A DNA stretch of 64,000 nucleotides from Dimorphilus gyrociliatus (taxonomy: Eukaryota > Animalia > Annelida), in assembly GCA_904063045.1 (NCBI GenBank), contig CAJFCJ010000020.1, forward strand, positions 984,916 to 1,048,915. Direction: 5' to 3'. The position numbers and the translations under genes were made by a program. Under the pieces are notes generated by a model. That model was given only the letters and a program-made list of their open reading frames with translations. It was not told the origin of the DNA and made no database searches. Shown in pieces: positions 1-64,000 of the stretch (positions are counted from its first letter, which is position 1; every line of letters starts with the position of its first letter).

Positions 1-3000
1 AAAACTTATTTGTTAGTATGATTAAGTGAAAATAATCAGACTATCAAGACTAATTTTGTAATCGTTTATTTCATTTCTTAACAACTCTTAACAACGATAT
101 CGATAATCTTCCTATACTTCATCTTCACATGTCATAATCATTTCAATATCTGAGTTTTTAAAGATACAAATATAGGTTATACTTTCTCTTATCGTTTTTG
201 AATAATAGACAAATATCTCTTTCGGTGCTTTACCTTTTATAAAAGTAGCTTATATTAAATTCTGTTTATCCTTTTCTGTACAAAGCAGGAGATCCTCAGA
301 TGGGCAAAAGTTATTGAACTAGATCGGGAATGTTCTAATTTTGGTACTGATTAGTCTTATAAATAATACATAAGTACTGTATATGCTAGAGGCCGTTACT
401 GTAATTGCTCAATTTACAGAATGGATGATATATTGAAAGAAATTCACAATTTCTATATATGAAATCATTTAATTTCGCTCTATTTACATTCTTAAATAAA
501 TCCTTCATTAAAATTATTGTACAGGTTATAGAAACTATTGACGTTGCATACTGTAAGGAGAATGATACTATCGTATATAATTTAAAATATACAGCTACAG
601 TTGGGATATTTATTCATATATAAAGTTAAATACCAAGTCAGATTTAGGATGCTAAGGATTTAAGACGAAATTATCATTTAGGTAAAAAACCAGGATTAAC
701 GTTGGATTTACATTGTAATATAAACATTAATATTCAATGCATATTTCTTCAAGGTTAAATGAACAGGTAAAAAAGAAATTCTTTATTCAGATAAATTGAA
801 TTTTTTTAACCTACACGCTATTATTCATCGATTTTGTAGTTAAAGAAAGAGCCTTCACTCTAAAAGCTATTATACTCTCAAGGCCATAGATTAATATATT
901 TTTTGAAATCTTTAGAAGTATATCAATATATTTTTACAAAAAAAAGGAAGAAATTCTATTTCTAGTTTTCTTTTCTTGACTGTCAACAACAGTATGCTAT
1001 ACATTGAGGTCATTATCAATTATATAATAAAGAATAGATTTAATAAGCTATCATTCTCTTAGAATACTGTTGTAATGCATAAAATAGTAATATGATAAAT
1101 ACATAGCTCCATTCTAGAAATAGAATAACACCTTTTGTGACAAATCACCAGTTCATATTTCTTGAATATATTAAAATCACACCAGAGATAATATATGTTC
1201 AATTCTTCTATTTAAAACAAACCATATTTTTTTAGTTGTAAGGTACTTGAGATATTGCATTTTTTTTTACTTACTTCCTCATATTTCAATCATTTTAACA
1301 GTAAAAATGATAAGTAATAGCACTTTAATCATTTATCTTTTACTAATTTTCGAATTAATATAAAATATTCTATTTATTCATTAATCTTCAAAAAAAACAT
1401 GTAAATCAATTTACATGTGTTTATCCGATAAGCCTTTTTCTCGTCTTAATTAGTTTTATACTAAGTACAAGAGAAAAATCAATCAAAACAATTAGACTTG
1501 CTACAATTTAGTTATTGTTATCAGCTTGAAAAGAACATTTAAACTTTATTGATTAAACTGAGTACTATAATATAATCGTTTGTCTGCCAATGAAAATATA
1601 ATAATCAACGGTCTACTCTACATTATTTCTCTCATTTGATAACACTAGCCTTCGTCTATTCTTTTAAAAGATTAGATAGCAGTATAAAATTTCTATGGTG
1701 AATTTAGAGCAATTTACCCATCACTTTGCCTTAACTCAAGAACGTAATACTAATAATAAATTAGAGAATATTTACAAATAGTAACCCAATATCTATGAAA
1801 CAACTCATTTTGTGGCGTAATACGTGCAAGGGTAAAATTTTAAAGAGACTGCAATATTCCTAGTTGAAAAAGTCTACTCATTATATTGATTATCATGGGA
1901 GTACGTAATTTGAACTGCCTGTCCAAAGTAAAAGAAAGAAAGGTGAATAAGATAGAAAAGAAATAGACGGATAAAAGCGATTAGCTATTCATTTTCCTTC
2001 ACTCAAAAAGTGACATGTTTTTTAAAATGTATCTATTTATTTATTAAACGAATAAAGCTTTAACAATAGAAATAAAATATAAAATATATTAAAACTATGA
2101 AATTAACTAGAAGAAAAAAAATTACTTTTCTTTTGTTTCATTAAGAAAAAAAGTAAATAAACGAAATAGAAAACAAAAACTAAATGAGCAAATTATTTTA
2201 CTAATGAAACTGATAAATCTTAACAAAAAACTCCATAAGATTATAATACTGTCTAACAACAAGGGAAATTAATTCACGTTTTTCGTATTGATTGATTTTT
2301 TTCTCCACCTCTTTTTTTATTACTATTTTTTCCTTTTTCTTTTGTTAATTAATTCACCTTTTCTCTTTTTGTTTCTACATTAAAGTTTTCGAAATTTTGA
2401 TTCTGTTACTGCCGTCAGCTAATCTATATATATATCAAATACATATACTGTATATATGTATATATAAACCTACTTAAGCAAGTAATCTTGTTTTTATTTT
2501 TTTTACTTGTACGAACTTACTCGAAAATAATTGCAGGCCTTGCAAGAGATAAATAGTAAAGAGAAGAAAAGGAGAACGGAAAGTAAAACTATGATAAAGG
2601 TTCTCATCCTCGTCGCTTACGTCATAACTGCATCACTGAATCTCTTCCGTTAGTTTTTTCTGAAAGAAGAAAAGACTAAAAAAATAATCTCTCTTTTTAC
2701 ATTAAAACTCTTAACATATATTTGAAAATTATAAATAATTGAAAGAAAAGCTAAAAGAAAAAAGTTTTTCCCGGCAAGACAAATCTACACTATCCTAAGA
2801 TGCTTGAAGGGCCTGCGTTTGATCGCAAATGACACTTGATTACGGGTCCTTTTTACAGCCCAAACGAATCTTGTAGCTACACTTTAAGGCCTAGTTAGCT
2901 TACAGTCAAGGTGAAGTGAAATGTAATCGATTATCGCGCTTATGAAATATGGAATATTTGTATAAAAAATGATCTCTCTTGCAAGTAGATGGTAAATAAA

Positions 3001-4416
3001 GGGAAAAAAATATCCTTATAAACCTTTTCAAATTGAAATTAAATTATAAAAGCACATAAAAATTGCTTAATAGAGCGAAAAGGGCAAAAATGGAAAATAA
3101 ACAAACGAAAAAGGAAATTTTCAAGCATCTATGATGTTTTCTTAATCTAATAAAAAAACTAAATTATTACATCATTTATAAAATATAGATATATCTATAT
3201 ATATAGTATTTATATGTTTATATATATACATTACATAAATGCATACTTACACTTTGTTATGGCTGCATATTCTTATTCATTTTTGCCAGGAGCAATAGAC
3301 GAATCTGCTCTGTAAAGACACAAGTCTGAAATTTCCCTCGATAGTTTTTACAACGCCACCTACGCTTGTGATTGTTTGCTTTTGTTTGTAAATCGCTTAA
3401 GTGTTGATAAATAAAGAAATTTTAGGGAAATAATTATAAAATTGAGCTTAGAACCCCATAAAAAACTTTATGCATCATTCTAAAAAATACGCAATCCGCT
3501 ACTACTCTATTATCTGTCGTATAGCGAGCGCCAAGAGACGCTTATAATTGAATGACCCTCCTTGGAAATAAACTTGCTATATTTATAGACTTTTGATGAT
3601 CCTTTGATATTTGAAGCAATTTTTATATTAATAATTAAAAAGGATTCTCGTATTAACCAAACCTTGTCTCGTTTTGAATAATTAAACCATATGTTTATCT
3701 ATTGAATTGATTATTAATTAAAAGCGATACATTTATCTCTTTTTATTGTTTTCCTTTCTTATTTAGAGTAATTAATAGAAGGAAAAGTTGTAAATCTGTT
3801 TTTTATTAAATCTAAATTTAAAATAGTAATGATAAAATGGAAAAGACTAGAAAGAGAGTGAGAAGAAAAGAGAAAAAAAGAAATTAGATTGTGACGTATA
3901 TACGAAAATCACTGCTGATTACTAAGCCTAATTAAAGGGACAGTTTCTACACTTTGGATTATATACAATTCAGATTATAAAAATTCGAAATTGTGCTCTC
4001 TTTTCAATGTAAAATAGAAATAGTCTAGTATTATAATTTACTGGAAAAAAAAACATACAGTATGAGAAGAAATGTAAAATTATAATTATTGTAATTATCT
4101 CTCTCTTTTATATCTTCTTTATAATTTTTTTGTCCAAATCAAAAGGAAAAGAAAGTTAAAGCATCTATTCAAAGCTCTCTTCCTAAACTCTGGTAATTAT
4201 TTCTCATAATATTATTCATCTTGAAGATATTATATTTATATTAGAATATTAAGATAATATAGAAGATAAATCTTAAATTGTAAAATATGGAAGATAACTC
4301 TTAATTTTTAAGATATTAGTGTATTTAAATATGAAAAAAATTATCATTACTTTAAAGAGATAAGAATTATAATTTTCTTCATTTAGAAAAATCATTCAAG
4401 TCTAATATTCATATTA

Positions 4417-4422
<6 letters not shown>

Positions 4423-4446
<24 letters not shown>
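4423..4446. repeat. (TA)n microsatellite
   Basis: Uninterrupted TA run about 300 bp beyond the THSD7 stop codon. Confidence 0.9.
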
Positions 4447-4448
<2 letters not shown>

Positions 4449-4721
4449 GTATAAGTAATTTGTTTTTCTTTAACAATTAAATAGAGAAACAGAAAATGCT
4501 GGATAAATTTCCAAGTATAAAAATAGCACAATGTCCTTTAATTGTTCAAATTTTTGTTTCTTCCTTTTTTCTTCCTTTTTCTTTAAATAAATTAATGTTT
4601 ATAATGACGTACATAAAATGCATATATTAATATCTCTTTCTTTCAAATGAATATAGAAGATAAGGAGAAAGAGAATTTGACGGGAAATAGATATACTATA
4701 TATAATACATGTATTATTTTT

Positions 4722-7700
4722 TCACTGCTTAGTAGAAGCAGAACAAGAAGACGGCTGTGTTGTTGACATAATTCCGGAAGATGAATATGTGTTATTTGTG
4801 GCTGTGGAAGGAGCCTTCATACTAGGTTGATGAGACAATAAAGAATTGTTTCGATTATAAATAGCCTTCTTCTTCTCTTTGCCCCTTTTACTGTCAAAGT
4901 AGTTAAATTATTATTGCTTTCTCTTTTAACTATAAAGTATCATTAAAACTGTCAAATATAAATTACCATATAAAATACAGCGTAGCAAATACTGATGTCA
5001 CTACAAAAAGACCAATCCCAATGACCATAAACATCCAAACGTTTACTGGTGAATCTGTTAATAAGAGTAACTTGACAGTTAAATTGTTCATTTATTTATT
5101 TCCTGTGTACAAACTTTCTTCTGATTCCGTATCTATGGCATTCTTGCTAAAATTGGAACTTGGCGGACTACAATTAGCAATAGTTCTGTGAAGACTATAC
5201 TGGATAAAATATCCCGGCATACAGGCACATTCATTCGTATCTTTGCAATAAGAATGTTTTACAGTGCAAGGGGGGTTGCACTCCTTTATACCAGGAGGTC
5301 GAGATGCGAACGAACAGCCATCTTTGAAACAAAAGAACATTAAATTATTTATTATTAGCTCAATTAATATATGAAATTTCTTGGTCATGAGTTTAACGAT
5401 ATTATCTATAATAAAATTTCATATATTATATATTTATATGGCAATAACATTACTTCAAAATTTACTTACTGACTACATTATCCCCATGATTAGTCTGGCA
5501 CCAAACTTTTCTTGTATCATTCCTCAACCACGGTGAAGTTCTCCATTTAAATAGCGTACACGTTTGTGCGATGCATTTTCTGCTCTGAACTCTTGAAGTA
5601 GAACAAGGCCTTCCATCTTTCGAAGCGCTTTTTAATACTATTCGACTTCTTGTCTGTACCCCGGCTGTTGACGAAAACAAAAAAGAAAATAATATACTCT
5701 CTTTCCTTTTTGAAATAATATCTTGATGATTTTTCCTTACCAAGATCTTCGTGGGAACATTTTCTGTAGCAGAATCCCCATGATGACCACTCCGAGAGTA
5801 CACAATCCGTAGGGCATGGCTTATAACACTCTCTGTGTTCCTTTTTAATTTTCAATCATGTCTTATAGTTCTTTTATGAAAAAAATAAGCGTTCCTAATA
5901 AACGCTTTTACTATTACTTACTTGTCCCAATCGGAGAAGATTAGGTTTTTTAGGGCAAAAGGCATCGTGTAGAAGCTTTCCATCAGTACTCTCACATCTT
6001 AAATAACGACTTTGCATACCAGAACCACAAGAATCAACCTTTTATCCAAAATTGAATTATTAAGGATAGAAAAATCAAGATATAAAAATAGCTTATAACT
6101 GAAATTAGTCACTAACATCATTTTTACATGAAGTCCAGCTAGACCAAGCCCATCTATGACATTCTGTAAAAGCACATGGCTTTTGCTGAACAAGAGGTGT
6201 TGGACAAGCTCTTCCTAAGTGCTTAGCTTCAAATAGAACTCTTCTTTTTCTAAATTTTTGAGCTATTAGACAAAAAAATCTCATTTTAGGTCATTGAAAT
6301 ATAATATTCTAATATATCTATCTATATATGATATAACTATATATATAATTAGTTAAACAACAATTACCATATCCACAGGTTTTGGAACAATCAGACCATT
6401 CGGACCATTCAGAAACAACGCAATCTAATGGGCACGGAACGTGGCAAGATTGCATAGCTTCTCCTTTTAAGTTTATAGCACCGTACTTTAAACGAAAGCG
6501 AGAAACACGTTAAAGGTTTTATAAATAGGATGATAGCATTTACTAAAAATAACATACTTTAATACATTGAGAATAAGGCACTGATTTCTCTGTTCCTGTT
6601 TTGACACATTCTTTAACTCTAATTTTTTTTCCAATTCCACATTGATGCTTTCCCAAAATGCAAGAACTAAATTCTGACCATTTCCATTTGTAAACGCCAC
6701 AATTGCTAACTTCACAAGGTTCAGTATTTATTCTTTCGCCACAATCACCAAATTTTCCGTGTCTTAATATTGATCTGTGCCTTGTTCTCATTTTTCTGGA
6801 TGAACAAGGCTGGTAGAATTTTTCCAATTAGTACTAAATATATCTCTATATTTTATTATTCAACTCACCGGTAAGCATATAGTCCATTCTGACCACAAAC
6901 TAAGTACACATTCTTCTGGGCAAGCTAAAGTGCATTGCTCTCTGTGTATTGGTACTTCTTCCGGGTCACATTTCGAAGCATCTACTTCTGTTCCATTTAC
7001 ACTGTATATGCATTTAATCTTCCTCGTTTTTGTTCCTTTATTGAATCTACCACATGAATTGCCAACATTTTGGCATTTACTCCAGGGTTCTGGTACCCAA
7101 TTATACACACATTCGGTATAACAAGGCTTTGTTTGATATTCCTTTTTTTGGGAGGTGGGAAATATTAATTAAGTATTAAATTATTAATATAACAAACCCT
7201 AGTCTGATTTTTGGGAATTGGACAGGGTCTTCCGCCCCCAAAATCCTCACTGTCTAAATAACGATATCTTCTTTGATGAGATATACCGCATTTATCGTTC
7301 CGGCAGCTGGACCAAGCCGACCATTCCGACATTATGCAATCGCTAGGACAGTTAATGAAGCACATTTCATCCTCCAAGCCTTTTTAGATTTAATAAAGAT
7401 TGTCAATTTATATTATGTAGTCAGTTATGGTCTTATATAACAATCCTTTTACTCAAAATTCATTTAATTATTATCTAATGTCCTCTATATAAAGTATCAT
7501 ATACCTAAAATGTATTTTATTCAACTAGATGGAGCCACCTAATGTTAATTTTAAGTACTTTTTATAACGTGCCACTTAACATACCAGTTTTACTGCACAT
7601 TATAGACGATGCAGATAATTGGCGAACGTTGTCAATACACTTCAAAGTTCTACTTCTCCTTCCGGAATGACCAACAATACACGATGTTTGTTTAAAGAGC

Positions 7701-10700
7701 GTAAAATATTCTTTTTTATGTAGTTCGTACGGATCTTCTGAAGATGGTTCGCTGTTTTAAGAAGAGATATAAATACAATTTTTAAAGACAATTTCTGATC
7801 ACTTACACAAAGTCACCGAAATCACTACTTTCGCCTTTCGGTTTCTTTGACCATTCTTTTATGCAATTCGACCATAAACCGTGACCTTCAGTGCTAAATG
7901 GCATACATGAACAAGTCTTTGTTTCTTTTAATGCGTAAATTTTCTTGCATTTATCATTTCCGGCTGTAAAATCAAGAAATTTTCGATTACTTTCATTCAT
8001 TCTAAAATTAGTAGCTAGTTAATAAACTGTAATAAATACATTCAAGTTGTCTTCTTCTAACTTTATGGCCACCGCATCTATGAGTGCAGCTACTCCACGT
8101 AGACCAACTGGAAATCCTACGAAAATAATTCAATATATCATTAAAGACAAATTCGATTAGGTTTGAAGTAGTGATACTAACTTGCAATGGTGATAACAAT
8201 GTATAAAACAAGATTCCGTTCTACTTGGAGCTGGCCCTAATTCCTTCTTACAAACTGCATCACTTCTTAATCCTCCAGATCTGCTCTTGCATTCTACTTC
8301 TATGAATGGCGTGTATAGTACTATTAATATAAGCTTTTTCATTTATTACAAGGTTTTACTTACTCCTGGTCCTTAATCCTAATCCACATTTGACGTGTCC
8401 ATGCGGAAAAAGACATTTGGAAAAATCGCTAGTTACCCAACGATAATCCTCGCAATTTGGTACATTCCTACAAACTTGTGTCTCATTCATTACCTTTGAG
8501 CATCTTTTACCGCCCAAAGTAGGTGGTTGGAGAACTATTTTAAATCTGTACTGCAGAGCCAATCGTCCTATAAATAAAACAAATTGCGATCACGAAATGA
8601 GGTACTTGAAAATGTTTACTGTCTCTACTTGATCTGCAAGTCAAACTGCATTTTGTCCACATTGTGAATTTTGACACTAGGCAGTCTTTAGGGCAGGGAA
8701 TAGTACAATTCTGCTGCAAGACTGGCCTCAATTCTTGGACACATAACCTATAGAAAAAATAAAACGACGATATTTAAAAGTAATTGTAAATATTTAGTAC
8801 AAAATATATGAAATAGAGAATGACAGTAACAGTCAACGATTAAGTAATACTGTCATCTAACTGGCTCATTTTTTTTTTAAAAATGTTATAATAAGGCCAA
8901 TCAGTAACTCACTTAAAGTCACTTAAATGCTAAACATTTCGTTAAAATCTAACCTGGCAGCCCCCTTTTCGGTTAACTTCTCATTTAAATCATTTTCACA
9001 ATAAGCATTTCTAGTTTGATAACCTTCTCCGCACAACCTGGTCTTATCGAGAGGTATACACTTTTTCCACTGATTAACCCTCCATCTATAAGTTCTACAT
9101 TTACTTTCGCATTCTTTCTTTTCTTGGAGTAAGTGTGACGGACATTTTTTCCCATTCGCTTTTTTATTGATAAAATATAATATTTCATTAATAGCCTATA
9201 AAAATCTTCATAAATTATTAGCTAACCACTAGAAAAGGATAGTATTTCTCTTGTTCTTTGTCTGAGTGTAGGTCTATAAGAATTGGAACAACTATCGTCG
9301 CATTTAGACCATTCGGACCAATTTGAAAAAACACAGTCATTATTGCAAGGTACTTGGCAAGTAACCGTTGTTGGAGGTGGACTTAATTGGCATCGATCTC
9401 TTGAAATCGCAATAAGCTGTGGATAATAAGGAGTAATCGTAAATAAGAATTAAAAAATTGTGAATGGAAGGGAAGTTGAAACTATAAATTTAGAATTTGT
9501 AATATTAATCCAAAAAGTGGAGTATAAAATTGCCTCTTACCCCCATCGAGTCTACGCATTGTATAGTTCTATTTCTATAACCAAAGCCACACCTTTCTCC
9601 ATGCTCATTGCGATCACTAGCTTTACATTCGTCCTCGAACAAAACTTTCCAACTATAGCACCGAGTGTCCTTACAAGGCCTAGTTTCTATTCTGTGCGGA
9701 CAATTAATGCCCTCCCTTATGACGTTTCTAACCCTTTTCTGATACCCTGTATGAAAGAATTAGATTAAATTGACAATCAATATAGTATACTTTCTCTTAA
9801 TTTTATTAATAGACGTTTTTATTTCAATATCAAATGTAATTAGATTAAATTAGGAGTCAAGACGGTTATTTTTTTTAAGGTTACCTTTAATTAAATTGCA
9901 TTTTATTTATACACAGATGGCGATAGTGTGCAAATATTTAATGTAGTAGGTCAATTGAAAAAAAGGAATTCTAATGTGAAATAAGGTTAACTTACTTGAA
10001 TGTTGTCGGTGGCGAAGTTTTATTCCACAACTGCCCCTGCACGGTCCCCAAGTGGACCAAGATGATAGTATACAATCATCTATGCACTCTACTTTGCATA
10101 ATTTGACATGAACTGGTTCAATACTTTTGCAAGATTTCTTCAGTACAGGATGCTCGTCAGAAGCTCGAACGCATAAGATAGAACGAGTTTGTAGACCATT
10201 GCCGCAGCGATCAGTTGGTAGTATTAACTGACATTTAGACCAAGCACCGGATATCCATTTATACCTGAAACGTTACATTATTTATCACTTCATTCTACAA
10301 GATTAAAATATCCGGAACTTACTTTCCACATCCATCTGTTATATCTTCATCCGTAATTAAACGTTTTTGCTCTAATTTTCCACACTTTTTCTTACCGCTT
10401 CCCATCTCAAGTATTGACCTTTTCCTAAAAAAGTGATCGCGTGTTTCGGCAATAAACCAACTCGACCAAGACGATAAATGGCAATCGTTATCTAAGTGGC
10501 AGTATTTTGATGATCTTATTTCCCTATGATTTGAACAGTGGCTGAAGAATAAAACATACAATATTAATGTATTAATATAACATTATATAAGCGTATACGT
10601 GTAAGTATCATATATCATTTCGCATAAGCCATGTAAGAGATAATTCAACGTTTAATGCTAAAGTATCAAATATAATGAATAAAGGATATTTAAATATATT

Positions 10701-13700
10701 TTCGAAGTAATCCTATAAACTATTAAAAAATCATTTTTATCTCCAATAAAGTCGACATTATCTGTTCAACTAATCTAGTATTCATTTCAGTAAAATAAAG
10801 ACTTATTTTCAGTATCAAAAAGGAAATAGGAATAATATGAATAATTAGTTAGCTAGTATTGTTAGTTTAAGCGTCTATATCGTCGCAAGTCAACAAATTC
10901 CAACTGTTTTGCTAGACAAGCTCTCTTCATATATAACATATATTGATTAGCGATTATAATGACCAGGATATAAAAAAAAAGTATTCGAGGAATCTATTTC
11001 ATATACCAGTCTGTACTCGCAAAAAATAAACACCCACGCTAATCTCTTTTGAAAAAATCCATCCTCTTTCACTCCCTTCTCTTCTCTTTCGTATATTTTT
11101 GTCTCTCTATCCCTTTTTTTATTATTATTATTATGTAATTTCTTTTCTTTTCCTTTAATCAATTATTTTCACTGTTCGTTTCTTTACAAATAATTTAGTA
11201 AAAAAAAAAAGCTCCTGTTACATTCATGAATATGTCATCCCTTTTTTTAATGTTTTTTTTTTGTCCTATCTTTGCTATTCTTACTTTATTTAGTACCTTA
11301 CACAACAATAACTAGAATATTCAAAGTCATAGACTCCTATCTTTAACAAAAAATTTATTCCTCCCACCTATTTCCACCCACTCCTCCCTCTTTTCTTTTT
11401 ACTGTTAAAAAAAAGAAAAACAGAAAAAAATTTCTTTTTTTTTTAATTCAATTGTAGCAATTTTCTTTCTTTTCAAATGCGATCGCAAGCATGTTTTATA
11501 CATGTTTATAGGCTTAAACTTTAGAAAAAAACTATCCAATTTGGTGAGGATTTAATTTAAAGGGTATATTAATATTTTATAATGTAAGATGTTTGCACTA
11601 AATAAAGATTGAATGAATGGCTTTTTATAAAAATTTTATAATAAATTGATAAAATGAGTGGGAGGAGAGTAAAAACCATAGTATACATTAATAAGAAAAA
11701 AAGATCTTTAATAAGTAAAAAAACCCTTTTCCAAATATGAGTATTGCATAAAAACAAATCTTTGTAAGGAACGATCGATTATTGATTAAGAAATATTGGT
11801 ATTTGAAATCAATATAATTCCTAGAATACTAATGAAAATTACAACTCTTGCTATGTTCGTTCTTCCTACTTTTTTATCTTAAACTCTAAATAATTTAGCT
11901 ACTTTAAATAAAAAAAAAATGTTGGTTTGACCAGACCAATCGATTTATCTGAACTTTTTACATTTGATAAATTGAAGCTATATGGATTTTTTTACCAGTC
12001 CAACAGTACGAGAATTTAATTAACTTTAATTGAATCAAATTAAACATCAAATGGGTTCTTTAGTTAAACCAATTTGATTTGAAAACCATATGAAAACCAT
12101 TTAAAACCACTAGATCTCTCTCAAATTTAATTGCTTACGAAATAACTAAAAATTCATAATTCTTCAAGATATTTGCCAAAAAATTGAAGTAAGCATATAA
12201 TTGATTTAATTATCCCTCTTTTGGAGATAAATTCTATCAGTCTCTCAATACATCAAAGGACATCCAATCTCCAAAGGTTTAAATAGAAATATGAAATATG
12301 TTAGAAAAAATGTCCGAAAACTGGCACTGCATCTGAAAATTTAAACCCGAACCATCATCGAAGGGCGTAAAGTATAGGTTTCAATATAATTTAAGGCAGG
12401 GAATAACCTTCTGCTAAAGCTTATAACCGCCTCTAATTTTTATACTCGAATGTATTCTTATTAGCACTACTAATCTACGTATATAAAAATTTCGATAAAG
12501 TTTTTTTAGTACTTTTTTAAATATATTTCGAGAATAAGTCTTTGTTTCATTTTTTTTGTAATATTCCTTTAATTTAGATTCTAGCTTCCTTTAATAATAA
12601 ACTAAAAATATATATTGAAAAGATGAGCTCTATTTTTAGCTGTGCACTCGATAACGACAAAAAAAGCACGTGACCACTTTTTTTTTCTCTTTAAGGTGTT
12701 GTATCTATATTTCAGAACATTAGTCTCACCTACGAAACTTTCCTAGTGCCTAGTAAAAAGACAAGTAATAGACTATCGGATTTCTTATTCTTTCATATTT
12801 CTACTTATCTCTATGTCGCTGTATCTATACTCCTTTGTCTTTGTCTATACTCTACTCCTACCCCATTTCTCTGTCACTCATTCTTTTGCCTTTCTCTCTC
12901 TACTCTCTTTTATCAGCTTTCTTTTTCCGCTATTGTTCATTCCCTCTCTTTCCTTTGTTTATCACTTATATATACTTCTTTGCTTAACAAAAGAAAAAAA
13001 TGAGTTGACAGATGCAGAGAAAATTATATTTTTTATACTCTTTTGCGAGTTTGATCAACGCCGATCATACCCTTGACCAATTGACCATTAGCGTGTTTCG
13101 AGTATACTCGAGACTATTCGAATTCATTGAAGCTTAGAAATCTTTCGGTCATCGGTCTAAGAGCGTTCCTATTATGCTATTGATGTACAAATTGAATTCG
13201 TTGATATATATGGCGCCCGTGGCGTTTCCGTTAGCGTGTAATATTGCTTTTAAGCTCATTGTTCAAACACAATTCATTATTGACTGCTAATTGAATACGA
13301 CATGCAATCAACTCATCAATCTCAAACTTACCCAATATCGACCTTCGAACCGGTATAATCAATACATTCATAACTTCTCGTCTGCTGACCAAAATTCTTA
13401 TTGCCGATTTGCTTACATTCACTCCACTCTCCGTATCGATACTTGTAGTTCATCATTGTAACTGATTTTGAATAGTTAAAACATCTTTTCGTTTCCTCCA
13501 GTGTTGGACAATCTTTACCTCCAAACTTTGGTTCGACCAAGACTACTCTCCATCTCGTTATATTTTTAAGTAAACTTGTATCATAGACATCACACTTAGA
13601 CCAATTACCAAACTCTGATACTACGCAATCAGTGGGACATTCATTTCTACAAAGTCTCGTAAGTTTAGGTTTCTTGTAAAATTTCGTACATATTTCTTCA

Positions 13701-16700
13701 GGTACATGAGATTTTTGGCACTTTAACCTGCATTGAGCAGTTCTGGTTTGACGAAAACTTTTACACTCTGTCGAACGACAATCAGACCACTCGGATGTTT
13801 GCCAATAAAGAAGGGGTTCCAACTCTGAGCATATTTTAAAGCAGGACTTTTGAGAAACGGGTTGAAGTTTTTTATTGCAATTTTGGTTATTACACCAGAC
13901 TTTTCTTGTGCGTATCCCTCCCGAACCACATCTCACACCCTTGCAATCGGACCAGGGACCTGTCGAGTATACGTATGTTAATTAATTGGCCTGTCGGTTG
14001 TAATTTAACGCCTACTCTACAAGTCACATTAAATCTAGTCATATCGTATGGGGTAAATTGCTGACTTTTTACGGACTGTCTAAGTTAATTTAGCCGTTGA
14101 ATTCGACTGCCTTTGACATATTATAAGGAGTAAAGGAAGGGGCTAAGTATCAATTTTTACACTAAAGTCAAAAAGGGGCAAATACATAGTATTTTACTTA
14201 GTGGCGAAACTTTTCAGCAATTCTATTTAGGAGAATTTTAAGTCAACACTTGCTTTTTTTTCAAACTTAAATCATTAAAATTAGGAAGAAAACCTAATTT
14301 AAACGATATAAATGAAGAATTATTACACTAGTATCTGATTCTTGAAAGTGAAAAAAAAGATCTTTAAATATTCATAATATACTATACACTATATATTAAA
14401 ACACTTGTTTTAAATGAAAATCGATTTTCGACAAATATGATTGACTGTTGATCGAGTTCACTTGCAGTAATCTATAATTCTTTTTTTTTATTTCAATTTT
14501 TTTTTATTATTCTTTATTATACTTTTTTTCCAATTATGACAAGCAGACGCTTTTACATTCGAATAAGCGGATTCCTTTCAATTAAAGAAAAGAACTTTAT
14601 CGATAGGTGGCGTGTAAATACCCGAAAAGAGTAACATCTAAACACATCCTTAATTAGGAGGACGGTAGAAACAAATTTGCAACTAATTTGCACATCAATT
14701 AAGTGGAACACGCGAACTAGAGCAAAGTCTTGGTCAGTAGCATCATCATTTAGACTGATAATCCTTTATATCATTTATTAATATAATTAATTTAAGACAA
14801 AAAATTTTCCCTATTAAAATGATATTATATTATATAGTTAGAAAGATAAGTTTGACAAGACGGGAAAGAATTGCACTGCCGCTTTTCCCCTTGCTATCTT
14901 ACTTTTGATTTCTCACGAGAAGAGCTTATGGAAAAAGGATTTTTGTCCAAATGCTTTTTGCGGTTGACAATAGCCTTTGCTGTGCGGAATTGGCCTCAAA
15001 TATTCGCCATCAACCACTGAATTAGGAAATTTTCCGGAGAGTGAAAATTTTTTTTGCAGGTGGCTAATACAGTACACATATACCGATTTATCGATCCGTC
15101 TTACAAGTTGCGGATCGATTGGAGAAAAATTTCCAGCGGGTGACAAAACAATTGCAAGTGCGAACAGAGAGTGGGGAACCGATTGGATAGAGAAAGAATG
15201 ACCATGGGGAGGGAATGTTGTAATATTAGACCAAACACCTGAAGCAATTTAATATCTGTGTTTTGCGCGTATTAGGTACTTAAAGTGGACAGAACGGACG
15301 GAAGGGGAACGAAAGAGATGAGATTAATGGGTAAGGAAACGACGTGAGAAAAAAAAAGCAGCTTGGTTTTAATAGAGTTGTAAGATTTCTAATGGAGGGC
15401 AAACAATGATGGTAGAAACATCTCACTCGTCGGGACTCATCAATATAGCTATACACGGTTGATATCAATGCGTGAATAGGGAGACAATTAAATTGACTCG
15501 AATAGAGTGAAATTGTCACCATTCTTAAAAACTACTTAAAAGAAAAATTAAGCAAAGAAATGAAAGGGTTGATAAGACACAATCCAGATGTCAGAATCCG
15601 TCAGTGTAAATATACTAAAGATATTAGTTAGAGAAAATAAACGAAAATTAAATTAGACAGAAAATGTTGCAGTAGCATTTTTGCAGTCCTGCTTGAGGCT
15701 AGAAATCAACACTGAAAAAGTCTGTAATACGATTTAACGGTTCGTCGGACTATATACAAATAGATTAACCTAGTAAAAAATGTCCTCGCTTTCAATCAGG
15801 ACACTATGAATTCGTGGGGGAACTGACAAACTGGTCACTTCAATCTATTTATAAAGTGGCGCCACGATTATAATGGTGGCAGAAGGCGACGCTTCGCGCA
15901 TAAAACAGTCATTTTTTATACTTGATTAATACAAGTGCTACAAATAGAACCAATTTTTACATGGACAAACTGTCTCATCTAAAGCGACAACATATTTATC
16001 ATTTATCTTTTGGTCTTGTACAAATTAATTCCTAATTAACTTATTAGTAATTCTGATACGTACAAAATAGGTAATCAGAGATATTTTAGATGGTTTTATC
16101 CTTTTAACTTGTTTATTTTTCCCTCTTACCCAATTTCCAAGTCGTTTTTTTACTTGATTAATACGAGCAGTGAGATAAACATGACTGTACTGCAAAATAG
16201 ACCCATAGAGATGTCCCTTACGCTTATTTAGTTATAGACGAGAATATAGAACATTTTAATATAAAAAATATATAGTTATATATCAATATATACTTTATGT
16301 ATCAGAGATATATAGATGCAACTACATAGAAGAGCTTAAAGACATCTATTGTATAGCGTATACGCAATTTCTTCTGTTGCAGTTTACATCTATATCAGTA
16401 TATTCAGTTTAAATGTCTTTTGTAAGACTAAAATTAATTAGTTGTTCGTTCAGTTGATTGATACACTATATGAGATATCCAATAGGTCCGAGTTTAATAC
16501 GACTTAAGCCTATTTAAATCATCAAATTAGTTACGTATCCTCTTATATTTAAATATATATATATATATATATAAGTCTGCCTTTTAGTACTGCTAAAATA
16601 GAATACTTATATCATTATTATTGTAATTTTCACTCAACTAAGAAAATATAACTAATATTTTCATAATTGATTATTTGAAGGGCTAGACAGTATCTTTTTT

Positions 16701-19700
16701 CCTGTATTCTTCTTATCCTTCTATTCCTAGCCGCAATGTAATTTAAGTATTCTTTTCAGTAAAGAATTACCCCGGTTTATCTGTACGTTTTTTATATAAA
16801 AATAACCAGTTGTATATACAAGTAATATCCTATCATTCCACAACACGCACCTGGGGTCATAAAAAGCTAAACAGCTAATCATTCCTTAGATTTTATAGAC
16901 ACGTAATTTTGTTTAATAATATCATTCTTTTACACTCTGATTAATAGTTGTCTTAAGTAACGTTCTCTATCCACCATCGTTTGTGTCATAAAAATATAAA
17001 ATATTCAATTTTATGGATAATTTCGCGCAGGTTATATTGTAACCTTCCTCGATAACTTCAAACTCTTTTTGAATAAACCATACCAATCGTATAGTCTGGA
17101 AAACTTATTATTAATTTTGTGGAGAACTAGAAATAGGTTGCAAAATTATTATTATCGTTATGCATTCCTCTTCCTCTTTTTTTTTGTTTACAAGAACATT
17201 TCGTCTACAAATCCATCAGTCAATAAAACGTGAATGTTTGATTAGCTATATATTCGACCAGTAAACAACGAACGTGCAGTATATAGCCGATTAATGGAAT
17301 AGAGATTAACGGTAATTCTACACTGTCTAACATACAGCAAAAGGAAAAAACGCCTATGTAAATAAGCAAGAAGAAGGAAACGTCTACGTTAGTTTCTTTC
17401 TGTCAATTATAGTTTACAGTGCATATTTTCGTTATTTATTTATCTTGTTCTACAAAGTTTGTTTGATTTGTTTTTAAAGAAAAAAACACTATATTCAGTT
17501 ATTCAGTCAAGAGAGGAAAAAGTATTCAAAACCAATTGTGAATTATCCTCTCAAATAGAAAAGATTTATAATTTATTCCAAGTTTTTGATTACAATTAAA
17601 CAATTTTTCAACAAGCCTTTCATGAATATATAATAAAAAGCATAAAAAACGTAATCTTTAGAGCCTGGAATTTGCAAACATTTACTATATCATGTAAAAT
17701 GTATGTCTATTTGACGTAACTTGGTTTTATATTATTTTTTATTCATTATAAAAACTATAACAATGGTTAATACACGTTCGTGAATATATTTGATTAATTA
17801 GTTTCCCTGAAATATTCTTTTCTTACATGTTTTTTTATTCTATTATCAAGATTTATTCAAAAATTTGTTTGAATAATTAAAAAAACTGTAGTTTTCTTTC
17901 TTCTTCTATCTTCTGTTCATTTTACATGCATGTATGTATTATATACTGTATATATAAGGAATAACGCAATTTATATTAATATTATCTTAAAAGATTAATA
18001 ATTATCTACTAAAAATTTATATTACTTATGTAAATATTATAAAAAAGGAACTAATTGGTATTTTCTACTAGAACCTTTCTACGTAATATACTTTATTCGT
18101 TCTTAAGTATAAATAGATTAAGTAGCAAAGTAAATAGATGTAGCAATAACAAGAAGAAAGATAGGAAAAAAGTAAAAATAAAAGATGTAAAAGAAGAAAT
18201 AAAAGATTAAGAAAGAAATTGATATTTAGATATAAATATATATGTTTTTATACTATCTTGCTAAGTCATGTTGTTTTATTTCTTTGATTGAATAAAATCA
18301 ATTTAATTACAAACACTTATTTTTTCTTGTTAAAAACTTCCGTGTCAAGGTTAATTTCTTATTCTAAGGGAGGGAAAAGAGAGGAAAGAGAGAAGATAGC
18401 GTGATTTGTATCCTGCTCTCATCGTCATCCTTTTCTCTCAGTTTGCATCCTCCTTTTTTAAATAATTACAGTGAAGATAATTATGATAATTGGTATTATA
18501 ATTAAATAATATAGAGAAACGTGGTTTTTTCTCTTTACTTGCCTTTAAATTATATATATATATATTGGTTAAACAAACAGAGATGTATATACTTAGAAGT
18601 TGAAGGTATAGTACTTTTACTTTGCTAAACTACTATAAATTGCAAAGCTACTATAGCGGATTTCAACATGATTTTTTTACTTATAGTAATGCTTTACATC
18701 CATTATGAACAATTAAATATTCATATAATTAAATATTCATACAACTTACATGTTTGATTGAGTCATACAGGGAATGTAGAAGGATAATATCCCTTTTTTT
18801 GACAGACAAGAATAGTTATCAATTATGCTTTTATATATATAGACGATACATTACTGTCATATGCCTTATTTAACACATATTTTTTATGGTAGTTACTCTT
18901 AATAATATCATAATAATTAGTTAACAATGTAAACAAATTGCTTAATAGTCATCTTTCAATATCAAAGTTACATAATACTTTTAGGATTTCGCTATAATTC
19001 CTCTTCTTTAAATGAAGCAACCCTACGTTAAATTGACTAACTTTACAGGCCTATTAACAGCAGTAACCGGCAGAGATGTCTAGCCGACCCTTTGAAGAAG
19101 GTCGATATTATGATATATGCATTGCATATATAGAGTTATCTATTTATAAAGCAAGTACTAAATATCGCTATATATATACATCTTTCAAAAAAAAGTAACC
19201 TCTTTGTATATATATCAAAACGCATGCATCGTTTGATTATAAATGTTGTAATTGGGCTTTATACGTTATGTTCCACAATCAGAAGGACCCTGATTATTTC
19301 CTTAACTAGTTATAAGATATATTAGCACGTGCGCAAAACGTAAGATCACAGGATCGAACGTGACTTACAAGGATCGTTAACGTCACGCACTGGTACAAAA
19401 ATGCAAGAGAAATCAGAATAGAGAATAAAGATGGGTTAACAGTGGGGGGGAGGGGGCGAGGGAAAATAGAGAAAAAAGGCGTTCAAGGAATAGACATCGA
19501 CAAGGGGAAACCGTCTACGGTCAATGGACGTCCAGATGATCGATTAAGTAGTTTTATTGTAGGGAGTTTTGGGCGTTAGTAGTTTAAAGAAAAAACGAAA
19601 AAGGTGACAAGCAAAAAGGCACTTTAACGCCAGTAAATTGACGCACCTTATGTTATTGACAAACTGCAAATTTTCCCTAACGTAAAAACGGACAAAATTT

Positions 19701-19767
19701 ACTTACCAACTTGCCAGGAGTTGGCCAATGGCACGAAAAGGATTATGCAAAATTTAATGGCGTCCAT
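4722..19767 (-). CDS. THSD7A: Thrombospondin type-1 domain-containing protein 7 (THSD7A/B-like) type I membrane protein, 24 coding exons by manual reconstruction
   Basis: Alternating TSP1 repeats (WSxWSxC, CPxDCVxSEW, GGxxCP) in the minus-strand ORFs join by phase-compatible GT-AG introns. Exon 1 19707-19767 MDAIKFCIILFVPLANSWQVG (signal peptide); exon 2 13332-13959 PWSDCKGVRCGSGGIRTRKVWC; C-terminal FKWRTSPW..RKVWCQ..GCSFASRPPGIKECNPPCTVKHSYC..CACMPGY matches the THSD7 juxtamembrane region; TM exon ~4967-5056 VWMFMVIGIGLFVVTSVFATLYFIC; tail KRGKEKKK..STKQ* with TGA at 4722-4724. A versus B paralogy is vertebrate-specific and cannot be assigned. Confidence 0.93.
16553..16573. repeat. (TA)n microsatellite in THSD7 intron 1
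   Basis: Direct inspection. Confidence 0.9.
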
Positions 19768-19823
19768 TACGTAATCGACTCATCGATTGCGTCACATAGA
19801 TCCTCATCCTTCAGGATTTTCAT
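19767..19823 (-). other. Candidate upstream ORF (18 aa, MKILKDEDLCDAIDESIT*) whose stop overlaps the THSD7 start (TAATG)
   Basis: Minus strand ATG AAA ATC ... ATT ACG TAA TG; the last A of TAA is the A of the THSD7 ATG. Whether it lies inside the mRNA is unknown. Confidence 0.4.
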
Positions 19824-22800
19824 GTAAGTCACGCTCGTTTTCGCCACAATCCCTTCTCTTTAGTTTTTTTTGATGGTATAATTACTGCTCAATATACTAA
19901 CGAGTTTTCCTGTATATTTTCTTTAATATCCGATTCTGTTTAAAAAAAACTCGAATGAAACAAAATATAGAAGAAGTTTATTATATTTATTAGACAAGTT
20001 TATAGGTTGGTCAATGGTTATAAGTGGCATTTGAATCAGAAGAACTTCCATTATGGGCTAGTATGGAAGTAAAAGCTTTTTTTTACTAGGCGTTTTATAT
20101 CACGGATACCCAAGGGGAGAAAGGACTTATAACCCTCATTAAACTAGATTTCACCCAATAGTAATTAGCTAGTGCAATTGTTGAAAATGTAAAGACAAAG
20201 AGGAAATATAGAATTAAAAATTTGACTTTACTGTCTTTTTTTTCTAAATATCAGTTTCGTATCTCTTTTACCTATTTTTCGGACTTTTTAAGACCTTTTC
20301 AATTTCGCATGGTAATTCTTTCTTTTCTATTCCATATGAATATATTTTTGCCCCCAGATGATATTCGATTGACGTTGCTCAAGGTTATTATTAATTCTTT
20401 GAAGATTCGAAAGAATTAGCTGTATGTTTCCTATATCTTTTGTTTTAAGATCCATAGCAATTAGACATATTAAACATAAAAGAAATACTATTATGGATTA
20501 TTCAAGTTCCTATTTTTTTTCATTGCACATTCAATTATTTTTTATAACGTATTGGATATGTAAATGTGTCGGGAAAGAGAAAATTGTGACTGTAGTAAAC
20601 TATAATTATCGAAAAGATATCGTATACATTGAAGACGGTAATTATTGAAGAATTTGACCTTTTGGAGTAGGCCATAAACTATGATTATGCACAATAAGCA
20701 TGCAACGATTTTGTCCTTTAGAGGCTCCAGCAGAGTATTAGTGAGTATTAGGAGTTTGTCTTGATTGGATTGAACGAAATGTGGTTAAGTTACCTACTGG
20801 ATTTGCACATATTGAAAAAATATCATTCATTTTCTTCTAAGAAATCATAGTATAGAAAAAGAATAAGAATATGAAATCTTATATAACAATATAATTTACT
20901 GAATTGATAAATTGTTTATCTAGTAAGTTTTGAATCAAATATTCTAAATAGGTCATGAGGATAAAACGGAAAACCAAAGTCAACCTTTTGCTGTTCTTCA
21001 TCAAAATTTATCCTAAGGCTAACTATATACCTTTTTGTTTGATTCACTGCATTTTTCATTCTCATCCCGTTCGACAAGTAAAGGCAATAATTCTCCCGAT
21101 TGTTTCACTGACTAGCCATTTTCAATTAGTACTTAGCCTGAATTTTTTATAAATTCAATCGGTAAAGTTGAAGAACAGAAACAATAAGATAGATTCAACG
21201 CTTCAAAGGTAGAGAGAGGATAAAGGATTGAAGTAAGGGGAAGGGGGCGGCCGTGGCAGCGGGCCATTATTTGGCAGTAAGCGGTTATATAAAAGGAACG
21301 GATTTAGGGAAAAGAAAAAAAGAGACAGAAAACAAATAACCTCAAAAAATGTTTGATTTAGTCGAATAAAACAAAAAAAAGCCTCACCAATAGCCGTAAA
21401 ATGTCATACGAATAGAGTTTACGTTTGTAAACAATGCTATTTTCCCCCTAAATTTTACATTAAAGCGGGACAAACAATCTACAATTATTTCCTTAAGTGC
21501 TCACTATTGTGTAGCTTAGCGATTGTTCGGATAATTAGCGGTATGCCTTATATATTTTACCCTTCTTTACTTTTTTCTTCTCCTATCCTTCCTTTTTTAT
21601 TCTAAGACTAGAATGATAAAACGACTGTTCGACCAATACCAAAACTAAATCAAGCCGACCTTCCTTTTCTATTATAGGCAAGCCGTCGGTAGTCAATTTA
21701 TAACCGAAAAAGAATTATTGTGCAGTTTTGTGGAATTAGTGCAGTATGAAACGCATCGTTCTCGAGTGCTGATTCCGCAGTTCGCTGGGTGCAAACTAAA
21801 AAAGCCCGACTTTTATTATTAACCTCTTTCTATAGCTATAAGCTATTATTATTCTACATAAGGAAAAGGGGAACGATCGACTGCTAAATTGTAAGGTCGG
21901 CACTGCATTACGGCTAAAATGCTACCGGCGTATGGACAAATTAGCTAAGGATTTTGTAATAAAGTTGCTGCCTAACTAGGTTCTGTGACCAGTCGTCAAT
22001 TATCACTCGAACATCCGTAAAGAAATTGGTTACAGTTTAAATCTTAGAATCCAATCGGATTCCTAGAACTTCCAATTATCTTATGGGAGAGAACATTTCG
22101 AGTGTTATCCCAGTGTTAACTTTTACCTCTCTTCTAAAAATAAATCCCTTTAATTTCTCAATAGATTCTTAAGAAAAGTAAAAGAGGAGAAAGAGTGAGA
22201 GAAGAGAGATAAAATGAAAAAGATAGAAGGGAATGTAGGTTCAAAGTCAATAGTAGTACCATAGAATAATGATGACAAAATGAAAATCATTTCTCTCTCT
22301 TTTCCTTGATAGTTTAAAAAAAGAACAATAACTAAATCAAGATTACAAACTCGTCAAAAAATCCGCCTACAATTTGTAACAGGAGAATGCTTTTCGGCTT
22401 GCAATGGATTAGTTATTAAAGAATCTAGTAGAAAAACTCCTCGGGCTAATATACGCTAATCGGCTGGAAAAGAAAATTTGAAGGGGCAAATTCTATGTTT
22501 TTGTCTCTCACAAACTGTGTAAGTTGATAGGTGTGAGAAAAGAGATGAAACGTATAAGAGATAAATAGGTGTTTTTTTAATAGTTTAACTTCAACTACTA
22601 ATTAATTTCCTTTTTCACAAATTTCAATCGTTTCAATTGAGAACAGTAAAAAAAGTTTAAATGGTTTAAGACACAAGTAAAAGTTAATTTAGGGGCCTGA
22701 AAGTGACTCTTTTGATGCTCGTCTAATATATTTATACAGCTATATATTTGAATAGCTTAGGGGGGAGAAGAATGAAGAGGCGAGGGTGGTATATAAGAGA

Positions 22801-23650
22801 AGAACTAAGATTCCTAACTTTTTACGTTAAATAGCTGAGATCTTATACAGTTTAAGAATAATCCTATATCTTCTCTTTCATGCCTAAAAGGCTCGTACTC
22901 AATAAGATATATTGAAAACTCGTTGTTGTTCCTCCTTTTAAATTAAACTCATTAAGAAGTTTCTTAGCTTAGAATTAGTTATATGTTTTTTATTTTTACT
23001 TATTTAATGCTTTTATCTAAAAGAACAAGTTCAAGCTTCATAAGTTTTTCATATCCTTTAAGAAACTGTTTGTATTTCTCTTTTTTTTTTGTAAATAGGC
23101 CTACTTTGACATTCTCTCCTTATTACAAACGCCTAAAAAATTCACCAAATAAACAGAAGAAGAAAACAAATACTTTCATTGATTCTCTAATATTTTAATT
23201 AAAGAGAAGATACCGAAGTTTAGTTAAAAACTGAAGAGAGAGAGAGTTTAATTAATTAGACACTTCGTCAAGGAACGTCAAAAATTTGTCATAAAAGTAA
23301 GACCAACATTTTTCCAAATGGATTTTCGATAATAGCTTACGAAATTATTCTAAAACATTTTCAAATTATCTTTAATCGTCATTATCGCTCACCTGTAAGT
23401 CGTTAAAGGTCGCCTTTTGCGTGATACTAGGAAATTAACGCCAACTGCGTCAGCCTATATACTGTACCACAGATAAGATACATATACATTTGTCTATATA
23501 TTTAATATACACCATATATACGCCTACTTACATTATATCTCTATTTATAGGTGTTTATGCACTCGAAAGAAATAAACGTAAAATATGAATTAGCTTGTTG
23601 GAAATATACATATAGATTGATTCTGGTTCTTATAGATACATTATATACAA

Positions 23651-23652
<2 letters not shown>

Positions 23653-23692
<40 letters not shown>

Positions 23693-23729
23693 ATATTAAA
23701 TATATATATATATATATGTATATATATAT
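23653..23729. repeat. Long interrupted (TA)n microsatellite
   Basis: About 33 bp perfect TA, a short interruption, then a further ~29 bp TA. Confidence 0.92.
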
Positions 23730-23875
23730 TCTGTCTATTATATCATATATGCATAAAAATTAAAATTCAGCATTCATATATTCATTGAAATTCCTTATTA
23801 ATAAACTATTTTTCGTTCTTTGAATTGTTAACCATTTAAACAAAAATAAAATAGGCTTATACAATTAGAACTTAC

Positions 23876-24040
23876 TTGACTAGAGGAGCTGAAAGTGTAG
23901 TTAATGTCACCTTTCTTCTATTTTCAGATCCGTATGATCTTGGACCGTTACTTAGGCGTCGAAAGCGTTCGAATGAAAGGCGAAGTTGATTGAGATAGTA
24001 CGGATAGATCACGTGATCGCTACGATTAAGCTGATTGGAC
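23876..24040 (-). promoter_or_regulatory. Candidate promoter plus non-coding first exon (CCAAT box, palindromic E-box, strong splice donor)
   Basis: Minus strand CCAATCAG (plus ctgattgg 24031-24038), GATCACGTGATC palindrome 24007-24018, then ~130 nt downstream CAA|GTAAGT donor at 23875. Confidence 0.4.
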
Positions 24041-26236
24041 GGTGGCTTTTTTTTCTCTCTGTTTTCTTTGCTGTTGCATTGCTTTTTGGCAAACAAGGTA
24101 ATACTGGCGAGAGGCGTCTAATTGAGTTGTTTTTTGCGGTCTGTTTTGACATGGGAATGGAAGATGAGCGAAGGGAGGTGAAAATAGATAAAACTTTCTA
24201 GCACGAAATTTCTACCAGAAGGCCCCATGACATAAAGCGTAGTTTTGATCAATCACTTTCTTCTATCATGAATAAGTAAAGGAATATTAGAAACAAAGTG
24301 TAAATTTGAAAGGAAAATAAGGAAAAGAACTGTTTGACTGATTGAGTAATAACTTCTCTTCCCTTCTTGTTTATCACATGATTCGACTCTATAACCGAGT
24401 TTAAGTAATTGTAGAAGTATTTCACTTAATGGATCTTGTAAACAAAAAAAACTGTTTGAAAGGAGAAAAGAGCAGAGTGGTAAGTAAACAAAAGTCTTAA
24501 ATCTCCTCATCATAATTAGCATAATATATGATTTATTACAAAAAACTACTTGTCCGATACGTTTAAATGTATATTTATTGATTTTTTATGAATAAAATAA
24601 TAGTATTTTCATTGTAAAGTATTCGAAGCAAAGTTATAAATTGGTATGAAAAGGATAAAAGGGAATAAATCTATCTATACTTATTAAATTCTTAATATTA
24701 GCAGAGTGAAAAATCTTAAAGATATAGAATATCCATAAATATTCTGTTTCTGTCTACGACTCTATCGATTTACACATTTCAGCATTAAATATTAAAGCTA
24801 ACTTATATGTGCTTTAGATACGGATGACCACCGAAAATAAATAGATATAAAAAATAAGATGATTATAGTTTGTGATCAATTATGCCATCCAGGCCTACAT
24901 CTACGCAATGCGTCTTAACATGAAATTTAAAAAAGACGAATAATAACTAGTATTCCTTTTGATTTGTAACTGATTTTATTAAATAAAAATTAATGATTTT
25001 AATAGGTTTCTAATAGAAATTTATCTAATGTATAAAGTAAATTGATATACAGGAATGTTACTAGTCCAGCAGCTTCCATTCCTTCCTGCAAATCATTTAG
25101 ACTGACAGTCCCCTCTATTTATTTGTAAAAGTAAGCGCAAGTATTAGTCATCATTCAACTGAAGTCTATCATATAGTTTGCCAAACATTTTCTCCTCTGA
25201 TGTCCTCCCTTTGTTAGGGTTTGGAAGGAAGAGTTTGAGGAAATATATAGTATATCCATGTTTAAAGGAGCTATTATTTATGCCCTAGCCACTTACCTTT
25301 TTCCATATGCTTTCTATTTAAATAATTGCGAATCTTCTTAGAAGATTAGAAACTAGGAAGTGCGGTCTACGTTCTAAGAAGAAATGCCTATACAAAAGAA
25401 CAATATAGAAATTATGTTATCCTTATTCACCGTAAAGCTTAATCGTTTTAATGGAAAAATTTTTTTAGTCATCGAAACAGATTCCAATAAATCGCAAGTG
25501 AAGACGAATAACAAAAAGAGTAATAGTATTCCATTTCCGTAACGCCCCTTCAGACTACTGAATTGATCGTAATCAATACGTAGGCCTAATTTCATTGTAT
25601 AACTCGTTTACGTAGTACCGTTACCAAGATGAATAGAAGTATATGATATTCCTTTATATTGTCCAACACGTGGTTTATGTTCTCTATCGCTTATCTTAAT
25701 CAAAATTATTCCCAAGAATCGCAGGCAAAAGATGGCGCCAGATGCTTTCATTACAAAGGATTATGTAACTTTGTGTAAAAAAATTTATAATAAAAGGTTA
25801 AAGAGTACACAAAAGTAGTGTAAATAGGTAATGTTATATATTATGAGCATCACAAATGTGTAAAAGTAGAAAACAATAAAAAAAAAGGTTTCGTCAACAG
25901 ACGAGTGCATTTGTGTACTTTATAGAGAGCAAACGCAGAAAATAAATGAAGCGTAGCCGGTTGTCAATAAAGAACAAAGAGCGCGAGAATAATTGCAGCC
26001 GTTAAAACAACGAAAAATTTACAAATATCGGCTTTCTATCTTTAAAAAACTATCGAATGGGGGATAAATGAGTACCTCTTTTATTTTCGTAAACAAAATA
26101 GTATTGATGAATTTTTGCGGTAACAGAATGGAAGAATAAAAAATATCGGTTCAGATGAAAATAAAAAAAAAGACCTTGAGTGAGGAAGATAAATAGATAT
26201 ATTAAGTGAAGAGGGGAAGAGACATAGAAGGAGCGG

Positions 26237-26278
26237 GAGAGAGAGAGAGAGAGAGAGAGAAAGAGTGAGAGATAGAGA
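26237..26278. repeat. (GA)n microsatellite
   Basis: Direct inspection; explains the spurious SL-repeat ORF 26081-26287. Confidence 0.9.
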
Positions 26279-29200
26279 AGGAGACAATGAAACGGAGATA
26301 AAGGGGATAAAAAAGGGTTCTAATGAAACTAGAATAAAGAAAGAAAATAACTGACAAAAGAGGAACTGCTAAAATAAATAAATTGTTCGATGGATAAATG
26401 AAAGGTAAAAGGAAGAGCTGAAGAACACGGAAAACGGCTTAAAAAGTTTTCGAACAAGTTTTTATTAACTATATTTTGATGCATCTTCTCTCATGTGCAT
26501 TGTTACAGCGTCTAACAAATCAATTAGGCAAAGTAATCATGCAAAAGGCCTCTTTGTCCGCTAGGCTTCTACCGATATGCATCCGCGCCTAATAGGCAAT
26601 AATGTAGACGTCTATTATCGGCACTCAGCAGGCCTATAATAAGAAAATATATTTCCCTGATCAAGTATGATTCTTTCTTCCTACTGTCTTGATTAGTCGA
26701 TGTAATGTCACCTTCTTATACATTATCTCTAGAATAAAAAATTCTTTAAAATGGAACTGGAAAAACGCCAACTTCCCCCTTTTATTCCTGCCCTTTTTTC
26801 TTCCCTTCTTCTTTTAACATTTCCCCGGTCTTTATATCGTCGGTTACTCTTCAATTCATTCTATTTATAGAGAAAATATATATACCATGTTGCATAGATG
26901 GTTACAGACAAATACGACAGGTTGGAATATACCCAAAGGCCATTTCTTGGAAATTTCTCTATACCATTCAATGTATACAAATGTATACTGTATTATATGA
27001 ATATTATTATCTAATATTATATTAGACACATAGACATAAACATTACGTACAATACCAACAATCCAAAGTATATATATGCTATATATTGTATTAAGTATAT
27101 ATTAGTATATATATATATATAGAACATATATTCATATACATATAGATATAATTCTTTGTATATTAGTTTGTATTTACACAACGTATGTATTTAATACCAT
27201 ATACCTAGTCATATATTTTACATACTATCCAAATATACCTATACATAGATACTATATACTGTTTATAAGGAAAATTTTTTATCCTTTGATAATTCTAAGG
27301 AATATTATAAATAATAAATAAGCATATGATTTGCAAAGGAACCTCTATTTATAGTAAGGTTCCCTCATAAATCTATTTCTTTAGATAAGAATTAATACCG
27401 TTTCGTCTGTCATGCGGAAATTTATAGCGACTTCTCTCACGGATGCGAAAAGGGAAAAAAAAACATAAGAAGTCGGCTGCCTGTCAATTCAATCTGCAAC
27501 AATTCCTTAGGCATGTTTGCAGTAAGGATGCATTGCGTCACAGGTTGGAGGTAATTAGCGTTTGATTGGCTGAGGGCGTCTTTTAGCTTTATAGTCATTT
27601 TGCTTGATTACTCGATGGCGTTTTTCAAGCCTATGTGTACTCACTTTAATTGCTTTTGATATTTAACATGAATTTTACTTTCATTGATAATTGTCAGAGA
27701 TTCTATGGTGGGAGGAAAAATATACCTAAAATTTTCAATGTAATGGTTTATTTTGCTGGGTAGTGTTCCAGGAGAAAAACAAACTTTATTAGAATAAGAA
27801 ACTGCTCATTTTAACTACTTAAATCGTTTCAAATTGCATAAAAGTCTTCTTTGAAATGGTTTAATTTAAAATGATGAAATAATAACCCATTGGATTAAAC
27901 AATTTTAGGCACTTTTAAATCAGAAATTAGTACAGTGAACAAAGATATTGATGCAATCAAAGTACACTTAAATAGAAAGTACAATTAAAGCTATAGTACA
28001 GGCTTTCTCGAGCATCAGCGTCCTTCCGTTTCCGTAATAGAGGAGTATGCGTCACCTGTAGAAATATAGTACTCTACCCTTTTTACAAGAATGGATCATA
28101 TCAAGTACCACAACTGTCTTAAATTAGTCTTTCTTTTTTGTACACTAGTCTCTAATTGCTTACTTATCAAAATGTTAATTGAGAATCTGCTCTATTTCGA
28201 TCTCAACAACCAATATTTAATTGTTAAGGAATATTAAAAGCCTCATTCGTTCATTTCCATTCACTGGGAAACGTTAGTTATCAATTGTCCATCATTAGTC
28301 CTTCCTGACCGTCTGTGCACTCATTCCAAGAATAATATGCTTCTCGGTTGGCCACATGACTTTGTAATCTTTCAGCATCATTTCCCATAATTATCTCATC
28401 TTCTCTAAACCTATATAATGTAATTTTTTACCTTACGGCGGTTTGTTCTCAATGATCTACATGTAAGCACTCCGTTTTGTCCAAAAAGAGAATAAAAATA
28501 ACTGAAAACCTTTGAAACTGCAAAGAATGTGATCATATTTCTTGCATATTTAAAATTTTCGTTTGATCACATGATCTTATTATTCAATATAAAAAGATTA
28601 TCTTAATAATTACGTCCATGTAGCGTTGAATAATTAGTCGTTACTATGTTTAGCCGTAGAAATACGTAATTAAAAAAAAGACAACATAGTAATAAACTAT
28701 ATACGAAAATTAGAAAGATTGCTGATTCATGTCAATGTTGCCCTATAGAAATTGCTATAGTTTTTTGTGGAAAATAGTATCAACTTAAATTGATGATGTA
28801 TAAAAGAAGAATGAGAAATAAGTCACCATTTAGATTCATTTCATTTTTATTGTTGTTATCGTCAATAGAAAAAATTATACTTCACAGACGAGAATATGAG
28901 CTTCTGCTAGTCAGTTAGGTTGTTTTTGTAAAAGACGGTAAAGAAGCAATATAAGTGGATCATTACACTTCTCTTTCTAAAGATGATACCCCTACTCCCC
29001 TAATCTAAAAAATTTTCCACTCAATAGTTTACATGTAAAGTTCTTTGAATAGTTTGATTGCATATGTAAGGTTGCCAACATATTACATTTTGATAAAAGA
29101 AACAATTTCCAAAGAAATGTCTGTTAACGAGAAAAAATAACAGCACGATTACTAAAAGCAAGAAATATAACGGATGTGTCAGCAGATTAACGCTACGCCA

Positions 29201-32200
29201 GAACATTAGAGAAGACAAATCCTCAAACTGAAAATAGCTAACATTACTGAATGGTAATAGAAAGAAAGCAGGCGGTCTATTCCGTTTTTCTTTCCTATAT
29301 ACTGTATAATCCAGCAGCCTTTTCACTCGTAGCGGAAATTTAGACAAAGTATAGTAAAAAAAAAAACAAAAAAACAACAACGGAAGATGAAACTTCATTA
29401 TGAATCAAAGTAAGGATTTAAGGAAGAAATTAAAAAGTAACTTAGCTACGAAATCCCAAAATTAACAGACAAGAAATTGTATACTGTATACTTGATCATC
29501 TTATGAAAATTCGCTGCTTTTAAGATGATATATTTTCAATTTCCACTCTTTTGTTAAATAAGTATTCTATGTCTAATGACTTTTATGAAGATATGATTTT
29601 ATAATTAATTACTAATAATACTTAACTAATAAGTGATAATACATTTAAAAGGTTGACTCCTCTTGGAGCTCTTTCCGTTGAATCTTTTACATCCTGTAAC
29701 CTATAATACTTCATATATCTTCCTTTAATGATGAAAGTAACATAAAAATGATAATTTCGACTAGATATTATGTTTTTGATAAAAAGCCAATTGTTCCCTT
29801 CTTCAAAGGTAAATACCGCTCAAAACGTATTTAGACTACAATAATAAGGTAATTCCACTTATACTATCTTAATTGCCTTATTAAAGTTGTTAATAAGCAA
29901 TAATGAGCCCACCCAAAAGCCTAAGACTTTCCTGGTTTGTAAATAAATAAAATGCTTATATACAAACATCTATACATTTACAGTACATACCAACATGTGC
30001 AATGTATTAAATGAATATATAGCTTTATACATACACTTATATATCATCCTATTAGGGCTTTATTGAAAGATATCATTGCAGTCTTATGTAAATAATATGG
30101 AAAGAGATACAAAAGAAAGAAAACTGTCTTGTACATACAAAACGCAATATTTGTCCTTTTATTTTTCTATTTGGAATACTGCAATATATAGCAATTTTTC
30201 TAAGCCTATAGATATTCAATATACCAATACGCAAATATCAAGCATGAATTATGTTATATGTCATGAAAGATTAAGTGCTCTAAATACTGTGAAATAAAAA
30301 CAAATATACTACATGAACCGCAAAGTTGTACAGTATACCAAATATTTGAATTTATTATTGTTATAGCAGTATACAATATATTATATGTAACATAATGAAA
30401 TTATTGTTTATTTACCAGTTTATTTTATATATCATAAAATACAACTATATTGCTATCTATTATTAAAATATATGTTAGTATGAATAGTAAATTTCTTTTA
30501 AGTAATAAAATCTGCATAAAATGTTCATTTTCTCTTTTCGGATAAATAGCCTCCCTTTTTTTTTGTTTTTTTAAAAAAACAAAATAAATAATTATTTAAA
30601 TAATCATTACCACCTATTTATAAAACTATAAAGACTTTATTTTTAGGTCACTAATATACTTTTCTTTTTTTTTTATATAAAATTCTTCTAATTTAAATAC
30701 CAAATAATTTCCGTTTTATATTATCATTAAGAAAAAAACGAACCTAATTTGCATACTGTTTAAATACAATTAAAACAATACTTTTTAGTTTTCATTAAGT
30801 CTATCAAAAATTGTTTATTATGTCAACAACTTTAAATATTTTCCATCTTTAATCAGTTATAATTCTAATATAATAGAGAAACTTCGCATCACTTAAACAA
30901 ACAGAAAAAGTCCTATTGTAACATTTATAATGCTTTTTTTTATGTTTCCTTGCCTAAATAATTATGAAAGTATAATGCTAAATGTCGGTTTATTAACAAA
31001 TAAATAAAATAAATGCATAGATTAGTAAAGATCATTAATTAATATATTAAGTGTATCATAAGTGGAATTCGCGTTTTTTTTTTTTTTTTTTTTGGAGTAT
31101 TAATGGCATTTATACAATTTATTAAGTATGCTTTTTAACTGTAATCCGTTCCGTTTGTTTTCTGTATAAAAAGGTTATGGACTCGCATTTTTATATTAGA
31201 AAACAAGAAATAACATCAAAGTGTCTAAAGTGAATATAAAGACTGAAAGCTGATGCCGTGATTTGTCTAATACACGGCTGTTTGATTGCGTAATTGGAAT
31301 TGTATAGGCTCCACTGGGTAAATAGGGTACCTAAATGTTAAAATGAATCTAATCTTTTTGGCTATATAATAGCTCGTAATTAATTAATTTCTTCTATTTA
31401 TTTCTCGATAATGGATCTAAAGGGATAGGATTCTCTTAAAATTCTAATTGTATTCCAAATAACTCAACAAACCTTGGAAAAGTATAGGAAAGGAGGAAAT
31501 TGTCATCAAAATTGTTATAATTTGTTAAATGTAGCGTTTTAACTAGGTACAATTGAGGTTGCGCAAGACGTAAATTCGTTTTGCGTGATTCGTTTTCTTT
31601 TTTCCTCACAAGTTTCTCATTCTCTTCTTCTCTAGATGGTAGGAGGGAGGCTTATGAAGAAATTTTATCGCGGTTATTTAACACAAAACCTTAGATTCTG
31701 ACTAACACCCTTCTATAATTAAATAATATGAAAAGCGATTGAAGTTTCCTTTTACTATTAAATTTTTACCTTCTTCAAAAGCAGATATGAGTAGATTAAA
31801 CATGTTAAAAATTCAGGTGGGCTTAATTAAGCAGGGCAGAATTGTTATTAGTGTTGTTAATTTTTAATGGTTGTTTAGGGTGTCGAGAGAAGGGTATCAG
31901 CTTTAGAATTCGCCTCTTCAAATATATAATAAGCGGATGTAACAGGTGTGTAAATCTCAGCGGCTAACAAGTATGTTTCCAACTAACAATTCCAATTACA
32001 AGCATCCATTTCCCTATTTCTCTTTGTTATTAAAGTTTTTCTAAGCTTTTAGCAGGAAATCTTTTCTTTTTCTCTTTTTACTATTTGATGAAAGAGAGAT
32101 AAAAACAGTAAAAAATATGCCCTGTTTTATCCTTTTTATACACTTTTGTTATTATTTCTTTTATTGAACAAAATACTTTCGACGGCTAATATGACTCTTT

Positions 32201-32828
32201 TCAATAATTATACGTCAACTTTCGTCCAACGTCGAAAATCTATTCTTTTCATTATTCTATTCCTCTTATATTTTTTTCATAGAATTACTTGAAAATGCTT
32301 CACTATATAAAAATAATCAAGGCCATGCTACACAGCAAGAAATAATTAAATAAAAACTGATCTGAGAGCGTCTCATGGGCATGAAACAAAAATCAAAATC
32401 TACACAAGAATTCCACGGCTCAATAAGCAGACAGCATGGTAGTTTGGACCCGCTAAAACAAGTATAAGGTGTCTCTTAACGCTTGGCTGGTTAGCGCACA
32501 GACCAGTGGTCACATGAATGATTTTTTATGTACTTCCTCCTCTTTATTAAAATAGCTCTAGTATGATTTCGCTCCACTTATCGATAAAGTCACCATTGAA
32601 TCGCAATTTTCGTAGATAAGATTTAAGTGAGAAGAGATTGGTACCATTCTGAACTAAGTGTCGGAAAAGGAGCTTAATAAGGAGCGAAAGGCAGAGAAAA
32701 ACAGCTCTATTTAAGCCTTAATCTGTAAAAAGCTTAAAACTATTAGATGAAATCTAACATTAAAGGAAAAGCGATTGTTAGGTCGCAAAAGAAAAGACAA
32801 TTATAGAAGCCGCTGCACAATAATTATA

Positions 32829-32842
32829 TGACCCCTTGACCC
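32829..32842 (-). promoter_or_regulatory. Nuclear-receptor DR2-type element GGGTCA-ag-GGGTCA
   Basis: Plus strand TGACCC ct TGACCC: two perfect RGGTCA half-sites with a 2-nt spacer. Confidence 0.35.
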
Positions 32843-33613
32843 TTACAGACTGTCCGCATTAAAGGGCTCATCTTCAACGAAGCCTAAGGCCGTGATAATT
32901 AAGCATCGTTTTGATCTATTTTATGGCAATATTTGTTTACTGAGTGATAGAGTAGATTAAGTAATAAAATATTGTCCATATTTATCAAGAACTAATTTGC
33001 AAAAATTGATACGCTTTATTATAAATGTCACTAGTATATTGTCATAATTGATTATCTACCGCAAATGCTTCGTAAAATATATTCACTACATGTACGCAAA
33101 GGGGAACAAGTTTAACCCTCATGGATACAATGTGTATATTCCATTGTAGTAACTCCATCTAGCGCTTGTCTACTATTCATCTACAAAATTAAAATAGATT
33201 TATAAATCTAAAATTTGTGATACCTCAATCAATCAATTATTAGAGAGATAGAAAATTAAATATGATTCTCACGATTATTCTGTCCATCGTAGCTATTTAT
33301 TTATTTACTTTGTTAAGTATAGCCTCTTGCCTTGGAATTTCATCCTCAAGGCAACATGAAGCTAAAAATATCAAGGAATGCTTATTCATTAGAAGTTGAA
33401 ATCAGAAAATCTGATTATAAAATGATCCTATAAGGTTTTCAATATCTTTAGCAAATCGATAAAAGATTTCTAATTGGACAAATAAAAAATAGGGTTTTAG
33501 ATGCTTTTCTTTGTATATAAAAAAGAATATTTATATATATTTATTTATATAGGCTGATATATGTAAATTTTGGAAGAAACATTGTTCATTGCATTGGTAA
33601 AAAAAAGTATTAA

Positions 33614-36130
33614 TTAATCAGTTTGTTCAATATAAAATCTAGACGAGGAGTAAGGATAGTGCTGATTTCGTAATAACTGTACATCTTCCCTAACAGAACT
33701 GACTTGTTTAGTGAAACTATTTAAAGCTCTTGCCTGTTCCTCACTCCTTAGAGCCCATTCCAACCTTTCTTTTTCTAATTCTTCAATTTTTTTCCTGAAT
33801 TCCTCATTCTCATCAGCTAATTTGCAACACTTGTCATCCCTCTTCCCCATTTCAATTTGTAATTTATCAACCGAACTCTGGAGTTGAGAGTGAGCTGACA
33901 CCACCTGATTTAATTGAGTAGCTAGTTGTTTTCTCTCTCTGTGAGAGACGTCTAAAGCTTCTTTCCAGCCTAATTCGGCAACCCGACTTTTTTCATTTAA
34001 GCTATTTGCTTTTTCTTTCATTTTTTTCAACTCGTACAGAGATTCGTCTCGAGATTTAACAGCTTCTTGAAAATCTCTTTCCTTTCTATTACATGACTCT
34101 CTAACAAGTTCCAGCTCGTTACGTAAGCGATTTTCGTCGGCTTTAACCAGATCGTAATCTCTTTCAGTTTTTGTCAACGAGTCTTTCAAATCGTCTACTA
34201 ATTCCCTTAATTTAACAGCTTCAGCCTTTGCAGATCCTTAACAAGAGCAGAATTGAAAAGAAAATAATTATTCTTTCTGAATTTCAGCAGAAAATACGTA
34301 CCACTATCTTCAAGTTCTCTCTGTAAATCATCTACTCTAGACTCGAGGCGACCTTTATCATAAGAGAGCCGTTGTTTTTGTTCCGTTAAATTAGCTAAAG
34401 TTCGTTCCAATTGCTGCTGAGCCCTTCCATGTTGCATAGAACTAGCTATTCTTTCTCTTAATTGTCCTATTTCTATTCTGTATTCGTCTCTTTCCTTTTC
34501 AACTTTCTTCAATTCTTCAACAAGTTCATCCAATTGACTTTCAACATTTTTCCGCTCTTCCACTACATTGTCTAAAGCATCATTAACTTCATCCAGTAGA
34601 TTATCTTTTTCCTTTAAAGCAGCTGCCTGTTCAGCCCTTAGTAATTCAATTTCTTGATTCCTCTCGTTTAAAACAGCTTGGCACTCTTCAAGTTTTCTCC
34701 TGAGTTCACATTTAGATCTTGCTTCTAAAGTTAGTTGTTTTTTTAAGGCCTCTTCATTATTTGAAACTTGGCTGAGGGCTCTAAATATGACATCATAGTG
34801 ATAAAATATATATTAAATAAAACACGTTCAAACAAAACCTTGCTTTGTCAGCGCTTTCCTCACACTCTGCAAGTAATTTAGCATTATGGGCAGCCGCTTC
34901 TTTCAAAGCTTCTCGAAGTTGTTCATCTCTAACCATAGATACAGCACCGGCTTTTTGAGCTTTTTCTAACTTTTCCATTAAACTAGAATAGTCTATTCTC
35001 ATTTTTTCCAACTCTTTAATAGTCTTGTCGCGCTGTCCGTCGGTAATCTCGAATTTCCTTTGAAATTCATCTAAGATAAAAAGTAAATTTAAAGATGTAT
35101 ATCTGTTAAAAAGTAAACATGTTGAAAGATAAACACCTCTTTCAGCTTTGATGGCCTTTAGTGTGTTTTCCGTGACAGTTCTCCTTTGTCTCTCGGTCGA
35201 TGCTTCATGTTGTATTTGAATCATTTCCTTTTTTAGACTAGAGCAACTAGCTGTTAAACTGGACAGATTGTCTCTTTCTGAAGAGGAAAAGCATTCCATT
35301 TCTTGTAACCTCTTCTGTGAACTTCTGTGAGCCTCCTCTAAACTTTTTCTAACGCTTATTTCTCTACTCAACTCAGCTCTAAGCTCATCAATTCTCCTTT
35401 GTAATTTTATTTTTATGGCATCATTGTTTGAAATCAATAACTTGGCACTCTCAACTTCATTTTCTGCTTTGTTCAACTTCCTTTTAAGAACAACAATATC
35501 TCTTTGTAAATTGGCAACCTCTTTTTCATAAGCATCAGCCGCTTGTGAGAATTTTTCCACTTTTCTCTTCTTAAAGGCACTTTTTTCTGATCTTTTTTGA
35601 ATAACAAAATCAATAGCTATTTTCTATCATTATTTAATTAAGAAAACCAGTACTTATTTGATAAACTTGAACAATCAATACTTTTCATTTTATTGAACGA
35701 TTAATCAGTAGAAGTGATCAATAAAATCAGCTTTAGACTGTTATTATATAAGAAAATTTATTTTTACCTTAATTGATCTAAAGAGGATCTTAGCGTTCTG
35801 ATTGCACTTTCGCTTTTACAAACTCTCTCAACAATCGAAGGATCTGTTTGCTCAGAATTCACTGTCATTGAAGCCACAGCAGCTGCTATATCTTGAGTAT
35901 CTTTTTCAGCAACTTTTAAATGTTTCTGAATTTCGCTTAGAGCTTTTTCTTCGGGATCTTCAACCTTCTAAAGCAAGTATAAACATGCATTTTTCCGATA
36001 ACAAGTCAATTATTAAAAACAAACTATACATTAAATTAAACTGTCTGATCTAAAAACGAACTATTGTTGCACTAACCATTTCAGTACTGAACGATACGTT
36101 TTTCACCAATTTGTTTGATGATGAAAACAT
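33614..36130 (-). CDS. CCDC150: Coiled-coil domain-containing protein 150-like, 6 exons, ~680 aa
   Basis: Exons 36077-36130, 35768-35967, 35137-35591, 34839-35070, 34302-34780, 33614-34236 join in frame (2043 nt). Motifs IVERVCKSESAIRTLRSSL, IDELRAELSREISVRKSLEE, RLSYDKGRLESRV and QVVSAHSQLQSSVDKLQIEMGKRD align in order with remembered human CCDC150 ([73 protein letters not shown]). Confidence 0.8.
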
Positions 36131-36798
36131 CGTTTCTTATTATTTAAATAAACTGCTTCTAGGGAAATTTTTTATTTGGTATTACTAAATACCAAGCGGC
36201 GAGTGGTTGATTTTTTCAAATCTATAATATAGATATACCATTATCTTATCTTTTAACATTTTTGACAGTTAGTTATTAACTCGTTAATGATAATTTATCA
36301 GTAAATACAAATAGTCTTTTCAAACTAAAAATATATGATTGTAAAGCATATAAGACGATTAGAGCGCCTTCTTTATTTTCGATAGTGTTTAAGTAAGGTT
36401 ATATTAGTAATAATTACCAAATGTGTGTTTTGAATAAGTATACTATAGACAAAAAAAACTAAATGGCTTACAATTTAAGCCATAGCTAAATAGTATATAA
36501 TCAATAGCTCTAAATGTTTGCAATGATTATCATACGATGAGCGTTGTTCATACAATAGAACTATTTTTAGTCTGTTCATTTTACAAACATATTCAATTCT
36601 CTTTCCACAGATTTTAAACAAGGAACTAAATAACAATAATTGAAATGTTTATTACTGATCTTTTTTTTCCAATTTTTCATGGAGTTTTTATCTATTTTGA
36701 TATGATTATCAGATTGTAAAGGTTGATTATCACAACAAATTTTCCCGCCTGGTCAACACAAATCGAAAGTTATTCCACCGTGGACATTGCAAACGAAA

Positions 36799-38305
36799 AT
36801 GGCGAATAAAGAGGATACATTACAAAATCAGGTTTTTTATTTACTTTTATGGATGTTTAAATATTAATATTAAAATATACTAATATGTAAAACTATTATA
36901 AATTAGAACATTTTTACTACAAGGTGGATATCAAATAATTTTCTTATAAATTAGAGATTTATACTTATCAACAATGACTCATTATCATACAATTTTATAA
37001 TTCAAAATTTTACAGCAACAGATTATAAGAGGAGAATTACCTCCTGACTTTCTGAGATTCAACGTTTCTCGACAAGATCAGCAAGTGGCAGCTGACGAAC
37101 AAGCAGCACAAATGTTACAAGTGATTATTTTGAAATGGTAAATAATTTATCATTATATAATCTGAATTGTCATTTTCAGGCACAGTACGCTGGTTATACA
37201 ACAACCCCTATAGCTGCTCCTATTGCTCAAAATCGTATAAGCGTAACGATTGTTGAGGTATGTTGTTAAATACTTGACTTAAAAATCTAGAAACTGCTCA
37301 TCAATATTCTAAATTCAATTTTCAAATCTATTAAAAGGCAGCACTGGTTAAAAATTACGGACTAACAAAGATGGATTTATACTGTCGATTAAGAATTGGG
37401 CATTCTGTATTTGAAACACATACTAATAACAGTGCGGGAAAAAATCCAAGATGGAATAAAACTGTCCACTGGTGGGTATATTTGATCAAAACTTCAATAG
37501 AAGCACTATAAATATCCTTCTTTGCTTAGTTTTCTAATAAATACAAAGAGAATAATATATTAATGATTCTATCATTTCTTTTTGACAGTCTCGTCCCCCA
37601 AGGTGTAGATTCTATGTTTATAGAGATTTTCGAGGAGAGAACATTTTTTTCAACTGACGATAAAGTTGCATGGGCTCATGTTCTTATTCCAGAAAGAGTA
37701 ACTGTAAGTGGGGATACAATCGATGATTGGTATCCTTTAAGTGGAAAGCAAGGAGAAAAGAAAGAGGGAAATATCAAATTAGTCATCAGCAAGGTGAGAA
37801 TAGTATCTTCTTTTAAATAGTTGAAAAATAATTATAATTCTCTTGATTTCAAGACACAAAATCCAAATGTAATGCCTTATCCGCCCGCTCCACAATTAAT
37901 GGTTATTCCACAAGGAGGATACTTCCCACCTCAAATTGGTATACAAAGTTTGCTATTAAATTAAAAAATCATTAAAACACGGCTAAGTTATTTGATGTAC
38001 TTCAAGCCCATCAACAAGTCATTCGCGGGGTTCCACAGCAACATCCTCAGCAACAGCAACAAGTAGGTCCTTTATACACGGAAGAAGATATCAAACAGGT
38101 AGCTATAACAGTACACCTAAATGTGTTTGATAATATCACCTTACAAAAGATGATTTTATTCTAAATTGTATAACTTAAAATTTTGCAGTTAAAAGATATG
38201 TTCCCTGGAGTAGATGAAGATGTTGTCAAATCAGTACTTCACGCTAATCAAGGAAATAAAGATCGAGCAATTAACGATCTTTTGCAAATGTCCCAAACTA
38301 ATTAA
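36799..38305 (+). CDS. TOLLIP: Toll-interacting protein (TBD-C2-CUE), 8 exons
   Basis: GELPPDFLRF, KNYGLTKMDLYCRLRIGHSVFET, KNPRWNKTVHC, EIFEERTFFSTDDKVAWAHV, WYPLSGKQGEKKEGNIKL, CUE domain LKDMFPGVDEDVVKSVLHANQGNKDRAINDLLQM; GT-AG introns in phase; TAA 38303-38305. Confidence 0.97.
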
Positions 38306-38604
38306 AAATGCTTTGTTTTAAAAAAATTATTTTCCCTTTGATTTAATGACATTGTAAAGAGTAGTAATGGACAATGCCTTTTATAAATACAAGTTTATAA
38401 ACAATAATATTTAATAGCTCAAAAACATCAAAATATATTTTAAAATTATCTCTGATTCTCACTCTACTTCTCGCTCTAGTGGCAATTTTTAATAACGTCT
38501 ACTTTTATTAATAACAAAAAGAAACTATTTCCCGAACAAAAATTGTGTTTATAGAAACATAAGTATTGTTATAGAGTTTAAAATATATGTAAAAAAAAAA
38601 CCTA

Positions 38605-40562
38605 TTACGACTTCCTTCTGAAACACTTATTCATTCTCCTTAAGAGCTTTGAAAAAGGATTTTGTCTTCTAATTTTCGGTTTGCACATGCATTGTTGTTT
38701 TGGCGACGATATTGTAAAATCTATAATATCATCTTGAACAATACTTATTTCCTGATGAACCTATTTAAAGAATATCTATTAAGTATCGTCACTAAAAGAA
38801 CATTTCAAAAGTTTCTATTTGACTAGCAGACGAAATGGCTATAAATAAACAATATACTTACAATTGTGTCGGCGCATTTAGCCGCTGAATCGTCCTCTTC
38901 CGTAATTGATATCTTAACTCCACTCGATTCATTCGAACGAATTCTTTTGAAGAGTTCATCTTCGCGTAAAACATCTTGATGATAATAACTTTTTTCAATA
39001 ATATTTTTAGGTGAAGCCAAATTCGAAAGCTTCGACTCTATAACTGCTTCTGTAATTGGAGTATTTTTCTTTGATATAGAACATTCTGTTTCACTCTCCC
39101 CCGATTTAGCTTCAATGAATGCGTTTTCTACTATTTTAGTCAAACTACTTTCTAATGCATTCAAAGAAGACTTTTGACTTGATTCATCTTCCCAAACTGT
39201 TGTAGCCTTTGACTGCCTACCGTCCTGTTCATCATCCGCTACTACTTGTTGCTCTTCTATTATATCCTCCTGTTCTTCTTTAATTTCTTCTAATTTACTA
39301 ATGGTAAATGATCCATTTAAGCTCGGCGTTTTTTCTTCGTCAATGAGATATGTAAGGTATTTTTCAGGCGTGCGTGCAAGAGGCGATTCAGGTAATGTTT
39401 TCTTGCTAGCTTGTGCATGAGGTGGTGTTCTCACTAGTTCTTTCCCACGTAATTCACATCCAGCTTCAATAGGTGTTCCCTGAAATACGCGATCGTACAC
39501 TTCATAGTACATTAGTATTATCGATAAGAAACATTAAACAACATTTATCTACAATTTATTCATCATAGTTTTTGCTATAGTTATCGAAGGTGAGCAGTAA
39601 TCCTCAAAAAGTATTTAATCTTTTCCCTATCATGCTTTTACTTACATCCATTAGTTTTGTTGTGTAATAAAAGGGACTCTTGCTTGGTGTCATTAAAATC
39701 TTTCCATCGGTCAAAGAATTTATCGGTGTGTGAAAGCTAGCTGGATTCTCATTCTGGTACAACATTCAAAGCATGCTAATTAGCTCTATATTTTTGTTTT
39801 CTACCATTTTTATATTAATTTACCTTCTCTAAAGGTGTAAAACATTTAGATCTATCCAATCCTATTGATTCAGGACTGTTAAATATTTTTCTCCGTGAAA
39901 TATTGTTTTCCGCTTGGGGCGAAGTTGTCTATTTAAGAATTTCAAGATTACACGTTTCTCAGACGTTGAAGTGATTTATATCAAAGATTATACCTTTGCT
40001 GTCTTCTCGACATTCGTCATATTTGATAAGGCCTTTCGATATGCATTCGGCACGGGAGGCTTTCTTCGATTTTCATTGTTTTCACCCTGTAAATAGAACG
40101 GATTTAAGAAAATATTTACTTTCTAAATATCAACATATATACATACCTTCAATTTCGTTGGTGTTTTTTGATATCTTTTGTATATACTCTTTCCTTTTTT
40201 AATTTCAATAGTTTCTAAAATTCTTGAAACAATAACAATTGATTTTGGACAGCTACCCTTAAGTTCTTCTTCCTTCTTAACTAAATGTCCTAAGTACAAT
40301 TTTCGCATGTTTCTATGAAAAGTGCAAAAAGAATAATAAATAAAACCACTCAAAAATGAAAGTCTTTGTCAGACCTCAGCAAAATATGAAAGTTTCTTTT
40401 TGGATGGTCTTCTAGATTCCAATGCCACGAAGTTTCGTAGACAACAAAGAGATCATGGATAATCCTCAGAACGTCATCTTTACTTAGGTCAGAGAAGCTT
40501 TGATCTTTATTATCAATGCATCTTAAATCAAATAATTTCTTTAAAACTACGGATTCGTCCAT
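38605..40562 (-). CDS. Uncharacterised, largely disordered protein with D-box and many S/T-P sites (about 7 exons)
   Basis: Phase-compatible exons: MDESVVLKKLFDLRC..NFHILLR / NMRKLYLG..KTPTKLK / GENNENRRKPPVPNAYRKALSNMTNVEKTAK / TTSPQ..FTPLEK / NENPASFHTP..KLMD / GTPIEAG..CADTI / VHQEISIV..NPFSKLLRRMNKCFRRKS*. The first donor (GTCTGA) is weak. No family recognised. Confidence 0.75.
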
Positions 40563-40596
40563 TGTCGCTCTTTTTGTAAATCTGTAAACATCGCTG

Positions 40597-40605
40597 TGAT
40601 TGGTC
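40597..40605. promoter_or_regulatory. CCAAT box in the 170-bp divergent interval between the unknown gene and MED19
   Basis: TGATTGGTC (GACCAATCA) between two head-to-head start codons. Confidence 0.5.
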
Positions 40606-40732
40606 AACAGTTGACGAATGAGGAAGCGCATTGAGAGTGCAACTCTGGTTCGCGTCTACAACTCGGTAAATGCTCCAAATGTCTCTATCTGACTAGATAC
40701 CAGTTTTCGATAAATCGAAATTTTAAAAAAAA

Positions 40733-41516
40733 ATGGACCAAATATCTCCGAAAACATCTCCAGCTGTTCAAAAACCTGATTCCACTGGAACATTAAAAAC
40801 TAAGATATGCTTGCAACCAGGACGGGTTCCTTCCATTATTCGATCCTTTTATATGATGGGAGATTTACCAGGTTTCAATTGATTCTTTGAAATTCGACTA
40901 CTTAATTTTATGCGAGTTAATGTTTTTAGAATCTAGTAGTATTAATGGAGCATCAGATCTTATAGCTCACTACGGTTTGGAACATTCTTATAAAAAGTTG
41001 AGCGGTAAAAAGGTAAAGGAAAAATTAAGTAGTTTTTTACCTGACCTACCTGGAGATGTAAACATGCCGGGAAACCTTGATAATAGGTAAGCTATTACAA
41101 TAATTTAATTTCTAATAGTCTAATTTGTCCTTCTGTATAGCTCATTAAGAAGTATTATCGAAAAACCTCCAATAACTGGAAAAGAATTTAGACCACTTTC
41201 TGGAAGCCAACTTATAGGATTCAAGCTGCATCCAGGAAAAGTAATAGCTTATTGATTACGTCTGTTATTTCTCTTCAAATGACTAATGAATGTACCATTG
41301 ATTACTTAACAGCTCCCAGAAACATATAAGACTTTAGTATCAGGTTTGAGTAGTGTGAGTAATGAAAGAAAGAAAAGGCCTAAAGAAAGAGGTGGAGACT
41401 CAACCGGTGATGAAGATACTGAGAAGCGTGTAAAGAAAGAGAAGAAAGTTAAAGAAGAGAGTTTAAAGAAAAAGAAAAAGAAAAAAGATAAAAAGAAAAA
41501 AGATCGAAGTTTATGA
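40733..41516 (+). CDS. MED19: Mediator of RNA polymerase II transcription subunit 19, 4 exons
   Basis: FYMMGDLP-ESSSINGASDLIAHYGLEHSYKKLSGKKVKEKLSSFLPDLPG..DNSSLRSIIEKPP..LIGFKLHPGKLPE and a Lys-rich C-terminal tail; TGA 41514-41516. Confidence 0.96.
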
Positions 41517-41887
41517 TAAAGAAGTTCAAAACTAGTGAATTTATTCCTCAGTGTTGGTGCTAGAAATTTTGGCGGTTTCCATAAACTGCTCAATTATTTG
41601 TCTAAATTCATTTTTTTTTACATTTAAATAACTATCGTCATAAAATTTATGTGCAGGAAGAACCTTTGTTGTTACATAATTGCTTTAATTGTTGTTTTAT
41701 TGAAACTTCTGTAAATTATTCTTAAAAGATCATTCTTAAACGTAAACAAATAAATTTGTTTTTTTTTTAAACAAAATATTTTAACCAGATCATCTTCCAT
41801 TTCATAATAAAAAGAAATGCTGATAAATAGACTAAAATTGTATTTAGCTGTATAAGCAGCTGATCAATTTTCATCAAACGTATATTT

Positions 41888-42773
41888 CTAAATATCAATA
41901 AAATTCTTTAAATGTCTCCATATCATCCATCGTTTTTTAAGCTCAGTTTGAATGTAAGCATTTTTCTTTCTTTCTATAGTAAATATTATTAGTTTCCTCT
42001 TTTAATAATTGACGTTCTAACTTCTGTTTATGTTATGTTATTACCTAGATTTTTAAATCCGAGCTTAAGTTAGCTAGCCGCAACTTCTTTTGTTAATACT
42101 ATGGAAACACTTCTTAATGTTGCTAGAGAAAGATTTCTTTCTCTCGCTTTGTTTGATTTTTGGATTTTGTCGATCTTTGAAGACAAGATCTGAAAGATTT
42201 ATTGAAAAATTAATTTCTTTCGCAAATTACATTCTATTGAAAATTACTTTGTTGGAAGTTGGAATAATCTCTATTAATTCACCAGTTTTTCGAACTCTTC
42301 ATATAGATCATTATTCGTTTCGTCAGAGTTTAGTATAAAATAATTAGAGCTATTCTTCGTCTTTGAATTTTTCAAATTTCTCTTAACCTAGTTGAATCTT
42401 TTACAAAGAGAAAAAGTAATTTATCAACAGTAATTGGCCAAGTTTTCCAGAACAACTGGAATTAATTTTACCATTTTAGTATTATAATTACATCTTATAT
42501 TTTCTTACATTTTATACATTTTTCTTAGTGCCGTGTTCTTATTGAAGAAGAAATATTCATTTTAATTAATAACATTGATTTTTTTTTACTTTTATCAGTT
42601 TACCAGACGTGATTCCTGAATCATTCGTTTTAAAGGAACTCTTTTAAAGCGATTCTTCAATAATAAATTGGAAGTACTGTCTTTATTATTATTATTATCA
42701 TTATTATTTAAAATATGATTATATTTCTTACATTTGGTGAAATATGAACAAAAGACCAAAGAGATTCCTGCAT
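41888..42773 (-). CDS. Possible small basic hypothetical protein (~140 aa, ~5 exons)
   Basis: Short open exon-like blocks can be joined in phase 0: MQESLWSFVHISPN / NRFKRVPLKRMIQESRL / VKRNLKNS..EFEKL / ILSSKIDK..RSVSI / KLERQLLKRK..RWMIWRHLKNFIDI*. Several splice choices are weak and no homolog was recognised. Confidence 0.35.
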
Positions 42774-42939
42774 GCTTCTGTAATTTTGAGGCTCTTCAAC
42801 CCTAAAAATATAGTTTAAAACAATTTTCTACTATTTTCTTTTATGATGCTTTTAATTATCTTTCTTTAATTAATTTCTTCATACATTTACTATTTAGCTG
42901 TAATCAGTAATTATATCGTTTTCCAGTTTTTTAAAAATC

Positions 42940-42949
42940 TGCGCATGCG
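42940..42949. promoter_or_regulatory. NRF1-type motif TGCGCATGCG upstream of glycerol kinase
   Basis: Matches the GCGCATGCGC-type NRF1/EWG consensus ~270 bp before the GK ATG, in an otherwise very AT-rich interval. Confidence 0.55.
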
Positions 42950-43216
42950 TACAAGTTGATAAAACGGTGAATATGTACTCAGAACAGTTTTCAGATGGTG
43001 ACCTCTAGTTTATATTTGTTCTCTATAAAATTATTAATCCTCAGGCAAAATATTATAAATCTGAAGATGGAATTTGCAGACAGTGTTTAAAATAAGTTTC
43101 CTATACTTTAAAGTAGTTTAACGATTGTAGAGGGCGTTTTCTCCAAACAGAAAAAAAATACACATATATATTGCCATCTGTAGGACCTAGACTAACAGAT
43201 GAGCAGACGACTTAAA

Positions 43217-47799
<4,583 letters not shown>

Positions 47800-48278
47800 C
47801 ATTGATTTTTATGATTTTATTAATTTCTAGTAATAGAAAAGCCGAGAAAAAATGATTTAAAAAATGAATTTAATAATCCTATTTGAAAAAAATAAAAGAA
47901 AAATATTCAAATAAAGAGCAATAATGTTCATTTGGGAAAAAAAACTCAAAAAAACCCTGGAAAGTAGTCAAAAAAAGGTTTTGTCATCCGTTAAATCCCT
48001 AGTCGTCTCACGTAGATGAATATATCAACTATAAATCGCTTGAATTAACGTCCTTTTCTGAAGACTCCTTTCTTTACAGGAAAAAGACAAAAGAGAGACT
48101 TTGAAAGTATTTTCTTTAATTTGGAAGAAATTATCGTAAAAATTCTCGTCTTTTTTTTTCAATTAAGAAGGTCATTAATATTTTAACGCAATAATATGTA
48201 GGATGCTTGGTTAGGTATATAATTAAGATTTTAAGAAAACAAGAACGACAGAATGTTTACAGAAAAGAATCTAATCAA

Positions 48279-49462
48279 TTAATATCCTCCATAATACGGT
48301 GTACGGAAACGTTTAAAGAAAGGGACTCGGTCGTAGGAATCAGTATCCGCTCCGTAAATCGATTGTTTTCGGTAGAAAGCATTGGGCCTAAATAAGGAAC
48401 CGTAATAATCTTGATTTTTATCGTACTCGTAGTAACCTCCTCCGTAGTTAATAAACCTGAAAAACATAAAAATCCCTTATAAGTAAAAAAAAAAAAAATT
48501 CCAAACTAGATTTCTTTCATGTTGTCTCTTTTACAAAAATGTTTTGGTCACGCGATTTTTGATCCGTCCACTTCCCCTTGAGTTGATCATTGTTCAGCGA
48601 CTATTACCTTTAATTTAACCTTTATTTTTATCAATTTCTAGAGGCGGTAATTGTGTTTAATCAATTGGGAGGGGGAGGAGGAATGTATTTCTATTTCGGC
48701 TTTAAAATTACTACGAAAGAGTAATTTTCATTGGTCAATATGAATTGGAAAGTTAAAGGGAGAAAGAGAATATGAGTAGTAGTACAAAGAATTCTTTTCC
48801 CTCTAAATAAAGAGTCTAACCAAGAAACCGATTTAAAAAGAGTGTGAAAATGACAGCATAGATTGTATTTATCGTAAAGACGTTTATATATAACACTTAG
48901 ATTTATTTATATAAATGTATTTGTTTATAAAAGCTATTGTAAGTCTATTATAAACCCTTTATTTTATTGTTTCCCAAATAGAATGATACGAATTCTAATT
49001 ACCAGTTTAGGCTGTCATCTTAACATTTTATTTACATTACTAAGAAAACACTAAAAACAATTCAACAAAAGCATTTTTTTTTGTTTCTTTAAAAAAAAAT
49101 AATCATTTTTCAACAAATTAAAGAAAACCATAGTGGGTATCATGTATTCAGACATTTAAGATTCGTAGTCTATTTTCTAATTAAAATGCATAATATAATA
49201 TATCTAAATAATGTAAAAAGGAAAAAGAAAACATCACAACACTCCTATTAAACTATATGAAAGTAATGTAGAATTTAAAAGTTCAGTTTTATTAGATTTA
49301 TTTCTTTATAAATTATCTATTTAACTATCTTACAAAAAAAACAAACCAGTAAGAAAGTAATTAAAAGAGGGATATTTAATGTAACTTTTCAAGCACTTAC
49401 CTTGATTGCGTAAATACAACTGTCAAAACGAGTAGGATTATAATAACCGAAGTTTTAGACAT
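48279..49462 (-). CDS. Small secreted Tyr/Gly-rich peptide precursor (79 aa, 2 coding exons)
   Basis: Exon 1 49401-49462 MSKTSVIIILLVLTVVFTQS + AG|GTAAGT; exon 2 48279-48456 after TTTTTCAG, phase 2 match, giving R-FINYGGGYYEYDKNQDYYGSLFRPNAFY-RK-QSIYGADTDSYDRVPFF-KR-FRTPYYGGY*. Confidence 0.85.
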
Positions 49463-49577
49463 CGTCCAAAGTGACTGTGACAGTTTCGCGCCTTTGACTC
49501 GAAATGAAATAGACGCCTGTGTAGCCTGGTACCTGACTCTATCGTCCGCCTTCTCTCTCTCTTGTACTCGAACTTTT

Positions 49578-49586
49578 CTTTAAATA
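49578..49586 (-). promoter_or_regulatory. TATA-like box (TATTTAAAG) for the secreted peptide gene
   Basis: About 115 nt upstream of the ATG at 49462 on the same strand, ahead of a GC-richer leader. Confidence 0.4.
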
Positions 49587-50373
49587 CTTTTCTATTTCTT
49601 TTTATTAATTAATATAATTAGATGTCAAGTTGTTTATCATTTAATTAAGTACCAGGTTTACTTACGTCTTTAGCCTATTTCCTATTCCCTTTTTTATCGC
49701 TAAACAAACATTTTCTGTCGCCTACGTATCACACTCAGCAAAACTTCTAAGATGCAAAGGTATCATCGCCCTCTAGTGCCCATTATACTAACTAGTTAAT
49801 CAGGTCTTGTGTAAGCGGAGAGTCGGCTATCGAACATTAACCATCATGTGTAATTTATATTAATGAATAGAGAGACTGTTTAGATCCTAACGCATTACTT
49901 TTAACAATTTCAATAGAAAAGAAAATATAAATATATTTATATATATTAAAGTAAAAAGAGATGCCATTAGATGAAACTTTCTATCTAATTAAGGACATTT
50001 AATTGAACCTTTTAAATAAACTTTGATAAATTGAAAATAGTATATACGTGAGAATAACAGTTAATTTATTAAACAAAAACATACGGTAAAGCGTTAACGT
50101 TTATGGATTATGCACAGGTCAATTATTTTCGGTCGATTTCTATGTATACTGTGTCCAGGACAACCGAAACAATAAAAATATATGTGCGTACAGTCGAGGC
50201 GTCTACGGCGTTTTTTTTTGTTTATTATCTATATATTTAACCAGGCGTGCTTAATTTTCTAGCGCCACTCACAATCTGGCCGATGAATTGATTAGTATAG
50301 CTCTAAAACTAGAAAAAAAACTTCATTAGCACTTTTTTTTTTCGAACGATATCTGCTTTGGATTTTTGTACTA

Positions 50374-51463
50374 ATGGAACATAAAGTACTGACTATTAGC
50401 GTTCAGAAAAAAGATGAAACTAATAGTGGAATAGGAGGAGGAGGAGGAGGAGAAGGAGGAAAAGGAGGTTCAAGCATTCAAGAAAGAAGAATGAAAGGTA
50501 AATTCCATGGTATTGCTTTAAGAATTCTTGCCAAAGTTATGGCAGGAGAGAAGCTTGACGTAGAGGAAGAGAAGGAAGAAAAACGGAAGATAACTTCCTC
50601 GTCACAAGTACGTGTATTGTCTAGCTTCTTAATAAATTAATTATTATATAAAAGGGAGAATCTATCTTTAGAATAGGAAACGCGTCTGAGTACTTAATTT
50701 AAAGACTAAAATATAACTAATGTAATGTGTCAACAGATCTTATAAATAAGTACTTCTAAGTAGCATTTTTATAATTAAACGCATCGCTCTGCAAAACATT
50801 CAAGTTAATGTAGTATATTAATATAAAATTGCTATTCATTTATATAAGTATATATAGTATATAGCAGTAAACAGATATACAAATATATAAAAACTATAGA
50901 CAAGATAATTAAATATTTATTTGTTTTATTATGTTTTATATGAAAAAAACCTTTTTAAATTATAGAAAATTGAGAATATTTCACCGAAATCGCCAAAAAC
51001 TCCAAAAACACCTCTTACACCAAAACGAACTGAGTCCAGAAAACAATTATATAGACGTAAAGGCGTAGATTTTCGTAATGTTGTACGATTAGCAAGTATG
51101 AAACACTTCAATAGAGTTTTAGGTACAACAACAGAAAAAAATGAAGTACTTGAAGAGGATAGCCTGCCGAAGTTGCCTCCAAGACCTCGTTTTTCAGCCA
51201 CTTTATCACCGGAAGCTCAATTAGTTACTTTAATGTGTTATGAGGAGGCGATCAGTGAGAAATTATCAACAACTAATAATCAACCTAAGAATGAGAAAAG
51301 ATTATTAAATAAAAGATCAAGCATTGACGATCAGAGGAGACTTTTAGTCTCTTCAAGAGTAGAAAGAGCAATGAGTTTACTTGATATAGCTAAAAAAGAG
51401 GATACTAAAGTACTCAGACATTTTAAATCATGGACTTTGGCATGGAGTAAAGATTTCGAATAA
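50374..51463 (+). CDS. Uncharacterised protein, 2 exons (50374-50607, 50966-51463), 243 aa
   Basis: CAA|GTACGT donor and TTATAG| acceptor join in phase 0 (78 codons + 166 codons including the stop). Gly-rich N-terminus, SPKSPKTPKTPLTPKR cluster, and a structured-looking C-terminal block PRFSATLSPEAQLVTLMCYEE..RVERAMSLLD..FKSWTLAWSKDFE*. Confidence 0.75.
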
Positions 51464-53024
51464 AACTTTTCTCCCCATTTCCTTTCTCATTTAATATTAA
51501 AATACCTAAAAATTCTTTCTTATCGTTTTTTTTTAAATCAAAGATTTTACCTTTCACAGAAATCATTTAATAATTTATTGGTTTTAAATAAATAACAGTA
51601 ATGATAATAAGAGAGAAAAACTGCAAAGGGTTATAATCATAATTAAATTAAAACTCTTAATTATATTCATCCTAATCGACCGATTAGATAGGTGTTAGAA
51701 AATTATTAAAAATCACAGATACCCTTATTGCCCTTATTTGAATAGCAAAAGAAAAAAAAACACAGGATATTAATTTAATAAAGTAAAAACTTTTAGCTGA
51801 TACAAAAGTGATGATGAGATAAAAAGAAAATGCGCGTGTAAGTTAGAATTCATTTGCTTCTTCCATTTTTAGCTATCTATCAGTATTTCTTCTCTCTTTT
51901 CTTTTATTGTTCGTCCTTTTTTTTTCCTCTTGTACTATTTTTTTATTCCATGATGAATTCGAAAAACTGCGCCGTTTTAATCGATTTGAATGACTTCTAA
52001 GAAACGGAAGAGAGAAAGCTAAGCAGACTAGCAACGACGATCTTGCAGTACCACCTCAAGAATCTTTTCTATATTTTTTCTGTTGTCTATATTTTACCTT
52101 TTTTTCATACAAACTCCAGTAATTTTCATTTACAAAAATTCCTTTTTTCATACAGAACATTAGAAAATTTTCCTTAATGGCACCACAATAGAATTAAGAG
52201 CGATATTGTAAGAACAGTGTATTATGGAAAAGGCCAAATCTTTAAATACTTTAAATTAGATTAAAAAAATAAGAAAAAGTAATGAGGTTAATTACCTTAT
52301 TTTTAATTGTATTTTAAGAAAATTGAGATAATCTTCATATTTTTTAGAAAACGAGATCGATTGAAAGAAATTAAGAAGAAAAATCCTTGAAGAGTTCATT
52401 ATGTAAATTAGTTGTACAAAATCATTAATTTTCAACTTCTATTCTAATATTATGTAAAAATTACGTTAGATAAACAGTCTATTTGCATATTTAATGAAAA
52501 TGTGATAGGAAGAAATATTATCAAGCTTTTTTAAAATACTATCGGATGTATTTTATTAATGTGTCTACTATAACTCGACAGATGATAGTAGTTGTTGTGA
52601 GTATCTAGTTTGTTGACAATTGACCGTTGAAGGTTACTTTTCCAGAAACAGTCTCGTTTACTCTATCCAATTCAAAATCAAGTTTTATACTAATAAAACA
52701 GTAAATCTATTCTAGAACAAAAGGCTAAAAATATCGCAAACAATTAATGACCTTTTCTAGGTTCTTTTTTTTACGTCCACTACTTAGCCTATTACATAAT
52801 GCAAAGTATAACATGTTACAAAAAAACACACTATCGACATCTATTGGAAGTCCTATACTAGAATTAATATAATTATTATTCTAGACAGGTCAAACTAAAG
52901 TCCAGAGAGAATGTTGTGTCATGTTTTGTAAAGAATAATGTATAATAATCTTTAACAAATCTCCCAATGGCTTTTTCTAAATTATCATTAGTTTACCAAG
53001 AGAGAATAAAACATCAAAAGATAG

Positions 53025-54013
53025 ATCATTTTAGAAAAATTTTTTCTTCTTTTTTGTAACGGATATTGTAATTTCATGGTTTTAACAATTGTTGCAATTT
53101 TATCGATTACTTTACTTATTGTCCTTATCCTATTCTCTTTATTCAAAAGTGTCTGACTATTTATATAATCATATTCGTCTTTTTTTTTCAAATGTAACAA
53201 CTCTAGTAAACCAAATATATAGAGCTAATAAACAAAAAAACATACATTTTGATATAATAGACACAAAAAATCCCCAGTGAAAAAGTTACTTTTAAATTGA
53301 AGGAAGATTGATTTCCTTATGATCGATTCCATTGACTTATAATTTCGTAATAAATAATAAAAGAAAATTCAGTTGTTTTGAATAAAAATGAGATCATTCA
53401 TAGGATAATGTATTCAAATATTTTTTTACAACGATATACAACATTTACTTTTTATAATTGTATGTTTTCATGCTTTCTATTAATCAATTTTGAAGATTTT
53501 CAACACTATAACTGATCTGTTCAAGTAAAACAGATAGCTAAAGGTCATTTGGTTAATGTATTTTTATTTGGCTTTTTACTGTTTATAATCAATTCTGCAG
53601 TGGTGCTGATGTAAGTATTGTTAGGTGTACTTACTTACTCACGTTTCAAGGATTAGATATCAAACCGCAATACATGATCATTTTTGTGAATCCAATACAG
53701 CAAATAGTCTTTATGATTATACGAAAATTAGTATCATTGATAACGATATGCAGGTAAATTTTAATCCTTTTTTGCTTAATTGAAAAAAATTTAGCGTAGA
53801 TTGTTGGCCAAGTCGGTCAGATAATTAGTAATTGAACTTGCGGTACTGATTGCGATAATAAATTACTAAACACTCTAATTAAAATCAAATTTTTAATAAT
53901 TTTAAATAAAGTTTTCTTATGGATTTTTACTTTCAGAAATAAGGTCAACTGAAAAAATATATCTTCAACCTGACAAACTGTTGTACTTTGCCTCCCCTAA
54001 CAACCTTACATAA
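53025..54013 (+). CDS. Possible multi-exon membrane protein (partial model; 5' end not found)
   Basis: Joinable exons give two hydrophobic helices, LTIVAILSITLLIVLILFSLF and VNVFLFGFLLFIINSAVVLM, followed by IRYQTAIHDHFCESNTANSLYDYTKISIIDNDMQ; clean AT|GTAAGT, CAAG| and CAG|GTAAAT sites at 53.6-53.75 kb. Other junctions are uncertain. Confidence 0.4.
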
Positions 54014-55020
54014 GGTTGTTAAAAGTCATATTTATTTGTATTCATAATATATCGAACTATAGTTTAAAAGATAATTATATACTTGAAAGAGAATTAAGTT
54101 ACTATTTAACTAGTACTAATAATCGGCTATCCGGTACCCTTTTTTTTCACTCACATCCTAAATGAGATCCTCAATAAAGACTATTTCACATTTATTTATC
54201 TTAAACCCCTTCCCTATTTACATTTAAACTTTTGGAATATAGAATAATTGGAATTTTTCATTTCCCCTTTAAATTATTATTCAACTTAATTAAGAATAAA
54301 GTTGTATAAGGAAGGTTAATAATATCAAAAGGCTAAGAAATCTTCCATATGTACAGTATTTGTTTAAACCTTAAATTTTGCATGTACAGCATATTTAAAC
54401 AATACTATATATATATATATAAAGTATTTATGCATCAAATGGTATTGACGTGTCATCTATGTAAGTAGTGATTTCTGTTTGAAAACTGTAGAAAAGGAAT
54501 AGAAAAAAAAACAGACCATAGTTTCCATACTTTATAATTTATTACTCACATCCTAATTAAGTAATCTAAGTGTGAAAATTTTTTACATGATTAAGCTTGT
54601 TCAGATAGGAAAACAGAATAATATAGAAATATTGATTATTAATAATTGAAACTATATTAATATATATTAAAAAATATCAAATTGATACAGTATACTGTAA
54701 TTTTATAAGAGTTCTTTCTTTAACAACTTGATAGAATTTTATAGCAGAGTCAATGGTACTATCAATACACAGTCTATTCGATAATAGGAAGACAATGAGC
54801 TATTGTATTTATAAATATATATTCACAAGTACACATATATGAACACAATACATACGTATTAAAAATATCTACGAATATGTATAGCATATAGCAAAAAAAA
54901 ACACTCCTTACATGATCTTGTACTTGAGATAATTTCATCATTTTAGCTTATTACCTAAACTAAGCCTATAGTATTCTGTACAATTTTTGTTCATTATATA
55001 ACAACAATGATATAAACCAT

Positions 55021-56845
55021 TTATTTCTTTGGGCTAATCTTTTTTCCTCTTGTTTTGATAAAGTAAAATATTACAGAGAAAATAACTTCAATAATTTGAA
55101 CCACCGTTAATATGCTTGCACCCACAAAAAGTCCTAGTTGGCCACCTAGTTCACCTTGAAAAATTTAAAGTACATTAATTAATATTCATGTTTAAATGGT
55201 TAAATATATTTTAATTGTAATTATTTGACTTACATAACATATCTAACCAATTGTAGTCGCTATATTGTTGTAATGATAACGTTTTAGTCGTTTTAAAAAA
55301 TATACTAGTTTTTATGGCTCCATCTTTAATTTCTTTTAAAGTGGCGTTAACTTTCGATACTTTCTTTAAGTAATTAATGTAATTGTTAGTTGGAAATTTC
55401 GCGACAGAGATCGAAGAGTCGTATCCTTTGGTATAACAAGGAAAAGGACAATTGCAAGGACGTTTACTTTTATGGCACACATCTGTTTAGGAGTAATTTT
55501 TATCTTTGTGTTTATACATCAATTAAAAAGATTTAATTAATAATTTATAACTTGTAAAATAAAAGAAAACCTTTGGCGTCGTATGCACATCTTACAGCTT
55601 CAATACTATTACAAACACTGACATTACCAGGCATAAATATCAATTTGCAAGAACATTTCTGAGTAATACAACTTTGTACACAATTCATTATACAACTATT
55701 CATTGTATATGATTTGTTCTCCTCCAAAGTTGGTAGATCATTCTTGCAACCATTTCTTTCTACTAGGAGAGTCTAGACGTTGAAATATTTTATCCATGTA
55801 ATGATAATCAATAATAAAATATACGTAGAACAAAGCTTACTGTTGTTGCAGTCAAAGCCACTTGAGTGTCCGAACCTGGAGATATCCAAAACCCATAGTT
55901 AGACACATCCGGTTCAGTTCCGGGTCTGTGTATGGTGACTCTAAGTCCGGAAGCACCATAATTAGCTCCAAAATAACTGTCAAAATTGCTTATATAAGCA
56001 AATATATGTAACCCATTGACAAGACCTGATGAGGCAATCGAAAAATTTCCATCATAATTAAACTGGACGCAAAAACCGAAATTAGTTAAAACTCTTTTCA
56101 GAAATTTACCGCATGCGTATCTGTTACTGTTGAACTGACATTCAACAAAATGGTCACCGGGGAAGTCACTTGCAGCTGAGAGTATATTTTCCGGATCAGA
56201 AAAGTTTTTATGTATATTAAAGGAATTTATCTGTTCATCAACTGTTGATTCGATAGATCTGATATCCGGCCAGGATTCAGCTACAAAGCCTCTTAATTCC
56301 CCGTAGTTTCTAATAAATCTGAATAAACATTTAATTAAACATATTAAATTGTTGCCTTACTCATTTTATTCCCTCTTCTTAAATCCATAAGTTTATAAAC
56401 TAACAAGCTTTACTTACTCTAACGAATATTGCGCGTAATAGCAAATTGTGATAGCCGGGAAGGTTTGACTTTCTCCGTTTGATAAAGCAATTAAACTTCT
56501 ACTTGTTTTAATTGGAGGATAAAATAATTTTTTAACAACCCCAATCCAAAGTGGAATTAGAAGTCCTAGTAGCAATATAATAGCTACTCCAAATGCCATC
56601 CTGTAAAAAGATCACTCATTATTGGATATTCACAGAGAAAAATCAAACAGCGATGTTACATCACCAAATAAGTTTTACCTTCTGAGAAAACACACCCTTT
56701 TATCGAAAACTTTATGAATGCCATGTAAATCAGTATATATGAGTCTACGTTTAAATAAATCACGTGTTCTTTCTTTACTTGTTCTAACTAAATTCGTTGT
56801 TGAAGATAAAGAAGGTCGCTCTTCAACTCGGAATTCTTCGAACAT
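55021..56845 (-). CDS. DEG/ENaC (amiloride-sensitive sodium channel) family subunit, at least 6 exons; 5' end may extend upstream
   Basis: N-terminal TDLHG motif, TM1 MAFGVAIILLLGLLIPLWIGV, FPAITIC, ECQF..CGKFLKRVLTNFGFCVQFN, GLRVTIH..GFWISPG, Cys-rich thumb (SCIMNCVQSCITQKCSC, CNCPFPC), TM2 CELGGQLGLFVGASILTVVQIIE with the GAS filter; TAA at 55021-55023. Confidence 0.95.
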
Positions 56846-57925
56846 ATCCTTTCTTCTATCTAACTGCTAAATAAGTAGCCATATGCTACATGAGCAATAT
56901 ATTTTATGAATCTACATATGTATATATCAATATATATATCATTTGTCAACAGCAATTCTTCAAATCAGTTTTTATATTTAACATACAGCATTATAATATT
57001 TAGTGATATAGGTCTATTTGTCATTTCCATTCTTATTAAACGTACTATTAAATTACAGATTAAAATTAATTTGAAGTTGAAAATTGTTAAGATTTAATCG
57101 TCAAACATCCGAATCATTAAGTTATGACTAGAACTAGAGCGAGAAAGACCCTGTCATTTAGGGACAAATTCATTATATATAGTAAATATACACATACAAT
57201 ATAATTATAAAGCAAACCCCAACGTGTAATCGAAACTTAAACAGTGTAAAGCATTATCTATTAATTAGTATACAAACAATAAGCCTAGTCCAATACAGAG
57301 AAAGGCATGTATAACCTTATATAGCTTACTAAAGCGGGATAATAGCCCGTGTAGTAATCTTTACTTGATTAATAAACCTTTGGAGATATTTTATAGAGGA
57401 GTTTCTTCATTTACTGCGTTTATAGATTTTTCTTTGTAGCATTATAATACAATTTTTTCCTATTTGTCTTATATTAAGTTTTGTTTAGAATATTTTGCTG
57501 AGAAGTGTCTTTTCTCGTTCGAAATCCATGACAAAAAAAATTGGACAATGAGTTATCTTTCATTTTTTTTTATATTGATGAACACACAATTGACTTTTAC
57601 TCTATTGGTTGTTCGATACGTCATTAATCTTAACAGTTTAGATTGAGAGAATCATGTAAACTTTGGCTGTTGAAAGTAACTCAAATAAAATCACCTCCAC
57701 TATCTATTGTTCGTCAAATATTGTGTATTTACATTCCACTTTTTCAGATAAAAGAATTACTAAGAATTAATATCGATCAGTCTTTTGTCTAATAAGTGTA
57801 GTTTGAAACAAGATCGGTTAACTATTCAATAGTTTACTTTGTTTCTTCCTCCCCAAAGATAATTCGATAAATCAACATGATAAACTTTTTTTATTTTGCT
57901 TGGCTAGTTTACAATAACTACCAAT

Positions 57926-60584
57926 TTAATCAGATATTTTCTCAACTAATACAGGTTTTGGAAATTTTGAGTCTATCTGTATTTTTAACACTCCTTTCAA
58001 TCCAGCCAATTTTGAAGAACCTTCTTTAATAACCTTTATATAATGTATGAAAAGACAAATTTAAATTCAAGTGTAAAAAAATAAACATTTTCTCTTACTT
58101 GTTGAATATATTCTTTGAAATTGGGCTCGAATTTCTTTTTCTGAACCTCCTACGATGAATTAAAAATTATGTTCATATTAGAATTATAAACAAACATATC
58201 ATAATATAACTAACCGAGGCGGGAATTCCAATAATAGACGTTAAAAGCTGTTGGGTAGCACAATTTTATACAAATTTTCAGTATGCGAATAATGTTAAGA
58301 GAAACTTTACCTTGTCACTAAATAGAATTTCTAAATTTTCTTTATTTTCTTCGTCAGTTAGGTTGGCAGGAACTGACCAACCATATTTGGTTAATTTTAG
58401 TTTACCCAGCATTCTTGAAATATATCCCTAATAAGGTATAAAAGATTACCATATTAAAAAACATTTTCTGAACAAAGTGGTGCCATCTAACAATAAGTAA
58501 GGAATGAGTAGATTTTCAACTCATGTTTCATAGTAACAGAGACTTTGTTTTTGTTTAAAGTTAAAACTTACCCTAACATAGACGATATCAGGCATAGCAT
58601 TGGATAATTTCATTTTACCTAATGTGCTAAGTGATATTAATTCCAAATTCTGCTCTGATGACAAGTGCGGGCCCTAAAAACAAACAATTCCTCTTATATA
58701 TTTATAAATAGAAGACAGCTATAAACTTTAGCAAATGTTACCTTTGAATTGTTATTTGAAAATTTTTTGGTTGGACTAGTTGCCAACTTTGTACCACGAT
58801 CATTACCAAACCTCAATTCAGAAGCCTTCAAAAATGATAAATATTATAGATAAAAGTTTAAATTCAAATTTTAGATATGACAACCTACTTTTCTGAAACC
58901 TCTTTGATCACTGAAACAACTACGACTGGATTTGATGTCATTCTCCGATTGAACCTAAAATAATGCAATATAATTAAAAGTTGAATATTTTTTCTACAAT
59001 TACCATTGCAGTAAGCTCTTCTATGTCATCGTAGTCCGATATTCTAGCGACTTTCTCTTGAGGACTGGTTGTCTTGACATCTTTAGAATTGTTTGCTTGT
59101 TTAGGTTGGGATAATTTTTGTCTCTTTGGACTTGGACAAGTTTCAAAACTTTCGTCAAACTCACGTAAACTTTTTTCGAAATCATCGTCGTCCTCCATGT
59201 CAAAGAAAGTTTTTGTATTTGCAGATTTTTCAGTACGTATTTTATTTTCTGAATCGGTAAGAGGCTGAGGATCCGTTTCGATCGCTTTAAGTTAAAAATT
59301 GTATAAAGAATTACAATATTTCACTATTAAACTATACAAATATTAATTATAACTCTTACATTGAAAAATTTCATCATCAGACCAATCTTCCGTACTAAAT
59401 CTCTTCAGATTGGAACTTGGAGTAATAGTATTTTTAAAATTTCTTGTTTGATTATTTGACATAGATGGTTTAAATTCAGTGCTTTCAGTTTTACGAAAGC
59501 CTTTCGGATTTTTATTTAAAAATTTTCCTGAGAGTTCTTTTTTCTTTGATTGAGCTTTTCGATCTTGCCGTAGAGTGATATTTCCATTTCTAGAAAATAT
59601 ATATCGTTCTATATATATATATATATATAAATAACCAAGAATAAAAAAATTAGTATATATATATATATTTATTTATATATATACTGTATATATTTTGTGT
59701 ATATACAATTTTTCCGTTATTATTTCTACTAGATTTTTTTCCATAACAACTTCCGATTCTCCTCCTAAAACTGTAACATTTTCGGCAGTTAGAAATAATA
59801 CTCCATTTCGGCAAAGAATATCTCCTTTCAGTAACATCTAAGTTTCAAAAACTTCTTTAGCTACGATATACAATATTTATTCTACTACCTTGAAGCCAGG
59901 ACTTAGAGATTGGTCGAAAGCGGGGATAGAATTATATTCCATAGCCATAATAGATTGTTGTCCATCGGTTAGTAATAATTTTAGCATTCTTTTATTTGAC
60001 TGTTCTTTCTGTAAAGAGTATATTTCATTTTGAAAAGATACTTTGATTGTTTTTAAGATCAATACCTCGTTTTCAAATGCACCAACTTTTGCGTTTTCAA
60101 AATTCATGTTCTTTAACTTAAGGGTTTGGTTGTAAAACGGTTTACTACAATCAATCATTGAATTTGCCTATTAGAATTAATCAAAGTATCCATTATGTTA
60201 CATAATATGATAGATGTCGCTGAGTATTCTAAACTATTACAAATAATAACATACTTGAACAGGAAAAGTCCCCTTCAAAAATGACTTTGAACTTTGTTTT
60301 ATATTTTCTAGATTGCCCGGAAAACAACAGCTACCTATTTCATTCAAATCACACGATAACCATTGTTCCATTACATTAGTATTGATATCGTTCTGACTTA
60401 GACTATCATTCTACAAAAAACAAGAATTATTTTAGTTGTAAATAGCTTTACAAGTTACTAAAATAGCTACAGAAAACTCTTCATTTATCATCCAATTGAC
60501 GCAAGCCTCAAGCCAATCTTCAGGTGGTCGAATACAGTAGGTTTTATTCAGAAATTTTCCCGCTTCTATAGTTTTTTGCTGCAT
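57926..60584 (-). CDS. RMI1: RecQ-mediated genome instability protein 1
   Basis: N-terminal EDWLEACVNWM..EQWLSCDLNEIG..LP-like helical domain, OB1 RMLKLLLTDGQQSIMAMEYNSIP..PGFK..NGVLFLTAENVTVLGG, acidic linker, C-terminal OB2 GYISRMLGKL..GWSVPANLTD..EILFSDK..KLAGLKGVLKI. The C-terminal OB fold and the absence of UBA/Tudor argue against TDRD3. Confidence 0.9.
59610..59629. repeat. (TA)n microsatellite in an RMI1 intron
   Basis: Direct inspection; further TA runs at 59655-59681. Confidence 0.85.
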
Positions 60585-61832
60585 CACTGTTTTATCGCCC
60601 AAGCATAATATAATACATCAATGTTGTTTAGATTTGTATCCGGATAAGTATAGTTATCTTCTTACAGAGTTAAAAGAATAAATACAAAAAACAGCTTTAC
60701 AATTTCAATATAGATACTCGATAACTTTCTAAAGTTAAAAGTCTAGCATAACTTAATTCTTATTTGAATAGAATTCGCTAAACTGGTAAGTGTTATGTTT
60801 TACGTTCTCAACGATTTTAATTATAGTTTTCAGTTAAAACTTTCAAACGATGTAGAAACGACTTAAGTGTCGAAAAATAAAGAGACAAACAATAGAAAAT
60901 CTTATTATCTCTGTTAAAAATAAATCTTTTCATACTTTCTATTAGACTTGAAAAAAATAGTAATAGCCATTTCAATATTAATTAAAATTTATTATATCAA
61001 TATTAAAAGTCGAATATTTATAGTTATGGTATTTTTTTTTATATAAATAAACTTTCATTAATAAAAGACTCAACATGAAACTGTTTTTCTAAATCTTTGT
61101 TAAACTAAATGATAAATTGGCTCTTTTTTAAAAATAAAAGAAAACAATACCAATACTAATAATAGAAAGCACTATCTACGTAATAATAGAATAATTATAT
61201 TCTATTATATTACAAAACATTCAAACTATTTTATGCTAAAAAGCTTTACATAAGAAATCATCGTTAGAAAATGGCGTATAGAAAAAAGAACACTAAATGA
61301 ATCATATAAATATAGAACAAAATTTTCTATAATAAATAAAGAAATTTGATTACAATAAAAACAACAATGCGATTATATCTACTTTAGCAATCTTGAACAG
61401 CTCTCCTTTCAATTTCCTCTTCCTTTACCCTTTACTCCCACTCCATTTCTTTCTTTTTTTAGTCCTTCTTAAATCTAAATATTTTCAATGCAAACATAAA
61501 ATATCTTTAAGGTAAACTTGAATTTTATCTATTTAGATTATTTTCTCCCTTCAGGTTTTCATGAATATTTCAATAGTTTATTGCCTATTAACATTTATGA
61601 ATTCGTGGAAAGAGTAAGTTTATTCATTGAGTACGTTATTTATATATAGGGCAAAACACGACATATTTAAGAATAATAATATACAATCCACTACTATTGA
61701 ACTGATAGCACCTATTAAAATATTATATGGATGTGTTGGAACGCCTTGTATGCAAGAAAGAAAGTAAAATTTGTAAAATTTGTTATTCCATCTAATGTAT
61801 ATATGTTTATGGTTAGAAATAGAGTTCGAGAC

Positions 61833-61849
61833 AGAGAGAGAGAGAGAGA
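61833..61849. repeat. (GA)n microsatellite
   Basis: Direct inspection. Confidence 0.85.
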
Positions 61850-62587
61850 AAGCGAAATATATAAGAAAGCCTTTCTAATAAAATATTATGATGAAATATT
61901 TTGAAAGGTATGCGAATTGTTCAAATATTTTTTAAGGAGGATAATTGTCCCTATATTGATTAGTCACGTAATACAAAAGTAATCATTAAGGTTAATATTT
62001 TTAAAAGGTTATGTTTATTCAATTTTGTATAAATAAAAAATATAAATATGCTATAAAACAAGTGAAGTATGGAATATTTCTATCGTTTGTCTATAGATAT
62101 ATATATATTTGTAAATGCGCGCGTGTGTGTGTCTGTGTGTGTTTATAATATGCTTGAAGGAATGCCAGTAAAAAAAAATCAATAATCAAACACTACAAAA
62201 TAAGAATGACTTTGGTAAATAAACATTTATTAAAGTGTAACGAAAATTGAAGAAATTATCATCTAGTTACAAATGATTATACATACACTTTGACCTTTTT
62301 ATTACGTTATTTTATTATATCTGGAAATAAAAGGGTTAACCAAATTTGGCCAAAATTTAGATAGGCCATTAGCTTAGAGATTTCAATGCTGTGCATACCA
62401 CACTAAGATTGAATACTTTCGATATTTTCTATGGTAGTACCTGTTACGGGCTTGTTTTCTCTTCTCAGCTAATAAAAAATTTTATATTGGATATCTTTTA
62501 TATTTCGTCGTTTTAACTTCTTATCGACGAGCGGATGATTATAAAAAACATTGGATATTTCTTATTGAAAATTCGTTAAAGACTAAA

Positions 62588-64000
62588 ATGAATCAACTTG
62601 AAATATCAGTTGGTTTATTATTACTAATAATAGCCACACCTACCTTTTCTAATGAATGTTTTTGTGATGGAACATCGTGTGTCTGTAGAAACTTGAAATT
62701 AACTACAATACCTTTAAATTTGAACGAAAATATTGAAGTTTTGTTTATTATCGGCAATCCTATAAGTACTCTTCCAGATGCTGCATTTTCTAGATATAGT
62801 AAATTAAAAATCTTAATTTTAAAGGATAATCAACTATCCGATATAAAAGATGGAGCTTTTAACGGACTAGATGATCTAATTGAACTGTCGTTAGAGGGAA
62901 ATTTCCCTTTAGAGTCTTTTAGAAGTGAGTGGTTTTATCCTGTAAGAAATTTAAAGAAGCTCACACTATCTTCCAATCCTTTAGTACAAAAATTACCAAG
63001 TAATTTCTTAAAAGATCTAAAATTAGATAGTTTAAATGTTCGTCGATGTAATTTATTAAAAGTTGACAAAGGTATTTTCGCTGAGAATACAACAATAAAA
63101 ACATTGGATTTAAGGCATAATAGAATTGAACGCTTTGAAGACGGCTCTCTCGACCATCTAAAGATGAATTTATCTAATTTGAATCTTGGCTTTAATTCAC
63201 TTAATAAACAAGAGTCTTGGGAAGCTTTTGGAGGAATTCACTTCAATGAATTTAAAATAGACATGAATAATTTACGTAATCTGGATCCATTTAAATACGT
63301 TTCTGCCAAAACGGTTGATTTAGCCAATAATGATCTATCAAATGTAACCTTTGAAGACTTTCCGAATTTTATATCAATAACCCATCTTTTATTGAAAAAT
63401 ACAAGTATTAATTTAAACTATGGATCATTTCGAAATATGCCAAATTTAGTTCATCTAAATTTAGCATCAAATTTGATCGATTATTTGCATTATAGACAAT
63501 TCGAAAATAATGGTAAACTGGATTATTTGGACATTTCAAATAATAAATTAACTGCTTGGAGTTCAGTACACGCAAATTATGCACCAAATATTACCGATCT
63601 TAACCTTCAAGGGAATTTAATTGAAATTTTAGATGGATACGATTTTAATCCTTATTTGCAATTGCAAAGGTTAAACCTGAAAAGTAACCTAATAAAAACA
63701 ATACTGCCAAATACTAAGAGTATATTTGAGAGACTACGAAGCTATAATCTAAATGATAAGATTCTGTTAACGAATAATCCAATTCATTGTAACTGTGAAA
63801 TTAAGTGGCTTGCCGAGTATTCTAATGAAAATGTAGCCTTGAGTGAATTTGATAGTCCAATATGCGCATCTCCCGATTCTCTTAAAAATAAAAAACTTTA
63901 TGGGGACTTTAAGGACAATAATATTGATCAGCTAAGATGCAGTACAGCAAGTATTGACTTTATAGCCAATTCAACTTATACCGTTCAGGAAGGGAATGAA
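62588..64000 (+). CDS. Extracellular leucine-rich-repeat protein, probably LRR-Ig receptor; intronless so far, truncated by the window end
   Basis: Open frame of 471 codons with no stop (hence absent from the ORF track): signal peptide MNQLEISVGLLLLIIATPTFS, LRRNT ECFCDGTSCVC, about 13 LxxLxLxxN repeats, LRRCT NNPIHCNCEIKWL..PICASP..L, then CSTASIDFIANSTYTVQEGNE, which looks like the start of an Ig domain. Confidence 0.95.
   Translation, partial: MNQLEISVGLLLLIIATPTFSNECFCDGTSCVCRNLKLTTIPLNLNENIEVLFIIGNPISTLPDAAFSRYSKLKILILKDNQLSDIKDGAFNGLDDLIELSLEGNFPLESFRSEWFYPVRNLKKLTLSSNPLVQKLPSNFLKDLKLDSLNVRRCNLLKVDKGIFAENTTIKTLDLRHNRIERFEDGSLDHLKMNLSNLNLGFNSLNKQESWEAFGGIHFNEFKIDMNNLRNLDPFKYVSAKTVDLANNDLSNVTFEDFPNFISITHLLLKNTSINLNYGSFRNMPNLVHLNLASNLIDYLHYRQFENNGKLDYLDISNNKLTAWSSVHANYAPNITDLNLQGNLIEILDGYDFNPYLQLQRLNLKSNLIKTILPNTKSIFERLRSYNLNDKILLTNNPIHCNCEIKWLAEYSNENVALSEFDSPICASPDSLKNKKLYGDFKDNNIDQLRCSTASIDFIANSTYTVQEGNE

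What the first reader, a model, noticed from the sequence alone, without database searches (positions are those of the whole stretch)
48279..49462. Novel-looking secreted Tyr/Gly-rich peptide precursor (79 aa)
Seen: signal-peptide exon (absent from the ORF track) with GTAAGT donor, phase-matched second exon and upstream TATA-like box. The mature region has 12 Tyr in 59 aa with a recurring (Y)YG motif (NYGGGYY, DYYGS, SIYGA, PYYGGY). RK and KR sites would release RFINYGGGYYEYDKNQDYYGSLFRPNAFY, QSIYGADTDSYDRVPFF and FRTPYYGGY. Known: dibasic convertase sites, N-terminal Gln (pyroGlu) and Tyr among acidic residues (sulfation) typify neuropeptides; Tyr/Gly-rich small secreted proteins also occur as DOPA adhesives, cuticle cross-linkers and antimicrobials. 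I do not recognise it as any described family and there is no amidation Gly. Inference: an undescribed neuropeptide/hormone or a glandular adhesive peptide.
Basis: partly seen in the sequence, partly recalled or inferred. Interest (0 to 1): 0.75.

Follow-up and report, generated by a model that had tools for sequence, protein, structure and literature searches.

The report
Orphan secreted tyrosine-rich worm peptide gene
A small two-exon gene in the miniature marine worm Dimorphilus gyrociliatus very probably encodes a secreted, floppy, tyrosine/glycine-rich 7-kDa peptide with no detectable relatives; it looks more like a sticky or protective secretion than a classical neuropeptide, but where it is expressed could not be tested.

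Summary
On the minus strand there is a 62-nt signal-peptide exon (49462-49401) with a GTAAGT donor, a 944-nt AT-rich intron, a pyrimidine-rich CAG acceptor and a phase-matched 178-nt exon (48456-48279). Together they give a 79-aa precursor with 12 Tyr, one RK and one KR.

It is more than chance:
- Signal-peptide-like mini-exons with a consensus donor occur twice in the 64 kb and in none of 60 shuffles.
- Exon 2 has the highest Tyr+Gly content of about 470 similar-sized open frames.
- Its codon use resembles actin and tubulin genes.
- In the only database relative, an unspliced frame from a diverged strain, identity is 57/58 in the exon and 40% just upstream of the acceptor.

The gene is single-copy. 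It is absent from public protein sets and from the published neuropeptide list, and has no homologue among 1.84 billion representative proteins.

It lacks amidation glycines and repeated peptides, is 31% aromatic and is predicted to be disordered. I favour a secreted material or surface peptide (0.4) over a neuropeptide (0.25) or an antimicrobial peptide. No tyrosinase gene was detected, which argues against DOPA chemistry.

The parts
49580..49586 (-). TATA-like box TATTTAA, 124 nt upstream of the start codon (putative core promoter)
   Evidence: This is position only; no CAGE or RNA data were tested.
49463..49555 (-). Inferred 5' UTR of about 90 nt. It has no upstream ATG, is locally GC-richer, and has A at -3 of the start codon.
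   Evidence: The transcription start is inferred from the TATA position and has not been shown.
49401..49462 (-). Exon 1 coding part, MSKTSVIIILLVLTVVFTQS plus AG. It is a signal peptide with n-region MSK, a 14-residue hydrophobic core, and T/S at -3/-1. It is followed by the GTAAGT donor.
48457..49400 (-). Phase-2 intron, 944 nt, GC 0.26. It runs from GTAAGT to a T-rich tract ending in CAG.
   Evidence: Conservation against P0001 collapses upstream of the acceptor.
48279..48456 (-). Exon 2 coding part, comprising the last base of the Arg codon, 58 codons (FINYGGGYYEYD...FRTPYYGGY) and a TAA stop. GC is 0.39. It holds RK at residues 29-30 and KR at 48-49 in exon-2 numbering.
   Evidence: It is 57/58 identical to P0001.
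48115..48120 (-). ATTAAA, a candidate polyadenylation signal 158 nt after the stop codon
   Evidence: This is a motif match only.

Best explanation
This is a real, single-copy, lineage-restricted ('orphan') protein-coding gene of Dimorphilus gyrociliatus, convergent with the glycerol kinase gene.

The product is a 79-aa precursor whose 20-residue signal peptide is removed on entry into the secretory pathway. That leaves a mature peptide of about 7 kDa that is basic-zwitterionic (pI about 8.9) and intrinsically disordered. Roughly every third residue is aromatic (12 Tyr, 6 Phe), interspersed with Gly, Arg/Lys and Asp.

I infer that it is exported largely intact from a gland or epidermal cell. 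It would act as an extracellular 'sticker' material in mucus, adhesive, cocoon or surface coat. Cohesion would come from Tyr/Phe pi-pi, cation-pi and hydrogen bonding, possibly hardened by peroxidase-made dityrosine links or modified by Tyr sulfation. Tyrosinase-made DOPA is unlikely.

Shown here: the gene anatomy, its non-random nature, the coding-type conservation and the orphan status.
Inferred: secretion, the intact mature form, the tissue and the material role.
For: Gene signals:
- The signal-peptide exon, consensus donor and acceptor, matching phase, TATA-like box and ATTAAA are all present.
- Such a signal-peptide exon is absent from 60 shuffles.

Coding character:
- Exon 2 is a composition outlier among open frames of similar size.
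- Its codon use is like actin and tubulin genes, and TAC is preferred (P = 0.005).

Conservation: P0001, from a diverged strain, is 57/58 identical in exon 2 but only 10/25 identical in the codons just upstream of the acceptor, with frame shifts there.

Uniqueness:
- No paralogue and no repeat copy in the genome.
- No Pfam, Rfam or ESM Atlas match.
- No homologue by word search or by exhaustive phmmer over 1.84 billion representatives.

Physical character:
- pI 8.87, GRAVY -1.07, 31% aromatic, aromatic residues spaced 1-7 residues apart.
- AlphaFold gives pLDDT 55, pTM 0.11 and no secondary structure.

Against a classical neuropeptide: no Gly-dibasic site and no repeated peptide, whereas most short-peptide precursors in the part of the species' list I read have G-KR/G-RR amidation sites.

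Enzyme context: haem peroxidases are present in at least 4 loci and Sulfotransfer_3 domains are abundant.

Known small Tyr/Gly-rich secreted material proteins include the tubeworm Pc-1/Pc-2 and mussel fp-3, whose zwitterionic variant coacervates with itself (PMC4275877).
Against:
- The spliced 79-aa product is not present in the protein collections searched. Only an unspliced frame is.
- The 944-nt intron is long for a genome whose median intron is 66 bp (PMC7854359).
- Known annelid cement proteins are highly repetitive and rely on DOPA. This peptide is not repetitive, and no tyrosinase domain was detected.
- Six acidic residues and two dibasic sites would also fit a processed prohormone.
- The function rests on composition alone.
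Confidence: 0.4

Rival explanations
1. It is the precursor of a lineage-specific, non-amidated neuropeptide or hormone. After signal-peptide removal, prohormone convertase would cut at KR and perhaps RK, and carboxypeptidase would trim the basic residues. The products would be FRTPYYGGY, QSIYGADTDSYDRVPFF (N-terminal pyroGlu, with possible Tyr sulfation at DSYD) and a 29-mer. These would act on a receptor.
For: - The precursor is small, with a signal peptide and two dibasic sites.
- Gln follows RK.
- The Tyr at position 41 has 3 acidic neighbours.
- Sulfotransfer_3 family genes are present.
- Other agents' unchecked notes report several small neuropeptide genes of this genome that are missing from the annotation.
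- Nematode Gly/Tyr-rich NLP peptides can act as signalling peptides (NLP-24 abstract, PMC4427864).
Against: - There is no amidation Gly and no repeated or paralogous peptide copies.
- RK is a poor convertase site (my own knowledge).
- The three predicted products share only a loose YG motif.
- 31% aromatic content is unlike any precursor in the part I read of the species' published list.
- It is absent from that list.
- No homologue exists in any other animal, whereas most of this worm's neuropeptides belong to families named after counterparts in other animals.
- The insect Tyr-rich 'neuropeptide-like' NPLP4 is itself doubted as a true neuropeptide (PMC4237046).
Confidence: 0.25
2. It is a secreted host-defence (antimicrobial or antifungal) peptide of the extended Gly/aromatic-rich type. 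It would be released by the epidermis or gut, intact or cut at KR.
For: - It is basic, Gly- and aromatic-rich, small, secreted and disordered.
- Nematode NLP/CNC peptides (YGGYG/YGGWG motifs) and the annelid lumbricins are aromatic-rich defence peptides (PMC6780910).
- Being orphan and fast-evolving is typical of immune effectors.
Against: - Net charge is only about +2 to +3, with 6 acidic residues.
- There is no amphipathic or Cys-stabilised design.
- There are no exact YGGYG repeats and no homology to any AMP family.
- It is single-copy, whereas such effectors usually form clusters.
Confidence: 0.12
3. It is not a functional gene. Either a chance or decaying open frame happens to lie downstream of a signal-peptide-like ATG exon, or it is a very young, untranslated de novo ORF.
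For: - There is no transcript evidence.
- It is not in the public gene set.
- Open frames of about 60 codons are common in this AT-rich DNA: 472 of 40-85 codons in the window.
- The intron is long.
Against: - The combination of signals is not seen in shuffles.
- Codon bias and composition are outliers.
- Conservation is 57/58 in the exon, against 40% with frame shifts immediately upstream in a diverged strain.
Confidence: 0.13

Closest known systems
Mussel foot protein 3 (fp-3, including the zwitterionic Mfp-3S) and tubeworm cement proteins Pc-1/Pc-2
   Same: All are secreted, small or low-complexity, basic, Tyr/Gly-rich and disordered. Mfp-3S is zwitterionic and coacervates with itself (PMC4275877). 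From my own memory, fp-3 is about 5-7 kDa and carries YGG-type motifs. That is a lead only, as I did not align the two.
   Different: No sequence homology was detected. Pc proteins are highly repetitive, and both groups depend on Tyr-to-DOPA conversion by tyrosinase. This peptide is non-repetitive, richer in Phe and Asp, and the genome shows no tyrosinase domain.
Nematode NLP-24..33 and caenacin (CNC) Gly/aromatic-rich peptides
   Same: All have a signal peptide and short, basic, Gly- and Tyr-rich peptides. They were first filed as 'neuropeptide-like' and later linked to defence, and in some cases to signalling (PMC6780910; PMC4427864 and PMC11112505).
   Different: Those are multigene families built from repeated YGGYG/YGGWG units. 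Here there is a single gene with only loose YG motifs (YGGGYY, YYGGY), many acidic residues and no homology.
Insect neuropeptide-like precursor 4 (NPLP4)
   Same: From my own memory it is a small secreted precursor giving a Tyr/Gly/Ser-rich, non-amidated peptide with N-terminal pGlu, found by peptidomics. Its status as a receptor ligand is doubted (PMC4237046).
Published D. gyrociliatus neuropeptide precursors (Supplementary Data of PMC7854359)
   Same: They share the signal peptide, small size and dibasic sites.
   Different: Among the listed precursors that I read (part 1 of 2), most short-peptide entries carry repeated peptides and/or G-KR/G-RR amidation sites, others (hormones, insulins, allatostatin C) are Cys-rich, and many are named after families known in other animals. 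This gene has none of these features and is not in the list.

Membership tests
Neuropeptide / prohormone precursors | N-terminal signal peptide | tested here: met
   MSK, then a 14-residue hydrophobic core, then TQS. It passes a heuristic n/h/c-region and -3/-1 test that no shuffle passes together with a consensus donor. SignalP itself was not available.
Neuropeptide / prohormone precursors | Convertase sites flanking the bioactive peptides | tested here: inconclusive
   One KR and one RK are present. Cleavage is unknown. Both sites are conserved in P0001, but so is everything else.
Neuropeptide / prohormone precursors | Amidation Gly before basic sites, or repeated or conserved peptide copies | tested here: not met
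   There is no G-K/R and no internal repeat. There is no paralogue and no homologue.
Neuropeptide / prohormone precursors | Neuronal or endocrine expression and detected mature peptides | not testable with these tools
DOPA-type adhesive proteins (mussel fp-3/fp-5, tubeworm Pc-1/Pc-2) | Secreted, basic, Tyr/Gly-rich low-complexity protein | tested here: met
   Y 21%, G 12%, pI 8.87. Disordered model.
DOPA-type adhesive proteins (mussel fp-3/fp-5, tubeworm Pc-1/Pc-2) | Tyr hydroxylated to DOPA by a tyrosinase | tested here: not met
   PF00264 has no match in the own genome at E<=0.001. The same six-frame search finds PF03098 and PF13469 easily. Caveat: the control genomes did not ring either, so absence is likely but not proven.
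DOPA-type adhesive proteins (mussel fp-3/fp-5, tubeworm Pc-1/Pc-2) | Highly repetitive primary structure (Pc proteins), or homology to fp or Pc proteins | tested here: not met
   Only loose YG motifs. No homologue other than P0001 in the exhaustive search.
Nematode NLP/CNC YGGYG peptides | Repeated YGGYG/YGGWG units in a multigene, infection-induced family | tested here: not met
   No YGGYG or YGGWG motif. Single copy. No homology. Induction is not testable.

The most novel reading that the evidence does not exclude
This miniature annelid, in whose genome no tyrosinase was detected, makes a mussel-fp-3-like 7-kDa Tyr/Gly-rich secretory peptide that provides DOPA-independent wet adhesion or cocoon and mucus cohesion. 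Cohesion would come from aromatic and cation-pi stickers, possibly with dityrosine or sulfotyrosine. Alternatively, the same precursor yields an orphan sulfated, non-amidated signalling peptide (pQSIYGADTDSY(SO3)DRVPFF).
Probability: 0.3. Interest if true: 0.5.

Novelty: new member of a known kind. Interest (0 to 1): 0.3.

Why it matters
It adds an unannotated, apparently selected orphan gene to a compact model annelid genome. Small secreted genes of this kind escape both the annotation and motif-based neuropeptide mining.

If the product is a gland material, it would be a minimal, non-repetitive peptide that may not rely on DOPA. That would make it an easily synthesised model for aromatic 'sticker' cohesion.

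If it is a hormone, it would be a rare non-amidated, possibly sulfated, lineage-specific peptide.

Either way it is one ordinary-sized piece of lineage-specific biology, not a new kind of system.

Tried and rejected
- Pfam scan of exon 2: no family at E<=10.
- Word-index protein search: only P0001, an unspliced 91-aa frame from Logan assemblies.
- Exhaustive phmmer over 1.84 billion representatives: only P0001.
- ESM Atlas, all clusters and named clusters: best score 0.80 with recognition 1200, which is uninformative.
- Paralogue hunt in the own genome by protein, by the YYGGY codon pattern and by DNA. It returned only the locus itself. The five other YYGGY sites are unrelated contexts and fall below the control count.
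- Rfam on 47500-50500: nothing. An RNA gene is therefore rejected.
- Published neuropeptide list and other supplements: no match to four motifs.
- The opioid-like YGGF/YGGxx idea is rejected, because no predicted product begins with YGG (NLP-24 abstract).
- Lumbricin-type annelid AMP is rejected for lack of any homology.
- Antisense artefact of the glycerol kinase gene is rejected. That gene's last exon ends with a stop near 47640, about 480 nt short of the candidate poly(A) signal of this gene.
All searches used exon 2 by reference. Exon 1 (20 codons) was only translated and scored locally.

Full report
**Where we are.** The window is G000 contig C20:984916-1048915 of a 77.9-Mb, 349-contig, roughly 30% GC animal genome. 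Earlier notes of the scan name it Dimorphilus gyrociliatus. That fits the published assembly of about 350 scaffolds for a 73.8-Mb genome (PMC7854359). I take the species as very likely but not formally proven here.

**The observation.** On the minus strand:
- Bases 49462-49401 read ATG...MSKTSVIIILLVLTVVFTQS plus AG and are followed by GTAAGT.
- After a 944-nt intron of GC 0.26, the sequence ...ttttatgtttttcag|G opens a frame that runs to TAA at 48281-48279.
- That frame encodes FINYGGGYYEYDKNQDYYGSLFRPNAFYRKQSIYGADTDSYDRVPFFKRFRTPYYGGY.
- The split codon is AGG (Arg), so the precursor is 79 aa.
- TATTTAA lies 124 nt before the ATG, the stretch between holds no ATG, and A sits at -3.
- ATTAAA lies 158 nt after the stop.

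**Is it more than chance?** Open frames of this length are common in such AT-rich DNA, with 472 frames of 40-85 codons in the window. Length alone therefore means nothing. Four other things do carry weight.
- An ATG mini-exon with a positively charged n-region, a hydrophobic core of at least 10 residues, small residues at -3/-1 and a GTRAGT donor occurs only twice in 128 kb of both strands. It occurs in none of 60 first-order shuffles. With any GT as donor the shuffles give a mean of 0.27.
- Exon 2 has the highest Tyr+Gly fraction of all comparable frames, 0.33 against a maximum of 0.26.
- Its codon log-odds, trained on actin and tubulin genes of the same genome against chance frames, exceeds 99.2% of those frames. 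Tyr is coded 8:4 by TAC:TAT, where chance frames have 27.5% TAC; P = 0.005.
- The only related protein in the public collections, P0001, is a 91-aa frame called on unspliced Logan contigs. It is 57/58 identical over exon 2, with one Val to Ile change. In the 25 codons just upstream of the acceptor it is only 10/25 identical, and four of those ten are the MFFR that overlies the acceptor. The remainder aligns only through frame shifts.

P0001 therefore comes from a noticeably diverged lineage, and conservation switches on exactly at the predicted splice acceptor. I read this as purifying selection on a coding exon.

**Context.**
- The gene is convergent with a glycerol kinase gene on the plus strand. 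Its exons run from about 43.7 to 47.6 kb, and the last exon...[24 protein letters not shown], stops near 47640.
- On the other side, the next clear open frame is on the plus strand at 51.1 kb.
- The locus is unique in the genome.
- No Rfam family matches it.

**Relatives.**
- No Pfam family matches at E<=10.
- There is no paralogue by protein, by the YYGGY codon pattern or by DNA.
- The word-index search found only P0001.
- The exhaustive phmmer search of 1.84 billion representatives found only P0001.
- The ESM Atlas gave nothing usable.
- The protein is not in the published neuropeptide precursor list or the other supplements of the genome paper.
- It is evidently not in the public proteome, since no NCBI or UniRef entry surfaced.

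As the operators required, the joined 79-aa protein was not typed, searched or looked up. Everything was done with exon 2 by reference. Whether the spliced product exists verbatim in a database is therefore untested.

**Properties.** For the exon-2 part: 7.06 kDa, pI 8.87, GRAVY -1.07, 31% aromatic (12 Tyr, 6 Phe), 7 Gly, 8 basic and 6 acidic residues, with aromatic residues every 1-7 positions. AlphaFold without an alignment gives pLDDT 55, pTM 0.11 and no secondary structure. This agrees with disorder but is weak evidence.

**What it most likely does.** Nothing here measures function, so the argument rests on design.

Against a classical neuropeptide:
- No Gly precedes a basic site.
- There are no repeated copies.
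- Only KR is a strong convertase site. RK is rarely used (my own knowledge of convertase site rules).
- The fragments share only a loose YG motif.
- Most short-peptide precursors I read in part 1 of 2 of the species' own list are built from repeated G-KR/G-RR units, and the remainder (hormones, insulins, allatostatin C) are Cys-rich.
- Most of this worm's neuropeptides belong to families named after counterparts in other animals, whereas this gene is an orphan.

For a material or surface role:
- A composition rich in Tyr, Gly and Arg, small size, a zwitterionic-basic charge and disorder are the hallmarks of mussel fp-3 and tubeworm Pc-1/Pc-2. One fp-3 variant coacervates with itself (PMC4275877).
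- Those proteins, however, use DOPA made by tyrosinase. No tyrosinase domain is detectable in this genome, although the same search finds haem peroxidases at four or more loci and 34 Sulfotransfer_3 matches.
- If the peptide is a material, its chemistry is therefore more likely plain aromatic and cation-pi cohesion, dityrosine or sulfotyrosine.

Other readings:
- A defence-peptide reading (nematode NLP/CNC and the annelid lumbricins; PMC6780910) is possible. It is weakened by six acidic residues, single-copy status and the lack of YGGYG repeats.
- The history of Tyr/Gly-rich 'neuropeptide-like' proteins is a caution both ways. NLP-24 signals through a receptor (PMC4427864). Insect NPLP4 is doubted as a neuropeptide (PMC4237046).

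**Odds.**
- That this is a real, selected protein-coding gene for a secreted peptide: about 0.85.
- By function: secreted material or surface peptide 0.40, neuropeptide or hormone 0.25, defence peptide 0.12, not functional 0.13, something else for the remainder.

**Verdict.** This is a new, unannotated, orphan member of the loose class of small secreted Tyr/Gly-rich peptides. It is of moderate-to-low general interest until expression data exist. Those data are public (RNA-seq and CAGE of PMC7854359) and would settle the gene model in an afternoon.

Noticed in passing
window 2521-2607 (-): This is the only other signal-peptide-like ATG mini-exon with a GTRAGT donor in the window. It reads MRTFIIVLLSVLLFFSLLFISCKACNYFR, is 87 nt long and in phase 0. 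It is probably the first exon of another secreted or membrane protein gene running towards lower coordinates.
   Followed up: no
window about 5000-14000 (-): A series of Cys-rich exons with thrombospondin type-1-repeat-like motifs (WSxWS...C...C), for example the frame at 13328-13936. This looks like a large extracellular-matrix protein gene.
   Followed up: no
window 33614-35560 (-): Long, charged heptad-like frames rich in E, K, R, L and Q, suggesting a coiled-coil protein gene.
   Followed up: no
window about 43700-47640 (+): A glycerol kinase gene made of many short exons. Recognisable stretches include [21 protein letters not shown]...[45 protein letters not shown] and [12 protein letters not shown]. 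The last exon ends near 47640, and the gene is convergent with the finding.
   Followed up: partly
window 62437-64000 (+): An open frame of 521 codons that runs off the end of the window. The ORF listing does not list it for that reason. It is probably a large exon of a gene continuing beyond the window.
   Followed up: no
whole genome G000: There is no tyrosinase (PF00264) match anywhere in the assembly. There are 34 Sulfotransfer_3 matches, including a tandem group at C2:3.47-3.49 Mb. This suggests a possible loss of tyrosinase and an expansion of sulfotransferases in this worm.
   Followed up: no
L017 (G000:C21:510760-510774, -): The C-terminal end of a frame reads ...DYNDYSQGYNTGDMGNYGNGQYGDGQYDYYGGYGANY*. 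This is a Gly/Tyr-rich tail of the kind seen in RNA-binding proteins and is unrelated to the finding.
   Followed up: no
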